Assembly: GCA_045597865.1 (NCBI GenBank)
Contig: JAZLKX010000052.1
Coordinates: forward strand, 192,001 to 256,000
Length of the DNA stretch: 64,000 bases
Direction: 5' to 3'
From: Bacilli bacterium
GTDB taxonomy: Bacteria > Bacillota_I > Bacilli_A > RFN20 > CAG-826
The position numbers and the translations under genes were made by a program. Shown one piece after another: positions 1-64,000 of this stretch (position 1 is the stretch's first letter; every line of letters begins with the position of its first letter). The notes under the pieces are model-generated. The model was not told the origin of the DNA and did not search any database. It was given only the letters and a program-made list of their open reading frames with translations.

Positions 1-42
1 GAATATGTCTACGTTGATGACGATTATGACGACGAGGACTAA
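1..42 (+). CDS. 3' end of an upstream gene, acidic tail (EYVYVDDDYDDED*), truncated by the window
   Basis: Open frame from position 1 to TAA at 40-42, directly before the ATG at 43. Confidence 0.6.
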   Translation, partial: EYVYVDDDYDDED

Positions 43-663
43 ATGCTATTATCAGAAGCTAAAGAAATCCTTATGCAAAATGGCTACATTGTAGAAAGCA
101 GTGTAAAAGGCGATTTTGTAAAAGGTGAACGTGGCGGCGAGAAATATAAAGAATTGTCTAACGACTATACTTATGATGACGCTAGACGATTTTTTATAGC
201 TGCTATATACGGTGAAAGCGTTGCTAACGATCCTGAACAACTTGAAAACCGCTGGAATACATATTTGACTAAGTCTAGAAAAAATCAGTTTGAAAAGACT
301 TACGCTGCCTTTGAAAAGATTAAAGCTGCGGGCAAGGCTAAATTATACCGAGGTGTTGTAGTAAATAAAGGCGAAGAAATTGATACTGAACATGCTGGTG
401 TTTGTTGGTCATTCAGTGCCAGCATGCCTCGCCGTTGGGTTGAAGGCATCTGGGACAACATGGTGTATAATCACGTTGTAAATAGATCAGAATTGGAAGA
501 CTGCCATAAGGTTATTTTCACCGCAACTACTTCTGTTGATAATATGTTACTTCCATATTCATTCTGGCTTGCTGGAAGATTTGAAAGACCTGAATGGGAA
601 ATCAGATTAAAAGATGAAAATGCCGTAAGCAGCATTACAAAGAGATTTATTGACGAGGAGTAA
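43..663 (+). CDS. Putative virion-packaged ADP-ribosyltransferase-fold protein
   Basis: Shared N-terminal tag MLLSEAKEILMQNGY; LYRG ... CWSFS ... PEWE matches the R-S-E motif order of ART-fold enzymes. Confidence 0.5.
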   Translation: MLLSEAKEILMQNGYIVESSVKGDFVKGERGGEKYKELSNDYTYDDARRFFIAAIYGESVANDPEQLENRWNTYLTKSRKNQFEKTYAAFEKIKAAGKAKLYRGVVVNKGEEIDTEHAGVCWSFSASMPRRWVEGIWDNMVYNHVVNRSELEDCHKVIFTATTSVDNMLLPYSFWLAGRFERPEWEIRLKDENAVSSITKRFIDEE

Positions 664-666
664 TAC

Positions 667-1407
667 ATGCTATTAAAAGAAGCAAAGGAAATTTTGAAAA
701 AGAACGGTTACATGTTGGAAACAACTGATGCTATTTCCAATGATGATCTTATTGCATTTGCCAAATTAAATTGTTCAAAAGCATTAGGTGCTGGTGTTAC
801 AGTTAAAGAAAGATCAGAATATCCTTTCGCTGAAACTGATATGTATGGCGAAACTACCATTAAGAAGTATAATGGTCCTTGTATTACTGGCTATTTTAAA
901 GAAAGAACTGGCGCCGGTGCTCGCCGTGGTGCCGCTAAGTATTTTTCATTCTTTCCTGAAGAAAATAAACTTGTTGTTGGTCCTTCAACAACAGAACGCG
1001 TCAATGGTAAGTTATGTAAGATAATTACGGATGAATATACTTACAATTCATGGAATGACATTATCAAGTTCTTTAATCATAATAATTTCAATACGACAAA
1101 GATGCCTAAGACTGTTCAGCTAGAATCATGTAGGACTCTTGCTGAAAATGCTTATTCTGACATTGAGCTTAAAAGCTTAGAAGTCAAAGACGGCGAACTG
1201 TACGCAACATTCGTTATTGCTGCTGATGTGGAACAGTACATCAAGGACTATAACATTTGGCCAGGCGATGAATTTACTTCTAAAGTACATTTCAGTGATA
1301 AAGGTGACCCGTATGTTACTGGTCTAAATCATTCTGTCTATAGATGGTATTTCGGCGACGGTGATTACCGTAAAATTGTTGCTAAAGCCCGTAGCTTACG
1401 TCGTTAA
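667..1407 (+). CDS. Hypothetical protein with the shared N-terminal tag (probable internal head protein)
   Basis: MLLKEAKEILKKNGYMLE; GAGGAG SD upstream. Confidence 0.7.
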   Translation: MLLKEAKEILKKNGYMLETTDAISNDDLIAFAKLNCSKALGAGVTVKERSEYPFAETDMYGETTIKKYNGPCITGYFKERTGAGARRGAAKYFSFFPEENKLVVGPSTTERVNGKLCKIITDEYTYNSWNDIIKFFNHNNFNTTKMPKTVQLESCRTLAENAYSDIELKSLEVKDGELYATFVIAADVEQYIKDYNIWPGDEFTSKVHFSDKGDPYVTGLNHSVYRWYFGDGDYRKIVAKARSLRR

Positions 1408-1416
1408 AGGTGCATT

Positions 1417-2085
1417 ATGAATCTGATTATTAAGTCATCAACGACCAATACATCTTCAAAGAAAAACCGTGAAATAAAGTTCATCGTAATTCATTATACT
1501 GCGGGTGTTACATCAGCAGGTAAAAGTGATGAAAACACAACAGCTTGGTTTAACCGCCTTGAAACAAAAGCTTCATCAGATTACATCGTTGATGATGATT
1601 CAGTAACGCAGTTCAACACCGACATCAGGAACCGATATACATGGCATTGTGGCGGCTCGCTATACAAGACCAAAGGCGGTTCTTATTTCAACATTTGCAA
1701 GAACTCAAACTCTATTGGCGTTGAAATCTGTTCAAATAATGCAACGAAGAAAGTAACAAATGCAAATGACGCCAATTGGTATTTTACAGAAGAAACTTTA
1801 AATAACGCTGTAGAATTAGTTAGACAGCTGATGAATGAATACAACATTCCAATTGAGAATGTTATTCGTCACTATGATGTAAACGGCAAGCCTTGTCCAG
1901 GTATTATTGGCTGGAACGCTGATACAGGTGATGAAAGTAAATGGCTTGCTTTCAAGAATAGACTTGTGGATTCTGTACAATGCGACCATGAATCCGAAAT
2001 TGAGAAACTTAAAGCTGAAGTTGAACTTTGGAAGAATAAATATATTGAATTAAAGAACAAGCTAAAACTGCTTGCGGAGGAATAA
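1417..2085 (+). CDS. N-acetylmuramoyl-L-alanine amidase (Amidase_2-type endolysin) with C-terminal coiled coil
   Basis: IVIHYTAG, SIGVEIC, VIRHYDVNGKPCPG zinc-amidase motifs. Confidence 0.9.
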   Translation: MNLIIKSSTTNTSSKKNREIKFIVIHYTAGVTSAGKSDENTTAWFNRLETKASSDYIVDDDSVTQFNTDIRNRYTWHCGGSLYKTKGGSYFNICKNSNSIGVEICSNNATKKVTNANDANWYFTEETLNNAVELVRQLMNEYNIPIENVIRHYDVNGKPCPGIIGWNADTGDESKWLAFKNRLVDSVQCDHESEIEKLKAEVELWKNKYIELKNKLKLLAEE

Positions 2086-2089
2086 TTTT

Positions 2090-3030
2090 ATGCTATTAAG
2101 CGAAGCTAAAGAAATCTTGAAAAAAGAACGGTTACACACTATCAGAAGATGCTTATACTGATGAATACACGCCTGATTATGTGTCAAAGCTTGATAAGAT
2201 TTTGTTGAATTTGGATTTTGTGAAACTGCATAAACAAGTCCATGAACATGATTTATCATATATTGGTTTCATTACAGGAACAAAGTATATGTTACATTTT
2301 ATGGTAGATTCAGACGATGTTATTACTTGTAATGTTGTAGAAACAGATAAACAAAAAGCACAAAAAGTACAGAAAGTAACTATGGGTATTGATTCTGATA
2401 ACTATGATAGAGAATACATCGATGTAAATGACTTTATTGAGAACAGTGAATATTATTTAGAAAATGTACAGAAAGTCGTTGAAAATGTTAAAAAGATAGA
2501 TAGAAGCAGTAAGTCAAAGCTAGGAAGAATTGCTAACGGTATAACAAAAGCATTAAGTAATGATTTTGATACAAGATATAGCGGTTTAAGAGATATTGGC
2601 GAAGCAGTAAAACTATTAAAGAAAAATGGCTACCGTCTTACTGAAGCATATGATGCTGTAACTGCGCATAAAAACGAAAAAGGAGCAGATAACAAGGATA
2701 GTTATTATACCAATGTGCTGGTAAGATTAAAGAATGCTTTAGCTGAAGAAGGCATTGAAAGTAAAGTTAGTAGTACTCTTGCACAAGGAAGAAACGCAAT
2801 TAAAAACGTTTTTGGGATTCGGCAGATACCGTGTAACGCTTTACAATGTAGATTCAGCCTTTAGTCCAGTTGATGGAAATATTATGGACGACAACCGTGC
2901 TGGGTATTCCGAGATGGAAAATGAGGTAACATTAAAACTTTTTGCTGATTGGAAACAAGTATCAGCTGCCGACTTTGACGTTAGAAATATACCAAGTATG
3001 GTAAAATGGATTCTTACCAACATTAAATAA
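2090..3030 (+). pseudogene. Tag-bearing gene interrupted by two +1 homopolymer frameshifts (pseudogene, slippage or sequencing error)
   Basis: ATG 2090 with GGAGG SD gives MLLSEAKEILK; removing one A from A6 at 2120-2125 gives KKNGYTLSE in frame with ORF 2181-2864; removing one base from A5 (2802-2806) or T5 (2809-2813) joins ORF 2755-3030. Confidence 0.65.
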
Positions 3031-3078
3031 AAATTTGTAGCTCCAAGCCTGATAAGATCGGACACGTTTCAAGCTACA

Positions 3079-3108
3079 ACCCTGGGCGGTCTGCCCAGGG
3101 TTTCTTTT
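3079..3108 (+). terminator. Rho-independent terminator
   Basis: ACCCTGGGC-ggtct-GCCCAGGGT followed by a T-rich tract. Confidence 0.85.
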
Positions 3109-3316
3109 ATGTTTAAAAACTTGATTTTTCAAAAAAATAAGCAAAAATCCATTCTTAAATTTCATAAATTTAAGCAATTTTATTACAGTTTTTCGTCAAA
3201 AACATCTGTGGTTGTGTTGTAATTCATTATTACGGTCAATTATCAAGCAAAACACAAAAACTGCGGTTTTTCTCCCATTTTGCTGTAATAAATACATTAG
3301 TGAGGTTTCCTATATT

Positions 3317-4219
3317 ATGTTTAAGAAAAATGAAAATTTGAAGGCAGCTGGCGAAAAAATCCAAATGACACCTGAGCAAGTACAGGAGTACATTAAGTGC
3401 CGTCGTGACATTTTCCATTTTGCGAATTATTTCACAATTATGGCTGAAGACGGTGAACATCCGATTAAGCTGCGTGGCTATCAGAAAAAGTTAGTAAAGT
3501 CAATTACAACCAAAGTACCAGAAAAGAATAACAGAATCATTATGATGGGTCGTCAGTCAGGTAAGACGACTATTGCTACTCTATATCTTACTTGGTTTGC
3601 ATTATTCAACAAAGCAAAGATTATCGCTGTGCTTGCTAACAAGGCAGCACAGGCTGATGAAATCATGCTTCGTATTCAACAGGCATATATGAACTTGCCG
3701 TTATGGTTACAGCAAGGAATTATGAAATGGAACCAATCTGAATTTATTCTTGAAAATAAAACACGAGTATTTTCAGCAGCTAGTTCCTCAAGCTCTATTC
3801 GTGGTAAAACTGTTGACCTTGAACTTGTAGACGAATTTGCTCACTTGGACGATAACATAGCTGACGCATTTATGGCATCAGTGTTCCCTACACAGGCATC
3901 TAGACCTGACTCAATGCTTTTGCTAATTTCAACGCCTAAGGGTATGAACCATTTCTATGATATCTGGCAGAAAGCTAAATCCGGTCGTAATTCATTTATC
4001 CCATGTAAAATCCAGTGGTGGGAAATTGATGGTCGTGACGAGAAATGGAAGGAACGAGTCATACGTGATAACGGCATCAAATACTTTAACCAGGAATTTG
4101 CCTGTGTAACTGGTGAGACGCAAATAACAGTAAAAGATGATGCCGGCAAAGTAAAAACTGCCCCAATCGCTGAAATTTGTGATTGGTTAAAAGACGTAAA
4201 CTCGCTCCAGACGGCTTAA
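3317..4219 (+). CDS. terL: Large terminase N-terminal (ATPase) half fused to split-intein N fragment
   Basis: Walker A MGRQSGKTT, Walker B LELVDEFAH, motif III ISTPKG, ending NQEFA then CVTGETQITV (intein block A); likely start ATG 3317 after GAGG and AATAAATA 3287-3294. Confidence 0.95.
   Translation: MFKKNENLKAAGEKIQMTPEQVQEYIKCRRDIFHFANYFTIMAEDGEHPIKLRGYQKKLVKSITTKVPEKNNRIIMMGRQSGKTTIATLYLTWFALFNKAKIIAVLANKAAQADEIMLRIQQAYMNLPLWLQQGIMKWNQSEFILENKTRVFSAASSSSSIRGKTVDLELVDEFAHLDDNIADAFMASVFPTQASRPDSMLLLISTPKGMNHFYDIWQKAKSGRNSFIPCKIQWWEIDGRDEKWKERVIRDNGIKYFNQEFACVTGETQITVKDDAGKVKTAPIAEICDWLKDVNSLQTA
4103..4216 (+). mobile_element. Split intein N fragment (IntN, 38 aa)
   Basis: CVTGETQITVKDDAGKVKTAPIAEICDWLKDVNSLQTA*: Cys1 and the block A pattern C-x-x-G-x-T-x-I-x-V, then a stop. 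Confidence 0.9.
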
Positions 4220-4240
4220 CTTACTTTATATGAAAAACAT

Positions 4241-4271
4241 AACCTCTATCTAAATAAATAATCTAGAGGTT
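4241..4271 (+). promoter_or_regulatory. RBS-sequestering hairpin with a late promoter in its loop
   Basis: AACCTCTA (4241-4248) / TAGAGGTT (4264-4271) covers the GAGG SD; AATAAATA at 4253-4260 lies in the loop. Confidence 0.7.
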
Positions 4272-4276
4272 TAAAT

Positions 4277-5686
4277 ATGTTTACTTGTAAAATTTGTAAT
4301 GAAACGTTTGAAAAAATCAATGGTTTACTGACACATATACAGTTCAACCATAAAGAACATTCGCCTGAGTCTTACTATAGACAACATATCATGGCTGTTG
4401 GTGAAGGCTTTTGTAAAACATGTGGTAAACCAACAAAGTTCAATGGTATCAAAACCGGCTATCAAACATACTGTAATCGTAAGTGTGTATGGGCAGATCC
4501 TGAAATCAAAGCAAAGCGTAAAATTACAAATAGCGCCAAGACTGATTCTGAAATTCTTGAATGGAAAATAAGAAATAAAGAATCCCGGCTAAAAAAGAAT
4601 AACGGTAATTATTCGCCGTTACATGACTTAGCTAAAAGACAGGAAATTAGCGAAAAGCATTTTAAGGAATACTTTGCTAAGTGTAACTGCGAATTTATTA
4701 AGTATGATGATAAAGTTCACTTTCGCTGCAATAAATGCGGCTGTGAAGATGCATTTACTCGTAGTGTTATTGACCGTTATGACAGAACTAATGATTATGA
4801 CGTTTGCCACTATTGTAATGATAGGCGTTTTGTTAGTACGCCTGAACGCGAAATACGTAAATACATAGAAACGTTTTATGAAGGCAAGATAATTTCAGGC
4901 GATAGACTTGTTTTGAATGGAAAAGAACTAGACCTATATTTTCCTGACAAAAAGCTCGCTATTGAATATGATGGTTTTCATTGGCATAATGAAAACTGCA
5001 TTCCCGCAGGCTATCATCTAGAAAAAACAAATGCATGTGAAGCAAATGGTATTCAACTTATTCATATATTTGAAACTGAATGGTTGAATAAGCCAGAAAT
5101 CGTTAAAAGTAGAATACGAAACTTATTTGAAGGCAACAATAGGATCTTTGCACGTAAATGCAGGATTAAGGAAATATCAGCAGATGCCGCAAAAACTTTT
5201 TTACAGCAGAATCATATACAGGGGTGGTGTTGCTCAAAATGGCGATATGGTCTTGAATACAATGGCGAGCTAGTTTCGCTTATGACATTTGGTAAATCAC
5301 GATTTAAAGATGAATATGAACTTTTAAGATTTGCGAATAAGCTAGATACGAATGTTATTGGCGGAGCATCAAGACTTTTTAAACACTTTGTTAATGACCA
5401 TTCAGAAATAAAGAAAATCATTTCTTTCGCTGACCGTAGATGGAGCATTGGCAACTTATATGAAAAAATTGGTTTTACTAAAATTGGCGCAACGCCGCCA
5501 TCATACTACTACAGAATAGACAATGAACTTAAGAACCGAGTCAACTTTCAAAAACATAAGCTCGTTGCTAATGGTGCTGACCCTAATAAGACCGAACATG
5601 AGATTATGAAAGAACGCGGCTATCTAAGAATATACGACTGTGGCTGTCTGAAGTATGAATGGTCTGATGATTCACAATCAGTATAA
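4277..5686 (+). CDS. Free-standing homing endonuclease, Vsr/DUF559-like nuclease with N-terminal zinc fingers
   Basis: C2H2 finger CKIC...H...H, further CxxC pairs, ELDLYFPDKKLAIEYDGFHWH, LIHIFETEW, and a C-terminal ELLRFA...GGASRLF...SFADRRWS domain typical of phage Hef-like endonucleases. Confidence 0.85.
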   Translation: MFTCKICNETFEKINGLLTHIQFNHKEHSPESYYRQHIMAVGEGFCKTCGKPTKFNGIKTGYQTYCNRKCVWADPEIKAKRKITNSAKTDSEILEWKIRNKESRLKKNNGNYSPLHDLAKRQEISEKHFKEYFAKCNCEFIKYDDKVHFRCNKCGCEDAFTRSVIDRYDRTNDYDVCHYCNDRRFVSTPEREIRKYIETFYEGKIISGDRLVLNGKELDLYFPDKKLAIEYDGFHWHNENCIPAGYHLEKTNACEANGIQLIHIFETEWLNKPEIVKSRIRNLFEGNNRIFARKCRIKEISADAAKTFLQQNHIQGWCCSKWRYGLEYNGELVSLMTFGKSRFKDEYELLRFANKLDTNVIGGASRLFKHFVNDHSEIKKIISFADRRWSIGNLYEKIGFTKIGATPPSYYYRIDNELKNRVNFQKHKLVANGADPNKTEHEIMKERGYLRIYDCGCLKYEWSDDSQSV

Positions 5687-5689
5687 ATA
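5682..5689 (+). promoter_or_regulatory. T4-type late promoter TATAAATA
   Basis: Exact consensus, 4 nt before ATG 5694. Confidence 0.8.
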
Positions 5690-5693
5690 AAAT

Positions 5694-6017
5694 ATGGCGA
5701 ACATAACATATCGTACAAACTTTCTAAAGGACGTTGAAGTTGATGACATTGTTCAGAAAGACATGTCATCAATGAATTTTGGCGATTTTGATTTTGGTCC
5801 TGTTAGCTATTATAAATGTACGCAATTTGATATTGGCCGTCCAGATTTAATTTCATACAAGATTTACGGAACAACGAATTACTGGTGGTTCTTGATGTGG
5901 TTCAATGGCGTATCTGACGCGTGGAATGATATTAGAGAAAATATGCTAATTGCTTTCCCGTCATTAGATATGGCACGTGAAGCACTAAAGTTTGCTCGTA
6001 AGAGGAGTAACAAGTAA
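5694..6017 (+). CDS. Baseplate wedge protein, T4 gp53-like (LysM-like)
   Basis: RPDLISYKIYGTTNYWWFLMWFNG motif. Confidence 0.85.
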   Translation: MANITYRTNFLKDVEVDDIVQKDMSSMNFGDFDFGPVSYYKCTQFDIGRPDLISYKIYGTTNYWWFLMWFNGVSDAWNDIRENMLIAFPSLDMAREALKFARKRSNK

Positions 6018-6364
6018 TGAAATTGACAGAAGCATTTCATATTCTTTCTAAGAACGGATACGAATATACTCGCTTGAATGAAAATAACGATTTAAGTGAT
6101 TATTTACTTCAGCGAGTATATCAAGTAGCCACTGAAATTTATACCAGGGAGATTGCAGATCATGCACCTAATCTTGATTCTACAAATCGTCCTGACCATG
6201 ATTATCTGCAGCGATTTGACTATCTTTCTGATAGTTTGAAAGCTGCGGTAAAACGCGCGGCAGTCGCTCTGAAAAATGACCTCGCTGCTGAAGGTTTTGA
6301 TATTCATGAAACGAATGTTGAAACCGAAATCTTTGACGCATTGAAACTTTACGCCAAGGATTAG
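6017..6364 (+). CDS. Hypothetical protein with the shared N-terminal tag
   Basis: MKLTEAFHILSKNGY...LNE; GAGGAG SD. Confidence 0.7.
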   Translation: MKLTEAFHILSKNGYEYTRLNENNDLSDYLLQRVYQVATEIYTREIADHAPNLDSTNRPDHDYLQRFDYLSDSLKAAVKRAAVALKNDLAAEGFDIHETNVETEIFDALKLYAKD

Positions 6365-6402
6365 AATAAATAAAACAAAAGCTCATTTAAGGAGATGATA
6401 TA

Positions 6403-6771
6403 ATGAATCTTTTTGAACAGTACATTAAGAATGCCTGCCGTTTTGTTAACGAAGGCTTAGAAGATGAACTACCAGCTGAAGCTCCAGCCGAACTTCCTGC
6501 TGAAGGTGGCGAAGAACTTCCTCTAGATGGTGAAGAAGAACTTCCTACTGAAGGTGATGAAGACCAGGCATGCGAAGAATCTATGGAAGATCTTAAGGCA
6601 CAGATTGCTGACCTTCAGAGTCAGGTTACTGAATTGCTTGAACTTGTTCAGTCATTGACAGGCGAAGCTGCTGAAGGCGCTGATGATCTTGCTGGTGAAG
6701 ACGAACTTCCTGCCGAAGGTGATGAAGACCTTGCTGGCGAAGATCCTGGCTTCGAAGACGAAGACATTTAA
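6403..6771 (+). CDS. Highly acidic protein with a coiled coil (prohead core/scaffold-like)
   Basis: ELPAEG-type repeats, AAGGAG SD, AATAAATA upstream. Confidence 0.7.
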   Translation: MNLFEQYIKNACRFVNEGLEDELPAEAPAELPAEGGEELPLDGEEELPTEGDEDQACEESMEDLKAQIADLQSQVTELLELVQSLTGEAAEGADDLAGEDELPAEGDEDLAGEDPGFEDEDI

Positions 6772-6803
6772 TTTCTAGTTTCACGGGAAAGGCTTATACA
6801 TAG

Positions 6804-6833
6804 GCTAGGGAAATAAAACTCCCTAGCTTTTTT
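6804..6833 (+). terminator. Rho-independent terminator
   Basis: GCTAGGGA-aataaaac-TCCCTAGC followed by T6. Confidence 0.85.
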
Positions 6834-6869
6834 ATGTCTAAAAAATGATTATATTTGATACTGTAAAAT

Positions 6870-7161
6870 CATTAAGCCGTTTCCTCGGAACGAAACTCAA
6901 CCCAATGACGCTGTCGGTAGAGGGACGCCATTTGAGCTAGAATTGCTTAGCTCGTGAATAGAAATGAAAATGCAATAGCGAAGTGGAAACTAGCCCTTTC
7001 CACATATAGCCGCCAATAGCATTATGGGATGTAGCCGGAATACAGGTTGACCGCTCCGTAAGCCCATAAGTGAGTCTACTTACAACGTCATACGGTTCAC
7101 CAGTCAAAACAAAGACTCGGTATTCTTGACGGTAAGCTCTACCGGGCTTACTGTCTCCGGT
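6870..7161 (+). ncRNA. Candidate structured non-coding RNA of unknown class
   Basis: Intergenic and GC-richer than its flanks; long-range helix 6905-6921/7075-7091 encloses three hairpins; closing helix 6875-6880/7092-7097; 3' hairpin 7128-7155. Strand inferred from G-U pairs. Confidence 0.6.
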
Positions 7162-7206
7162 TACCATATCAAACAAAGAATAAATAATAAAAAGGAATTG
7201 TTTAAT

Positions 7207-7824
7207 ATGGGAATTAAATCAATTTGGGATAACACATTTTATCAAAAACCACCATTACCAAAATGGTGCTTTGAAGTCGTTTTTGATGATTTATTTAAGC
7301 ACCATACTCAATACGCAAACACATTAAATCAAGCGATAGTAAACTGCCAATGGGGTAAACGCGAAATTAGTATTGTTAAAACTTACTATGCTGGTATTGA
7401 AGCAAACTATCCTGGTCGTGTTCAAAACACAGGTGAGCTTAATCTTACTTTTAATGAAAACACGGGTATGGAAGTATCGCGTATTTTGGAAGAACTATTT
7501 AACGGTGAATGTTCTAATGACCGTTACTTTGATGATAACAGCCGTGATAGAGGATACATTTATAATAAAGATTTTACAAAGATCGGCCGAAACATTACAC
7601 TAAGAATCCATCGTCCTGACGTTAACATGGAAATGAACCAGGATGGTGCTGAGGCTATATGCGGCGAGGTTACATTTTATAACTGTATTTTAACATCAAT
7701 CAATGAAGAAGAATTTAGCTATGAAAGCGTTGATGATACAGTTACACGTACCGCAAGATTTTCATATGATTATATGATTGATAATCGTAAGAAATTTTCT
7801 GGCCGACCAATGAAGGGAGGTTAA
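7207..7824 (+). CDS. Tail tube-like protein (gp19/gp54 fold paralogue)
   Basis: NYPGRVQNTGELNLTFNE ... FSYDY; start moved to ATG 7207 (AAGGA SD, AATAAATA 7179-7186). Confidence 0.75.
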   Translation: MGIKSIWDNTFYQKPPLPKWCFEVVFDDLFKHHTQYANTLNQAIVNCQWGKREISIVKTYYAGIEANYPGRVQNTGELNLTFNENTGMEVSRILEELFNGECSNDRYFDDNSRDRGYIYNKDFTKIGRNITLRIHRPDVNMEMNQDGAEAICGEVTFYNCILTSINEEEFSYESVDDTVTRTARFSYDYMIDNRKKFSGRPMKGG

Positions 7825-7828
7825 ATAA

Positions 7829-8464
7829 ATGTGGACGAAAGCTAAATCACCTAACCAAGCCAAGCCTGGGTCAAATACATTACTTGAAAGTAAAAATGTC
7901 AATGGTTCATTTACTAAGTATCAAATGCACGGCGGCATGGCATCGCCTGTGCCTAACTGGTTATTTGATATAAAGTTTCAATGGACTAAGTGGGCTAAAG
8001 AAACATTTGATATTGCTGATGGCGAAAATTTAAACGATTCATTTAAGTGCATAAAAGCAGACCTTCCTGAATACTCACAGGCAACAAAAGAAGTTTGGTA
8101 TTTTGGTACCAAAAAGACATTCGTGATAGGCCGTGATATGTCAGGTGAAACTGTACTTGAATTTTGGCTTCGTAAAGGTGCACAACTTAAAGACGACGAT
8201 AATGATAAACTTGAACTTTTAGATGTTCTTGTGCCTGACCGTTCTATGAACCGTCAAGATAAATATCAACACTATGAATGGGTTCGTTTATTTGATGCAA
8301 TAGAAATTGATATGCTTAACATTGATACTGATGTGCATAGAACCTATAAATTGATTAACCCAATAGTTACCAATTTTTCACACAGCGGTGAATTGAACTA
8401 TGAAGGCGAAGAAGGATTAAAAATTTCTATTACTGTTCATTATGATATGTGGGAGCAGTTCTAA
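7829..8464 (+). CDS. Tail tube-like paralogue
   Basis: ADLPEYS...YFGTKKTFVIGRDMSGETVLEF ... LNYE...ISITVHYD. Confidence 0.6.
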   Translation: MWTKAKSPNQAKPGSNTLLESKNVNGSFTKYQMHGGMASPVPNWLFDIKFQWTKWAKETFDIADGENLNDSFKCIKADLPEYSQATKEVWYFGTKKTFVIGRDMSGETVLEFWLRKGAQLKDDDNDKLELLDVLVPDRSMNRQDKYQHYEWVRLFDAIEIDMLNIDTDVHRTYKLINPIVTNFSHSGELNYEGEEGLKISITVHYDMWEQF

Positions 8465-9889
8465 ATGTCAGCCGGTTCTATTTTTTGTGAATACATTTAT
8501 GGCTCGTTTTTGTTAGTGTCAGCTGCACTTGAAGTTGGCATGTCATTGGCAAAGACGACTTTAGCAGTGTTGTCTACGATGTTTGATTCCTGCATTAGTT
8601 TATTTAGGTTTACGATTGATGTAGGCGTAAAAATGATTATGGACGGTGTGAAGGTTTTACAGAAACAGCTAGTTGACTTAATATGGGATGGTTATCAGGA
8701 TGAAGAAGAACTAGACCCTGAAACTGGTGAAATGGTTAAAACTGGTAAAAAGAAATCAAAGTTCTGTAATAACTTATATAAATGTAACATTTTTATTGAA
8801 GAATTGACTGATAGTAATTCACTTATTTGTAAGACTTTAATTTCGTTAGGTGTAATTACAGCTGAACAGCAACAGTATGTAAATGAAATCATTTCTGAAT
8901 ACGATGAGTTTATGAATACAATATGTACTTATGGTTTTACATTCAACTTTGGCATTTCAGCGTTAAAGAAACTGCTTAACTGGTATAAAAAACAGTTGCA
9001 TAAATTTCTTGATATGATTGAACGCAAGAAAGAAGACATTCGCCGTTTTATTCAAAAGTACATGAATAAGCTACAGGATTCTGGTATATTTGATATGCTA
9101 GCAAAATTAAGAAAGTTCTTTAACTGTATTCTCGACCAAACCGATTCTTGTACCTCTCTGAAAACCACTGAAAACTTCTATACGAATGCCTTAAAGAAAA
9201 TGAAAATTGAGGAATCAGGAACAGGCGGATATAAACTTGAAGCTAGTACAAACAATTCAATGATGAATGCATTTGACGCACGCATAAACCAAATCAATAA
9301 TGCGAAGGATGAAATTCAGAAAGGGATGGACGCTTTGGCAAGTCCGTCAGCAATTCGCGCAGCATCAAAAGCATTTAACTTGTCAAAACATGTTTTCCCA
9401 GGCGGTATGAATTGGCCTGATATTCAGAAAGGTCGCTGGCAAAAGAACTCAATGGTAAAATACTTCACAGCTAAGAAAGACAAGTTCATGGAAATATTCA
9501 TGGGAAGACATAAAGAAAAACTTCCAGGCGATACATCAACTGAGTTCTTACTTGGCGGCATGAAAATCAATGATAAGACTGGTAAAATTGTCATTGATGT
9601 AAATGGTGTTCGTGAGGAAATTGATATGAATGATCCGGCTACTGCAAACGCATACGCTAGTGCTGTTCAGTATCATGTTTTGGCTAATCCTATTGAGTAT
9701 TTCGTTGAAGGCGATGAGAACGCTGATGCACCTGATGCGTTCTGTTATAATGGTGAAATTATTTCCGCGCTTCGTGCATCATTAATGATTGCGGTTGAAC
9801 ATGATACAGAAATGGAAAAATTCTGTGATGAACGCGTTGCTGGTGTTGCTGGTAGATTACGTGAAGATCAGTTAATGGTTGAATGGTGA
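8465..9889 (+). CDS. Hypothetical helical protein (late region)
   Basis: 474-aa ORF abutting both neighbours. Confidence 0.7.
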   Translation: MSAGSIFCEYIYGSFLLVSAALEVGMSLAKTTLAVLSTMFDSCISLFRFTIDVGVKMIMDGVKVLQKQLVDLIWDGYQDEEELDPETGEMVKTGKKKSKFCNNLYKCNIFIEELTDSNSLICKTLISLGVITAEQQQYVNEIISEYDEFMNTICTYGFTFNFGISALKKLLNWYKKQLHKFLDMIERKKEDIRRFIQKYMNKLQDSGIFDMLAKLRKFFNCILDQTDSCTSLKTTENFYTNALKKMKIEESGTGGYKLEASTNNSMMNAFDARINQINNAKDEIQKGMDALASPSAIRAASKAFNLSKHVFPGGMNWPDIQKGRWQKNSMVKYFTAKKDKFMEIFMGRHKEKLPGDTSTEFLLGGMKINDKTGKIVIDVNGVREEIDMNDPATANAYASAVQYHVLANPIEYFVEGDENADAPDAFCYNGEIISALRASLMIAVEHDTEMEKFCDERVAGVAGRLREDQLMVEW

Positions 9890-9893
9890 TTTT

Positions 9894-10274
9894 ATGAGTA
9901 AAGCAGAAAAACAAAGAGACATACTTTTTGAAGCATGCAAAAAGATAGCAACAAATAAGAGAACACCTGATTGGATCTCAGGTGCGCTTACACAAGCCGT
10001 TATGGCAGCAAAAGCGGTGCAAGACGATATATGGGACGAAGGTCTCAATTCAATTATTGAGCCAAAAGTTCAGTTACCTCCTACTGTTGGTAAACTTGCA
10101 CATATTGACATGCTTGATAATTTGCCATATAAGATAAAGCTTTTAAGTGAAAGCGAAGAAGTTGAAGGTGTAAAACTATGGCATGTACAAATTGTTGAAG
10201 GCACTGGCCCACATAAAGTTGGCTCAATAGTTTATAATGTTCCTGAAACATGGATTCATGATGTGGAGGCATAA
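9894..10274 (+). CDS. Hypothetical protein
   Basis: ORF in operon context; probable ATG at 9894. Confidence 0.6.
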   Translation: MSKAEKQRDILFEACKKIATNKRTPDWISGALTQAVMAAKAVQDDIWDEGLNSIIEPKVQLPPTVGKLAHIDMLDNLPYKIKLLSESEEVEGVKLWHVQIVEGTGPHKVGSIVYNVPETWIHDVEA

Positions 10275-10684
10275 TGTTACCATTATCAGCAAATAACGAT
10301 TTTAAGAACCAAGGCGAATATAAAGCAGAAAATCCTTTTCGCGATTGGAATGGAGAATCTTTAAAGCATAAAGCCGAAGTATATGGAACCGACGCCATTG
10401 ACCAAGCCATTGAAGCAGTTATTGTTACTGAACCCCACGAACGTTTATTCAACCCTGAGTTTTGTTCGCCGTTTTATAGGTTGCTATTCCAAAATGAAAG
10501 TTCGGCTGAAGAAATCATTGAGGAAGTTTTTAGACGCGTTGAGGTTTGGTGCGGCGTTGAAATTGACCGTGAGAACGCTTTGGTAGAAGTTGACTCAGCT
10601 AATCATTCTGTTGAATTAACGATACCTTACTATTATAACAACCGTTTAAGTAAACACATTTTTAGTAGAGCTATTTCAGCATAA
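10274..10684 (+). CDS. Baseplate wedge protein, gp25-like
   Basis: DAIDQAIEAVIVTEPHERLFNPEFCS..LLF motif. Confidence 0.8.
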   Translation: MLPLSANNDFKNQGEYKAENPFRDWNGESLKHKAEVYGTDAIDQAIEAVIVTEPHERLFNPEFCSPFYRLLFQNESSAEEIIEEVFRRVEVWCGVEIDRENALVEVDSANHSVELTIPYYYNNRLSKHIFSRAISA

Positions 10685-10710
10685 TAAATAATTCAAAAGG
10701 TTGATACATT

Positions 10711-11154
10711 ATGCAGCAGTTTATGTCATTTAGTGATTATGTTCAGGCACAGATGAACCAAGCGTATAACCGCGAGGACATTCGTGAAACGCCTACAGTA
10801 AATCCAGAGACTGATAAACCGTCTGGTGTTATGGCAAAGCTGAACCCTAAGACATGGAACGCAAAAATCATTGGTGATGAAAAGTATCTATTCTTTAATA
10901 ACCATCAGTTAAATGTATCAAAACTTAAAAACGAAATACAGCAACTATACAAAGCCAAAGGTTATGAACACTATGGCTTTAGTAAGCTTGGCGAGAGTGA
11001 GCTTGTGAGATACAAGACACTTAGAGATATCCTAATGTCAGAATTCCTTCGTTACGATACGAACGATGAGCTCGACCCTGCGGAAATAGCACAAATCATT
11101 TTTGACCACGAGGCTAAGGACTTTACTTGGCAGCCTGAGCCTTTAACGTTATAG
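10711..11154 (+). CDS. Hypothetical protein
   Basis: ORF after AATAAATA; N-terminus MSFSDYV resembles capsid-targeting leaders. Confidence 0.65.
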   Translation: MQQFMSFSDYVQAQMNQAYNREDIRETPTVNPETDKPSGVMAKLNPKTWNAKIIGDEKYLFFNNHQLNVSKLKNEIQQLYKAKGYEHYGFSKLGESELVRYKTLRDILMSEFLRYDTNDELDPAEIAQIIFDHEAKDFTWQPEPLTL

Positions 11155-11166
11155 GAATTTTTTCTC

Positions 11167-11583
11167 ATGACAAGCACAACAAATAAGTTACTTGAAGTCA
11201 GACTAAAAGTTGATGCGTGGATAATTGAAGAAACGCTTACACGCATGGGCATACCTGACATCAAGAATAAAGTTTTATACCAGTCCTGCCATTTGTTAAA
11301 ACAATTTGGTACATATTACATTGCACATTTTAAGCAGCTTTTTGTTCTTAGCCGTGGCAAAGATGGTTATCCAGGTTTCGGCAATGTTTCTCTTGAAGAC
11401 ATTGAGCGTCGTAATTCTATTGCATTCTGTTTGTTGAAATGGAACATGATTGAGATCGTTGAACCAGAAGAAATAGAAGAACATTCAACACGCATCTTTG
11501 TTTTGCCACATGCTGAAAAACATAACTGGCAGCTAATCAAGAAGTTTAATGTCAAAAATTTAGATAGTGAGTATATTCAATGA
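11167..11583 (+). CDS. regA: Translational repressor RegA
   Basis: ETLTRMGI...KVLYQSCHLLK..G.YYIAHFKQLF...EDIERRNSIA..L..W matches T4 RegA. Confidence 0.93.
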   Translation: MTSTTNKLLEVRLKVDAWIIEETLTRMGIPDIKNKVLYQSCHLLKQFGTYYIAHFKQLFVLSRGKDGYPGFGNVSLEDIERRNSIAFCLLKWNMIEIVEPEEIEEHSTRIFVLPHAEKHNWQLIKKFNVKNLDSEYIQ

Positions 11584-12659
11584 TTAAGAAAAGAATGCTT
11601 AATGAAGCTGAATTTAGCGATGGTTTTAAACTCTCCGATGATGAGAAAACAATCATTGGATTTAATGATCAGACCGCTGCTGATGAATTTGGCAACAAGT
11701 TCAAAAAAGATGAGAACGGCAAATGGAAGTTTGAAGGTAAAAAACACAGCTATGCAGTTTCCGATGATATGCAAGATAAAATTGCACAACTTGTTAATAA
11801 ATGGAAAAAGAATAATAAAAGCAGCAGTAATAACAATGAATACAATACCCCAAGTATATGGGAAAACATTGGTAAGTCACTATGCTTCTTAGTTATTCAT
11901 AACTTAACTGATGGTAAGATGAAAGGGTTTGAAGCTAGCGGTGGCGATAAAAACATCAGCGGTGAAAAATTTGCTGAGAGCGTTAAACCTGAGGATATGC
12001 TTGACCGCTTCAAAAACGCATTTAAAAACATTGATGAAATTGACGATAATTTCCTTAAGAAGAATAACATCTTCCAAATTATGGATAACTTCGCGGCGCG
12101 TGCAGCATATCAGGAAGCAAAAAATGAAGGCAAACTAAATCAGGACCAACTTGACAAATACGGCACTGAAGAAGATGGCAAATTTAAATACAACATTGAT
12201 TTTATTAAGTCAAACACAGCAACCAAATCTTATTACACAAAAATCTTTAATGAATTTCAGGACGCATTAGATGAAGGTGTAAAGGCTGGTAAAGCTGAAG
12301 TTGATAAGTTAAAATCTGGTGAAGGCGGTAAAGTAAAGGACCCGCTAACTGGTCAAACTGTTAGTGTTGATAAAGACAGTTTTAAAAAACAACTTGCAAA
12401 AGGCGCATTAAATAAAGCAGGCGAAATTGCTGGAGATTTACTTGGCATTAATGATGGCAAAGATATTTTCAGCATGGCCATTAGAGGCGTTATCGGAATG
12501 ATTAAAGATAACGGCGGCATTCGCAAAGTTTTAAAAATGGGTAAACAAATTGCTTGGAAAAAGAATGTAAAACTAAAAAACAAAGATGTTAAAAAACATG
12601 TTGATGAACTAAACAAAGACATTGAAAAACGAGCTAAGAATAAGGAAATTCCAGAGTAA
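11580..12659 (+). CDS. Hypothetical Lys-rich protein, possibly head-internal
   Basis: 359-aa ORF with an early L-N-E site (MLNEAE). Confidence 0.7.
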   Translation: MIKKRMLNEAEFSDGFKLSDDEKTIIGFNDQTAADEFGNKFKKDENGKWKFEGKKHSYAVSDDMQDKIAQLVNKWKKNNKSSSNNNEYNTPSIWENIGKSLCFLVIHNLTDGKMKGFEASGGDKNISGEKFAESVKPEDMLDRFKNAFKNIDEIDDNFLKKNNIFQIMDNFAARAAYQEAKNEGKLNQDQLDKYGTEEDGKFKYNIDFIKSNTATKSYYTKIFNEFQDALDEGVKAGKAEVDKLKSGEGGKVKDPLTGQTVSVDKDSFKKQLAKGALNKAGEIAGDLLGINDGKDIFSMAIRGVIGMIKDNGGIRKVLKMGKQIAWKKNVKLKNKDVKKHVDELNKDIEKRAKNKEIPE

Positions 12660-12670
12660 GAGGTTAACAC

Positions 12671-14236
12671 ATGGCTGATAAAAAACAAGATCAGTTTGCT
12701 GAAATCAATAAAAAGGTTAAAGACCAGGTTGCAGAATGTTTTAATCTAATCTGGGGTAAGCATATTGCTAATTTTGGCCTAGCAGATGCGCCAATTGGCG
12801 ATAGAGCTTCAACTGAAGGTGAAGAAATTTTTCTTACTAATGAGGATGATGAACAAAAAACTGTTTTTATGCTTTGTCCATCAAATATAGATAAAGGAAC
12901 ATCTTTTGTAAATCACAATAAGAAACTTTTATCAGAAGCTATTGGCATATATTTGGATTTTTACAACAAGTCATTAAAACGGTCAAAAACTTGGAGATCA
13001 CAAAAGGCATTTGAAGGTGCTAAGGGCGATTATCTACTTAAAGGCGAATCATTAAAGCTAAAAGACAAAGTTGAATTTGAAAACCCTGAGGACGAAAAAA
13101 CTGCATTGGCTAAAGCTAGCGAAATTGAAAAACTTTTTGGCATAATCAATAATTACCAACTTAATAGAATCGCTGAATGTTCAAATGAAAAAGCCGCAGC
13201 TGAATTAACAAAATTCAAACAAGAACTTGATGGCATTAAAATTGAAAATTTTGAAAACCCTATTCCTGTTAAAATAGTTGGCGAAGAAAATAAAGACGAT
13301 GAACAGGAAATACCGCAGGAAGTTGAAAAAGATGCTGGCAATGCACTAAAGAGTACAATGGCTATGCCTCAGCATGTTGCTGATGAAGACTATGATAAGA
13401 AACTTGAGGCAACAAAGAAACAAATTGAAGAAGGCCGTAAAGCATTAGAAGACTGGATGAAAAATGACGAAGAAGCTGCTAACATTATCATGAAGGCAAT
13501 TAAGCCTATTGAAAAATACAAGCAGCAAATGCTTCCACAGGTTTGGCTATTTGCTCATGTGAATAAACTAAAGGCTATGTTTGAATCATTGTTGGAATAC
13601 AATGAAATGTATAACTTGTTGCTTGAAGCTGGTGAAGAAACCAGTGAAGACGGTACAGGCGATTCATCAGAACAACCTAGTGGTGCTGAACCTGGTGGTA
13701 ATGATGCTGCTGAAAACGATGCTGCTGCCAAGGGCAATGATGACCAAGCAAATAAAGAAAAAGAAGAATGGAAGAAAAAAGCGGGTGAACTGCTTAAAGG
13801 CATTGACGAATTATTAAAGAAAGAAAAACCGTCAGAATTTGCTTCTGCTTATGAATCTTGGGGTAAGGCAGTTACTGACTTATTCAATAACATGGCCGCA
13901 AACGATAAGTTGAAAGAAAAATTGGCTGAAATCAAGGATGAAGACCCATACGTCAAACTTTGTACTGTAGGTCATATTGTTACTGCTAAAGAAAAGGAAG
14001 GTGAAGGCGATATGGATCCTAAGGAAGCTGAAGCAAAAATCAAAGACGCATTGAAAGGTAAGAACCCTGATGATTTGACTGATGATGAAAAAGGTGCTAT
14101 GCTTACTGGACTGCAAGGACAAGGCGTTCCAGAAGATATCATTAAAAAGACACTAAATATGGCTGAAGCTTTCACAAATAAAAACTTCTTAACATCACTA
14201 CGTAGTTTCCTAAAAGAATCAGTTAAGTTAGTATAA
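12671..14236 (+). CDS. Hypothetical charged helical protein, possibly head-internal
   Basis: 521-aa ORF with LLE and FLKE gp21-type sites; GAGG SD. Confidence 0.7.
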   Translation: MADKKQDQFAEINKKVKDQVAECFNLIWGKHIANFGLADAPIGDRASTEGEEIFLTNEDDEQKTVFMLCPSNIDKGTSFVNHNKKLLSEAIGIYLDFYNKSLKRSKTWRSQKAFEGAKGDYLLKGESLKLKDKVEFENPEDEKTALAKASEIEKLFGIINNYQLNRIAECSNEKAAAELTKFKQELDGIKIENFENPIPVKIVGEENKDDEQEIPQEVEKDAGNALKSTMAMPQHVADEDYDKKLEATKKQIEEGRKALEDWMKNDEEAANIIMKAIKPIEKYKQQMLPQVWLFAHVNKLKAMFESLLEYNEMYNLLLEAGEETSEDGTGDSSEQPSGAEPGGNDAAENDAAAKGNDDQANKEKEEWKKKAGELLKGIDELLKKEKPSEFASAYESWGKAVTDLFNNMAANDKLKEKLAEIKDEDPYVKLCTVGHIVTAKEKEGEGDMDPKEAEAKIKDALKGKNPDDLTDDEKGAMLTGLQGQGVPEDIIKKTLNMAEAFTNKNFLTSLRSFLKESVKLV

Positions 14237-14270
14237 ATAAGTATAGCGTGGAAATAAAACTCCACGCTAT
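14232..14270 (+). promoter_or_regulatory. Late promoter followed by a 10-bp hairpin
   Basis: TATAAATA 14232-14239; ATAGCGTGGA-aataaaac-TCCACGCTAT 14243-14270. Confidence 0.7.
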
Positions 14271-14291
14271 CTTTATGATGAAAGGTGGTTT

Positions 14292-14600
14292 ATGACTGAC
14301 AGTGAAATTGATGAATGTTTGTCTGAAATAAAGGCTATCCTAGAAGATGTTTCAATTTTAAAAAGAAACAACATTTCATATGAACAGGTATGCAGCGTTC
14401 CGCAATTCTCAAATATGATATTGTTGTTTAATTACTGGGGTTTATATGAATCTGACCCCGAACTAATTAAGTTAGCTATGTATTATGCAACTAATGACAA
14501 CTGGGATTACATTAACGAGAAAATTTCAGATATATGGCTTAAAAAAGCTAACCTTGAAATTGAGCAAATTATTAAGGAAATTGAAAATTCTTCGGACTGA
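14292..14600 (+). CDS. Hypothetical protein
   Basis: 102-aa ORF with AAGGTGG SD. Confidence 0.6.
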   Translation: MTDSEIDECLSEIKAILEDVSILKRNNISYEQVCSVPQFSNMILLFNYWGLYESDPELIKLAMYYATNDNWDYINEKISDIWLKKANLEIEQIIKEIENSSD

Positions 14601-14607
14601 TGACCTT

Positions 14608-14615
14608 TATAAATA
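14608..14615 (+). promoter_or_regulatory. Late promoter TATAAATA inside an RBS-covering hairpin
   Basis: ACCTTTAT 14603-14610 pairs with ATAGAGGT 14620-14627. Confidence 0.7.
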
Positions 14616-14636
14616 CAATATAGAGGTAAAGACGGT

Positions 14637-15686
14637 ATGATTTACGAAAACAACCCAAGTAGACCAGGATACGTTCCTTTTCCGGAACCGCATCATGTTC
14701 GCCAGCCATATCCGTACCCAGTTCCGCCTCGTCACATGAGTGACCTAGAACCGGCTTTTGTTGTACGCCCTGGCGAAGAATGCTGCCCAGGCCCGCAGCC
14801 TGAATGTGAATGTGTAACATCAGGCGATGTTATGCGTTGGAACCATGCCGCCGATATTACTGAAAGTTTGACTGAAGAACAGCTCTCTGGGCTATCTTCA
14901 ATTCCTGATGTTTCTGAACTCGTTGCATCTGCTTCAGCCTGGAATAGCAATTACGATACTGTTTCTGCTAATTCAGCTGATTGGGAAGAAATTCGTAAGC
15001 TATCAAGTTTCTCAGCCGATACGCTAAATAAGTTTGATGAAATTGATAGTGCATTTACTGCTGTAAATGAAAACATCAATGCCGTTGAACAGAAGATTCC
15101 TGACTATCATTTTGATACGTCCGGATATTATCCGTCAATGTCAGGCGATGGCACTGTCGGCGCGCCATTCGGCGTAAATGGATGGCAATCATACGCTAAT
15201 GTAAGAACTGAACTAAATACAATTTACAGTCACATTATAGAAATACCGCCGTCTGATTGTTTACCGCTTAGCTGGATTTTTGACGGCACAAAAGCTTATG
15301 TTGACAACATCAACGTTAGATTCTCAGCCGTTGATGAACATGATAATAAACAGGATATGGAAATTGCACATTTGTGGCATGAATTGTCAAGTGCTCAATT
15401 ATATTCACAATCCGCGTTAAATGAAGTTAAAACTTACCTACCAGGGCACGGCATTACAATTCTGCCGTATGCACAGGGTGAAACTAATGAATATGTTGTT
15501 TCTATCAATACGCATGATCTTGATTATGTTATTCATGACCAAGTTAAAGAAATCGCAAAAGAAACAACTAACAGTATACTTAATGGTAAACGTTATGTAG
15601 AGTTTGTAAATATGGGAACATATCCAAAAACCACCGGTGATCTTGTTAATGCTACTGCTCATAAAACAATTTATGTAGCGGTATAG
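14637..15686 (+). CDS. Putative fibrous virion protein with a Pro-rich N-terminus
   Basis: Late promoter; Pro-rich start, coiled-coil segments, YLPGHGITI-type fibre motif. Confidence 0.5.
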   Translation: MIYENNPSRPGYVPFPEPHHVRQPYPYPVPPRHMSDLEPAFVVRPGEECCPGPQPECECVTSGDVMRWNHAADITESLTEEQLSGLSSIPDVSELVASASAWNSNYDTVSANSADWEEIRKLSSFSADTLNKFDEIDSAFTAVNENINAVEQKIPDYHFDTSGYYPSMSGDGTVGAPFGVNGWQSYANVRTELNTIYSHIIEIPPSDCLPLSWIFDGTKAYVDNINVRFSAVDEHDNKQDMEIAHLWHELSSAQLYSQSALNEVKTYLPGHGITILPYAQGETNEYVVSINTHDLDYVIHDQVKEIAKETTNSILNGKRYVEFVNMGTYPKTTGDLVNATAHKTIYVAV

Positions 15687-15694
15687 GAAATATC

Positions 15695-16105
15695 ATGGAA
15701 CAAGTTCTAACAATCCTTTTGTCTAGCGGAAACGTCGTTGGCATTGTCGCCTTCGTTGTTTGCTATCTTATCATTTACTTTCAGCGCAAGAACACTGGAG
15801 AAAAGCGAAATAAAGTTGAAGAAGAATTACGTCTTCAAATTAAATTAGCAAAAGAAAAAGCAGAAGCCGCTGAACTAGCAGCCCAACAGAAAATTGAAGA
15901 CGCTGTTGAGGATATGCAAGCTGAAATAAATACATTAAAGACAGAGAGGCTTCTGATGGCAAAAGACATTGAAGTTCTTAAGAACGATGTTGGTGGCGTT
16001 AAAGAAGATGTTAAGGAAATCAAGTTAACATTGAGCAATATCGCCGTTTCAATAGCCGAACTTGCTGCAGCTGCTAAAGTTAGAAACGAAGAAAAACAAG
16101 GGTAA
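15695..16105 (+). CDS. Putative holin (single N-terminal TM helix plus coiled coil)
   Basis: VVGIVAFVVCYLIIYF hydrophobic helix followed by QRK and a long coiled coil. Confidence 0.5.
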   Translation: MEQVLTILLSSGNVVGIVAFVVCYLIIYFQRKNTGEKRNKVEEELRLQIKLAKEKAEAAELAAQQKIEDAVEDMQAEINTLKTERLLMAKDIEVLKNDVGGVKEDVKEIKLTLSNIAVSIAELAAAAKVRNEEKQG

Positions 16106-16107
16106 GT

Positions 16108-16521
16108 ATGGACAAAACTTTTACTCAATTTTTAGCTGAAAGTAAGGTGTTTACATCAAAGGAAGATAACCCTTTGATTTACACACTAATCATACCAAAG
16201 CTAGTTCAGTATGATGGTTGTAAAGACACCGTAAAGGATGATAAGGCGCTTTTTGAACTCGTCAATAAAGTTGAAAAACTGATGAGTAAACTAGACGTTA
16301 AACAGCTTAAAAAGTTATATAATCCTGTAGTAATGTTTAATGTGTTTGAACAGGAAAGCACGAAGAAAGCAACAAAAGAATTTGTGCTTCAATACTTTAC
16401 TGAGTTTGAACAGCAAATTGCTGGCGAAGAAGTTACTTTTGAAGGTGCATATAAAATACATTCCACATTTAAGCAGTTAAAGGATAGCGAAGAATTTAAA
16501 GCATATCTGCAGTCCTTATAA
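16108..16521 (+). CDS. Hypothetical protein with a T4-style capsid-targeting leader
   Basis: MDKTFTQFLAE resembles the T4 internal-protein leader (MKT-x-x-x-F-I/L-x-E). Confidence 0.65.
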   Translation: MDKTFTQFLAESKVFTSKEDNPLIYTLIIPKLVQYDGCKDTVKDDKALFELVNKVEKLMSKLDVKQLKKLYNPVVMFNVFEQESTKKATKEFVLQYFTEFEQQIAGEEVTFEGAYKIHSTFKQLKDSEEFKAYLQSL

Positions 16522-16553
16522 ATAAAATATAAAAGGTTTTAGGAGATCTAAAA

Positions 16554-17315
16554 ATGGCAAAGAAACAACAGAAGGCTACTCGCCGTAAGACAAATTTGTA
16601 TGAAGGATTCCTTGATGGTGCTGATGATGAAGTAAAGACACCAGAGGAAGCTCCTGTTGAAACATCTGAAGAAGGTGCAGAAGGCGCTGAAGAAAGCGAC
16701 ATCGCTGAAGAACCTATAAGCGATGATGAACTCGACGGCAATGGCGACGGCGAAGCTGATGACGCTGCATCTGATGAAGAAGCCGGCGTTGAACCTGAAG
16801 GTTCTGAAGCTGAAGACAATTTACAAGATACATTGCAGACACTTATCACTGCAGTTCAGGGTTTGACTGACCAAATCGCAAAACAGAATGGTGAAGGTGG
16901 TGATGAATCTACAGGCGATGATGATTCCGCTAGCGAAGAAACCGCTGATGAAGAAACTGCTGAACCTGAAGAAGACGATTCTGATTTTGAAGGTGATGAA
17001 GAATCATCTGAAGAAAGCTCTGATGAAGAATCATCTGAAGAATCAGGCGATGAAGAAAGTTCTGATGAAGAAAGTTCCGACGACGAAAGCACAAACGAAA
17101 TGTTGAAACCTTTCTATAAGCGCGGCAAAATGCTTCATGAAGATTCTTCTTCCTTACTAGGTAAGCTTGCTCATTATCGCTTTGACAAGCTTGAGCCGAT
17201 TTTCATGGCTATCGTTGAGTCAAAGATTCGCCGTCGCATTGAAGGCGCTAAGACTCAATTCCGTCAGGAAGCTATTGCTGCTCGCTTGAACGGCATCTCT
17301 TCCGACGAAGAATAA
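16554..17315 (+). CDS. Very acidic low-complexity protein (prohead core-like)
   Basis: TATAAATA 16517-16524, AGGAG SD, EESSDEESS repeats. Confidence 0.7.
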   Translation: MAKKQQKATRRKTNLYEGFLDGADDEVKTPEEAPVETSEEGAEGAEESDIAEEPISDDELDGNGDGEADDAASDEEAGVEPEGSEAEDNLQDTLQTLITAVQGLTDQIAKQNGEGGDESTGDDDSASEETADEETAEPEEDDSDFEGDEESSEESSDEESSEESGDEESSDEESSDDESTNEMLKPFYKRGKMLHEDSSSLLGKLAHYRFDKLEPIFMAIVESKIRRRIEGAKTQFRQEAIAARLNGISSDEE

Positions 17316-17340
17316 TCGTTAAACATTTCTAAAACCTATT

Positions 17341-17372
17341 AAACGGTGGTCGGTTTCCGGCTGCCGTTTTTT
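17341..17372 (+). terminator. Rho-independent terminator
   Basis: AAACGGTGGTCGG / CCGGCTGCCGTTT (G-U pairs) followed by a T run. Confidence 0.75.
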
Positions 17373-17388
17373 CATATATAAATACTAT

Positions 17389-17994
17389 ATGAAACAGTTT
17401 GATAAATTATGTGATACATTCAATATAGATGGCGTAAGCGAAAGCGTCATTAATGCTGCAATAGCACCTCCGGCACCAGTTGTAGTTCCTGATGAAGACG
17501 AGGACGAAACTGATGAATCTGCTGAGACACCTGAACCACAGCCGCAGCTGACATATAAAGGTCAAAAATATACACTTGACTCATTCCGCTATATGAAGTC
17601 TTTGCTACAACAAAAGATTCAAACGGATAGTGATGTTTTGGCTACAATGCAACAGATGTGTAAGGTTGGTGCTAACGCTCGTCTATTTGAAGTATATGCA
17701 ACTTTATCAAATACTGTTGCTGCGCAGATTAAACAGCTGCAAGATATGGAAAAGGTGATGACTGATTATCAGGTCACTGAAGAACGCGAAAAAATGCAGC
17801 GCGAAAATATGGCTCAAAAGGAACGCCTTTTACAGATTAAAGCTGAAGCTGGTTCTGGTGGCAATACTTATAACATTCAGAATAACACAAACCTTTGCTT
17901 AACCTCAACAGAACTAGAAGCAATGCTTGAAAAGGCAGACACAGATCGGCAAATAAATACTGCACAGATTTCAACGGATTTTGATTTGGAATAA
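17389..17994 (+). CDS. terS: Small terminase subunit, T4 gp16-like
   Basis: ARLFEVYATLSNTVAAQIKQL ... NNTNLCLTSTELEAML matches the gp16 pattern (PRxxEV...NN....STxEL); TATAAATA 17377-17384. Confidence 0.75.
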   Translation: MKQFDKLCDTFNIDGVSESVINAAIAPPAPVVVPDEDEDETDESAETPEPQPQLTYKGQKYTLDSFRYMKSLLQQKIQTDSDVLATMQQMCKVGANARLFEVYATLSNTVAAQIKQLQDMEKVMTDYQVTEEREKMQRENMAQKERLLQIKAEAGSGGNTYNIQNNTNLCLTSTELEAMLEKADTDRQINTAQISTDFDLE

Positions 17995-17995
17995 G

Positions 17996-19036
17996 ATGGT
18001 TAAGTATTCAACTTTTTATAGGATTCAAGAACGCGATAAGTTCTTCAACGGCTTTTGTAAGCGATACATAAAGACGAATGACGAGTCTTTACGCGAAAGC
18101 ATGGAAGACACTGCTTTTGAGCTTATGGAAGTCATTGTAAAGATGCTTCTTGATGATAACCTTGAAGATTTAGTTTATATCTTGTCAAAGCAAAATGCTA
18201 AACACGCTCGAGTTTTCTTTGACTATTTCACTGGCCTAAAAACAAAACATATGAAAAAGGCCGATATCGTTTCGAGTGTGAATGAATTTTTTGACCAAAA
18301 GGAGAAAGACATGAAAGACATTGCGGCTTACCTTAAGGAAACAGTCAAGCCTGTAAAGCTTGAACTAAAGTATAAGCCATTTAAGTTAAATGAAGCTGAC
18401 GATGATGGCGACGATATGGGTGGTGACGACGCAGGTGGCGATGATCCGTTTGGTGATGACGCTGGTGGCGATGATCCATTCGGAGACGATGCTGGCGGTG
18501 ATGATCCGTTTGGCGATGGCGGCGATAGCGCTGGTGGAGATGGCGATAGCGACGGTGACGGCGATGAAGAAAAGGACGGTGACGAAGAAGAAACTGAAGA
18601 AGATGAATACGATATTGAAGGTCACGAAGACGATCCTGAATTTAAGGGCGTTCAGAAAACAGGCGATGTCGTAAAGCCGGCAGCTGCTGCAGCTTGCGTT
18701 GTTAGCATTGATGAAGTGATGGTTGCTTTGAATGCGATGATTAACTCATTGCCTGATAATCAGCTTGCTGAAATTGAAGCAGTTAAGAAAGCCGTTACTT
18801 TGATTTTCAATGGTAAGATTCTTAAGCCTGAAGATGTTACATTCCAGAATCCGAAAAACGCTGCCTTCTTAATCAAAAAGCTCAGCGATAACTTGAATGA
18901 AAAAACTCGCCATTATTTGGTCCGCAAAATCAAGGAGCCTTTGATTAAGCTCCGTGACCAGAACAAGGAAGAACTGGCTGCTATGAAGAACGATACTCAG
19001 AATATCAGATCTACCTTGTCCAAAATGGACATGTAA
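17996..19036 (+). CDS. Hypothetical protein with acidic GGDDPFGDDA repeats
   Basis: Long ORF with internal YLKE and LNE sites preceding the acidic repeat. Confidence 0.7.
   Translation: MVKYSTFYRIQERDKFFNGFCKRYIKTNDESLRESMEDTAFELMEVIVKMLLDDNLEDLVYILSKQNAKHARVFFDYFTGLKTKHMKKADIVSSVNEFFDQKEKDMKDIAAYLKETVKPVKLELKYKPFKLNEADDDGDDMGGDDAGGDDPFGDDAGGDDPFGDDAGGDDPFGDGGDSAGGDGDSDGDGDEEKDGDEEETEEDEYDIEGHEDDPEFKGVQKTGDVVKPAAAAACVVSIDEVMVALNAMINSLPDNQLAEIEAVKKAVTLIFNGKILKPEDVTFQNPKNAAFLIKKLSDNLNEKTRHYLVRKIKEPLIKLRDQNKEELAAMKNDTQNIRSTLSKMDM
18420..18520 (+). repeat. About three copies of a 30-bp coding tandem repeat (GGDDPFGDDA)
   Basis: ggtggcgatgatccgtttggtgatgacgc-like units with synonymous differences. 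Confidence 0.85.
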
Positions 19037-19072
19037 TAAATAGATTAGTTTAAAATTTGAGGTGAATTTATT

Positions 19073-20260
19073 ATGTTAAATGCAACGACGAATGATGGTA
19101 AAAATTTAGCGCTAATCCTATACGGCGACACAAGCGGCTGCTCACACTACAGGCTCCGCTGGAATGCTTTGTACTATGCCGGACATGAACATCTTGGCTT
19201 TGTACCTTTGCTTATGCCATTTCCAATCTTTGATGGTAATTACCTAGCTCGTGCAAAGGCCATCATTATGCAGCGTCCTGTATCGCAACAGCATATTGAA
19301 ATTGTAAAGCGATACAAAGCACTTCAGCCGAAGTTTGGTTATAAACTTGTATTTGAAGTAGATGACCAGGTGTTCAAAATTGATGGCCAATGCGTTCCGC
19401 CGTATAATACAGCATCCTTACATTTTGATGGTGAAGACACAACGAATGCATGTCGCGAAGTATTACCCTTGTTTGATGAAATCGTTGTTTCAACTGATTA
19501 CTTAAAGCAAAAGATGGAAGAAATCTTTGACGTACATAATGTAACTGTTATTCGTAATGTTGTGCCACGCTTCCTCTGGTCTTATCCACGCAAGCAGGAA
19601 ATTACTGAAGACATCAAGAAACCAACTGTAGTGTATTCTGGTTCGCCTTGTCATTATCGCAATCCTGTTCCTAAGCGTGATCCGTCGCCACAAGAGCCAA
19701 ACGGTTTCCCAGGTATTTCTCCATTGAAAGGCGATATGGATAATGCTTGGTGTGATTGGGTGATTAAGAATGTTCGCGAAGATAAAATTAACTTTGTTGT
19801 AATGGGTGCATTGCCTTGGTTCTGGGAGTGCATTAAGGACAAGATTAGGTTTATCCCGTGGGTTGACTGCAATAGCTTCCCAAGACAGGTAATGGAAACC
19901 GGCGCTGACTTTAGTTTCGCACCGCTTGTAAACAATACATTCAATAAGTGTAAGTCAAGTCTTCGCTTTACTGAATCTTGTGCCGCAGGACAGGTATTCT
20001 TAGGAACCGTATTCACGGCTGATAAGGATAGTCCTTACGAAGAAATTCATGAACTGGGTAAAGTTCCTGATAATGCAACAGTTGAACAGATTGATGAAAA
20101 GTTCTGGAATCTCTGTAAAAAGGAAAACTATAATAAGGTACTTAACTGGCAGTATGATTTCATCAATAATGCAGGCTATTGGCTTGAAAGCGATAAGCAT
20201 GCAAATCAGTGGCTATCAATGATTGACAGTGGCGCGGTTTGCAAGACACCGTTTATCTAA
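19073..20260 (+). CDS. Glycosyltransferase (GT-B/GT4-like)
   Basis: SGCSHYRL, LVFEVDD, VSTDYLK, APLVNNTFNKCKSSLRFTE. Confidence 0.85.
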   Translation: MLNATTNDGKNLALILYGDTSGCSHYRLRWNALYYAGHEHLGFVPLLMPFPIFDGNYLARAKAIIMQRPVSQQHIEIVKRYKALQPKFGYKLVFEVDDQVFKIDGQCVPPYNTASLHFDGEDTTNACREVLPLFDEIVVSTDYLKQKMEEIFDVHNVTVIRNVVPRFLWSYPRKQEITEDIKKPTVVYSGSPCHYRNPVPKRDPSPQEPNGFPGISPLKGDMDNAWCDWVIKNVREDKINFVVMGALPWFWECIKDKIRFIPWVDCNSFPRQVMETGADFSFAPLVNNTFNKCKSSLRFTESCAAGQVFLGTVFTADKDSPYEEIHELGKVPDNATVEQIDEKFWNLCKKENYNKVLNWQYDFINNAGYWLESDKHANQWLSMIDSGAVCKTPFI

Positions 20261-20278
20261 TCAGTTAGATTCATTTAT

Positions 20279-20322
20279 GAGGGGACTTAGGCCCCCTCTT
20301 TTTGTGTATAAATACAAAAAGG
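20279..20322 (+). terminator. Terminator overlapping a late-promoter/RBS hairpin
   Basis: GAGGGG-acttagg-c-CCCCTC-TTTTT; TATAAATA 20307-20314; CTTTTTGT 20298-20305 pairs with ACAAAAAG 20314-20321. Confidence 0.7.
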
Positions 20323-20335
20323 AGAATGGTATCTA

Positions 20336-21088
20336 ATGGATTGGTCGGAATATCTAAATCAACAACTGACTGAAACCCTTAAAAAGAAAGTAGTCATTCG
20401 TAATTCAAAGAAGGTCTATAAATGGGTTAGCTCAGACCCTGATAAGTATGATGTCGTTCGTGATGAAAATGGCAACTTTCACGAAGTACCGCGTGATAAA
20501 GCATTGGACAAGAAAAAGTCGTTAATCGCAAAAGTGGTTCAAAAAACATCAAAGAGCAAAGGTAAAGCAAAACGTGCAGCATCATTCAAAGCTCGTGAAC
20601 GCATGAATCTTGAATATGATAAAGAGCTACCTGATATTGTTCGCTCAAGAGGTCCTGGTGGGCACACACCAGGCGGACCAATGAAAGAGTCAACACTTAA
20701 TGAAGCACCGCATTCATACTTATACAGCGATGATGCAGGCGACCATATCTGGGACTTTTATGCTGAGATTAGAAACGACTGCAGTTGGCTTCTTGACGTA
20801 GTTTCAATTTATCAAGAACGTAAGTTATTGACTCAGGACGGTGGTGCTCAAGAAAACGAAGAGCTACTTGATATTCCTGAAGAAGCGCTTCCTGAGATTA
20901 CTGACAACCTAATGTATAACATTGAGTTCTTACTTATTGCTGCTAAAGATTTTGTAAGAGCTCCAATGGATATTAAAAACAAGTTCAAAAATGGCATTCC
21001 TGTTAAACTTTTTGATGCGTTAAAACCTTACATTGATAAAATGCAACGCAAAACTCCGCTGTCCGACTATCAGGACGACAATAAATAA
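20336..21088 (+). CDS. Putative prohead core protein (gp68-like basic N-domain)
   Basis: YLNQQLTE leader, then KKKVVIRN...KGKAKRAASFKAR; next to the portal gene. Confidence 0.45.
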   Translation: MDWSEYLNQQLTETLKKKVVIRNSKKVYKWVSSDPDKYDVVRDENGNFHEVPRDKALDKKKSLIAKVVQKTSKSKGKAKRAASFKARERMNLEYDKELPDIVRSRGPGGHTPGGPMKESTLNEAPHSYLYSDDAGDHIWDFYAEIRNDCSWLLDVVSIYQERKLLTQDGGAQENEELLDIPEEALPEITDNLMYNIEFLLIAAKDFVRAPMDIKNKFKNGIPVKLFDALKPYIDKMQRKTPLSDYQDDNK

Positions 21089-21108
21089 ACTAGCAGTGAG
21101 GATATAAA

Positions 21109-22716
21109 ATGGATTTTCAATTATGGAACCCGTTCTCTAGCCGATTCTTGCAGGTGATACCTGATAAAGCACAGACTAGAGAAAAAGAAACAAAGCTAAA
21201 TTCATACGGTGTTGGCGAAGATACACTTGACTTGGGTAAGCTCATTCGCGGCTATTCAAATTCAAGCACAGTAACCACATACCCATTTGAACAGAATAAC
21301 ATCGTCTTTGATACTTTGTTCACAACAAAGCGTCAGCGTGTGAACTGGTACCGCACAATGTCAAACTATTCATTCGTCAAGAAACTTATCAATATCATTT
21401 GTAATGAATGTGTTGCTAAGGGCGTAAATGGTGAAATGGCAAGGCTAGAAATTGACCCTGCATATCGTGACCAGTTTACTGACTATGAATACAATTCGTT
21501 GGTCAAGGAATTTAACTACATCATTAACGCTGTGCTTCAAAAGAATAAGCTCAAAAAGCTTTTCCGTAAGTGGCTTATTGACGGTGAATTATTCCTTGAA
21601 GTTTGCTTGAATGATGAAGGCGACTGTATCGCCGGTGTTAAGGCATTGCCTCCGTACTGCACACTTTGTGTTTACAATGAAGGCATTTTGACTGGCTTTG
21701 TTCAGGACCCATCTTTGATTAGTCCAGAACATTCAAAGAATGAAATCAAAACATTTACACGAAACCAAATCGCTTATTCAAACTACGGCGTTTACGGCAA
21801 TAATCTCAATGATGTTAAAGGTCACCTTGAGGCTGCTATTCGTCCAGTGAATATGCTTCGTGCTTTGCAGGACGCACAGAACGTTTATTTCATGACTCGT
21901 GCACCAGAAAAGAGAATTTGGAAAATCAATGCTGGCGGTAAGCCGGCAGCCCAGCAACAGGAATACTTACAACAGTGCATCTATCAGTACCGTCAAGATC
22001 TTCGTTTAGATCCTCACTCCGGTCTTGTAAACGGTGCGCAGAATACACAAGCATTGACTCAAGACTTCTGGTTTACAACTGACCGTAATGGTCAGGGTTC
22101 AACTGTTGAAACATTCCAGGGTGGACAAACACTTCAGGGTTTGACTGAATCTATTCAGAGCTATCGTGAAGAAGTCGCTGATGCTATGGAAGTTCCGGGT
22201 ACCCGTTGGAAGGGTGAACCTGGTTCATCACAGTATGTTCAGGGTGTTGAAGGCTTGAGCATTGATGAAAGCTCATTCCAGTTACGCTGTGATGAATGGG
22301 CTAGCGATTTTGCTGAAATCATTAAGCAGCTTCTTATCGTTCAGCTACAGGTTGCTGGCTACGATGAAAAGTATTTGGACAATAAGATTTACAACATCTC
22401 ATTGATTCCTGCTACTGATACAACAAAATATCGTGAAATGGCTCTCGCAGAAAAACGCGCTGCTGTTCTTGGTTCTGTTGCTACTATGATGCCTACCAGA
22501 GCTAATATCAAGGACGATGGCGATGAAGCTCCTCCGATGTTTGCTACCAACTTCGTATTGGGAGAAATGTGTGGTTATTCAACTGAACAGTTAATGAAGA
22601 ACCGTCAGTCTCTTGAAAACGAAATCGCTGAAATGAGAATTAAGGCTGAAGCTGCTAAGGAAGAAGGCGGTGATGATGAAGACGGCGACAGCGATGATGG
22701 TGACATGGACTTCTAA
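21109..22716 (+). CDS. Portal protein (T4 gp20)
   Basis: FRKWLIDGELF, LEAAIRPVNMLRALQDA..YFMTRAPEKRIWKI, QDFWF....GQGSTVETFQGG. Confidence 0.95.
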   Translation: MDFQLWNPFSSRFLQVIPDKAQTREKETKLNSYGVGEDTLDLGKLIRGYSNSSTVTTYPFEQNNIVFDTLFTTKRQRVNWYRTMSNYSFVKKLINIICNECVAKGVNGEMARLEIDPAYRDQFTDYEYNSLVKEFNYIINAVLQKNKLKKLFRKWLIDGELFLEVCLNDEGDCIAGVKALPPYCTLCVYNEGILTGFVQDPSLISPEHSKNEIKTFTRNQIAYSNYGVYGNNLNDVKGHLEAAIRPVNMLRALQDAQNVYFMTRAPEKRIWKINAGGKPAAQQQEYLQQCIYQYRQDLRLDPHSGLVNGAQNTQALTQDFWFTTDRNGQGSTVETFQGGQTLQGLTESIQSYREEVADAMEVPGTRWKGEPGSSQYVQGVEGLSIDESSFQLRCDEWASDFAEIIKQLLIVQLQVAGYDEKYLDNKIYNISLIPATDTTKYREMALAEKRAAVLGSVATMMPTRANIKDDGDEAPPMFATNFVLGEMCGYSTEQLMKNRQSLENEIAEMRIKAEAAKEEGGDDEDGDSDDGDMDF

Positions 22717-23423
22717 TGAATTATAATGGCCAAAAGGCAATTATTAGTTTGACTTCGTGGGCTGGGCGAATTGGTGATACTGCACCAGTTGCCCTCCACA
22801 ATATCATTACTATGTGCCCTGATTTTCATATCGTATTGGTTTTAAGTGAAGACGAATTTCCAAACAAAGAAGCTGGCCTTCCACCGATGATACAACAATT
22901 AGCTGAAACTCGTATTGAAATTTTATGGGTTAAGAAAAACTACAAAACATTAAAGAAAGTTTTATTCACAATGGCTAAGTATCGTGATGTGCCAATAATT
23001 TCAGCTGATGATGACCGTGTATATCGCTGTAATTTTGCGCAGATCCTGTATGACGAATGGAAAGCAAGCGGAAACAAGATTGTCACTATGGATGTAGCTG
23101 ATTTTCGTAATGGAAATTATACTGCTGGGTGGGGTACTTTGTATGCGCCAAATTGTTTTGAAGACATTGATGGAATCATCGCGGAAATAAATAAACCTGA
23201 GAATAAAATTTACTATGATGACGATGATGCTTATATGGAAGTATTGCGGTGCAGACATGTGATTTTTCCTAAACATGCAACTATAGAAGGTCCTTCAAAT
23301 GAACAGTTAGCAACCATGAAAGATCAGTTTAAGATTTATACGAATGCAGAATTACATGGTAAAATAAGAATGAAACAGGGTAAAGACACAGATGGTTTCA
23401 TCTTTACTTACTTAGGACTATAA
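22716..23423 (+). CDS. Glycosyltransferase-like protein (GT-A, DDD motif)
   Basis: IISLTSWAGRI, IISADDDRVY, GWGTLYAPNCF. Confidence 0.75.
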   Translation: MNYNGQKAIISLTSWAGRIGDTAPVALHNIITMCPDFHIVLVLSEDEFPNKEAGLPPMIQQLAETRIEILWVKKNYKTLKKVLFTMAKYRDVPIISADDDRVYRCNFAQILYDEWKASGNKIVTMDVADFRNGNYTAGWGTLYAPNCFEDIDGIIAEINKPENKIYYDDDDAYMEVLRCRHVIFPKHATIEGPSNEQLATMKDQFKIYTNAELHGKIRMKQGKDTDGFIFTYLGL

Positions 23424-23459
23424 ACATTATAAATAAAATATAGAAAGGAGATTTTAATC

Positions 23460-24041
23460 ATGGCCGAAAACAATATGAGCGTTTTTACTACTAATATCAA
23501 GAACTTAGAAGACCTTGCTAAACAGTATCTATTTCAGGTAAATTTCAAGTTTGATAATAAAGCACTAGCTGACATGCTTGGCACTGAAGATTTGATGCTT
23601 CGTGCTAAGACTGCATCTATGCCTGCTAAATCATTCGGTGAATTAACCACTGAATATATGGGCTCAAAGCTTGTTTACCCTGGTAAGGCAACTGTAGATG
23701 GTGACCTTTCCATTACATTTGATGAATTCCAGGATATGACAATTTCTAAGACATTCCATCGCTGGCAGAACTTAATGTTTAACCATGCCATTGATGATGA
23801 CATTGATGCACAAGGCACCACAGGTGGCGCATATTCAAATATGCTTAAGGATTATACTGCAACTATCACCGTTGACTTGTATGATTCTACTTTGACTACA
23901 AAGCTACCAATTTCCTATGAATTCAAGTTTGCATGGCCTAAGGAATTTGCATCCGCTGAATTGAATATGGAAGGTGACGGCAAGATTCAGCGTTCTGTCA
24001 CATTTAAGTATTCTACTTATAAAGTAATTTCAAACCGTTAA
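23460..24041 (+). CDS. Tail tube protein (T4 gp19)
   Basis: AKTASMPA...YMGSKLVYPG...ITFDE...AWP...L...VTFKY; TATAAATA 23428-23435; highly expressed codon usage. Confidence 0.88.
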   Translation: MAENNMSVFTTNIKNLEDLAKQYLFQVNFKFDNKALADMLGTEDLMLRAKTASMPAKSFGELTTEYMGSKLVYPGKATVDGDLSITFDEFQDMTISKTFHRWQNLMFNHAIDDDIDAQGTTGGAYSNMLKDYTATITVDLYDSTLTTKLPISYEFKFAWPKEFASAELNMEGDGKIQRSVTFKYSTYKVISNR

Positions 24042-24051
24042 GAGGTAAACA

Positions 24052-24399
24052 ATGGATTTAGCACAGTACGCCATCAGCGAGTTGGAAAGCACTCGCCCCG
24101 TAAATGAATCTACATCGGTCTACGGTAAGACTGATGTATTCAAGGGTGATAAGTACTGCGGTCCTCACCATCACGATTACGTTTTGTGGGCACCCCAGAT
24201 TGGTTGGGGCAAGACCGGTGACGCATTAGACGATCCTGAAAAAGGCAAGATCTGTGCTGGAACCCATGAACATATGATTGTTGATGGTAAGGTACTTGAA
24301 GCATTTGGGCATACTCATAAGCTTCTTGCAGGTACTAATGTTCTAGATACAAACCCTGCTCCAATGCAGGCAACAAAGGTAGTGGAGGTTGATGACTAA
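24052..24399 (+). CDS. Small His-rich putative metal-binding protein
   Basis: HHHDY, THEH and GHTHKL motifs. Confidence 0.6.
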   Translation: MDLAQYAISELESTRPVNESTSVYGKTDVFKGDKYCGPHHHDYVLWAPQIGWGKTGDALDDPEKGKICAGTHEHMIVDGKVLEAFGHTHKLLAGTNVLDTNPAPMQATKVVEVDD

Positions 24400-24872
24400 T
24401 GGAAAACGAAGTTCAAATTGAAGTTCAGACAACTGCTCAGAAAGAACAGGTTCCAACCGACTTCCTTTCATTCCTTGCCAGCACAACAGACAATGAATGT
24501 TCAAAACTTTACACCTTTGCAGTTGATGCACTAACCTTTTCAAATAAGGTAAACATTTATCATTGGACTTGTAAGTCCGGTTTCCAGCATACACACTTTG
24601 AAGAAGTTTACGAAATCATCAGAAAGTTTGCTGACAGGCTCGTTGAAACGGTCATGTCAATGGGTTACGAATTTAAGATCGAGTCAAAGAACTATCTGAT
24701 TAACGGTGAACTATTTGATTTTGAAGGTGCTATGCTAAAGCTTCAGGCATTCCGAGATGAGCTAGAAGCGAAAAAGAAACAGTACTCTACTAAGATTTCT
24801 TTGGATAATCTCTTTGGCGATACCATTGAGGCGTTGGATAAAGAAATCGGGCTCTTAAAGAATTTTACCTAA
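24399..24872 (+). CDS. Ferritin/Dps-like four-helix protein
   Basis: IYHW...FQHTHFEEVYE....ADRLVE. Confidence 0.75.
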   Translation: MENEVQIEVQTTAQKEQVPTDFLSFLASTTDNECSKLYTFAVDALTFSNKVNIYHWTCKSGFQHTHFEEVYEIIRKFADRLVETVMSMGYEFKIESKNYLINGELFDFEGAMLKLQAFRDELEAKKKQYSTKISLDNLFGDTIEALDKEIGLLKNFT

Positions 24873-24889
24873 GGGTTTAAAACATACTG

Positions 24890-24918
24890 CCGTGGACTGA
24901 AACATGTCCACGGTTTTT
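24890..24918 (+). terminator. Rho-independent terminator
   Basis: CCGTGGAC / GTCCACGG followed by T5. Confidence 0.85.
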
Positions 24919-25019
24919 CAGACTTATAAACCTAGGATATTGGGTTTGAAAACCTAATAAATAATTTAAGAGTATGGAAATAACACATCTCGGTGTATAA
25001 AACAAATTGGAGGATTAAC

Positions 25020-25982
25020 ATGGATAAGATTATTGAAAAACTTGCTGGTGTCCTTTCCGCAGAAGACTTGAATGAAGTCAAGGCTGCATTTGAGGCTGCT
25101 GTCACTGAACGCTTGCAAGCTAAACTTGATGAAGAAACTTCAAATCTTGCCAAGAAAGCTGAAGAATTCTGCCAGTTGAGAATCAAGGAAGCAGTTGAAA
25201 AGAAGACTGCTGAATTGGAAAACCTAGCTAATAAGTATTGTGAAGAACGCTGTGCCAAGATTACTGAAAAGGCACAGGCTCGCCTTGATGCTCAAACCAA
25301 GCAGTTGGAAGAAGCAGCTCAGCAATACATTTACATGTTCTTTGAAGAAAAGTATCAGGAACGTTGCGGCCAGGATCTCAAGGAGCTCGAAGAAAGCTTG
25401 ATTGGTACCCTTGACAATTATCTTGAGTATACTATCTCCGAAAAGATTAGTCCTGCACTTATTAAGCAAACTGCTATCAACGAAACATACGAGCCGATCA
25501 TCAAGGTCATTCAGAACGCTTTTGAAGACAAGTTTGTGCCGCTTGACACAACTGGTACTCGCAAGATTCAGGAATGCAAGGTTGAAAACGCTCAGTTGAG
25601 AAAGGATCTTGCTACTCAGTGCAATGAAGTTCATCGCTTGAATGAAATGGTGGACAAGGCTAATAAGCGTGCCCTTATTGCTGAAAAGACAGCTGGTCTA
25701 GCACCCTCACAGGTTGCTAGAGTCAAGAACATGTTTGAAAGCAAGAGCTATGCTGCTACAAAGAAGGAAATTGATTCCTATGTTGAAGTAATGAATGAAC
25801 GTGCCCCTCTTATGAAGAGACCGGCTCAGCGCCTTCAGGAAAACACAACATTGAAAACAAAATCCTTGAATGTAGAAGATACCACGGAAGATATCATTAC
25901 TGAAAAATATCAGCCAAAGAAGAAAATGTCACAGACGGATTCCTTCTTGCTCCAGGCTGCTCACTTTTCAAGAGAAAAATAA
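25020..25982 (+). CDS. Prohead core scaffold (T4 gp22-like)
   Basis: AAFEAAVTERL, LDNYLEY, coiled coil; directly before the major capsid gene; GGAGG SD before ATG 25020. Confidence 0.85.
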   Translation: MDKIIEKLAGVLSAEDLNEVKAAFEAAVTERLQAKLDEETSNLAKKAEEFCQLRIKEAVEKKTAELENLANKYCEERCAKITEKAQARLDAQTKQLEEAAQQYIYMFFEEKYQERCGQDLKELEESLIGTLDNYLEYTISEKISPALIKQTAINETYEPIIKVIQNAFEDKFVPLDTTGTRKIQECKVENAQLRKDLATQCNEVHRLNEMVDKANKRALIAEKTAGLAPSQVARVKNMFESKSYAATKKEIDSYVEVMNERAPLMKRPAQRLQENTTLKTKSLNVEDTTEDIITEKYQPKKKMSQTDSFLLQAAHFSREK

Positions 25983-26064
25983 AAAGTCAAATAATAAATA
26001 AAATAAAATGACAAACTAAATAGTTTGTCTCAGTGATTTAATTCAAAACTCATCGGAGGATTAA

Positions 26065-27348
26065 ATGAGAGGAATCAGACAAGAAATCGTTGAGCGCTGG
26101 ACAAAGGAAGTTCCGGAAGGAATTTCTGTCGCCGACATTCAGAATCGCTATATCCGCGAAAACGTCGCTCAGTTGATGGAAAACCAGCAGAATGACGCAA
26201 TGCATTCTACATTGAACGAAGACTTTGGTATTGGCGTGGGCGCTCCGCTCGGTGCTGACCAGGGTATCCCACACGGTGGTGACGCTAAGGCAGTTTTTGC
26301 TCCAGTTTCACTTGCACTCGTTCGCCGTGTGTTCCCGCAGTTGTTCGCAAACGTTCTCGTTGGCGTTCAGGCAATGCAGGGTCCTGTAGGTCTTGCTTAC
26401 GCTATGCGTACTGTCTATAAGGACGAACTTGACCAGGGTAAGGTTGTTGAAGCTGCATGGAAGGACGTTCCAGAATACTCTGGCTTCACAGGTTCTACTG
26501 CAAATACTTCTGGCAAGATTGATGCTGGTACTGCAGTTGAAACTCAGGCTGCTGAAGGTTGGTCTATCAATGATCATGACAAGCAGGGTAAGATCCCTGA
26601 ATTGGCTATCATGTTCAGCCGTCAGGCTATCGTAGCTGGCACTCGTAAGATTGCTTCTAGCTTCAGCCTTGAATCTATTGATGACATCAAGAAGATGCAG
26701 GGTGTTGACATGGTTAACGACATGGTTAACGTTCTTCAGTACGAATTGACTGCTGAAATTGACCGTGAAACAATCGCTCGTTGTAAGGCTCTTACCAAGC
26801 TTAAGACAATCCGTCCTGCTGCTGAAGCTGCTACTGACGGTTGGTCTGGACGTTGGTCTCAGGAACGTTTGAGCAACATTGTTACTCACATTATCGCTGC
26901 TTCTAACGATATTGCTATCGCAACTCGTAAGGCACCTGGTAACATTGCTGTTGTTTCTCCTGCTGTCGCAACTGCTCTTCAGTCTGCAACACAGTTCTTC
27001 AACAAGATCACACACGAAGTAACAGGTTCTACTGCAACAGTTGAAGTTGGTACTTTGAACGGTGGTCAGATTAAGGTTTACCGCGATGCTTACGCTGTAA
27101 ATAAGGGCGTTGATAACGAAGAAGTTCTCATCGCTTATAAGGGCGCATCTAACGATGACGCTGGCGTAATCTTCTGTCCGTACGTTACTGGCGTGGTTAA
27201 CCAGGCTATTGACCCGAACACATTCAGCCCTCGTATCGGTATCATGACTCGCTATGCATTTGCTAACAACATGCTCGGCGCAGATAACTACTACCGTACA
27301 TTGAAGTTCGAAGGTCTTGCTGGTAAGATTGCTGGTGATACATACTAA
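26065..27348 (+). CDS. Major capsid protein (T4 gp23)
   Basis: LMENQ, LVRRVFPQL...VGVQAMQGPVGL, LTAEIDRE, FCPY, TFSPRIGIMTRY. Confidence 0.97.
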   Translation: MRGIRQEIVERWTKEVPEGISVADIQNRYIRENVAQLMENQQNDAMHSTLNEDFGIGVGAPLGADQGIPHGGDAKAVFAPVSLALVRRVFPQLFANVLVGVQAMQGPVGLAYAMRTVYKDELDQGKVVEAAWKDVPEYSGFTGSTANTSGKIDAGTAVETQAAEGWSINDHDKQGKIPELAIMFSRQAIVAGTRKIASSFSLESIDDIKKMQGVDMVNDMVNVLQYELTAEIDRETIARCKALTKLKTIRPAAEAATDGWSGRWSQERLSNIVTHIIAASNDIAIATRKAPGNIAVVSPAVATALQSATQFFNKITHEVTGSTATVEVGTLNGGQIKVYRDAYAVNKGVDNEEVLIAYKGASNDDAGVIFCPYVTGVVNQAIDPNTFSPRIGIMTRYAFANNMLGADNYYRTLKFEGLAGKIAGDTY

Positions 27349-27400
27349 TCGGTAGTCGGTAAATTAACAAGAAACATTTTTTCATAGGAGAAATAAAAAT

Positions 27401-27910
27401 ATGAAACCTACAGTTCAAGCTCCTGACTTCTACAAGATTGGTAATGACTACGCTCAGGCACCGCTTTCTAGTTTCTTTGATACATCAGTATTGCCTGCTG
27501 ACGAAATTGAAAAGAAGGCATTGGCAATTCTTGGTTATAAGGCAGTTCCCGCAGAAGTTACAGATGAAACTCAGGCTGGTTATGATAAGTGGATGACATG
27601 GTCAGCACTTACTGCACAGCTTGCTGAAACACCTGCATTCTATCAGGATGGCATCTATACCAAGCTCGCTGCTGATCTCGCAGCTGGCGAATACAGCGCT
27701 GCTCCGTTCAAGAATCCGGAAGGCTTTAACAAGCGCCGCGTATACGAAGATGACAAGACTGTTCTTCTTAACGTTGGTGAAACCTACGGTAAGGACGGCG
27801 AAAACGTTAAGGTTACTGAAGACAAGGAACAGCCTGCATACGACTCTAAGCAGTACGGTGCAGCTGATATCGTTGCCGAAGAACAGTACGTTGAAGGTGA
27901 CGAAGCCTAA
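27401..27910 (+). CDS. Highly expressed virion protein, possibly capsid decoration
   Basis: Co-transcribed with the major capsid gene, same optimal codons, AGGAG SD. Confidence 0.55.
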   Translation: MKPTVQAPDFYKIGNDYAQAPLSSFFDTSVLPADEIEKKALAILGYKAVPAEVTDETQAGYDKWMTWSALTAQLAETPAFYQDGIYTKLAADLAAGEYSAAPFKNPEGFNKRRVYEDDKTVLLNVGETYGKDGENVKVTEDKEQPAYDSKQYGAADIVAEEQYVEGDEA

Positions 27911-27931
27911 TCTGAAAGTCAGATAAAAATT

Positions 27932-27962
27932 AAAAAGCTACCCTTTCGGGGGTAGCTTTTTT
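27932..27962 (+). terminator. Strong (probably bidirectional) terminator with a UUCG loop
   Basis: AAAAAGCTACCCT-TTCG-GGGGTAGCTTTTTT. Confidence 0.9.
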
Positions 27963-28010
27963 CGTCTAATAAATACAACAAAAATTAAACCATTCGTGAG
28001 GTGATTTATT

Positions 28011-28838
28011 ATGGAATCTAAAAAGATTATTCGTAATGTCAATGTCGGCGGCGAACTTGGTTCCGCTGCTGAAGATGCAATGACACAGGCAGGTGTTGGC
28101 GTATCGCAAATGCCTGAAGATGCCGTTATTATTAACAATTCTATGCTGCCATCAAAAGGTGTATGCTATGGCGGAAAACAGCTTTATATTACGCCGTTGA
28201 CTTCCAAGAACTTAAAGGACCTCAATACAATGACTGAAGAAACAGCAAACGCAACGCTTAATAATGTTCTTGCTGAACGAATTGGCGGTATTGACCATCG
28301 TGATATTCTTCAGGGTGATAAGATCTGGCTTATCTTCTACCTTCGTGCAGTTACATACGATGATTTCCCAATCTTTATGAAGTACAACTGTCCAGACTGC
28401 AAACGCGCTGATGTTTATAAAATGCGCATGGCTGACTTGAATGTCAATTATGTTAAGGAAGATTTTGACTTCAAGCTAAAGCTACCTAAGTCAAATGATT
28501 TGCTTACTTTGCGTTTCCCAACATTGGGACATGAAGCAAAGGGCGAAAAGCTCAAGAATGATACCAACATCATTGAAGCAGTTGACCCTGAACTTGTTGA
28601 CGTATCTTTGTATATTGCTGAAGTAAATGGCGAAAGCTTGACTACATACGAAGCATATAACTACACAAAGAACATGAAGGCATTGGACTTCGCAGCATTC
28701 ACAAACAATATGATTGACAACAACATTGGTCTAAACCCAATCGTTGAAATCCCTTGTGCATGTGGCATAGTTGTATCTAAGAGAATTGGATTTACACCTG
28801 ATTTCTTCATGCCTAAGTTTGATAAGTATCAGGCTTAA
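28011..28838 (+). CDS. Baseplate hub assembly protein, gp26-like (paralogue 1)
   Basis: LPSKG..Y, DKIWLIFYLRA, CPDC, LPKS....LRFPT, CACG. Confidence 0.8.
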   Translation: MESKKIIRNVNVGGELGSAAEDAMTQAGVGVSQMPEDAVIINNSMLPSKGVCYGGKQLYITPLTSKNLKDLNTMTEETANATLNNVLAERIGGIDHRDILQGDKIWLIFYLRAVTYDDFPIFMKYNCPDCKRADVYKMRMADLNVNYVKEDFDFKLKLPKSNDLLTLRFPTLGHEAKGEKLKNDTNIIEAVDPELVDVSLYIAEVNGESLTTYEAYNYTKNMKALDFAAFTNNMIDNNIGLNPIVEIPCACGIVVSKRIGFTPDFFMPKFDKYQA

Positions 28839-28857
28839 TTGATTTACCATCTAGCTT

Positions 28858-28906
28858 GGGTGACTATTTTAGTCACCCATTTTTCTTTATAAATAATATA
28901 AAGAAA
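28858..28906 (+). promoter_or_regulatory. Terminator followed by a late promoter in a hairpin
   Basis: GGGTGACT/AGTCACCC with a T tract; TATAAATA 28888-28895 within TTTCTTTAT/ATAAAGAAA. Confidence 0.7.
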
Positions 28907-28918
28907 GAAGGTACATAA

Positions 28919-31648
28919 ATGGCAAGCAATACAGACTATACCCGTTTTACCTATCAGGAGCTATTGGAGGATTTCCAAAACCGTTTAGCTTCTGATGAAC
29001 GTTTTAAGAATTTATCAGCTGCATCTATTTATCAGATGTTCATGGAATTGCTGACTGGTACAATGGACCAGACTAACTTCATGATTCAAAGAACTGCTGA
29101 AGAAGCTTTTATTGATACTGCACGTTTAGACAGTTCAGTTATTAAGTACGCAAAGAACCTTGGCTATTCACCGCGACGTCCTGCACCAGCTCAGACTGAA
29201 TTGGTAATTAAGATTAAAGGACCACTTCCAAAATCGCTGCGTCCAAAGGCAACTATATATTTCTCACAAGAAGAAGTTGACTTAACGTATAATGATAACA
29301 AGTTCATGCTAAGTACTGACTATTCCTATACATTTGATGAAGCTGATATTCGTGACGGTCAGTCAGCTACTTGGTCCAAAACACTTGTGTTTGCCAGAAA
29401 TTCCTCGTCAATGCGTTATTATGAATTGGGAGGTATTAAACTGTATTCATCAGCTGACGCCGTACCTTTAAAAGCATTTCAGGGTGAATTAAAAGTTGAA
29501 GTAATCAAAGGTACAGCCAATGTAAGAAAACTAGGGAAAAACTACCAGTATTATGATGTTGATGACCTTGAATGGTCAAACTGGTATGGACGCCGCGACC
29601 CCAATGCGTACTCCCGTGGAAGGTATTATAAGACGGCTGGATACACCAAGATTGGTATCGGTAAAACACAAAGCGAAGCTTTCAAAGAAGACAACCTCTT
29701 TGATATTGAAGACTGTTCAATTTACTTAAATGAAGGCGTTTTTGAATTTGAAGATTCCGATGAAAATGATCCACTTCGTGTATGTCAGGTTACAACTAAC
29801 CAAGACAAGACCGTTCGTATTCAGTTCGGCGATGGTGTCATTGTAAGAAACGGTATGATCCGTGATACTGAAAACATTTACATTCAGTATCTGAAGACTA
29901 AAGGTTCCGACGCAAATGCGTTGGGTACTAAAGGCAGTACCTTTACTACTACATGTAAGTTCTATGCTACGCAGGCAGGCGGTACAGTTGATGTTACCAA
30001 TAACATCCAGATTCAGTTGAACTCAGATATTCTTGATGGTACTGATTTTGAAACCGCACAGTCAATTAAGAACAATGCTCCTAGGTATTATGCTGCCGCT
30101 GGCCGTTTGGTTACAAAGAGCGATTTCATTTCATACTTCAATGCTATGACCGCCCCTGTCAAGGTTGCTAATGCAAATGCTTGGGGACAGGATGAAATTG
30201 AAGAATTATATGAAGGCGGCACAATTACTTATAAGTACCTACAGAACTTGATTATGTACTGTATTGCCGCAAGTACATATAACATCAATGGTAAAGTGAA
30301 TAGCGTAAGAAATGTTCTTGATGAAGATGATGATGCCTTTGGCGCATTTACGGTATTTGGATCTGGCACATCATACCTACAGCATTTAACAGATTACATC
30401 AAAATGCTATTGAGTTTCAACTCATTCAACTCACAGCAATACATGCGTAACCCGTCAAAACAATGGCAGAAAAATATCAAGAAAATTCGTCAGCAACTAA
30501 ATGACAGAATGATTATGAATAGCCGCCTATACGCTATGCCGCCATTCGTACAATACTTTGATGTATGCGGTTCAGTAGAAATTGAGTCGCTTGCTAAACT
30601 TCAGGATTATAAGCTAAAGGTTGAAAATGACATTTATGAATGGCTGAATGATCATAGTGCATTCAACACGCCAATCTATAAAGCTGACATTCTAAAGTTC
30701 TTTGCTAATCGCCCAGAAACAAAAGCAATTAACCTTGACATTAAGGTATCAGAATGGATAAAGGGAACTGAAAACTGTCTGTCATACAACATCAGCGATA
30801 AATCATTTAACCAGATTTATTCAATGAATCGCAACTTACCCGGGGCTCCTTCATATACAAATGAAGGCGACCATATCAACTATAACGTAATCACATTACC
30901 AAGGACTGATGCAAATGGTAATCGTTTAACTGCTGACAGTTTACGAAACAAAAACATTCGTATAAAGCTATATGGCTATAACTCCGCCGACCGTGAAACA
31001 AAGTTCAGAAATGAATTCCAGTTTACTCCGTACGAAGTAACTGAAACATCGCAGAACATTGTGATTAGCATGTATGGTTACCAATCACGTTCGAAATATG
31101 ATGTGATTAACCAACAGGCAATGATTTATGTTTACGTAGTTTCATCTGGTGACTTTGCATCTACAACAAACTTCTCAACAGCAAACGCACAATCTTACGG
31201 TCTTACTCAGGCTCAGGTAGCTGCGGTTGAAAATGATCTTAAGCGTTGGATTCAAAACGCTACAGTTGTTCGTGAAGCTGACCGTGCTATTCCATTGCCG
31301 TATTATGTTGAAACGATGGACGAGATTACTCGTCAAGAAACAATCTTGCGTGTTGGCGCTGTACAGAATCAGCTTGAAACTGAATTGACTGAAAAATCAT
31401 TCTGGCAGTATATGGTGCCACAGATAATTTCAAAATACTACTATTCATCATTTACTGATATGAATGATGAAGACGTGAATGGCACTTTATGGAATAACAT
31501 CAATAACCTTGTGGTGGATATATATAAACTGATGAAGGCAACATTCTGTGATTCAGTTCTTGATGATAACAATAACATCGTGAACTTCTCAATGGATAAT
31601 GAATTGCCCGTCGTTCGTTTGAACATCACCTATAAGTATAGGAGCTAA
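28919..31648 (+). CDS. Baseplate wedge protein (T4 gp6)
   Basis: EAFIDTARLDSSVIKYAKNLGYSP, IQFGDGV, YLKTKG..AN, APRYYAAAGRLVTKSDF. Confidence 0.92.
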   Translation: MASNTDYTRFTYQELLEDFQNRLASDERFKNLSAASIYQMFMELLTGTMDQTNFMIQRTAEEAFIDTARLDSSVIKYAKNLGYSPRRPAPAQTELVIKIKGPLPKSLRPKATIYFSQEEVDLTYNDNKFMLSTDYSYTFDEADIRDGQSATWSKTLVFARNSSSMRYYELGGIKLYSSADAVPLKAFQGELKVEVIKGTANVRKLGKNYQYYDVDDLEWSNWYGRRDPNAYSRGRYYKTAGYTKIGIGKTQSEAFKEDNLFDIEDCSIYLNEGVFEFEDSDENDPLRVCQVTTNQDKTVRIQFGDGVIVRNGMIRDTENIYIQYLKTKGSDANALGTKGSTFTTTCKFYATQAGGTVDVTNNIQIQLNSDILDGTDFETAQSIKNNAPRYYAAAGRLVTKSDFISYFNAMTAPVKVANANAWGQDEIEELYEGGTITYKYLQNLIMYCIAASTYNINGKVNSVRNVLDEDDDAFGAFTVFGSGTSYLQHLTDYIKMLLSFNSFNSQQYMRNPSKQWQKNIKKIRQQLNDRMIMNSRLYAMPPFVQYFDVCGSVEIESLAKLQDYKLKVENDIYEWLNDHSAFNTPIYKADILKFFANRPETKAINLDIKVSEWIKGTENCLSYNISDKSFNQIYSMNRNLPGAPSYTNEGDHINYNVITLPRTDANGNRLTADSLRNKNIRIKLYGYNSADRETKFRNEFQFTPYEVTETSQNIVISMYGYQSRSKYDVINQQAMIYVYVVSSGDFASTTNFSTANAQSYGLTQAQVAAVENDLKRWIQNATVVREADRAIPLPYYVETMDEITRQETILRVGAVQNQLETELTEKSFWQYMVPQIISKYYYSSFTDMNDEDVNGTLWNNINNLVVDIYKLMKATFCDSVLDDNNNIVNFSMDNELPVVRLNITYKYRS

Positions 31649-31651
31649 TTT

Positions 31652-33493
31652 ATGTCAATGTATGTTGACACAAAATACCAAAACTTTTTAGCAACGATTA
31701 CGGTTAAGAGTGACTCAATAGACGCCATTGATTTATATAATCCAGCGTTTCATATTGACTTTACTAATCAGTTTGATGCTGCTGCGAATGCAATTAAAAT
31801 TGCTGAGCTGATTGATGAAAGAGCTGGCTATGAAAAGATAAATGCAGCTGCTATTGCCGAAGCTGAAAATGTATTGGATGATTTACACAAGAAGCTACGT
31901 TATGTAAGCACAGCTGCGGAAAAAGATGAACTGCAAAATGAATGTAAGAAACAAACTGTTATAATCAATTCATTAACACAAGAAATATGGCAATGTGAGC
32001 ACGGTAAGTATAACAAGTGCGACAAATGTAATGGCGCTGGTTTTGAGGCTGATGGCGTTATTTGTTCAAAGTGTAATGGCAAATGCCTTGACATGTCCGA
32101 AAAGATAAGTAACGGCATTGAAGATTACCTGAACATAGCCAACTCACCAATGTTATCAATCGGTAACGACAACGCAGTGAAGCCTGATGTTTACTGCAAT
32201 GCTGATGATGAAACTTTAATTCGTAACGGTATGCAGTACTGGATAAATGAAGACAAGAAATCAATGACATTCCGTTTTATTCCACAACTTAAAGTTATTA
32301 GCGAAACACAAGTAACGCCTACACCAACCAATACATTTTTAATTGGGTCCACACTGACCGATATTGACTTGAATGATGATTGGAGAAATCCTAATTGGCA
32401 AACGATTGAGGAATATGTCAAATGGCGCTATGAGGAATTCGCCGACGGTTCTTATCCTACATACACAGGTTGTACTGAGAATATAGCAGATCCAGAAATT
32501 GAACACACCAAGAATGAAGCAGACCTCATCACTGTGTTACATACCATGCATAATGCGCGGTATCGTGATTGGCGTTTTATTTTTATAAACGAATGCTATT
32601 ATGATAATACTGGCGCTATTAAGGTATGGAGAAAATGGGGACTTGAAGAAGGTGATAATTATGATGATATTAGAAAAATTGAACCACCTGAAATCATTGA
32701 CCCGCCAATTACAACCGGCTCTCAGCTAGGCGCATCTGAAACCATTGCTACTGAACCAAATCCGTTACCATTTCAATCGGTAGTTTGTGTTGTTGCTTTT
32801 GACTATAATAATGTTGCTCGTTTTGAAGTATCTTTGCTACCACGGCTTATCTCAGGCGATATTGAAAAACAGGATCCATTAGATCCTGACCCAATTTTAG
32901 GTCAGGGTACATGGAACACAACTGCTTATAATGTACACACAAAAGAAACTGACATTATTGCTCACCCATTGCCTAACTCAGCCTGCGATCCTGCCCGTCC
33001 GGAAATAGTACCTGACGGAGACAAGATTCATCCTAACTTAGTTAAAGGTAATGTTGGCGAAATCCCTAGAACTGATTATGAATGGAACAGCCCTATTGAC
33101 CGTGACCATTTGTACATCAATAATACCGACGGCACTATACCTGAGCAAGTTGTGCCATTGTATGTATGCAAAACAAGTGCATTCATTTCACAGCAACTAA
33201 TGGATGAAGGATATAAGTTTGATTGGACAAAATTCAAATCAGATCTTTATGATGTAGCAGTTGGATCTGCCGTAGAAATTCCATACACAATAAACGGCAG
33301 CACAGATTTTGCTTCGCTTGAACCGCAGGAGATTACTGCGATGCTGGTTGAAACATATCAGGGTGATGATGAGGAACTACTTGAACTAAATAAAGCTAAA
33401 TTCAATATGTATGAAATAGTTCAAATGCTTGAAACATCAAGCAAAGATGCAACTGTTTCAAAGAACCAATTAAGATGTAGGGTTGCTATCTAA
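31652..33493 (+). CDS. Baseplate-region protein with a DnaJ-type zinc-finger pair
   Basis: CDKCNGAG...CSKCNGK following a coiled coil. Confidence 0.65.
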   Translation: MSMYVDTKYQNFLATITVKSDSIDAIDLYNPAFHIDFTNQFDAAANAIKIAELIDERAGYEKINAAAIAEAENVLDDLHKKLRYVSTAAEKDELQNECKKQTVIINSLTQEIWQCEHGKYNKCDKCNGAGFEADGVICSKCNGKCLDMSEKISNGIEDYLNIANSPMLSIGNDNAVKPDVYCNADDETLIRNGMQYWINEDKKSMTFRFIPQLKVISETQVTPTPTNTFLIGSTLTDIDLNDDWRNPNWQTIEEYVKWRYEEFADGSYPTYTGCTENIADPEIEHTKNEADLITVLHTMHNARYRDWRFIFINECYYDNTGAIKVWRKWGLEEGDNYDDIRKIEPPEIIDPPITTGSQLGASETIATEPNPLPFQSVVCVVAFDYNNVARFEVSLLPRLISGDIEKQDPLDPDPILGQGTWNTTAYNVHTKETDIIAHPLPNSACDPARPEIVPDGDKIHPNLVKGNVGEIPRTDYEWNSPIDRDHLYINNTDGTIPEQVVPLYVCKTSAFISQQLMDEGYKFDWTKFKSDLYDVAVGSAVEIPYTINGSTDFASLEPQEITAMLVETYQGDDEELLELNKAKFNMYEIVQMLETSSKDATVSKNQLRCRVAI

Positions 33494-34044
33494 TGCCAGG
33501 TATTACAAGTCAAATAAATGATTTTAATAAGAACAAGTTCATGGTACGTTTTAGCAACGTACCTAACATGACGGGTTATGACAAGATTGATGTTCATGTG
33601 CTGAACAATTATGTACAGGCATTTAACATTCCAGACATTTCTGTTCCAATGCTTACATCAGTATTTGGCCATGAACGCCAGCTACACCCTAACACAATTG
33701 GTTCTCGTGATTTGCAGACTATCAATATGGAGTTCAAGATTGATGAACATATGTTTAACTTCTGGCTCATGTATTCATGGCTGTATAACATGAGACACGG
33801 GCAAACCTGTGGTAAGAAAAACCTTAAAGGTGAAGAGCTTGTTAGAATGGACTGTATTGACTGTATTGAGCTCTGCTTGCTTGATAACGATAACCACCTA
33901 ATTTCAAAACTGCGCTTTCATCACTGCATCATTAACAACATCAGCGCTTTGGATCTTTCATTCAAGAGTTCTGACTTAGGTACAATGGTAGTAACATTTG
34001 AAGTTGAAGACATGTCATTCCATGTTGAAACTGACGAGGAATAA
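33493..34044 (+). CDS. Tail tube-fold protein (gp3 tail terminator-like)
   Basis: VQAFNIPDIS...LQTINMEFKIDEHMFNF..MYSWL...ISALDL. Confidence 0.65.
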   Translation: MPGITSQINDFNKNKFMVRFSNVPNMTGYDKIDVHVLNNYVQAFNIPDISVPMLTSVFGHERQLHPNTIGSRDLQTINMEFKIDEHMFNFWLMYSWLYNMRHGQTCGKKNLKGEELVRMDCIDCIELCLLDNDNHLISKLRFHHCIINNISALDLSFKSSDLGTMVVTFEVEDMSFHVETDEE

Positions 34045-34754
34045 TGGAATTATCTAATCCAAATCATTGTGGCATCTGCGGGATTGTTTTTAACAACTCC
34101 CGCTCTTTGCTAATGCATGTAACACAAAAACATAACATGGACGCTAAGTTCTACTATGATAAAGTAAAGAAAGAAAAGAACGAAGGCATCTGTCCTTGTT
34201 GCGGTAATCAAACTGCATACATTGATTTTACTCGTGGCTATTCAAGATTCTGTTCAACAAAGTGTTCCGTTGCTTGGCAGAAATCTCATGCAGAAAAATC
34301 AGAAATCATTTGTAAAGAATGCGGCGAAAAATTTGAGGCTGACTCTAAGAACGCCGTTGCTATGGCATTTGCTCGCCACTTACGCAATGACCATCAAATG
34401 ACACCTAAGGACTATTATGATAAGTATATGAAACTGGAAGGCGAAGGTGTTTGCCCTGAATGTGGCAAAGAAACTGCATTCCTTAAAATGTCGCAAGGTT
34501 ATGCTAAGTTTTGCTCTCGTGAATGCACTCGTGCTGCCACACAACGAGAAAAAGCTGCTAACCGCGAAGAATTCAAACAGTTCAAAGAAGAACAGGCTCA
34601 GATTATCATAACTGAAGAAATGCGTCAGGAAGAATGGAAAAAAGAATGTGCTCGACGTTTAGCAGAGTTTGAAGCGCCGGAAAGGTGTACATTCAATAGA
34701 ACTGATTTTGGGATCATTGGTTCATTTGGAACTATAACTGAGTGGCTCCAATAA
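34044..34754 (+). CDS. Tandem zinc-finger protein related to the N-terminus of the 4277 endonuclease, with no nuclease domain
   Basis: Two copies of CxxC...H...H..YYDK.....EG.CPxCG..T......GY..FCSxxC. Confidence 0.75.
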   Translation: MELSNPNHCGICGIVFNNSRSLLMHVTQKHNMDAKFYYDKVKKEKNEGICPCCGNQTAYIDFTRGYSRFCSTKCSVAWQKSHAEKSEIICKECGEKFEADSKNAVAMAFARHLRNDHQMTPKDYYDKYMKLEGEGVCPECGKETAFLKMSQGYAKFCSRECTRAATQREKAANREEFKQFKEEQAQIIITEEMRQEEWKKECARRLAEFEAPERCTFNRTDFGIIGSFGTITEWLQ

Positions 34755-34774
34755 ATATATTAGAGGTAAAGTAA

Positions 34775-36826
34775 ATGCCAGATATCAAAGACACCATGAA
34801 TGCTAAGGCTGCTGCTGAATCTTTAGCTGCCCAGCAGGGCGCTGCTAAGTCAGCTGCTGAACAGGCTCAAGCTGCTAAAGACCAACTTAAAACACTGGCT
34901 GACCAGAATAAAATTCACATGGATATAGGTGAAGCAGCGGAAAGTTCAGAAAGTTCTTTAAAAGAACTTGTTGGCTTAGTTAAGACGCTGTTAGATAAAT
35001 CTACTGAACAGACGGCAGCTTTAGGCCAACTATCAGCCGCTAAGCAAGCTTCTAATATGGCTAAACCTGGTGCTGGTGATAATGGCATCAAAACACAGGA
35101 AGTACATTTTAAAACTGTTGGTACTTTGCTGAAAATGATTGTTAAAGCAAAGTTGAAAGAAGCTATTGCTAATACAAGAAAGGGCAAGCTATTTGGCAAG
35201 GTTAGTAAAGCATTGACTAAGCAAGGACAAAAAGCAACAAAAACTATTGATGCAAAAAGCATGAAACAGGAAGGCAAAGGCGACGGTAAGCTACAGGCGC
35301 CACAACTGGATAATAAGATGCTTGCTTCATCATTGATGCAAGGCGTTGTTACTGCGCTCAATCCTATTGCTTTGGTAACTGCATTCCTTACTAAAGTATT
35401 GCCGCTAATAATCATTTTAGGTATTTTGTTATACGGCTTTATCACAGGCTTCTTAGGCGGCGATGTGTATGATGTTATCGCTGTGATGGTTGGCATTATC
35501 ATTGCAGCCATTATTGCGTACGTTGCGTGGATGATGATTAAAGAAGCTATCGTAATTGGTATTAAGATAGCGTGTGAAATTTTGAAAGTTGTTATTGAAG
35601 CTGCCGCTGACTGGTTTGCTGTTGGTATCATTGTAGCAATGGTTGCTGTGATTGGCATTGCATTCCTCGCAGCTGCTGCATTGATTATCATTCTTTTGGC
35701 CGGTGCGTTGCTTTTAATTGCCGTTGCATTTGCATTCGTTTTTAAGATGATCATTGAACAGATCATCAAACTGGTTAAGGTATTATACGACCTATTCATG
35801 AACTTCATTGATAAGATTATTAACTGTATCTTAATTGTTATTGATAAGGTCGCGGACGTATTTAGCAGAGTAGGCGATAAATTCTTTGACATCATTGATA
35901 AGATTTTTGATTTGATTATGGCACCGGCTAACATGATTATGAACTTATTCCAGTCAGTCGGCGATACAGTATCAAATATCGTTGATAAAATTGTCGGTTT
36001 ATTTAGCGGTGTTGCTGGAAAACTTTTAAACAAAATTCTTGGTATTTTTAGCAGTGACGCTGCGGCTGAAGAAGAAGCTGCCGCTAAACCAATTATCGTT
36101 AATTCATTAAATGCAGCCTTATGGAATGATCAGAAACTTGGTGAACGAATGGAATCAGCATGGCGTGAAGGTATTAACACCTTTATAGTGACTGTAACTG
36201 CGGCTGTCATGACCACTTTGGCGACAGCATTTGAGACAATGATTGCTACAGCTACAACATTACTCACTGCTATGCTTACATCAATTGTTGCATTATTTGC
36301 TTCATATATGCAAACCCTTGGTGTAGCACTAACACAGCTTACGATGTTATTTGGCGCAGCCTTTACTGGCATAACAACAATTACTATGACATTCATTGGC
36401 TTGCTAATGACTATGCCGCTGCTTGGCATGCTATTTGGTTTGGTTGGTAAAAATTCATTTAAAGATGCTATTGAACCATTGCTACACGTAACTGAACAAA
36501 TTGCGGATCTGCTTCATCATTTAGTAGCAAACAGCATTAGCCGTAAGTCTAGCATGGTTAAAACAACAGCAATAAACAATTCATCAGTTGATGGTTCAGA
36601 AACCTACAACACAACAAATGTTGATAACACAGCATATCCATCAGACGGCGGCAGAACATTTAGTGAAGCTAATGAGGTTGGCGCTGCTAACAATCAGGCG
36701 GTTCATAATGGTGCTGATGCTCCAATTACACAAGGCTTCTTAGCAGAACAAATCAAGATCTTAACAAATGCACTAGCTGAACTTGGTGAATCACTCGGTG
36801 AAACTGTTGAACAAGGATGGTTTTAA
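34775..36826 (+). CDS. Putative tape measure / membrane-spanning tail protein
   Basis: Ala-rich helical N-terminus, long hydrophobic central stretches, 11-residue periodic IIDKI repeats; located among baseplate genes. Confidence 0.6.
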   Translation: MPDIKDTMNAKAAAESLAAQQGAAKSAAEQAQAAKDQLKTLADQNKIHMDIGEAAESSESSLKELVGLVKTLLDKSTEQTAALGQLSAAKQASNMAKPGAGDNGIKTQEVHFKTVGTLLKMIVKAKLKEAIANTRKGKLFGKVSKALTKQGQKATKTIDAKSMKQEGKGDGKLQAPQLDNKMLASSLMQGVVTALNPIALVTAFLTKVLPLIIILGILLYGFITGFLGGDVYDVIAVMVGIIIAAIIAYVAWMMIKEAIVIGIKIACEILKVVIEAAADWFAVGIIVAMVAVIGIAFLAAAALIIILLAGALLLIAVAFAFVFKMIIEQIIKLVKVLYDLFMNFIDKIINCILIVIDKVADVFSRVGDKFFDIIDKIFDLIMAPANMIMNLFQSVGDTVSNIVDKIVGLFSGVAGKLLNKILGIFSSDAAAEEEAAAKPIIVNSLNAALWNDQKLGERMESAWREGINTFIVTVTAAVMTTLATAFETMIATATTLLTAMLTSIVALFASYMQTLGVALTQLTMLFGAAFTGITTITMTFIGLLMTMPLLGMLFGLVGKNSFKDAIEPLLHVTEQIADLLHHLVANSISRKSSMVKTTAINNSSVDGSETYNTTNVDNTAYPSDGGRTFSEANEVGAANNQAVHNGADAPITQGFLAEQIKILTNALAELGESLGETVEQGWF

Positions 36827-36828
36827 TA

Positions 36829-37755
36829 ATGGCGCTAACAGTACAACGCGGCAATAGAGTCGGACAATTTAATAGAAAAGACGCTAGTCCAGTCCAGCGT
36901 TCATCTATGGTTTATCTAAAAGTCTTTAATACCGGGTTTCTTGGCACAACCGATTATCAGTGGCTGCCTGATTGGGCTAGACTTGGCTTTTGGGTTATAA
37001 ATCTTGAGCCGTTCACCGTTTCAGCTAGCACATCATGGAAAAATAATGCAGGTGCTACTATTGCTGGAAAAATCAATGACTTAATGGATTCAACTGTGCT
37101 CAAAATACTTCAAGGACAAAATGCGTTTCAGTCAGTCGCAACCGATAGCTGGACACAACAGGTCGTTGAAAAAGGCAGTCCATTAAGTTGTAACCTCAAG
37201 TTTAGAATTTATTATAACAAAGACAATAACTTCAATGAACAGGCAAATCCAACTTACAAAGGTTTAATCAAATTTTTTACAGCAGTATCAGCACCACCTA
37301 GGCAGTATTCATTGTGGGAAGGTATTACTGGCCAGATTGGCGCAGCTTTACGAAATGCTAAACAGATGGACAGCGACATCAAGACTGCATCTGAATATAA
37401 AACTGCAGAAGGCAAAACACGCACCGACTATGGTAAAGCAATAAAATACACGCTTGCGTCAATACCGCAAAACGGCGGCTTTGATGAACCCGGTGACACT
37501 GGACACGGCGCAGTTCGCGGACAATTTACATTTAACATTAGCACTGAAAAAATGGGCTGTAATTCGCTTGACTGGATTCTTAAGAGTTTTTCATGGACAC
37601 CGTCTCAACAGATGGTAATAGAAAAAGGTAAACCAAATCCATTGTGGGTTGATTTTGAATGTGCATTTGAAACAAACATTTGCCCGTCAAATGCTTATGT
37701 TTCAAAATTCATGCTTAAAAGAAATTCTGTGAAAGTAAAACCGAAAAATGGCTAA
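36829..37755 (+). CDS. Baseplate/tail-tube cap-like protein (gp48-like, paralogue 1)
   Basis: ASTSW..., CNLKFRIY, WILKSFSWTPS; shares motifs with the convergent gene 37752-38699. Confidence 0.45.
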   Translation: MALTVQRGNRVGQFNRKDASPVQRSSMVYLKVFNTGFLGTTDYQWLPDWARLGFWVINLEPFTVSASTSWKNNAGATIAGKINDLMDSTVLKILQGQNAFQSVATDSWTQQVVEKGSPLSCNLKFRIYYNKDNNFNEQANPTYKGLIKFFTAVSAPPRQYSLWEGITGQIGAALRNAKQMDSDIKTASEYKTAEGKTRTDYGKAIKYTLASIPQNGGFDEPGDTGHGAVRGQFTFNISTEKMGCNSLDWILKSFSWTPSQQMVIEKGKPNPLWVDFECAFETNICPSNAYVSKFMLKRNSVKVKPKNG

Positions 37756-38699
37756 GATATAATTTTAAGCCATGATTTTGCAGATAGTACTTGGTCCATA
37801 GTACAACTTATCGTGAAATCATAATAGTAATGATCATTCATATCAGTGTTCCATTCACGCGACGGCGTAACCGACCAAGAATCAATATATACAGTAAGTG
37901 GTGAATTATAAATGAATGGATAAATTTTTAGCTGAAACAGATTAGCACCAAAGATTTTATATTGATTTGCTGCGTGTGCTCTGTCATTACCAGGTCCTGA
38001 AGTATTATATTTTCTGATAGCCTGTTCAATTTCCTTCATACCATCATTTGCTTCAGCATCATTCGTGAAAGTCGCTGGCGCACCTGTGCTCCCACTGTTT
38101 ATTCCAATTTGTGAACTGGCTGCACGGCTACGTAAGTCTCCTGAAGATATTGCCGCAGGTTCACTTTCTTCACCTTGTTTTTTATCGTCTTTTTCTTTTC
38201 CTAAAGCACTAAAGAATGCTTCAGCACTAGCCATTGCATCAGCGATTTGGTCAAGAAATTTTCCAACTGAAAATCCACAATTTGAATTTGGCGGGGTTGT
38301 CAATGCTAGAAATAATTTCCATTCGCCCGCGTTTCTTAGAGAATGCGGGCCTATTTTTTGCCCTGGATAGCATCTGAATTTCAAATCAAATTTTGGCGGT
38401 GCATAACCTTTATATATGCGTGCGGTCATTGCATCCATAGCTTGCATTTTGCCGCCAGGTCCGTCTGGCTGATTGGCAGCGATAAACTGCAAAATGTCAT
38501 TATTCAATAAGTCTTCGAGTTTTTCGCCAATTTCAGCTGCAGGTGAATTTTGCCAGTCAGTACTCATGCCCACAGGCGGCAGCTCTGATAAGACGCCGTC
38601 AAAATACATAACTGTACCATTTACATTGGTGCTTAGTACGAAATAGTTATTGCCGTATGTTTGCCATTTAGCATCTGAATTGATATTAGCGTCACTCAT
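37752..38699 (-). CDS. Baseplate/tail-tube cap-like protein (gp48-like, paralogue 2)
   Basis: MSTDW..., FDLKFRCY, TTPP, YIDSWSVTPS; minus-strand GATAAATA at 38716-38723. Confidence 0.45.
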   Translation of the reverse strand: MSDANINSDAKWQTYGNNYFVLSTNVNGTVMYFDGVLSELPPVGMSTDWQNSPAAEIGEKLEDLLNNDILQFIAANQPDGPGGKMQAMDAMTARIYKGYAPPKFDLKFRCYPGQKIGPHSLRNAGEWKLFLALTTPPNSNCGFSVGKFLDQIADAMASAEAFFSALGKEKDDKKQGEESEPAAISSGDLRSRAASSQIGINSGSTGAPATFTNDAEANDGMKEIEQAIRKYNTSGPGNDRAHAANQYKIFGANLFQLKIYPFIYNSPLTVYIDSWSVTPSREWNTDMNDHYYYDFTISCTMDQVLSAKSWLKIIS

Positions 38700-38708
38700 A
38701 TAAACTTC

Positions 38709-38747
38709 CTTTTTGTATTTATCTAAGGTAGGTATAAATATAAAAAG
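38709..38747. promoter_or_regulatory. Back-to-back divergent late promoters forming a 14-bp inverted repeat
   Basis: CTTTTTGTATTTAT 38709-38722 / ATAAATATAAAAAG 38734-38747; TATAAATA at 38733-38740. Confidence 0.7.
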
Positions 38748-38757
38748 AGAAAAAGTT

Positions 38758-39558
38758 ATGTTTAGTTATTCTGAGATTTTCAATATACAAAAGACAACAT
38801 TGCCTATCAATGCGAAAGAGCTTTCAGGCATTCTTTCACAAAAATCATTCATGGGCTTTGTTCAGTGTCCGTATAACCGTTTAATTGATACGCTTGAAGA
38901 TATCTGTAAAGCTGATACTTACAAGGTATCTATCAACCCAAATGCTATGTATCAGAATGGCGCGAATCCGTTTCATCAAGCAGACTGCGTTATTCAGGTT
39001 GAAGGCTTGAGAAGCTTTGATGAATTTGTGAATAAAGTTGTTAGCACTGAAGATGCTAAAGAATGGACTGACTTCATGACCTATTCTGAAACATTCAAGG
39101 ACGAAGTTCGTGTATTAAAGACGCAGGTCATCCATAAGTACCTTTGGAATGTACAGAACATCAATAATTGGTTTGAGACAACCGGAACTGCATTGCCAAC
39201 AACTCGTCGTAATGAGCTGATTTCGTCATGGGAAGAGTTTAAGAAATCAGTGCTGTTAAGCACCGATCTGTACGGTTTCATTGATGCATGCGACGAAGGA
39301 TCATTGCAGCAAGCAGTCAAATCGCTTAATAAGAACATCATCGCGAAACTGCAAAAGTATCGCCCTGAACTTGATAGACATGTTCAGAATAATACAAAAC
39401 GCGAAACTGACATAACTGTTAAGAACCCGATTGTGAATCGTATTTTCATTGTCTCTAACTATGCTAATCAATGTCAAAAAGATTGGCCGGCTATTAAGTT
39501 TACCAGGCTTGACCGTCGCAGTATGGACGCTATTAGCTTGTGGCAGGGAGTTAAGTAA
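38758..39558 (+). CDS. Hypothetical late protein
   Basis: ORF after a late promoter; probable ATG 38758. Confidence 0.7.
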   Translation: MFSYSEIFNIQKTTLPINAKELSGILSQKSFMGFVQCPYNRLIDTLEDICKADTYKVSINPNAMYQNGANPFHQADCVIQVEGLRSFDEFVNKVVSTEDAKEWTDFMTYSETFKDEVRVLKTQVIHKYLWNVQNINNWFETTGTALPTTRRNELISSWEEFKKSVLLSTDLYGFIDACDEGSLQQAVKSLNKNIIAKLQKYRPELDRHVQNNTKRETDITVKNPIVNRIFIVSNYANQCQKDWPAIKFTRLDRRSMDAISLWQGVK

Positions 39559-42461
39559 TGATTAAGAATAGTGAATTTGACTTTTCATATGACTATCTTA
39601 GATTTGACACAACTTGGTTATTTGAATGGGATGTCCAGAATATCACTGACAATACCATTAAGTTTTATCCGTTCTCGGAACAGGGTAATAGCCGTACTTG
39701 GAAATTTAACGGTGATAACACAGCAACCGTAAAACAGCATAATGAATTTGTTTGGGATCCGACAAATCCTGTTTTGGAATATGATGCTAATAATGTTGAT
39801 TCATGGGACGCTGCGCATCCGTTTAACACCACACGTTATCTTACCCCGGGTTCTTCATTCATTACATTAACTAACACCATTGAAACCGTTGTCATTGATA
39901 ACATTCCGCCGGCATTTGTATCAGACCGTGGCACAGAATATGTATGGATCTCAAATATAGCAGGCGGTAAAGCCAGCGAGCTACGTGAATACCGTTATTG
40001 TGAATACGTATTCAAAGACGAAGCTGGACTAGACTATAAACAGTTTGGCATTTTTATTGGCGAGCCGCCAGCCGCCGACAAAATTGAGGCGGCTCTAAAA
40101 CAGGATTCACCACCAAAATCGGATGATCCTATTTGGAAGAAGGGCGGCGATTTTGCTAATCTTGTTTATTTCTACAGCCGCCGTTATGACATGGCTTTAA
40201 TTAACACAAACCTCATTGAAGAAGGCTCATTAAAGATTTCATCTGATGGTTTTCACACATACAAAATCGCATTTAATCTATGCTGTGCTACCGATGAAGG
40301 AAACGATGAAAATCTAAATTTGCTAAATGATGAAGGTTTGCGTATTCGTGTTTATGACATTGCTGGTAACCATAATACATATTCATTTGGTCTGTTTGGA
40401 ACTGATAAAGTTAAAATGACAAGTGAAGAATGGGAAGCTTGGCATAAAGCACATCCGAATTCTATCATTCGTACATGGATCTTAATTGATTCTATCAGCG
40501 ACATTTCTGAACTTGATAAATGTGTAATTAAGTTCTATGACATTGAACCGCGAAACATGATTGTCAGCGAAAATGAACGCGGCTCCGTTTGGGTATCAAT
40601 TTATAATCCTAACCGTGAATTTTGGGTTCTTGATACAGTTGGCCAATTAAAGCTGCATACATCAATAGGTAACATCGACGGCAGTACTATTGATAAAACA
40701 AAGATGAAGACTGAAGGTATCATTAAGTTTAAGGTTATTAACATTGAACAGTATGGTGCCGTTGAAGTTGAAGCGTGGGTCAAAACCGGTAATAAGTTAT
40801 TTGATGATATGCTCATTACATCTACTTACGCTGAAGCAAGTCTTTCGCCGTGGATTGTTCAGGACGCTGATGGGCGTAAGTATGATATTAAGAAATATGT
40901 TCCAAACTATTTAAAGTCAACAGACTATTATCAGTTCATCGAGTTCTTTGAACTTTATCTTAATACTTTATACACAAACTTAACTAAAGGAACCAATATC
41001 TCAATTCTTGAAAAGATTGCTAAGATTAACGACTTTAATGATATTGACCGTATTGAACATGCTCTTGTATGGCATTATGCAAAAGCATTTGGTTCTGAGT
41101 ATGACATTGACTTACAGACGATGCTTGACTTAAATGTTGGTTTCTATAATGAAGGTTTCCTCAATAGCCGTAAAGAAGACGATGTTATTGATATTCTGAA
41201 ATACGCATTAAAGAACCTGCCGCTCTACAACCAAGTTAAGGGTTCAGAAAAAGGTATTGTCATGGCATTGAAAATGTTCTCATTCTCATGCCGTGTAATC
41301 AATTTGTGGGCTAAACTTAAACCTGAAGTTGAAGAAAATCCTGACTTTATGGAACAAGACCGTATGTTTGATTTTTCATCATACTTCTTGACATCTAGAT
41401 TTAACATTGAGCTAAATTCATTAACGGTTGATTTTCCGACCTTCAATGATAACATCTTTGCATTCATTAAATTTGTTAAGAGCATTAAACCAATTACACG
41501 CATACTTAACCTGATTAAGTATACTATCATTTTTGAATACGATTACTACTGGCTCGTGAACGATTACATTCATGATGATATGGATGGACACCGCGAGGGC
41601 TGTTATCGTTATGCCATTCAGTGGAATGAAGACGATATTGCTGAAATGATTGAACGTTCAAAAGTTAACTGGCATGTGATGCACGCTGATCGTATCTGGA
41701 TAAACTATAACTGTGCTAACTGTATCACAACGCCTATGGAACGAGACGATGCTACTGGTGAATTGTTGCCAGCGGCACCTGATGACAGTGACATGGCCGA
41801 TCCGCCTGATATGGTTTCGCTTTATAATTTGTTTGCATCATACATTGCTAACTCCAATGGAAAAATGGAATTTAAGTACTCCGACCCTAGCTTAACTATT
41901 AAAGAAAAGGTTAGAAGCTATACAAAAGCTGGTGTTTCTGCTGAAACCTATGAAGAATTTTGGCATATAGATGGTTCGCCTGTTCGCATAACATATCATA
42001 AAGATAACTATGACGGTAGCCATGAAACTCGTATCGTTGAAAGTAAGGAAAAATCAAATGCATTGACTTTCAAGAAACGTTTCAGCCTTGACCAGGTTGA
42101 CTGTGAAATGCTAGATACAGGTTTTTACATTTACCCCAAGACTGGTGAATTAGCTACATACTTAGCTGAATTTGTAAAGCCTACTTATTACGCTGATGAA
42201 ATTATAAAATCATTTGTTAAACAGCTAAGTACATGGACAGCTGAAACTAGGTATCGGCCGCTTAATAAATGGAATATCACAAAAGTGGAATTACAAGACG
42301 AAGCCGGTGACTATCATACTGTGATAGATGTATTAGCAGTTGGTGGTCCGACTAAAGTTGTTATGACGGAGCACAACATTGAGTCTAATCCAACAATGCA
42401 AATGATTATTGACCATGTGCCTGGAACTGAAATTTTCCGAGCAGTTCCTATTGATGGATAA
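39558..42461 (+). CDS. Baseplate wedge protein, gp7-like
   Basis: FIEFFELYL...DIDRIE...LPLYNQVKGSEKGI...SIKPI (wedge core resembling P2 gpI/T4 gp7). Confidence 0.7.
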   Translation: MIKNSEFDFSYDYLRFDTTWLFEWDVQNITDNTIKFYPFSEQGNSRTWKFNGDNTATVKQHNEFVWDPTNPVLEYDANNVDSWDAAHPFNTTRYLTPGSSFITLTNTIETVVIDNIPPAFVSDRGTEYVWISNIAGGKASELREYRYCEYVFKDEAGLDYKQFGIFIGEPPAADKIEAALKQDSPPKSDDPIWKKGGDFANLVYFYSRRYDMALINTNLIEEGSLKISSDGFHTYKIAFNLCCATDEGNDENLNLLNDEGLRIRVYDIAGNHNTYSFGLFGTDKVKMTSEEWEAWHKAHPNSIIRTWILIDSISDISELDKCVIKFYDIEPRNMIVSENERGSVWVSIYNPNREFWVLDTVGQLKLHTSIGNIDGSTIDKTKMKTEGIIKFKVINIEQYGAVEVEAWVKTGNKLFDDMLITSTYAEASLSPWIVQDADGRKYDIKKYVPNYLKSTDYYQFIEFFELYLNTLYTNLTKGTNISILEKIAKINDFNDIDRIEHALVWHYAKAFGSEYDIDLQTMLDLNVGFYNEGFLNSRKEDDVIDILKYALKNLPLYNQVKGSEKGIVMALKMFSFSCRVINLWAKLKPEVEENPDFMEQDRMFDFSSYFLTSRFNIELNSLTVDFPTFNDNIFAFIKFVKSIKPITRILNLIKYTIIFEYDYYWLVNDYIHDDMDGHREGCYRYAIQWNEDDIAEMIERSKVNWHVMHADRIWINYNCANCITTPMERDDATGELLPAAPDDSDMADPPDMVSLYNLFASYIANSNGKMEFKYSDPSLTIKEKVRSYTKAGVSAETYEEFWHIDGSPVRITYHKDNYDGSHETRIVESKEKSNALTFKKRFSLDQVDCEMLDTGFYIYPKTGELATYLAEFVKPTYYADEIIKSFVKQLSTWTAETRYRPLNKWNITKVELQDEAGDYHTVIDVLAVGGPTKVVMTEHNIESNPTMQMIIDHVPGTEIFRAVPIDG

Positions 42462-42481
42462 ATACAAAAAGGAATTTTTAT

Positions 42482-45031
42482 ATGGCCGCTTATAAAGAAA
42501 ACCAAAAAGAGTGCGTGATTACCCGTCACGGACAAGCAAACATCTACAAGCAGGGTAATGGTTTTAAATATGCAATTATTGGTTATGCACTTATCAAAGA
42601 TACTGGTAAGTGGCTGTATAATCAGTGCATGACTGCAGTTGGCGAAATTACTGCTGAAGAACTAATGGGTATTAACCCTGAAACACATGAACGTTATATT
42701 AACCCGCAGACCGGCCTGCCATATACTCAGGAAGAAGCTGAAATAGCTGCTGCTAAAGATGACGAATTTGATTTTAACCCGCTTCGTGAATTAACGCTCG
42801 ATGACATCAAGAAACACTGTAACATTATTTTTAGAGATGTTACTTATTCTTATGATGAAAACTTGTTTAGAGCCAATCTACAACAATATCAAACGGCACT
42901 TAATAATCCTGAGAAATATCTGTTCCCCGTAAATTTCAGCTACAATTATGATGAAGCTGATTTAGTTGATCTTGACGGTGACGGTAAAGCGAATGAATAT
43001 CAGAATGATGCTGAAAACACATACATTTCGTATGACGTTATTTTGGACCGTAAGTTAGTGAATGTCATCAATGTTACAGGCGACCAGACATTTGATGGTA
43101 TCATTTATTTAGCTCGTCCATACATGAATGAACCTCAGGATGATGGCCTTGATATTATTGACCCACAGGTACCTATCCTATTCGCAATTCAGTATTTTGC
43201 AGTTGACAAGCTAATGATTCTTAAAGATCAGAATGAACGCCTTGTTATGAACGTTGAAATGCATGTTGGATATGCAAGATATGAACAGGATGATGCCGGC
43301 AATTCAAAGTCAACTGATAACGTTGTGACTATCAATGGAAAGATGCCTGCACCATACAATGAGAACGGCTGGGTACAAGGCATTCATTTAGCAAATGATG
43401 GTTCATCTAATACAATCGTTAAAGATGCTGAAGGCTATGAAACAACCAATAACCTATTCATTTCAACTTTAGGAAGCGAAGAGACACAGTCATTTGATAC
43501 ATTTGCTAAACTAAATATCATGTCACAAGCAAAAGGCAGTGTAAGTGAGTCAACGCCGCAGTTAATGTTCTCGCTTGTGAATGATAACTATAATAAGACA
43601 TGGAATGGTCAGCGCCTTGCATTCAATTACGCATCAGGCACAGCTGGTTCATTATTCCGCATTCATGAAATCAAGGGTATCGCAAAGAATCGTATTAACT
43701 TTGAACTTCTTGGTGTGAATAACATGTACCGCAATGTTAAGGGTGCATGGGGTAACTCATTTATCTATTCACAGAACAACGAAATCCCGCAGTCTGCGTA
43801 CAACAACTTCTTCATGAATTCTGATGGAAACGTAATGTATTCTCATCAGACCAATAACATGTCATTTATTGATTCTCACTACAATATAGTACAGTCCGGT
43901 CATGAAGCTTCTGGACGTTGGCCTGGTGTAAATAACATGACATTCTTTGGTACAAGCAATGCAGTGGTTACACCATTCTATTCAATTAAGTACTATAAAG
44001 GACGTAAAGGATATAAAGGCACTAAGGGAAGTAAGGGACGTGAGGTGATGATTCCTTATTCAGTCGGTGGTTATCTTTCCAACCACTTGTTGCTTGATTC
44101 TGACTACACATTCCTGAATGGTCATAACAACAGCGACTTCCATGCAACATACATTGCATCACCATCGGCAAAACACGTCTTTACTGAGTATTCACAACAC
44201 GACCTAGAATTAGGCAATATGCTTGGTTACACAAACAATAACAGCGGTAACCTAATCGCAATTGGCCGTGGTTTGAATTATACACACGGTAATGGCGATA
44301 AGATTATTTTAGGTCACTTTAATGAAAATGATGTTGACCCAGATAACGTTCTTATCGTTGGTGATGGATTCTTGTCACCTGAATACTTCGCAGATATTAG
44401 CGGCATGTTCAATGAAGCAAACAACAATAACCGCTTCTATGATGCATTCACTGGACGAGGTGATATGGTTAAATGGTATCGCCATAACTTGCTAACAGTT
44501 AACCGTAATGGTTGGATTGGTATATCCGATTATACTCACCCAGAAAACTCAGCAAGATACGGCTTTAGCGGTATCACCGCTTACAACGATGGCGCTACAT
44601 ATAATATTCCGTTCTCATCGGTATATGCTAAACTGAATGTTTATGACTCAATGAAGGAGTTCCAGGATATCATTGATGGTTACACAACTAAAGTTCGTTC
44701 AATCGTTAACACAATGCCAACAAACAAGAGCATTGTAATTTCTGGCGAAACTGACCTTGAAAAATACTTCGGTAAATCTATATCGGAAATTCACTCTAAC
44801 TCAATTATCAACGTAACGTATCAGACTACCGCTACACGCACCGATAACGATTTCGTAACACGCATTAAAGCGCCGTACATGTACATCGGCACAGATCCTG
44901 ATGATAACAATAAGGTTCGTCTAATGAAATCATATGACTTTGTTAAGATCTCGGCCTACAACTCTCAACAGTATTTGTATTTGCGTGATACTGAGAATAA
45001 CCTTACTGGTTTCTTTAAGATAAATAATTAA
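42482..45031 (+). CDS. Tail fibre-like protein (paralogue A)
   Basis: Asn/Gly-rich beta repeats, ILGHFNE...LIVGDG (adhesin-head-like), KGRKGYKGTKGSKG. Confidence 0.6.
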   Translation: MAAYKENQKECVITRHGQANIYKQGNGFKYAIIGYALIKDTGKWLYNQCMTAVGEITAEELMGINPETHERYINPQTGLPYTQEEAEIAAAKDDEFDFNPLRELTLDDIKKHCNIIFRDVTYSYDENLFRANLQQYQTALNNPEKYLFPVNFSYNYDEADLVDLDGDGKANEYQNDAENTYISYDVILDRKLVNVINVTGDQTFDGIIYLARPYMNEPQDDGLDIIDPQVPILFAIQYFAVDKLMILKDQNERLVMNVEMHVGYARYEQDDAGNSKSTDNVVTINGKMPAPYNENGWVQGIHLANDGSSNTIVKDAEGYETTNNLFISTLGSEETQSFDTFAKLNIMSQAKGSVSESTPQLMFSLVNDNYNKTWNGQRLAFNYASGTAGSLFRIHEIKGIAKNRINFELLGVNNMYRNVKGAWGNSFIYSQNNEIPQSAYNNFFMNSDGNVMYSHQTNNMSFIDSHYNIVQSGHEASGRWPGVNNMTFFGTSNAVVTPFYSIKYYKGRKGYKGTKGSKGREVMIPYSVGGYLSNHLLLDSDYTFLNGHNNSDFHATYIASPSAKHVFTEYSQHDLELGNMLGYTNNNSGNLIAIGRGLNYTHGNGDKIILGHFNENDVDPDNVLIVGDGFLSPEYFADISGMFNEANNNNRFYDAFTGRGDMVKWYRHNLLTVNRNGWIGISDYTHPENSARYGFSGITAYNDGATYNIPFSSVYAKLNVYDSMKEFQDIIDGYTTKVRSIVNTMPTNKSIVISGETDLEKYFGKSISEIHSNSIINVTYQTTATRTDNDFVTRIKAPYMYIGTDPDDNNKVRLMKSYDFVKISAYNSQQYLYLRDTENNLTGFFKINN

Positions 45032-45036
45032 AGAGA

Positions 45037-48000
45037 TTGGAAAATATGAAGATTATTTTAACAGAAGATTTTAAGAATAGTACAATTCTCGCGGAGAAAG
45101 GCATTCGTTGCATTCTTCGCGGTTTTGCATTAGTAAATGATAGCCGACATTGGCTGCAAAAACTATATAACAGCGATTCATATAATTTTGAATCTATTAC
45201 GCTGGAAGATCTTCAGGAACACACAACATTGGTAACTGATGAAGACAAGCATGATCCTGATATCTTAAATAACTTGTTTGACATCACATATGAACCCTGT
45301 CTTGAACTTACAACGCCAGAGGACATGGAATGTCCTATGTGTAAAGGTACTGGCGAAGTTGATGGCCACGTATGTCCTAAATGTGAAGGTAAGAAAACTG
45401 TAAAAAGACAGAATGAAAAAGGAACCGTTCTTGGTGGTGAAAAGTTTGGCACTTATAAGATTCGTATTAACTCAATGCGAAACAATAAGTCAGAAAACGG
45501 CATTCAAGGCACATATCAGGCAATCGTTCTAATCGGTGAAAAATATACAGAAGATACAGTACACGTAATTACTACAAACAAATCTTACATTGGTATCATT
45601 CTGTACTTTGATAATGCAGATGCAACTGTAGCACAGGCTGCTGGTGTTCACGAGTCTGAAGACGGGTTAGTAATTGGACCTGATTCTGCATTTACGATTA
45701 ACTTCCAATTTTCATTATCTCAGATTCACATGGTTGATGATGAAACTGGTCCAACTATTGAACCAGAATACAATCTTATCATGAAGCATTCCTTCCAGAA
45801 GGACCAGACAACCACGCAGTTGAACATCCCTGGTATTTTCCTTGTGCCTTCAGGAAAAGAATACACAAACCGCGTAGACCTTGAAGATGGTCGTAAGATT
45901 GAACATCTTCAGATTGGTTATCTTGATAAGACATTCAACCTCATTCCAGATACTTATAAAAACAATAACATTTTCAATGTAACGCCGCGCTTTAACATTT
46001 TTGATGAACATAATGATAAGTTTGTTAAACCGCAGGTTATGCTATCATACGGCGTTAAACCCAATAAAAGTGATTTGTTTTCAAATCAGGCGGTCGCCAT
46101 TGAATATGATAAGAAATGGTTCTCGATGAACGAAAAGGCTCCGACCGGCAATTCTCGTTTTGATTTGTTCGGCGGCGCCACCAAAAAAGAAAATTCATCA
46201 TATAATGATGCTGACTTCTATAACACAACCGGTTATCTCCGTCTTGTGTCTGACCGCGGTTATCATTACTCAGGCAATAATCTGACTGAGGTTTTGTCAA
46301 ATGCAAACAGCGCAGGTATTTATGATGGCGCGCTGTATGTGTCAGATAATAACTGCATTGGTGCTTTAAATTCATCAGCTATAAAAACATTAGATTTACA
46401 TGCTATTGATACTGAAGGTATTACTGCCGACGGTATTAGTGGTGGCATGCTTATTGATAGCAACCGTTCAACTTTCGGTAATCTTTCCGGTCTTACTGCT
46501 ATTGGAACTCATAAAGCTTCTGCTTTTAATGAAAAATATGTTAGCAGCAATACATATAAGGATTCAGAAAATGATCCTTACTTCTGTAAGGCATGTAATG
46601 GCAAAGGCAAAATGATAAAAGCATGGGTCATCACGCATATTCGTTTTAACATAGATGACCCAATTGAATACTACACAAAGGATAATAAATGGCTAGAAAC
46701 TTTAGCCTATGAACCTGAAGTTAGAAAATTTGATACTAAAGAACATGCTGATGTTTTTATAAGTTTAAACTTTAGAGATGATGGCCGTGTTTATGCCGTT
46801 GAAGCTGATATGAATGGCATTACTTGTGAAACTTGTAATGGCGATGGACGCGTTGGTGCATACACATGGCCTGGCCGTTCAATGTTCTATGGTTTGAATA
46901 CATCGTCAGTTGACTTCTGTGGTTACAACAATACATTCATTGGACATAAAGGTTTGTTATCAAACTATGGTCATGACGCTATCATCTTCGGTAAACATAA
47001 TGCATGTGGTAACCGCGAATATGATATGTGTATTAAATGTTCAGGCGAAGGCCGTTTAACATGTGAAACCTGTAATGGTGCTGGTAAAATCATTGGCCAT
47101 CCTTTGGTTGAATGTTCGTGCTGCAATGGATTTGGCTATGTCAATTATAGCGCTTCATACTGTACATTATGTAATGGCGAAGGTTATGTAAACGGTGAAC
47201 TGTGCTACATGTGCAACAATACACGGTATGATTTGCCGGGTATTAATGAATCGTCATGCTCAGCGTTTATATCTGGATATGATGCCATTTATGATTGCCC
47301 AGTATGTTTAACAAAAACACAGATTCTTGATGAAAACACACTTCAACCAGTTGACTGTCCTGACTGTGATGGCTGCGGACGTGAGCCGTGCGTTATCTGT
47401 GCCGGCGCAGGATTTATTGAAGGCTATGAACATCCTCTCGCTACTTCTGCATGTCCAACGTGTTCTAATACATTGATAAAATGTGACTGGTGTAATGGCC
47501 AAGGCTATTATGGTAAATACATTAAATGCGAAACCTGTGATGGCACTGGCGTATTCAACGGCGAAAAATGCCCAGCATGCGACGGTCACGGATTCCTTAA
47601 CGATATCTGTAAGTATTGTAATGGCGACAAACAAGTATGTAAAACATGTGAAGGTTACGGCGATGTGACCTGTGATGTTTGTGAAGGAACATCAATAATT
47701 GACTGCCCTGAATGTAACTCACCTAGTTTGGTTAAATGCGATCTTTGTGAAGGTGAAGGTTATGTAGATGGCGAAACCTGTGCTCAATATGTTGGCGAAT
47801 ATAACGCAAAAACTTATGCCGACTGGGCTAAGACTATTGAAACTGAATCCGATGCTAATTGTCCGTTCTGTAATGGAACCGGCCTTGAACCGGCACATGC
47901 AATGATAAGATATTCATTAGCCGATAGTCGAGATCTTCCTTTATCAGATGAATACTATGCCTATCCAGAACCATCAGAAAAAACTACTAAGTACATCATT

Positions 48001-50907
48001 GTTGCTGCTGATTTTATCAATGGTGCAGATATAAGTGCCAATGCGCGTGTAATGACTGACGCGTATGAAATGTACAGCTATACCATTAAAGAAAATGTCG
48101 TTGGTCCTGATGGTGAAACTACTACTGTTTATAACACTGTTGAAAAGGAACGCCAACTATTTGAAACTATTGCTGTTGCTGATAGCGACGAAGCATGGCT
48201 TCGCCCAGTTAATGACATCTGGCAAATGAATAGCAAGTTACTTAAAGATACTGTTAAATATGGTGCTTCTCCAAAGGTATTTAATTCGGTTGCTGAAATT
48301 AATGAATTTATCAATGAACATGCCGATCGCGTGTTCAGCTGGCAGCTAGGCGGATATATAGACGGCTGGGAAAATTATGGTATACCTGATTGGGAACTCA
48401 TTGACGGCGTGAACCTCGATGAAACAACTACACCAGCCGATTATTATTTTGAACCATATTTCGGCGAATATAGAACTTTGCTGTTTGTATTATCCTATGA
48501 TTCATGTGTACCCGAATATAACTGTACTCATTATGATTCTTTATATGATAATTTGATTTACTCAAACAACTGGTTTATGACACTAAAGAAACCGTTTAAC
48601 GGCTATAATGAAGAAGTTAACCCCAGCCAGTATCATAAAAGCTACATTACTTTTAAAACTGAAGCAGAAGCTGAGGCTGCATTGCTATCAATTACAACTG
48701 AATGTAACAACCAGCGCATCGAGCCAAGCTACTTTGTTGAGAATGCTTCTGACAACGAGGTTATAGGTCATGTATGTACGCATTGTCATGGCACAAAACG
48801 TGCAAACAAATTTAAGTATAAGTGTCCAAAATGTAGCGACATTTCTGAATATAGAAATACGCCGTTAATCGTTAAAACCATAACACCGGATGAAGGTGAT
48901 GTAGATCCATGGACACCGGAATATCCAGTACTGTTTAAGAACTTCTATACAGAATCAGCAGGATTTGGCAACATAAATCCTAACATTAACTTATTAGGAA
49001 GACACGCATGCGAACTTTGTGATGGCCTTGGATATGTTAGCCGTGAGCAACGTGTTGAATACCTTGGTGAACAATTTGAAACTCAATATGAAACGATTTT
49101 GCATGATCCGCATGCATGGTACAATTACATTGACAAGAAATATGACTATGGAAAATCTACAGTCGGCGCTGAACGCGGCATTCCGCAAATGCTTTTCATT
49201 GGTACAGAACCTACTTCCGGAAATCGTGCATATCTTGAAAACTGGATTTCGCCAAAATTGCATCCGATGATGGGTTTATCTTCTATGTGCCCATGTTGTA
49301 GTGACATGTTTAATAAGTTCTTAACACCGCAAATCTTTAACTGCGGTGAGGAAGACATTTACGGCTACTCAACATACAAGAACAAGAACGTCCATGATCG
49401 GATCTGGCCTAGCGTTGGTTCAGAAAAAACAGACTTCCTGCTGGAAATGGGCGCTGGCTCACTTTGCACAACATGTAACTTTAATAATCGTTCACGTTTA
49501 CAAACTATCAAATGTTTTGCTTGTCATGGTCGCGGCGTTACGGTTGACTCAGGCAGAATCTGTGAGAATTGTCGTGGTACTGGTAAACTGGACAACGCTG
49601 TATGCAACCGTTGTAATGGTACTGGTCTGAATCCAAATGTTACTTGTTCCACTTGCGGCGGTAAAACAACAATAGAAATGGAAATTAACTTAGGTTCAAT
49701 AGACTGTCCTAACTGCATCGGCGGTAGTGTAACATGCGAAGACTGTAACGGTATTAAACATTGGTACTGTACTACATGCGGCGGCGACGGCGAAGTTGAG
49801 TTCCAACCAACTATTGCGTATGAAGACGGTAAAGTCGTTGCTGTTGGCGATGGCTACTTCTACAAGAACATGATGCTTGACCAAACTACATTTGATATGT
49901 ATCGCGATTACATCAACATTCGTCCGGATGATAACTGTGACTTGAATGTTGGACAATACTTAAAGAAGATGAATCTGTTCTCAGTTGAAAATAACGGAAA
50001 ATTGCTTGTGCATAACAACAACTATGACCAAATTCCTGACCCACATGTTACTCATAACATCGCAAGTAACTTCTTCGCGGTTCGTAGCTGGGCTAAGTAC
50101 AATGAACTACAAGAACGCTTTGCTAATCTGCAAAACGGCTGTTATGCTCCTGATGCAATTTACTTCACCAAGCGTACTGCACATAATGAAGAATGGAAAC
50201 TTCGTATTCGTGAACTTGACTACCTATTGAACGATTCTTACATTAAGACCAACGCATCAATGCTAAAGACTGCCGCGCTTAACCAAGCCATCTACGACTT
50301 CCATCGTAAGAATACAACATTCTTGCTAAGACTTGGACCTATCATTTACTATTCATGGAAGGGTCGTAAAGGTATTAAGGGCGGCAAGGGTCTTAAGGGT
50401 CTTAAAGGCCTCAAGGGTATGAAAGGCTTTAAGGGTATGAAGGGCGTTGGCCGTATCATCAACAACACATTCGTTGCCTTCAAGGGTCAAACTCTTGGCA
50501 TTAAGGGTGCAGGTGCTGGTATGAAGGGTCTTAAGGGTCTTAAAGGTACTAAGGGATATGAAAACCTTGAATTGCATATTACTGGAATTAGAACTAAGTT
50601 CTACATCGCCGACATTCTAGCAGCAGTAAAACAAGAATTTGGCCGTAGCATTTCTAATACAGGTAACCTTGGTAAGAACTCGGAAACTTATACATTCTAT
50701 TGCCTGAATGGCGACCCGTCTGAAAACCTTTACTTCAAGGGTGTTCGCCTTCGTAAGATGGCAAACGGCAACTATCAGACACTTAACTCAGTAAAGGGTG
50801 TCAAGCCTGCTCAGGTTCAAAGAATCGTTTATAAAGACAACGGGTATAACGGTGAATACGGTGTTATGAACTTTGACTATGCATACGATAACCGATTCCT
50901 AGCTTAA
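45037..50907 (+). CDS. Giant tail fibre-like protein (paralogue B) with DnaJ-type zinc-finger arrays and Gly-X-Lys repeats
   Basis: About 34 CxxC(xGxG) motifs by hand count; shares scaffold motifs with 42482. Confidence 0.65.
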   Translation: MENMKIILTEDFKNSTILAEKGIRCILRGFALVNDSRHWLQKLYNSDSYNFESITLEDLQEHTTLVTDEDKHDPDILNNLFDITYEPCLELTTPEDMECPMCKGTGEVDGHVCPKCEGKKTVKRQNEKGTVLGGEKFGTYKIRINSMRNNKSENGIQGTYQAIVLIGEKYTEDTVHVITTNKSYIGIILYFDNADATVAQAAGVHESEDGLVIGPDSAFTINFQFSLSQIHMVDDETGPTIEPEYNLIMKHSFQKDQTTTQLNIPGIFLVPSGKEYTNRVDLEDGRKIEHLQIGYLDKTFNLIPDTYKNNNIFNVTPRFNIFDEHNDKFVKPQVMLSYGVKPNKSDLFSNQAVAIEYDKKWFSMNEKAPTGNSRFDLFGGATKKENSSYNDADFYNTTGYLRLVSDRGYHYSGNNLTEVLSNANSAGIYDGALYVSDNNCIGALNSSAIKTLDLHAIDTEGITADGISGGMLIDSNRSTFGNLSGLTAIGTHKASAFNEKYVSSNTYKDSENDPYFCKACNGKGKMIKAWVITHIRFNIDDPIEYYTKDNKWLETLAYEPEVRKFDTKEHADVFISLNFRDDGRVYAVEADMNGITCETCNGDGRVGAYTWPGRSMFYGLNTSSVDFCGYNNTFIGHKGLLSNYGHDAIIFGKHNACGNREYDMCIKCSGEGRLTCETCNGAGKIIGHPLVECSCCNGFGYVNYSASYCTLCNGEGYVNGELCYMCNNTRYDLPGINESSCSAFISGYDAIYDCPVCLTKTQILDENTLQPVDCPDCDGCGREPCVICAGAGFIEGYEHPLATSACPTCSNTLIKCDWCNGQGYYGKYIKCETCDGTGVFNGEKCPACDGHGFLNDICKYCNGDKQVCKTCEGYGDVTCDVCEGTSIIDCPECNSPSLVKCDLCEGEGYVDGETCAQYVGEYNAKTYADWAKTIETESDANCPFCNGTGLEPAHAMIRYSLADSRDLPLSDEYYAYPEPSEKTTKYIIVAADFINGADISANARVMTDAYEMYSYTIKENVVGPDGETTTVYNTVEKERQLFETIAVADSDEAWLRPVNDIWQMNSKLLKDTVKYGASPKVFNSVAEINEFINEHADRVFSWQLGGYIDGWENYGIPDWELIDGVNLDETTTPADYYFEPYFGEYRTLLFVLSYDSCVPEYNCTHYDSLYDNLIYSNNWFMTLKKPFNGYNEEVNPSQYHKSYITFKTEAEAEAALLSITTECNNQRIEPSYFVENASDNEVIGHVCTHCHGTKRANKFKYKCPKCSDISEYRNTPLIVKTITPDEGDVDPWTPEYPVLFKNFYTESAGFGNINPNINLLGRHACELCDGLGYVSREQRVEYLGEQFETQYETILHDPHAWYNYIDKKYDYGKSTVGAERGIPQMLFIGTEPTSGNRAYLENWISPKLHPMMGLSSMCPCCSDMFNKFLTPQIFNCGEEDIYGYSTYKNKNVHDRIWPSVGSEKTDFLLEMGAGSLCTTCNFNNRSRLQTIKCFACHGRGVTVDSGRICENCRGTGKLDNAVCNRCNGTGLNPNVTCSTCGGKTTIEMEINLGSIDCPNCIGGSVTCEDCNGIKHWYCTTCGGDGEVEFQPTIAYEDGKVVAVGDGYFYKNMMLDQTTFDMYRDYINIRPDDNCDLNVGQYLKKMNLFSVENNGKLLVHNNNYDQIPDPHVTHNIASNFFAVRSWAKYNELQERFANLQNGCYAPDAIYFTKRTAHNEEWKLRIRELDYLLNDSYIKTNASMLKTAALNQAIYDFHRKNTTFLLRLGPIIYYSWKGRKGIKGGKGLKGLKGLKGMKGFKGMKGVGRIINNTFVAFKGQTLGIKGAGAGMKGLKGLKGTKGYENLELHITGIRTKFYIADILAAVKQEFGRSISNTGNLGKNSETYTFYCLNGDPSENLYFKGVRLRKMANGNYQTLNSVKGVKPAQVQRIVYKDNGYNGEYGVMNFDYAYDNRFLA
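50359..50556 (+). repeat. 9-bp coding repeat (aagggtctt-like) encoding KGx triplets
   Basis: KGRKGIKGGKGLKGLKGLKGMKGFKGMKG and KGLKGLKGTKG. Confidence 0.85.
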
Positions 50908-50928
50908 GCAAAAATAAATTCCAATCTC

Positions 50929-50965
50929 AATCTCTGCCGTATAAATATCATATATGGCAGAGATT
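50929..50965 (+). promoter_or_regulatory. 15-bp hairpin burying the start codon, with an embedded late promoter
   Basis: AATCTCTGCCGTATA 50929-50943 / TATATGGCAGAGATT 50951-50965 (one G-U); TATAAATA 50940-50947; ATG 50954. Confidence 0.85.
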
Positions 50966-51940
50966 TTTACGAAAAATTCAAGTGGCGAAGTTCAGAAGTT
51001 AGGCGATGTCAGCAATGATCAGCTCGCCCGTATTAAGAACGATGCCAACATAAGTGACATTAAGGGATACCTTAGTGAGTTTTGGACTGATAAGAAAAAA
51101 GGTAAGTTAAGCGACATGGATGAACGCCACGGCGCTATCCTCGTAAAAGATCTTAAGGCAGATCCTGCTGACTTCTTTAATCAGCTCAAGAAGAATACAT
51201 TCACCTTCCAAGACTTCGGTCCTTATTCATGGAAGGCGTTTCTTAAACACGCTAAGATTGACCAAATGGTGTCTGACAAGTATCTAGATGACGCTTTAGC
51301 AATTCGTTCAGGAAAACGTCCTGAAATTGGTAAAGGTGAGTTCTTGTTTGTCGCTTCGTTCAGCAACATTAACTTTGCATCTGAATCTGGTGATTTAGTT
51401 GACAATGATGGCAACCGTATTGAGGTCAAAGGTACACATGCTAATCTTGGCAGTGATGGTTCTCAATATGAACAGTTCAGTTCAAAGATCATGACTTCCA
51501 TTTATAGCGCATTTGGTACAAACGGACCTGCAAGAACCGAAGACGAAATGGACGACAATAAAAAGCGTTCACAGGATCTTACTTTAGCGGTAATTGATGA
51601 TTTACAGGATAAGATTGTCAAGAACCCGCAAAAAGCAAAGCATGTTATGAAAATGCTACAAAATCGTTCTAACCATAGCGAGGGTCTCGCTAACAAGATG
51701 GTCGAGTTGTTCAACAGCAAACATAATTTAAAGCTTGTAATAGCGGCTAGTCATCTTTTAACCTACTGTCAATTTCAGAAGGCCAATTACATTTTAGCTT
51801 TGAATGATAATGTTTACTGGGGGTTCACCGCACCTAAAAATCTAGAAGATGCTTATGAGATAATGACACATTTCAATGTCAATGCGTGGGTGACTGGTAA
51901 CCGTGGCATTTCCATAACAGTAAACAATGGTAAATCATAA
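50954..51940 (+). CDS. Putative PD-(D/E)xK endonuclease
   Basis: IGKGEF ... SGDLV ... RIEVKG (E...D...ExK). Confidence 0.65.
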   Translation: MAEIFTKNSSGEVQKLGDVSNDQLARIKNDANISDIKGYLSEFWTDKKKGKLSDMDERHGAILVKDLKADPADFFNQLKKNTFTFQDFGPYSWKAFLKHAKIDQMVSDKYLDDALAIRSGKRPEIGKGEFLFVASFSNINFASESGDLVDNDGNRIEVKGTHANLGSDGSQYEQFSSKIMTSIYSAFGTNGPARTEDEMDDNKKRSQDLTLAVIDDLQDKIVKNPQKAKHVMKMLQNRSNHSEGLANKMVELFNSKHNLKLVIAASHLLTYCQFQKANYILALNDNVYWGFTAPKNLEDAYEIMTHFNVNAWVTGNRGISITVNNGKS

Positions 51941-53352
51941 TGGCAGAGCCGAAAGAATCAGCAAATAAAACAATCATTGGTAGTGGCACCGTTGGCGGTT
52001 CATATGTAAATTTGCAAGTATGGATTGGTGACCCGCTTGAACCCACAAAAGGTATGACTATACCTACTGAAAGTATTGATAGTTTTTCTGTGAAAGAAAA
52101 CCTCTTTACGCTTTTGCCAACGCTTGAGATGCATATTCAAGACAAAGGCAAATTCTTTATGAACCATGCATTGTGCATCGGCGATATGATTAACATTGAA
52201 ATGGCACCTTCGCCTGTTACTAAAGACGCCGATCCTGATGAGCAAGAGGTTGACCCTTACTTGATATGCAGTTTCATTATTCAGACTGTATCATGTGTAC
52301 CTGATAATGAAAACAATGCGTTCACTTATATCATAATGGGTATCTATGCTGCGCAGCCTTTGATTAACGAAATTTCGTTTTATCCAACAAAGGGACCGCT
52401 TGGTGTTTCAGCGATGTATGAAAAGGTTGAAAGTGATAAAGTCATTGACATAATGGCAACTGAAGCTGGTCTTGGCCTTGTATGTGATTGTGAACCAAAC
52501 GACAAGTCATATTGGTTGAACGCTAATGAAACGCGTGGTGCATTTATTGAACGCATCATTGACCATGCTTGGGTTGGTGAGGGTAATGCTCCTGTAATTT
52601 TCACCGATGTAACTGGAACAATGCACTATACATCAATCAAGAACTTGTGTGAAAACTTATCAGGTATTACATTTGCTGATTTTGCGTCTAACACAAGTGG
52701 CAGCACACCTAAGAAATCGCCGACGATTCTATTTAGTCAAGCTAGATGTTTGAATGCAGGTGGTCCTATTTTCAATCGCGGTGGCTATTCTTTAAAGTAT
52801 TCATTAACGAATCCTTATAACAAGTTAGGCATTGATGAAAAAGAAATGCCGCGCTGGGGTGTTAATGGTATTGCCGGTGTCGTTAATGCAGGCATAGGAT
52901 CTGATACATACGGCGTTAAAGACCGCGGCGAAGGCTGGCGTGAAAAAGTATACACGCAGAATAAAAAGTTCCTAGCTGGTGTAAGCAATAAACAAGCGTC
53001 TGAAATGGATAACATCACGATTCATCAAGATGGTGGTATGTGGTTTGATGAACTGCATATACATTATAATATTGCACCTAAGCATAATGAAATGGTTAGA
53101 CGATCATTCTTTAGCAATTTTATAAATGTAACCGTTGATACTTCAAGACAAGGTTCATTGTATGATAAGTCTGCCTATCGTCCTGAATTAGGTAACATCA
53201 TTGATGTTGACTTCTCATCGTCCATAAATAACAAAATAGACGGAATCCATTCAGGACCATATTGTGTAGCTGAAATCGTTCATAAGTATCGTAAGAAAAA
53301 ACCATATACACAAAGCATTACCTTTGTGAATGATGGTTACTTCGGTAAATAA
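51940..53352 (+). CDS. Baseplate hub protein, gp27-like
   Basis: FSVKENLF..LP, C-terminal HSGPYCVAEIVH; directly before gp5. Confidence 0.65.
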   Translation: MAEPKESANKTIIGSGTVGGSYVNLQVWIGDPLEPTKGMTIPTESIDSFSVKENLFTLLPTLEMHIQDKGKFFMNHALCIGDMINIEMAPSPVTKDADPDEQEVDPYLICSFIIQTVSCVPDNENNAFTYIIMGIYAAQPLINEISFYPTKGPLGVSAMYEKVESDKVIDIMATEAGLGLVCDCEPNDKSYWLNANETRGAFIERIIDHAWVGEGNAPVIFTDVTGTMHYTSIKNLCENLSGITFADFASNTSGSTPKKSPTILFSQARCLNAGGPIFNRGGYSLKYSLTNPYNKLGIDEKEMPRWGVNGIAGVVNAGIGSDTYGVKDRGEGWREKVYTQNKKFLAGVSNKQASEMDNITIHQDGGMWFDELHIHYNIAPKHNEMVRRSFFSNFINVTVDTSRQGSLYDKSAYRPELGNIIDVDFSSSINNKIDGIHSGPYCVAEIVHKYRKKKPYTQSITFVNDGYFGK

Positions 53353-53366
53353 TGTGAGGTGTTAAA

Positions 53367-54113
53367 ATGACTGATGTAGACCAGTATAAAGCAATTCTTG
53401 ACGGTGACCCCAAACCAATCGTTGATGATCTTGTTAACCATCAAAAGACTGCACCTGAGCTTACTCGCTGGACTGGTAAGGTCGTGAATAATGATGACCC
53501 TGAAAAGCTAGGCCGTTGTCAAATTAAAGTTATTGGTTTTTACGATTCTATTCCAAATGAAATGCTGCCTTGGGCTTGCCCTGATATTCAGTACATGGGT
53601 AGCAAGTGTGGCGGACAGATTATTCCTGAACTTGATACGATGGTTAGAGGTTACTTTGACAAAGGTGATGTCCAGCGTCCATTCTTTGACTCAATTGCGT
53701 TCAATGCCTATAATTCTGAATCTGAATATACTGATAGGAAAAACAGCTCAGATTATCCGCATAAGATGGTTCTGCTTGAAACTGATGGCGGTGACTTCTT
53801 AACCTTAAATCGTAAAGACGGCACGCTTGTATTTACTCATAGAACGGGTACCATGTTTATGATTGATGACAAAGGAAATGTTACATTTCAGAATGGTACA
53901 AGCGACAGTCCTAAAATGAATATACAAGTCAATGGTGACTGCAACATTAATGTATCAGGAAACCTTAGTGCTTATGCAGGTGGAAGTATCACCGCCGATG
54001 CAAAAGGCATGATTGATGTTGGCTCAGCACAGGCAAAACAGTTTGTTTGTAACACGCCGAACTGCTTCATCTGTGGTGCTTTACATTCAACACAGCAGCA
54101 AGTAAGGGTATAA
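53367..54113 (+). CDS. Baseplate central spike, gp5-like (OB fold plus beta-helix, no lysozyme domain)
   Basis: WTGKVVNNDDPEKLGRCQIKV...LPWA, YPH..VLETDGG, HRTGT; C-terminal CFICGALH. Confidence 0.88.
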   Translation: MTDVDQYKAILDGDPKPIVDDLVNHQKTAPELTRWTGKVVNNDDPEKLGRCQIKVIGFYDSIPNEMLPWACPDIQYMGSKCGGQIIPELDTMVRGYFDKGDVQRPFFDSIAFNAYNSESEYTDRKNSSDYPHKMVLLETDGGDFLTLNRKDGTLVFTHRTGTMFMIDDKGNVTFQNGTSDSPKMNIQVNGDCNINVSGNLSAYAGGSITADAKGMIDVGSAQAKQFVCNTPNCFICGALHSTQQQVRV

Positions 54114-54122
54114 ATATTTTAT

Positions 54123-54731
54123 ATGGCTGGTAAAGTAAGTATAAAAAATTGGTTTGAACAAAAATCAGTAAAGCTATCTGATTCATTCCTTGTCGAGTTT
54201 GACGGCAATGAATCTTTTAGATGCGCAGGTTTTAGCATTCCAAAAGTTGCTGAATGGAATGAAGAAGTTCATAAGTTTGGCAATACAGCCCATAAGATTC
54301 TTATACCTAAGATTGACATATTGCAAGAATTAACGGTTGAACTGTTTGAAGGCTATACCAAAAAGACAACCGGTGGGGAAACATTAAAGACTGCATGCCA
54401 GAGTTTTTTCTGGAAAATCGCTACTGGCGGTTTTACAAATGGGCGAGGCTATGTTAACTACAGCGATTATGATGCAACAGGTTATAATAAACTAAAAGGT
54501 CAATATCAATTCAGCAAGCCAGATTTTGAAAAAGTGACGATTTACATCTTAAACAACAGTTTAAACAAAGTTGTTTATAAGTATGAATTCTATGACTTGT
54601 TCTTAACCAAATACACGCCGTATGAGCTTTCATATAGTGATGAAGCTATTACTAAGTGGTCGCTATCTTTCGTCTTTAGTAAGTTTATCAAATCGGTACC
54701 TGATGACCCTGATGATGGAGTTGTTAAATGA
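54123..54731 (+). CDS. Tail tube-fold paralogue
   Basis: FSIPK...ELTVELFE...YELSYSDEAITKWSLSFVF; TATAAATA 54109-54116. Confidence 0.55.
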   Translation: MAGKVSIKNWFEQKSVKLSDSFLVEFDGNESFRCAGFSIPKVAEWNEEVHKFGNTAHKILIPKIDILQELTVELFEGYTKKTTGGETLKTACQSFFWKIATGGFTNGRGYVNYSDYDATGYNKLKGQYQFSKPDFEKVTIYILNNSLNKVVYKYEFYDLFLTKYTPYELSYSDEAITKWSLSFVFSKFIKSVPDDPDDGVVK

Positions 54732-56206
54732 TATCTTGTGGACAATTCTTTCGCTTTAGACCTCACCTACCGTTTCGTTTCGTAGTTGACTTTTTTACTG
54801 ACAAATATGTTAACTCACATAATTTAGGTTATTTCGTTTCTAGCATTAAAGTAAATGCGCCAGAGGTTGATACAACAACCGGCGCGTTTTATTTTGGTGA
54901 TGGTTATCGTACTATACCATTAGTTGACCCATCAGCAAAAACTATTAACATTACTTTTGAAGAAACTGATGATATGCGGGTGACTAAATTTTTTGATGGT
55001 GTAATTGCTCAGCAACGCTTTGGCTTGCCTTATGTAATACAGATTGGCGTTACCGAATTTGAAGAACGAATGAATGTTCCAGTTAGAGCTATGCTCTATT
55101 CATGCGTACTTGCTAATTATGAAGAAGGCGCATTCTCACGAATGGGCGGCGTTTCTATCGTTACTATATCAGCGACGTTTAATGTAATGAGTGAAAAGCC
55201 ATGGGAAGCAAATACAAAGATCAGTGCTGGTAAGCAAACACAAGATATTGGTATACCTGATAATGTGTTTTCTAAATTACAATCAGAAGCATCTAGTGTT
55301 GTTTCTTCACCGGCTATTGCTGTGCTAGATGAATGGAATGCAAAGTTTAATGAGGACTTAGTAGAAGGTAAACAACGCGAAGAACGAGAAAAGGCTGAAA
55401 GACGAGAACGCCGTGGAGGCGGTGGTGGAAACGGTAGCGGATTTGGTGGTAGCCATGCACCTCCAGGAAAACAACTTGCTGCAACCGGTGGTGTTGGCGA
55501 AAAAGGAGTTACTCACGCTGCTCTTATGGAAGCTGCTAAAGCTGAGTTTACTGGTACTAATGGCGCAAACAGAACAGAAGGCCGAGTTGATATGGTTTAC
55601 TTTAATTCATTAGATGGCGGTACACAAAAGCTTAACTTTGGTATGGGTAACACACAAAAATATCTTGAAAACCTTGGTCTTAAGAACTCAAAGTTTACTA
55701 TTGAAGCAACCATTGACGGCAAGAAGGTTTCTTTAACTGGTACTATGCAAGAATTGACCGAAAAGGTAAAAGTGTATGGACATGCAAACAGTTCAGCAAC
55801 AGCTTGGAAAATGGATAAAGCAACAACTGATATGGTGACTGCTAAATCAATGGGTAACATTGCTACTAAGATGGAAAAAGCATACAACAAAGAAATCCTG
55901 GCGGCGATGGATAAAACAACGCTTGGCGGTCTTGCACATATTGAATATGGTTCAGGCGGTGCTTCAGCAACGCTTGGACGATATATGAATAATCATAAGG
56001 ATGAAGTTATTGCTGAACTTAAGAAAAATAATGGTATGCTTTCTGATGACTTTGTCAATAAAATGATGGCTGACAAATCAGTTAAAAGCGTGATGTATAG
56101 AGAATATACAATTAAGCAAGGTGAACATGCAGGCGACCGTATGGCAGTTGATAGACGAGGACGACTAACCGGTAAATCTGGTCACTCGCTGCGTAAAATC
56201 AATTAA
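54728..56206 (+). CDS. Tube-fold N-domain fused via a Gly-rich linker to a possible lysozyme-like domain
   Basis: INITFEETDDMRV...ISATFNV; later EGRVDMVYFNSLDGG...LNFGMG resembling the GH24 EG....Y.D..G..TIG.G motif. Confidence 0.5.
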   Translation: MISCGQFFRFRPHLPFRFVVDFFTDKYVNSHNLGYFVSSIKVNAPEVDTTTGAFYFGDGYRTIPLVDPSAKTINITFEETDDMRVTKFFDGVIAQQRFGLPYVIQIGVTEFEERMNVPVRAMLYSCVLANYEEGAFSRMGGVSIVTISATFNVMSEKPWEANTKISAGKQTQDIGIPDNVFSKLQSEASSVVSSPAIAVLDEWNAKFNEDLVEGKQREEREKAERRERRGGGGGNGSGFGGSHAPPGKQLAATGGVGEKGVTHAALMEAAKAEFTGTNGANRTEGRVDMVYFNSLDGGTQKLNFGMGNTQKYLENLGLKNSKFTIEATIDGKKVSLTGTMQELTEKVKVYGHANSSATAWKMDKATTDMVTAKSMGNIATKMEKAYNKEILAAMDKTTLGGLAHIEYGSGGASATLGRYMNNHKDEVIAELKKNNGMLSDDFVNKMMADKSVKSVMYREYTIKQGEHAGDRMAVDRRGRLTGKSGHSLRKIN

Positions 56207-56211
56207 GACTA

Positions 56212-56240
56212 AAAAGGCTAGGGTTTTGCCCTAGCCTTTT
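56212..56240. terminator. Bidirectional terminator between convergent genes
   Basis: AAAAGGCTAGGG-ttttg-CCCTAGCCTTTT. Confidence 0.9.
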
Positions 56241-56246
56241 GAATTT

Positions 56247-56750
56247 TTAAACTGCGGGTTTGGTAATGATGCCAACAATGCTTGGCGGAATACCATCAGG
56301 AATATCCTTAATGTCCATACCGATGATCTTTATCTTTACCTTTTGTTTCAAGAAGTTGTAATTGTTTTCGTCCTTCTTCATCATTCGTTCATTAAGCTCA
56401 GTAAACTGCTTATCTAACTCATCTGATGCTTTTTGATATTCAACCGCCATTTCAGTAATCTTAGGCTGATCATTTTCATCAAACTTTGGATTGCCTTGTT
56501 CATCACGGTCAATGTACTGCATAACGATCTTTTTCATACGCTGACAGTAATCAATATACTGAGCATCATTTTGTTCGTTATACAGGCCTTCTTCAATCTG
56601 ACTGTATGGTTGGCCTAGCATAATAACATTATTATAGACTAACAAAGCAAATTCGGCAGTAAACTTCTCGCTTTCCAGATTATCCCTGAAATACTTATAA
56701 GCCTTTTGAATTTCAAAAAGACCAATTTCAATTTGTTTTTCCTGTAGCAT
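56247..56750 (-). CDS. Hypothetical protein
   Basis: 167-aa ORF with AGGAG SD and minus-strand AATAAATA near 56772-56779. Confidence 0.7.
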   Translation of the reverse strand: MLQEKQIEIGLFEIQKAYKYFRDNLESEKFTAEFALLVYNNVIMLGQPYSQIEEGLYNEQNDAQYIDYCQRMKKIVMQYIDRDEQGNPKFDENDQPKITEMAVEYQKASDELDKQFTELNERMMKKDENNYNFLKQKVKIKIIGMDIKDIPDGIPPSIVGIITKPAV

Positions 56751-56774
56751 AAAACTCCTAAATGTATAAGTTAT

Positions 56775-57377
56775 TTATTCAAGGAATCTGGAGATTCCTG
56801 ATAGACCGTCTGTAGGATCGTCAATCGTATTGATGTTGTCAAAGTAGTCAAGGCCGCTAACCATTCGTTTTTCATTTTCACGGATTTGGTTCAAACTCAA
56901 GATGATACTGTTTGTAGCAAGCTGGGTAACAAAAGCAAAAGCACTCGTGCCACGAGATTCATCATAACGGTTAATGTAATTCAAAATACAGATAAGAGCG
57001 TCCTGAATAATATCATCAAGATCTTCTGGATTGCGTAATGATGTTCTTAGCTTGAATGAATTGATACGGCCATTGATAATCAATAGGAAGTATTCGCACA
57101 TTTCATTCTTAATCTTTTCAAACTCAAGATCAAACTTTCGGCGTTCTTCCGGAGTAAATTCAGCGTATCGTTTTTGTAGAGCTTCAATGGTCTTAACTTT
57201 ATTGACAATGAACTCTTTACCTAGCTTAAACTTTTCATCAGTTACCTTTTGGTTTAAATGCTTGTTGCTCAAGCGCTGCAAGTACGCTGCGCACCAGTCA
57301 CCTTTATCGTTTATGTTAAGGTTATTGTATAGATTTATAACCTCCCTAAGTCTAGCATTATTTACATAATCAGCCAT
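56775..57377 (-). CDS. Late-transcription sigma factor (T4 gp55)
   Basis: YVNNARL, DIIQDALICILNYINRYDESRGTSAFAFVTQLATNS; agrees with the many TATAAATA promoters. Confidence 0.85.
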   Translation of the reverse strand: MADYVNNARLREVINLYNNLNINDKGDWCAAYLQRLSNKHLNQKVTDEKFKLGKEFIVNKVKTIEALQKRYAEFTPEERRKFDLEFEKIKNEMCEYFLLIINGRINSFKLRTSLRNPEDLDDIIQDALICILNYINRYDESRGTSAFAFVTQLATNSIILSLNQIRENEKRMVSGLDYFDNINTIDDPTDGLSGISRFLE

Positions 57378-57407
57378 GATATATTTCTCCTAATTTTTCC
57401 TGTTTAA

Positions 57408-57443
57408 AATATAACAAAAAATGGGATCTTGTACAGATCCCAT
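57408..57443 (-). promoter_or_regulatory. Terminator hairpin overlapping an early-type extended -10 upstream of gp55
   Basis: ATGGGATC/GATCCCAT hairpin with a minus-strand T tract; minus-strand TGTTATATT matches the early-promoter -10; -35 is weak. Confidence 0.5.
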
Positions 57444-57467
57444 GATTTTTTTCCGAAGTACTTAATG

Positions 57468-58364
57468 CTAATGTCCGTGGTATTTAGCCGAGTACTTGGA
57501 CTGCATAGCAGCGGACTGAGCCTTGGCTTTTGCCTCTTGTTTCTGCATTTCCTCGTTTTCTTCCTTAACCATGGCGTTAGTGACATCCTGAATCATTTCA
57601 AGTTCAGGCCATGACGTATCGTCTGGAATATAGCAGCCAACATACTTCGTTACACGCAGTATTACGTTGATAATGTTACGAATGTTCATTTGACCAAAAA
57701 GACCATCATCAGTAATGACAAGTAACATATGATTATTGCGGCCACAGTTTTTACATGGGAAATCAAATTCCAAATTGAAACCAGCTTTATACTGACTGCA
57801 AATCGCCGATAAGTAAGCATAATCATAAGCATTTAGGTTCAATACATATTCAATTGGATTTTCCACGCGTAGCATACGGGCAATGAACTCAATCTCCTTG
57901 TCTTCATATACAAGGTCCAGATCTTTAACTGTTGCCATTTTTAAAGTTAGCACCTGTCTGCTTTTGGGTAGGAACACATCAGTTGGCGGCGCTGATAGCT
58001 GCAACACTGGAATATCGTCTAATAACAGTTTCTGCGTAAAAGTAGACCCACAGTTCTGACACTTGATGTTGAATGTATATCCATTTTCTTTCATAAATGA
58101 GTTTGCGCGTAGCCAGAATGCCAAGTATAGTCTATCGCATAATAACAAATCTTCAATTGGAAATGTCATATAGAAGCAACGGTCAATAATTTCATTGATA
58201 ACTGCAGTCGCTGTATATTCATTCAATAGCGCCAGAAACTTAACATCCTGAACAGTTAGAAAGCGCCCCTTGATTACTGTGCCCTCAGGATATAGCAAGC
58301 CACGGCTTGGCAGATCATTCAGGTCAACCTTTAGATAATTGTATTTACTATCTTGCGTTAGCAA
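57468..58364 (-). CDS. Baseplate hub assembly protein, gp26-like (paralogue 2) with a gp51-like C-terminus
   Basis: LPSRGLLY, DRLYLAFWLRANS, CQNC, LPKS, CKNC. Confidence 0.78.
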   Translation of the reverse strand: MLTQDSKYNYLKVDLNDLPSRGLLYPEGTVIKGRFLTVQDVKFLALLNEYTATAVINEIIDRCFYMTFPIEDLLLCDRLYLAFWLRANSFMKENGYTFNIKCQNCGSTFTQKLLLDDIPVLQLSAPPTDVFLPKSRQVLTLKMATVKDLDLVYEDKEIEFIARMLRVENPIEYVLNLNAYDYAYLSAICSQYKAGFNLEFDFPCKNCGRNNHMLLVITDDGLFGQMNIRNIINVILRVTKYVGCYIPDDTSWPELEMIQDVTNAMVKEENEEMQKQEAKAKAQSAAMQSKYSAKYHGH

Positions 58365-59010
58365 AGTTCACTCCTATTGTCCCGACAAAAACACCGCCCG
58401 GACAGGCTACTGGTGTAACTGGAATTGGGTCACCTATTGCTGGTGTTGGCACAGGCGGTATTGACTTTACTGCGTTCAACAATAAAGTGCTTTCTTGTTC
58501 TAGGAAGGATTCAGGCGTGATAGTGGCGGTTTCAGGGTCTTCTTTCATAGGCGCGCCCATTGCCTTGGCCCACGCAACTAATGCTCTTCCAGCCAGCTTA
58601 AAATGCGACGTAACCAAGGCTGGAATCCCCTGCCCACCAATCAATGCAGGAACAGCAATTACTTTACTAAAGTTCATCGCTATCTTCGTCCCCACCAAGT
58701 CAAACAAGTTCTCGAAGCTCTTTTCAGCGTCACCGCACCACATAGCACCCTTTACTTCCATCAAAGTAAAACGAAGCATCTTAGGTACGAAGTAGCCAGC
58801 CATCGGCACAGTATATGGAATAGTGACGCCTACGGGCGTAATGCAGTTTCCATTGACATCTAAGCACGGCTGCATAAGTGCAGTCTCCAGTTCCATCATC
58901 CATTCATTCAGCGCTTCCGTCGTAGCCTTCAAGTACCATTCATTATCATCTGAAATACTTTTCGGTGGATTCAGATGTCTTTTCATATGATCGGCAAATG
59001 CCATATTCAC
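58348..59010 (-). CDS. Hypothetical, probably structural protein
   Basis: 220-aa ORF with GAGG SD, co-oriented with TerL-C and the gp26-like gene. Confidence 0.65.
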   Translation of the reverse strand: MNMAFADHMKRHLNPPKSISDDNEWYLKATTEALNEWMMELETALMQPCLDVNGNCITPVGVTIPYTVPMAGYFVPKMLRFTLMEVKGAMWCGDAEKSFENLFDLVGTKIAMNFSKVIAVPALIGGQGIPALVTSHFKLAGRALVAWAKAMGAPMKEDPETATITPESFLEQESTLLLNAVKSIPPVPTPAIGDPIPVTPVACPGGVFVGTIGVNFANAR

Positions 59011-59036
59011 CTCACTTCAAACAAATGTATATATTG

Positions 59037-60140
59037 CTAGTTCAGTCCAGCCCAGAAGTTCTGGTCCGTAATACCCATGCCAAACGGACTGTTACCACCA
59101 AAGTCAGCGTACATCGGCGGCGGCAAAGCGTCATCGTATCTTTTCGCCTCAACGACCTTCAAGCCATCAAGATCAACCTCCGGCTGAGTAAGACAGTAAG
59201 CAGCCCAGTACAAAGCACTAACAAGGTCGTCATGCTTACCTGCGGCGCCTTTGAATACCATCGGCGATACTTCTTCAAATCTAGAAAGCTCGTCAATAGT
59301 ATCGCTGTCAACCAATGTCAAGTGCCCCTTCTCAATCATTGTTTTCAAAATTTTACACGCATCAATTTTCGTATTTCTATCAGCTCGTGTACCCAAGTTC
59401 CCGTGTCTATCCGTACTTACCATATTTCCATCGCCAATGTCGTAGTACAAAGCATCAGCGACACTTCTACCAATATCATTATTCTCAATGACATACAGCG
59501 CGTTATTGTACCATTCACTAATGCTATGAACAACTTCAGCAAAGTCCTCCGCTCGTATCGTATTTCTACGATATACAGCAACTTGCTGATACTTATCCCT
59601 TCCAAATACTCGTATCACCTGAACAACAGAATAGTCACCTGCATTACCCATAGCGCTATCCACTCCCATCACATACATCGCATTCTCGACAGGCTCCTCG
59701 TAGATATTCATATCATAACCATACTTGTACCCCACAGGATCCCTACTCGTCAATCCATCAATAATGTCACCATCTATCAAAGTATCACTAGAACCAGCAA
59801 ACTTACAGTTGTGCGAACTTACTTTATCAGTCAGATACTCCAGTCCTTCTACGTCTACCGGGGTATATACCACATTTTCCCCTATATCAAACAATTCTCG
59901 TACAATAAAATTCCCACTCTCGTTATACAGTTTATCCCCTATATCTAAATCTTTCAATTCTTTCCATATAACGCTTTTTATCCCATTGACCATTATCTCA
60001 ATCTTTACTCTATGATCTTCACTCCCCTCCAATTCAAATGTATTATTGAAATCATCAGTATATAGCATTCTAATACATTTTGCTTGTTTTGTAGAAAATC
60101 CATTGAATTTTCTGAACCCTTTCGCAGTCAAAATCTCCAT
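59037..60140 (-). CDS. terL: Split-intein C fragment fused to the large terminase C-terminal (RNase H-like nuclease) half
   Basis: Intein ending SSHN|C, then KFAGSSDTLI, YVMGVDSAMG..DYS, IENNDIG, HDDLVSA (gp17 nuclease acidic triad). Confidence 0.95.
   Translation of the reverse strand: MEILTAKGFRKFNGFSTKQAKCIRMLYTDDFNNTFELEGSEDHRVKIEIMVNGIKSVIWKELKDLDIGDKLYNESGNFIVRELFDIGENVVYTPVDVEGLEYLTDKVSSHNCKFAGSSDTLIDGDIIDGLTSRDPVGYKYGYDMNIYEEPVENAMYVMGVDSAMGNAGDYSVVQVIRVFGRDKYQQVAVYRRNTIRAEDFAEVVHSISEWYNNALYVIENNDIGRSVADALYYDIGDGNMVSTDRHGNLGTRADRNTKIDACKILKTMIEKGHLTLVDSDTIDELSRFEEVSPMVFKGAAGKHDDLVSALYWAAYCLTQPEVDLDGLKVVEAKRYDDALPPPMYADFGGNSPFGMGITDQNFWAGLN
59808..60140 (-). mobile_element. Split intein C fragment (IntC, 111 aa)
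   Basis: ILTAKGFRKF, block B GSEDH, DLDIGD, block G SSHN with Cys+1 at 59805-59807. Confidence 0.92.
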
Positions 60141-60296
60141 ATCTTATATTTTCCTTATATAAAAACAAAAAACACAATAGTCTATTGAACTATCGTTTCT
60201 CCGTTTTCTCACTTGTTCAATAAACCGTTACCTAGCTGTGCATTACTTGTACACACCTCGTACACATTGGGTTTGCTAAATGTACAACTATCTTTG

Positions 60297-60304
60297 TATT
60301 TATA
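60297..60304 (-). promoter_or_regulatory. Late promoter TATAAATA for the TerL-C operon
   Basis: TATTTATA on the + strand, about 155 nt upstream of ATG 60140. Confidence 0.65.
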
Positions 60305-60579
60305 CCTATATACCACCTATGAAATGAATGAGCTATCTATCTGCTGCTTCTTAAACTATAGGGGTAATAAAGACTGCTGTATGTGCTTTTGAAACGCAGG
60401 GGTACTAAAGAGCTGCATTGCTTGCTTGGGTATCTATACGGCAACCGCAAAACATAATTTAGCTCCGATGATGTCCTCGGAAGAGATCGGAAGCAGCACC
60501 GCGGAAAAAAATTCTTGTCAAGGGTAGACTGACGAAAAATATGAAAAAATGTCTTAAAATGCCGGTGACGCCGTAAACT

Positions 60580-60645
60580 ATGAAAAAATATGAAATTTTT
60601 CCCTATATACCATTGCCAGACCGGCTGGAAATTGTTGTATTATAA
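60580..60645 (+). promoter_or_regulatory. Early sigma70-type promoter repeat 1
   Basis: A/T tract, TATATACCA-TTGCCA (60613-60618), then TGTATTAT. Confidence 0.7.
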
Positions 60646-60668
60646 CTGTTGAAACAATAGAGGTTACT

Positions 60669-60917
60669 ATGATATTTGAAATCAACTTCACCAATGAAAT
60701 TTCCTTTGAAAAGGGCTGGACTGAACTTGAAATGCTTTGCTCTCAGTTGATGGGCGACATGAAGCTCGCCAAGGGCGTTGCGCATTTCGCTATTGTTGAA
60801 CTGGAAGAAATTGACGACACTGTCGCTTTGATGAAGACTTTGAAGGAAATGGCAAATAAGAATATTCACTGGCAGTTGACCGCTAACTGGTGGAATAACA
60901 CTGACGAGGAGGGCTAG
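60669..60917 (+). CDS. Small early hypothetical protein
   Basis: GAGG SD downstream of the promoter. Confidence 0.7.
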   Translation: MIFEINFTNEISFEKGWTELEMLCSQLMGDMKLAKGVAHFAIVELEEIDDTVALMKTLKEMANKNIHWQLTANWWNNTDEEG

Positions 60918-61093
60918 AACTATGTTTCTTTTCGTAATATCCGTTGGTTGGATTTGTATGGGTCTTTTTGCTTTAAGTTGTCCAAATCCTACTTTACAAA
61001 AAATGACAGTCTAATTTGCTTGCTATTCTATTGATTGAATGTGGATGTATTGGTGCCGGTATTGCTCTGTTCAATCTAGTCCAATAGTTTATG

Positions 61094-61152
61094 GAAAAAT
61101 ATGAAATTTTTCCCTATATACCATTTACAAGATCGGCAAAAGATGTTATATT
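61094..61152 (+). promoter_or_regulatory. Early promoter repeat 2
   Basis: TATATACCA-TTTACA (61124-61129)-17 bp-TATATT (61147-61152). Confidence 0.8.
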
Positions 61153-61182
61153 TGAATTGTTGAAATAATTGAGGTACTGAAC

Positions 61183-61347
61183 ATGACTGTTAAGGAATTG
61201 CTTGAAAAACTGAAGAATGCGCCTGAAGACGCTGAGGTCACGATTGGATATGCTCATTTAGGTTATAGAACCACTAAGGATGTTGAGGATGTTGCCTTTT
61301 ATGAACGTCACAACGTTGTTAATCTTATGACAAAGGGTTACAAGTAG
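61183..61347 (+). CDS. 54-aa early protein (MTVKELLEKLKNAPEDAEV...), not in the ORF track
   Basis: GAGG SD; a common small phage protein start pattern. Confidence 0.75.
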   Translation: MTVKELLEKLKNAPEDAEVTIGYAHLGYRTTKDVEDVAFYERHNVVNLMTKGYK

Positions 61348-61383
61348 GAGTTTTGAACTTATCAAAGAACTGGAAGCTCGAAA

Positions 61384-61602
61384 ATGAAAAACTCAAAATC
61401 TGAATATGCATATTATTACGTCGCGTATACTGTCAACGAATATGGTAAGTTAGCCATCGTGCCTAAGTATTTTCATACAGTTGATGCCGCTAAAGAAGAA
61501 ATGAAATTGCACAGTAATTTCTATGAAGAAAAGGGAACAGGCTTTATCTATGGGGTTAAGTTTACGGTTCCTGTAGAAACTGTTTGTGTGTTTCAAAAAT
61601 AA
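61384..61602 (+). CDS. Small hypothetical protein
   Basis: 72-aa ORF in the early cluster. Confidence 0.55.
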   Translation: MKNSKSEYAYYYVAYTVNEYGKLAIVPKYFHTVDAAKEEMKLHSNFYEEKGTGFIYGVKFTVPVETVCVFQK

Positions 61603-61613
61603 GACATAAAACT

Positions 61614-61952
61614 ATGAAGAACAACAAGAAAGATAGGTTTGAACATCATTTGATGGAATATAACCGTAAGAAAATGCAACTACATCAGCGTTATCAAGCC
61701 GATGAAATTACTACTGAAGAATGGCTCGTTCTTTTAAAAGAATTACAGAATGAATACGGCGTTAATAGTACAGGTAAAGACTATGTGAATTTCTGTAAGT
61801 GGTTACGTCTGATCGGCCATAGTAATCATGGAAAGTGTAATATCAAGAACGATCGCAATCGTCGAGTTGTTGGCTACAAGAAAATGGTCAAAAACAAAAA
61901 GCAGAAAGATTTTGACAAGGTTGAAAAGAAACTCCAGGAAGAAGAGGACTAG
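61614..61952 (+). CDS. Basic hypothetical protein
   Basis: Probable ATG 61614. Confidence 0.6.
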   Translation: MKNNKKDRFEHHLMEYNRKKMQLHQRYQADEITTEEWLVLLKELQNEYGVNSTGKDYVNFCKWLRLIGHSNHGKCNIKNDRNRRVVGYKKMVKNKKQKDFDKVEKKLQEEED

Positions 61953-61957
61953 AACTT

Positions 61958-62332
61958 ATGGCTGCAAATAATCCTACATATTTAAACAAAATTCAAAATG
62001 GTACTGTAAATCTTATTCAGCAACAAGGAATTTCATATATCATTTATTCTTTCAAAACAGCTGATCCCTCCGAAGATTGGCCGTATCGCTGGAATAAACG
62101 TAATAAGAATTTTGACTGGTGCGAAATGTCTTTGACTTATAATCAAGTAAATAAAGATATGGCTGCAGCTTTGGCTCAAGATCCAGATTGTCAGATAATT
62201 GCATTTGACCCGTATTACTATCTTGTTGTACGTGATAAGATTGAAACAGACTGCTACAATGCAAATAATCCTGGAGCAAACCAATCTTACATGTATCGTG
62301 AAAATAACGATCCCAATTTTAACTATATGTAA
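61958..62332 (+). CDS. Hypothetical protein
   Basis: GAGG SD, 124 aa. Confidence 0.65.
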   Translation: MAANNPTYLNKIQNGTVNLIQQQGISYIIYSFKTADPSEDWPYRWNKRNKNFDWCEMSLTYNQVNKDMAAALAQDPDCQIIAFDPYYYLVVRDKIETDCYNANNPGANQSYMYRENNDPNFNYM

Positions 62333-62346
62333 AAGGATTAGAACGT

Positions 62347-62604
62347 ATGACTACGCATGAAGAACATCTAATAGAGCTCTTTGAGAAGTCTGAAAAGGAA
62401 TCTATTCCTGGAACAGCGTATTTTGAAGCATTGACTGACTTTGCTGAAATCTGTTTCAATACAGCAAAAGCTGAAGGTAAAGAACTTACCATTGCAGATA
62501 TTCATTCATATATCCACGCAGCGTACCGTGTAGGTTTTGAGCGCGGATATAAGGCTGGACGCGAATACGAGCAGGAACTGAAGAAACTTGATGCTGAAGA
62601 CTAA
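62347..62604 (+). CDS. Hypothetical protein
   Basis: AAGGA SD, 85 aa. Confidence 0.65.
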   Translation: MTTHEEHLIELFEKSEKESIPGTAYFEALTDFAEICFNTAKAEGKELTIADIHSYIHAAYRVGFERGYKAGREYEQELKKLDAED

Positions 62605-62669
62605 AAAAAATGAACTTTTTCATTTTTTCCTTATATACCATTGACAAGTTCTTTTGAAATAGTTATATT
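62605..62669 (+). promoter_or_regulatory. Early promoter repeat 3
   Basis: TATATACCA-TTGACA (62641-62646)-17 bp-TATATT (62664-62669). Confidence 0.85.
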
Positions 62670-62707
62670 TTACTCGTAAAACAAAATAAACAACAACTGA
62701 GGATTTT

Positions 62708-63052
62708 ATGGGTACCTGCAACTTCGCCCGTCACATTGTACGCCGCCAGAATAGCCGTGGCGCCACTGTCTATGCCCATTGGTACAACTTTCTGCGTTAT
62801 ATCGCTGATCATCCGAACTGCACGCGTAAGAGCTGCAGTGACGCTTGTAAACCGGTTAGCTGGTACGATCAGTGGGCCACCAACACCTGGAGCGAAATGG
62901 TAAAGCAGGGGTTCATTAAGAAAGAACGCTGTGGCCGCAACTTCACGTACAGTATCACTCGCGAAGGCTTGACGCTGCTTGATGAATGTGGTATGAAGGA
63001 TTATGACAGACAGCACCCTAAGACAGGTGAAATCGTATATGCTCTTTTGTAA
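62708..63052 (+). CDS. Winged helix-turn-helix-like protein
   Basis: FLRYIADHPNCTRK...WSEMVKQGFIKKER..RNFTYSITREG. Confidence 0.65.
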   Translation: MGTCNFARHIVRRQNSRGATVYAHWYNFLRYIADHPNCTRKSCSDACKPVSWYDQWATNTWSEMVKQGFIKKERCGRNFTYSITREGLTLLDECGMKDYDRQHPKTGEIVYALL

Positions 63053-63077
63053 AGAAAAATCCATTGACGAGGTACTT

Positions 63078-63596
63078 ATGGAATTTGCACGAATGAAGCG
63101 TGCTATTGATATTGCTCAGGCCGTAGCGACACAGTTCAACTGGGAACCGGTTATCTCATACTCCAGTGATAGCAACAGCGTAAAACAGGTGATTTTGTTC
63201 AACCTCAATGGTTGTCCAGAAATCAAGGAATTGCTGACAGAAGCTCGTAGCCTGGCTAGCGGCATGAACACTGAACGTAAAGTCAATGGCAATTATACCG
63301 TGCTTTCAATTTGTCCTGATGACGGCGACTTCAAGATCTCTGAGCTGATCGTAACGAAAGACGCTGCTGTGAAGATGTTCATTGAAAAGTCGCTGGGCCT
63401 TGACCCGGGTGATGTGCTGTGTGACTCTAAGTGGTCAAAATGGACTCAAAAGACTGACGCTGAAATTATTGAATATATGAAGCAGCAGATCGGTAATTTA
63501 CGCGATATCTTCCAGATTGCGAACAAGGTCGCTAAAAAGGTCCGTAAGGAAATTGACATCCAGTTTGAAAGTTTCGCCGGCTGGAAGGCAAAATAG
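63078..63596 (+). CDS. Hypothetical protein
   Basis: GAGG SD before ATG 63078 (start uncertain). Confidence 0.6.
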   Translation: MEFARMKRAIDIAQAVATQFNWEPVISYSSDSNSVKQVILFNLNGCPEIKELLTEARSLASGMNTERKVNGNYTVLSICPDDGDFKISELIVTKDAAVKMFIEKSLGLDPGDVLCDSKWSKWTQKTDAEIIEYMKQQIGNLRDIFQIANKVAKKVRKEIDIQFESFAGWKAK

Positions 63597-63629
63597 GCAA
63601 CTGCTTAAATTTCATTAAAACAGGCAAAT

Positions 63630-63702
63630 ATGAAAAAATATGAAAAAAATTTCAGTTTTTTCACAATATACCATTGCCAAGCTTTGAAATAGTTGTTATA
63701 TT
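63630..63702 (+). promoter_or_regulatory. Early promoter repeat 4
   Basis: AATATACCA-TTGCCA (63674-63679)-17 bp-TATATT (63697-63702). Confidence 0.85.
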
Positions 63703-63782
63703 TTACTCGTAAAACAAAAACAACGCCGCGCTGCGGCAAGCTGGCGCCCCTTGCGCCACCCACTTAACTGAGGTAATCCGAT

Positions 63783-64000
63783 ATGAATATCGCTGATACT
63801 GTTGAAATGCTCAAGGACTTCCCCGCTGAACTCACCCCGATGATCCGTGGCGTACACGGCACTGGTAAGACTGAAGTTATCCGTATGATCTCCAAGGATA
63901 TCTGGGGCATGCGCTGCGTTGAATTGCAGGGCTCCCAGCTCTCCGACGTAGGTGACCTGATTGGCCTCCAGAAGATTATTGAATTTGAGGAAGAAGAAGA
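63783..64000 (+). CDS. AAA+ (MoxR-like) ATPase, 5' part, truncated by the window
   Basis: MNIADTVEMLKDFPAELTPMIRGVHGTGKT (Walker A)...SDVGDLIG; GAGG SD. Confidence 0.8.
   Translation, partial: MNIADTVEMLKDFPAELTPMIRGVHGTGKTEVIRMISKDIWGMRCVELQGSQLSDVGDLIGLQKIIEFEEEE

Follow-up and report, generated by a model that had tools for sequence, protein, structure and literature searches.

A conserved pseudoknotted RNA with cow-rumen-2 as its core, encoded in four copies by a giant T4-like phage

Main

ROOL and GOLLD are described as large, ornate RNAs of phages and prophages in Weinberg 2017 and in a cryo-EM preprint (10.1101/2024.12.08.627333). Cow-rumen-2 (Rfam RF02947) was discovered by Weinberg et al. 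2017 (PMC5737381), its structure was revised in Rfam 15 (PMC11701678) and its Rfam type is 'Gene; sRNA'. The word 'cow-rumen' is absent from the main text of PMC5737381, the original description being in the supplements; among the papers listed, judged mostly from titles and the starts of abstracts, cow-rumen-2 is treated nowhere beyond a table of the Rfam 15 paper.

Here we describe an RNA gene on the forward strand of a 64,000-nucleotide stretch of DNA (hereafter the window), which has cow-rumen-2 at its centre. To our knowledge, no carrier of cow-rumen-2 was previously known. The RNA resembles ROOL and GOLLD in being large, many-helixed, pseudoknotted and linked to phages, and in having been found by comparative genomics partly from cow rumen data. 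It differs from both in that it matches neither their sequences nor their models, and in being approximately 320 nt long as against approximately 580 nt or more. Set against ROOL and GOLLD, a position near a tRNA cluster is seen for only one of the four copies on the carrier contig.

More distant likenesses are offered by other systems. In T4, the start sites of the late genes e, soc and I-TevI are masked in early read-through transcripts; at the locus described here an upstream repeat (R2) could likewise base-pair around the start codon and enclose a late-promoter-like box in its loop, but this arrangement is clear in about five loci only and cannot explain a large conserved RNA. The pRNA of phi29, an early-made phage RNA, has mutually complementary loops. 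Our RNA is similarly phage-encoded, structured and presumably early-made, with lineage-specific loop sequences, whereas its repeats R1 and R2 are alike rather than complementary and no Rfam match to pRNA was detected at E up to 10. Finally, ColE1 RNA II and the T4 oriF and oriG transcripts prime DNA synthesis through an R-loop; the present locus also has a promoter-proximal RNA followed by a tract that could form a stable RNA–DNA hybrid, in several copies per phage genome, but the copies show no GC-skew signal.

Identity and extent of the RNA

A covariance-model search matched positions 6977–7082 of the forward strand to RF02947 over its full length (model positions 1–106 of 106), with a score of 106.4 bits and an E value of 1.4e-19; the gathering score of the family is 66 bits. 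The conserved unpaired blocks of the model, AUAGCCGCCA, GAUGUAGCCGG, ACAGG and CCGUAAG, are all present in the window, with posterior '*' throughout the cmscan alignment, and the helices of the model are shared as well: those at 6983–89/6997–7003 and 7022–28/7063–69 are kept through compensating changes in relatives, and the inner helices are 100% paired. The core is almost certainly cow-rumen-2, and the description of this RNA as unrecognised in the original prediction, which was made from the sequence alone, no longer holds. All 17 viral loci and all 14 additional metagenome loci likewise exceed the cut-off of the model.

Conservation extends beyond the Rfam core on both sides. The whole conserved RNA is placed at 6864–7181 (+), approximately 320 nt, with both ends inferred from the limits of conservation in alignments, and a full-element nhmmer profile matches 42 of 49 metagenome loci over nearly the entire length. 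As judged from these alignments, the RNA is about three times the length of the Rfam entry, which represents the middle third alone. The name, type and model of the RF02947 entry, the parts that were examined, hold no 5′ domain, pseudoknot, 3′ hairpin, direct repeats, phage origin or multiple copies per genome. The homologue set used below comprises 44 distinct full-length sequences, drawn from the three other copies on the same phage contig and from loci in viral and metagenomic data.

RNase P RNA, introns, 6S, SRP, ribozymes, ROOL, GOLLD and pRNA each have models in Rfam 15. In a cmscan of positions 6700–7300 at E up to 10, none of RNase P RNA, group I and II introns, 6S, SRP, the known ribozymes, ROOL, GOLLD or pRNA was matched, nor was any tRNA or tmRNA; besides RF02947, the search returned six chance-level matches only, of 8.7–23.5 bits and far below their own cut-offs. 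ARAGORN likewise detected no tRNA or tmRNA in the window. These results agree with the earlier view that the element is not a tRNA, tmRNA, RNase P RNA or group I intron. What we take to be a short likeness to helix P4 of RNase P, GUAAGUCC/GGGCUUAC, carries no weight in the identification.

Secondary structure

Counts for the six helices of the original prediction were determined on a MAFFT alignment (A1) of 20 related sequences, which form 19 distinct rows. Column-by-column covariation on MAFFT alignments was noisy because the variable parts were out of register, and an unconstrained best-complement search chose chance partners; both approaches were replaced by self-versus-cross permutation tests. 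The architecture comprises, from 5′ to 3′, a four-helix domain, a hairpin (P2) whose loop forms a pseudoknot, the Rfam core, and a 3′ hairpin (P5) flanked by the direct repeats R1 and R2.

The 5′ domain (6878–6927) is composed of helices P1a (6878–81/6924–27), P1b (6883–86/6920–23), P1c (6891–93/6914–16) and P1d (6897–99/6906–08), with a nearly invariant loop, CAAC(C/U)CAAUG. P1a and P1b together are 90.1% paired, with both sides changed in six of eight pairs, and P1c and P1d are 89.5% and 100% paired, respectively. The self-versus-cross value of P1a was reached in 0 of 5000 permutations, and RNAalifold recovers P1b and P1d. The P2 hairpin, GAGCTA/TAGCTC (6934–39/6948–53), differs in sequence and length between subfamilies and is visible by eye in every sequence and subfamily; it is 51.9% paired on the alignment, a value depressed by MAFFT misalignment, and both sides have changed in all six pairs. 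In the pseudoknot PK1 (6942–6976), the P2 loop ATTGC (6942–46) pairs with GCAAT (6972–76), directly 5′ of the Rfam core. Both sides have changed in 5/5 pairs (72.6% paired on a structure-blind alignment), the partners differing between subfamilies, for example TGTAG/CTACA, TGTGG/CCACA, GGTGC/GCACC and ACTGTA/TACAGT, and the self value of 4.75 against a cross value of 4.00 was reached in 0 of 5000 permutations.

Within the core (6977–7082), the covarying helices d (6983–89/6997–7003; 93.9% of cells paired) and e (7022–28/7063–69; 90.5%) have each changed on both sides in seven of seven pairs. The core also contains many invariant unpaired bases, and its stems are capped by NNRA tetraloops (UUGA, GUGA, AUGA and GCAA). 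P5 (7128–37/7146–55) is 84.8% paired, with both sides changed in three of nine pairs and a nearly invariant 3′ side, RGGCUUAC-UGUCUCC. A further pairing is available between TAAGCC in the core (7059–64) and GGCTTA in P5 (7145–50), in 24 of 24 representatives. It overlaps helix e and P5 and is without covariation (2698/5000) because both sides are conserved; RNAalifold proposes a rival partner for the GGCTTA bases (6927–29 with 7144–46), which varies on one side only.

The pairings named in the original prediction all occur in the window sequence, and of its six helices four are conserved, namely P2 (its helix c), d, e and P5 (its helix f). The two long-range helices are not, and the nested architecture built on them is therefore unsupported. 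Helix a (6875–80/7092–97) is 71.1% paired with both sides changed in one of six pairs, and the 17-bp helix b (6905–21/7075–91) is 61.5% paired with both sides changed in two of 17, its middle columns being unpaired in 13–15 of 19 rows. Neither showed covariation in the alignment-free self-versus-cross test, where the observed value was reached in 2446 of 5000 permutations for helix a and in 624 of 5000 for helix b; moreover, both compete with the local helices P1a–P1d, which covary.

Pairing across the full structure model amounts to 85.8%, and 38 of its 55 pairs have changes in both strands. These values were reached by none of 500 shuffles, and slid controls pair 33–44%. The expectations of covariation in homologues and of folding better than shuffled sequence were thus borne out: on the forward strand, 6870–7161 folds at −85.6 kcal/mol, shuffled sequences averaging −72.2 (s.d. 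4.85; z = −2.76), and one of 200 shuffles folded as well. The reverse strand of the same segment has a z of −1.93 (6/200). The RNA is assigned to the forward strand because the Rfam match lies there and because many G–U pairs would become A–C mismatches if the reverse strand were read.

Direct repeats R1 and R2

P5 is flanked by a pair of direct repeats rich in purines, R1 (CGGTTCACCAGTCAAAACAAAGA, 7093–7115 (+)) and R2 (CGGTTACCATATCAAACAAAGAA, 7158–7180 (+)), with a spacing of 65–69 nt. Likeness of R1 to R2 is greater when both come from one sequence than when they come from different sequences (9.75 versus 8.18; 0/5000 permutations), and on the carrier contig the repeat motif is confined to the four RNA copies. 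Three repeat lineages are found among contigs, CAAACAAAGA, ACAGAAAGAAGA and ACAGAAAAAAAG.

Between paralogues on one contig (eight pairs), the repeats are 86–100% identical and the rest of the RNA 44–62%; between copies of the same paralogue type on different contigs (seven pairs), the repeats are 56–64% identical and the rest 57–73%. The repeats track the contig rather than the paralogue, which points to a genome-specific partner, and we tentatively propose, from this pattern of identities, that R1 and R2 may be sites for it. Local gene conversion or action at the DNA level could instead underlie the repeat likeness. In several subfamilies R1 lies in a loop closed by a helix with compensating variation (CAGCAG/CTGCTG, AACAG/CTGTT and CACCA/TGGTG; by eye), which suggests that the repeat is displayed at the RNA level.

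The phage carrier and its distribution

The RNA gene belongs to a giant T4-like phage. The carrier contig, of approximately 266 kb, encodes a gp23-type major head protein, a portal protein, a baseplate wedge protein and 26 tRNA genes, and holds four diverged paralogues of the RNA, at 41.8, 131.2, 199.0 and 259.7 kb, one of which is near the tRNA cluster. The RNA is present on IMG/VR viral contigs, and related phage contigs, fragments that are 16–54% complete by CheckV, carry one or two copies each. It was found in none of 100 relatives of the bin that were searched. Together with the covariation described above, these observations substantiate the original proposal of a multi-branch, phage-encoded non-coding RNA.

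Neither the RNA region nor the 2.7 kb that follow it gave a blastn match among 50,697 phage records, and the phage is without a close sequenced relative there. The bin contains no CRISPR-like array, no R-like sequence and only one 21-nt match to the carrier contig, and it provides no host link. A 17-nt word of R2 occurs at at least 117 loci of genome contigs; none among the matches listed carries the RNA, and these are chance matches. Part of the stretch recurs in sequencing runs that are annotated as gut, feces or viral metagenomes.

Promoter-like boxes, neighbouring genes and transcription

Upstream of the RNA, a pattern scan located a terminator-like hairpin with a T run at 6802–6829 (+), in agreement with the terminator placed here by the original prediction; it ends the gene of an acidic protein (6403–6771), and similar hairpins are visible by eye upstream of several homologues. 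The early-type box that had been noted as a TATATT is also recovered: the promoter-like box TATATTTG (6850–6857 (+)) follows an A-run and presumably serves the RNA gene as its promoter, transcription probably starting near 6864. A TAnnTT[TG][GT] box recurs 14–35 nt upstream of P1b, the first conserved helix, in 28 of the 44 homologues, and AAAA-N4-9-TTAWATTTK has 16 occurrences in the carrier contig. The upstream ORF runs in the opposite direction at 16 of 41 loci, and those copies therefore need a promoter of their own.

Downstream, the late promoter that had been proposed at 7179–7186 coincides with AATAAATA (+), which resembles the T4 late promoter, whose consensus is TATAAATA. Of the 44 homologues, 20 have an [AT]ATAAATA box no more than 110 nt beyond the first position of R2, where the background expectation is 0.038 boxes per 110 nt. 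The next gene (7207–7824 (+)) encodes a tail-tube-like protein of 205 residues (PHROG 45, E = 6e-07; PHROG 4542, E = 3.9e-05). The same tail-tube-like family is found downstream of seven of the 44 homologues.

A possible long hairpin at 7164–7210 (+) pairs CCATATCAAACAA (7164–76) with TTGTTTAATATGG (7198–7210), 12 of 13 positions being paired, such that the start codon (7207–09) lies in the 3′ strand and the late-promoter-like box in the loop. The corresponding complementarity between R2 and the start region is 13/13 in the closest relative (L006), 10 in L058, 9 in L010 and 9, including the start codon, in copy D of the carrier contig. The word TTT[AG]ATATG occurs only 12 times on the forward strand of the carrier contig, and the repeats therefore face no large set of similar start sites in trans.

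The RNA could be imagined as a cis-acting 5′ leader that controls the next gene, through start-codon masking, ribosome standby, mRNA stabilisation or antitermination, rather than as a free RNA. The downstream gene is on the same strand in 35 of 41 loci, often 20–60 nt away, and a pattern scan of the window found no terminator-like site after R2; both features fit a leader, as does the complementarity of R2 to the sequence around the start codon in L006, L010, copy D and the window itself. However, copy C and the L030/L064 type have a convergent gene downstream and no same-strand gene, the proteins encoded downstream form 18 clusters unrelated to one another, and 20 of the 44 copies have a late-promoter-like box of their own between RNA and gene. 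Moreover, approximately 320 nt with a pseudoknot far exceed what start-codon masking needs, and over all loci the test of R2 against the start region is weak and not significant (317/5000 permutations). We consider a leader unlikely, albeit the most probable of the alternatives. Because of the convergent genes and the unrelated downstream clusters, we lean slightly towards an RNA gene that acts independently of the gene downstream. The 35 loci with a same-strand gene weigh against a stand-alone RNA, as they also fit a cis-acting leader.

Sequence runs were compared at the level of contigs, from four runs of which one is an RNA library; starts, ends, strand and level are not readable from contigs. 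In the assembly of the RNA library, a near-identical relative spans 6597–7116, with pieces up to 7181, which shows presence in the library only. Contigs break at 7116 in DNA and RNA runs alike, which fits the repeats common to the paralogues rather than an RNA end. Positions 7216–7900 are spanned by contigs of the DNA runs and by none of the RNA run, a gap in contigs that carries no weight.

Possible functions

We favour a stand-alone, trans-acting phage RNA that may serve as a scaffold for a protein, with the repeats as docking or processing sites; from the sequence comparisons, we give this reading a probability of roughly 45%. The RNA would be transcribed from its own early-type promoter, and its fold would provide a scaffold in trans. 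Docking or processing at R1 and R2 would involve a single factor that differs between phage lineages and that would most likely be an RNA-binding protein or an endoribonuclease encoded by the phage. A single lineage-specific factor is the proposed reason why the repeats are near-identical among paralogues and change together between genomes. As there is no terminator after R2, transcription would continue into the next gene. In the window, pairing of R2 around the start codon would prevent translation of early read-through transcripts, and late transcripts, which would begin inside the loop of this pairing, would be translatable.

The many invariant unpaired bases of the core, at least one covarying pseudoknot and the NNRA tetraloops on its stems also recall a catalytic RNA, and self-cleaving ribozymes are common in phage DNA. 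R1 and R2 would then be cleavage or recognition sites, for instance for severing early read-through from late genes or for freeing the 3′ hairpin. Invariant bases in such number would fit a ribozyme too, which counts against the scaffold. However, the Rfam search at E up to 10 returned no ribozyme family, the common self-cleaving classes are much smaller than this RNA, and no internal segment complementary to the repeats is visible by eye, so that a ribozyme appears rather improbable.

Four copies spread across the genome, an early-type promoter-like box, and repeats that are purine-rich, direct rather than inverted, and genome-tracking are features that could belong to a replication-origin RNA, which would prime DNA synthesis through an R-loop at polypurine R1 and R2 or offer these as initiator sites. 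Against this proposal, the cumulative GC skew of the carrier contig climbs steadily without turning at any of the four copies, and nothing ties the sites to replication. The variable R1-to-R2 spacing and the compensating helix that closes the R1 loop (by eye), which suggests display at the RNA level, also argue against it, and we regard it as improbable.

Lone-repeat RNA anti-CRISPRs are known in phages. The arrangement of R1, a spacer-sized piece and R2 (23 + 42 + 23 nt) has the geometry of a mini-array, and the repeats vary with the genome in the way that CRISPR repeats vary with their cas genes; an anti-defence decoy would imitate a CRISPR repeat–spacer–repeat unit, or another host RNA, and soak up a defence protein. 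Such a role is very improbable given that R1 and R2 differ by insertions and deletions, that the 'spacer' is a conserved hairpin and that the bin is without a CRISPR-like array or R-like sequence; among the at least 117 loci with the 17-nt word of R2, two of the matches listed hold it twice, approximately 180–190 nt apart, and none is array-like.

That the element is no RNA gene has a negligible probability: the 31-residue ORF at 6845–6940 (+) and the 79-residue ORF at 6937–7176 (−) exist, but their frames are broken in the closest relatives and no ORF is conserved (stop-free runs range from 33 to 110 codons between homologues), as the original prediction of no credible ORF anticipated, and chance structure is at odds with the strong covariation and the E value of the Rfam match.

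Discussion

Cow-rumen-2, previously an orphan 106-nt metagenome motif, is now placed in the nearly complete genome of a giant T4-like phage. New here is that the motif forms the middle of a larger, pseudoknotted RNA, that a phage holds four old paralogues of it, and that two repeats change with the genome and not with the paralogue. Setting the repeat variants of different contigs beside their phage protein families offers a concrete handle on the partner of the trans-acting scaffold that we favour.

A bolder extension, which we judge unlikely, would see in the full-length RNA a large RNA machine of a class new to phages, in which the core would be catalytic or the heart of an RNA–protein particle and the repeats would act as a pair of sites for substrate or address. 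In that case each giant phage would possess a small family of RNAs tuned to one phage-encoded partner, and these RNAs might cleave or tag early transcripts where late gene blocks adjoin, or might sequester a host factor. If the core is catalytic or the centre of a particle, the RNA would join the few large functional RNAs of phages; if it is neither, the Rfam entry can still be extended, and gains a carrier.

Identity of the RNA

The original prediction placed a structured, non-coding RNA at 6870–7161. This stretch lies between an acidic-protein gene (6403–6771, + strand) and a tail-tube-like gene (7207–7824, + strand; matches to PHROG 45 and PHROG 4542). Comparison of ORFs and homologues shows no conserved ORF in this intergenic region. 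The + strand of 6870–7161 folds better than shuffled sequence (z = −2.76, with 1 of 200 shuffles equally good), and the − strand gives a weaker signal (z = −1.93). The Rfam 15 covariance-model scan of the entire window returned a sole above-cut-off match, to RF02947 (cow-rumen-2), at 6977–7082 on the + strand, which spans all 106 model positions with a score of 106.4 bits against a cut-off of 66 (E = 1.4e-19). The fold and the match together show that the predicted RNA is real and that its core, described as unrecognised, is already catalogued. Besides RF02947, a looser Rfam scan of 6700–7300 gave just six chance-level matches (8.7–23.5 bits, far under their cut-offs), and ARAGORN detected neither tRNA nor tmRNA genes in the window.

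Carrier phage and relatives

The contig carrying the RNA, C52, belongs to a 1.74-Mb metagenome bin (G000), and comprises 266,469 bp with a G+C content of 39.4%, compared with 31–37.5% for most other large contigs of the bin. Among its products are a portal, a baseplate wedge and a major head protein, the last with approximately 32% identity to gp23 of T4-like cyanophages. Its 26 tRNA genes are divided between the contig ends (343–3155 and 264062–265571), a layout suggestive of a circularly permuted phage genome that is complete and has a single large tRNA cluster. RF02947 was detected in none of the 100 relatives of the bin that were searched, and in none of 14 control genomes. On the basis of the G+C content, tRNA genes, structural proteins and the absence of RF02947 from the bin relatives searched, C52 is a giant T4-like phage binned together with a small bacterial genome, and the RNA is phage-encoded, as proposed. 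C52 encodes nearly all of its large ORFs on the + strand, and its GC skew stays positive over the whole length.

Genome sizes among relatives of the bin range from approximately 0.6 to 1.7 Mb. The bin itself (contamination 5.43%) combines the 266-kb contig of the phage with several small contigs at approximately 60–66% G+C, and is therefore mixed. Searches within the bin pointed to no host for the phage. Upstream of the RNA, a 469-residue ORF (4277–5686, + strand) with zinc-finger-like CxxC pairs matches homing/HNH endonuclease families (PHROG 3339, E = 4.8e-117; PHROG 559) and probably encodes a mobile endonuclease of the free-standing type; a small baseplate-wedge-like gene (5694–6017) lies directly downstream of it.

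C52 carries four RF02947 matches, at 41.8, 131.2, 199.0 (the window copy) and 259.7 kb (− strand), scoring 72–106 bits. Pattern scans yielded 17 viral loci, all 17 of which match RF02947 above the cut-off, and five viral records searched whole (CheckV completeness 16–54%) contain 2, 2, 1, 1 and 1 copies. Of the 49 loci from one metagenome scan, 42 match the whole-element profile; another 14 loci were compared with the Rfam model, and all of them match. Discarding five of 73 anchored copies that were cut by the locus end, and collapsing identical ones, left 44 distinct full-length sequences; L005 was excluded as lacking the exact anchor word.

Architecture of the full-length RNA

Alignments of the four C52 copies and all relatives define a conserved extent from approximately 10–15 nt 5′ of position 6878 to approximately 7181, so that the whole RNA is approximately three times the size of the Rfam model. 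RNAalifold predicted 34 pairs from an alignment of 20 sequences with the window architecture (A1), 19 of them with compensating changes. The structure model comprises, all on the + strand, P1a (6878–81/6924–27), P1b (6883–86/6920–23), P1c (6891–93/6914–16), P1d (6897–99/6906–08), P2 (6934–39/6948–53), a pseudoknot (6942–46/6972–76), the Rfam helices and P5 (7128–37/7146–55). Across the full model, pairing reaches 85.8% and 38 of the 55 pairs are changed on both sides, a result equalled by none of 500 shuffles; its covariation score is 0.495 versus 0.198, and slid controls were 33–44% paired. The pseudoknot words differ in almost every subfamily (ATTGC/GCAAT, TGTAG/CTACA, TGTGG/CCACA, GGTGC/GCACC, ACTGTA/TACAGT, GACGT/ACGTC and others). 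When 24 representatives less than 85% identical were tested by permutation, without alignment, the pseudoknot and P1a each gave 0/5000.

The predicted helices fared unevenly. Those corresponding to the Rfam helices and to P5 are conserved, and the one equivalent to P2 occurs in every subfamily, with variable length. The two long-range helices are confined to the window copy and its closest relatives: neither 6875–80/7092–97 (71.1% paired; 2446/5000) nor the 17-bp helix 6905–21/7075–91 (61.5% paired; 624/5000) covaries, both are incompatible with the P1 helices, which do covary, and the 17-bp helix is unpaired at its centre in 13–15 of 19 rows.

One or two extra hairpins of 40–60 nt lie between P2 and the core in the subfamilies of L019, L058, L065 and L066 and of L009, L011 and L018, indicating that this linker tolerates expansion. 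A distant form (L035, L037, L042, L044, L050, L054, L057 and L062) keeps the same Rfam core (101–109 bits in the seven of eight loci scanned, L054 being left out) but differs in its 5′ domain, which is longer, and in having a direct-repeat pair of its own. It sits upstream of a GroEL-looking protein, judged from sequence, or of a homologue of the window ORF 8465–9889.

Direct repeats flanking P5

Two mutually alike, purine-rich repeats, direct rather than inverted, flank P5 on the + strand: R1 (7093–7115), 3′ of the core, and R2 (7158–7180). Their likeness is 9.75 within sequences versus 8.18 across them (0/5000), the cross values being inflated by low complexity and kinship. The strongest observation on the repeats is that their identity tracks the contig. 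Between paralogues on one contig (eight pairs), the variable 36 repeat positions are 86–100% identical and the remaining RNA 44–62%; for one paralogue type compared across contigs (seven pairs), the values are 56–64% and 57–73%. On C52 the repeat words are confined to the four RNA copies. Inspection by eye revealed no complementary segment within the RNA; in the A1 alignment it showed R1 of several subfamilies within a loop whose closing helix carries compensating changes. The simplest reading is that one trans-acting factor, differing between phage lineages, would read both repeats. A 17-nt R2 word occurs twice, approximately 180–190 nt apart, in two Marinobacter genomes (L097 and L119) among the matches listed; this is probably a repeat of the genus with no relation to R2.

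Within R2, CCATATCAAACAA (7164–76) can form 12 of 13 pairs with TTGTTTAATATGG (7198–7210), which contains the start codon; the nearest relative, L006, can form 13 of 13. Elsewhere the count is 9 in L010, 9 in copy D of C52 (across its own start codon) and 10 in L058 (just within the coding region). T4 silences early read-through transcripts of some late genes by an arrangement of this kind. Because the test over all loci is weak (317/5000), we treat this pairing as a putative secondary adaptation in some copies.

Genomic setting and transcription signals

An upstream ORF on the opposite strand is present at 16 of 41 loci and a downstream ORF on the same strand at 35 of 41. The downstream proteins form 18 clusters, tail-tube-like in seven, baseplate-hub-like in seven (a weak match) and many of unknown function; in two loci the protein appears to be GroEL, as read from its sequence rather than by family search. 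In copy C of C52 and in the L030/L064 type, the gene facing the RNA is convergent, and the RNA therefore needs no downstream gene. In L064, 11 tRNA genes clustered on the opposite strand lie approximately 2.3 kb from the RNA.

A TAnnTT[TG][GT] box lies 14–35 nt 5′ of P1b in 28 of the 44 sequences; the other 16 include eight distant forms with a longer 5′ part and a few with near variants. The box resembles the Bacteroidota −7 element. With 16 occurrences in C52, the extended version AAAA-N4-9-TTAWATTTK probably serves as a general promoter of early type in the phage. In place of the early-type box, the L030/L064 subfamily has the late-promoter-like TATAAATA 5′ of the RNA. Another conserved word, NGGAA(A/T)(A/T)AAA, which may be a transcription-factor site, precedes the promoter-like box by approximately 40–45 nt in most copies (for example, window 6808–6818), in some within the loop of the preceding terminator hairpin and in others without a hairpin.

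Features like the terminator and late promoter proposed on either side of the RNA are both recognizable: a terminator-like hairpin (6802–6829, + strand) follows the acidic-protein gene, and a box at 7179–86 (+ strand) resembles the T4 late promoter. Such a box lies within 110 nt after the R2 start in 20 of 44 sequences, compared with 0.038 expected. The protein encoded directly upstream of the RNA is very acidic and has 122 residues, with ELPAEG/EELP repeats and no PHROG match. In one RNA-library run, a contig of a near-identical relative spans 6597–7116, with short pieces to 7181; as contigs, these indicate presence in that library only.

Interpretation

Among the possible roles, we rank a trans-acting scaffold with partner sites first, ahead of a cis-acting leader and then a ribozyme; an origin primer and, last, a defence decoy follow. 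As far as the literature searched and the Rfam entry go, the new elements here are the carrier phage, the RNA's true size with its extra domains, its pseudoknot, the paralogue set and the genome-following repeats, although the supplementary files of Weinberg et al. (2017), who found cow-rumen-2, could be relevant to part of this. The RNA is real, phage-borne and richly structured, and adds a member to a known, unexplained Rfam family.
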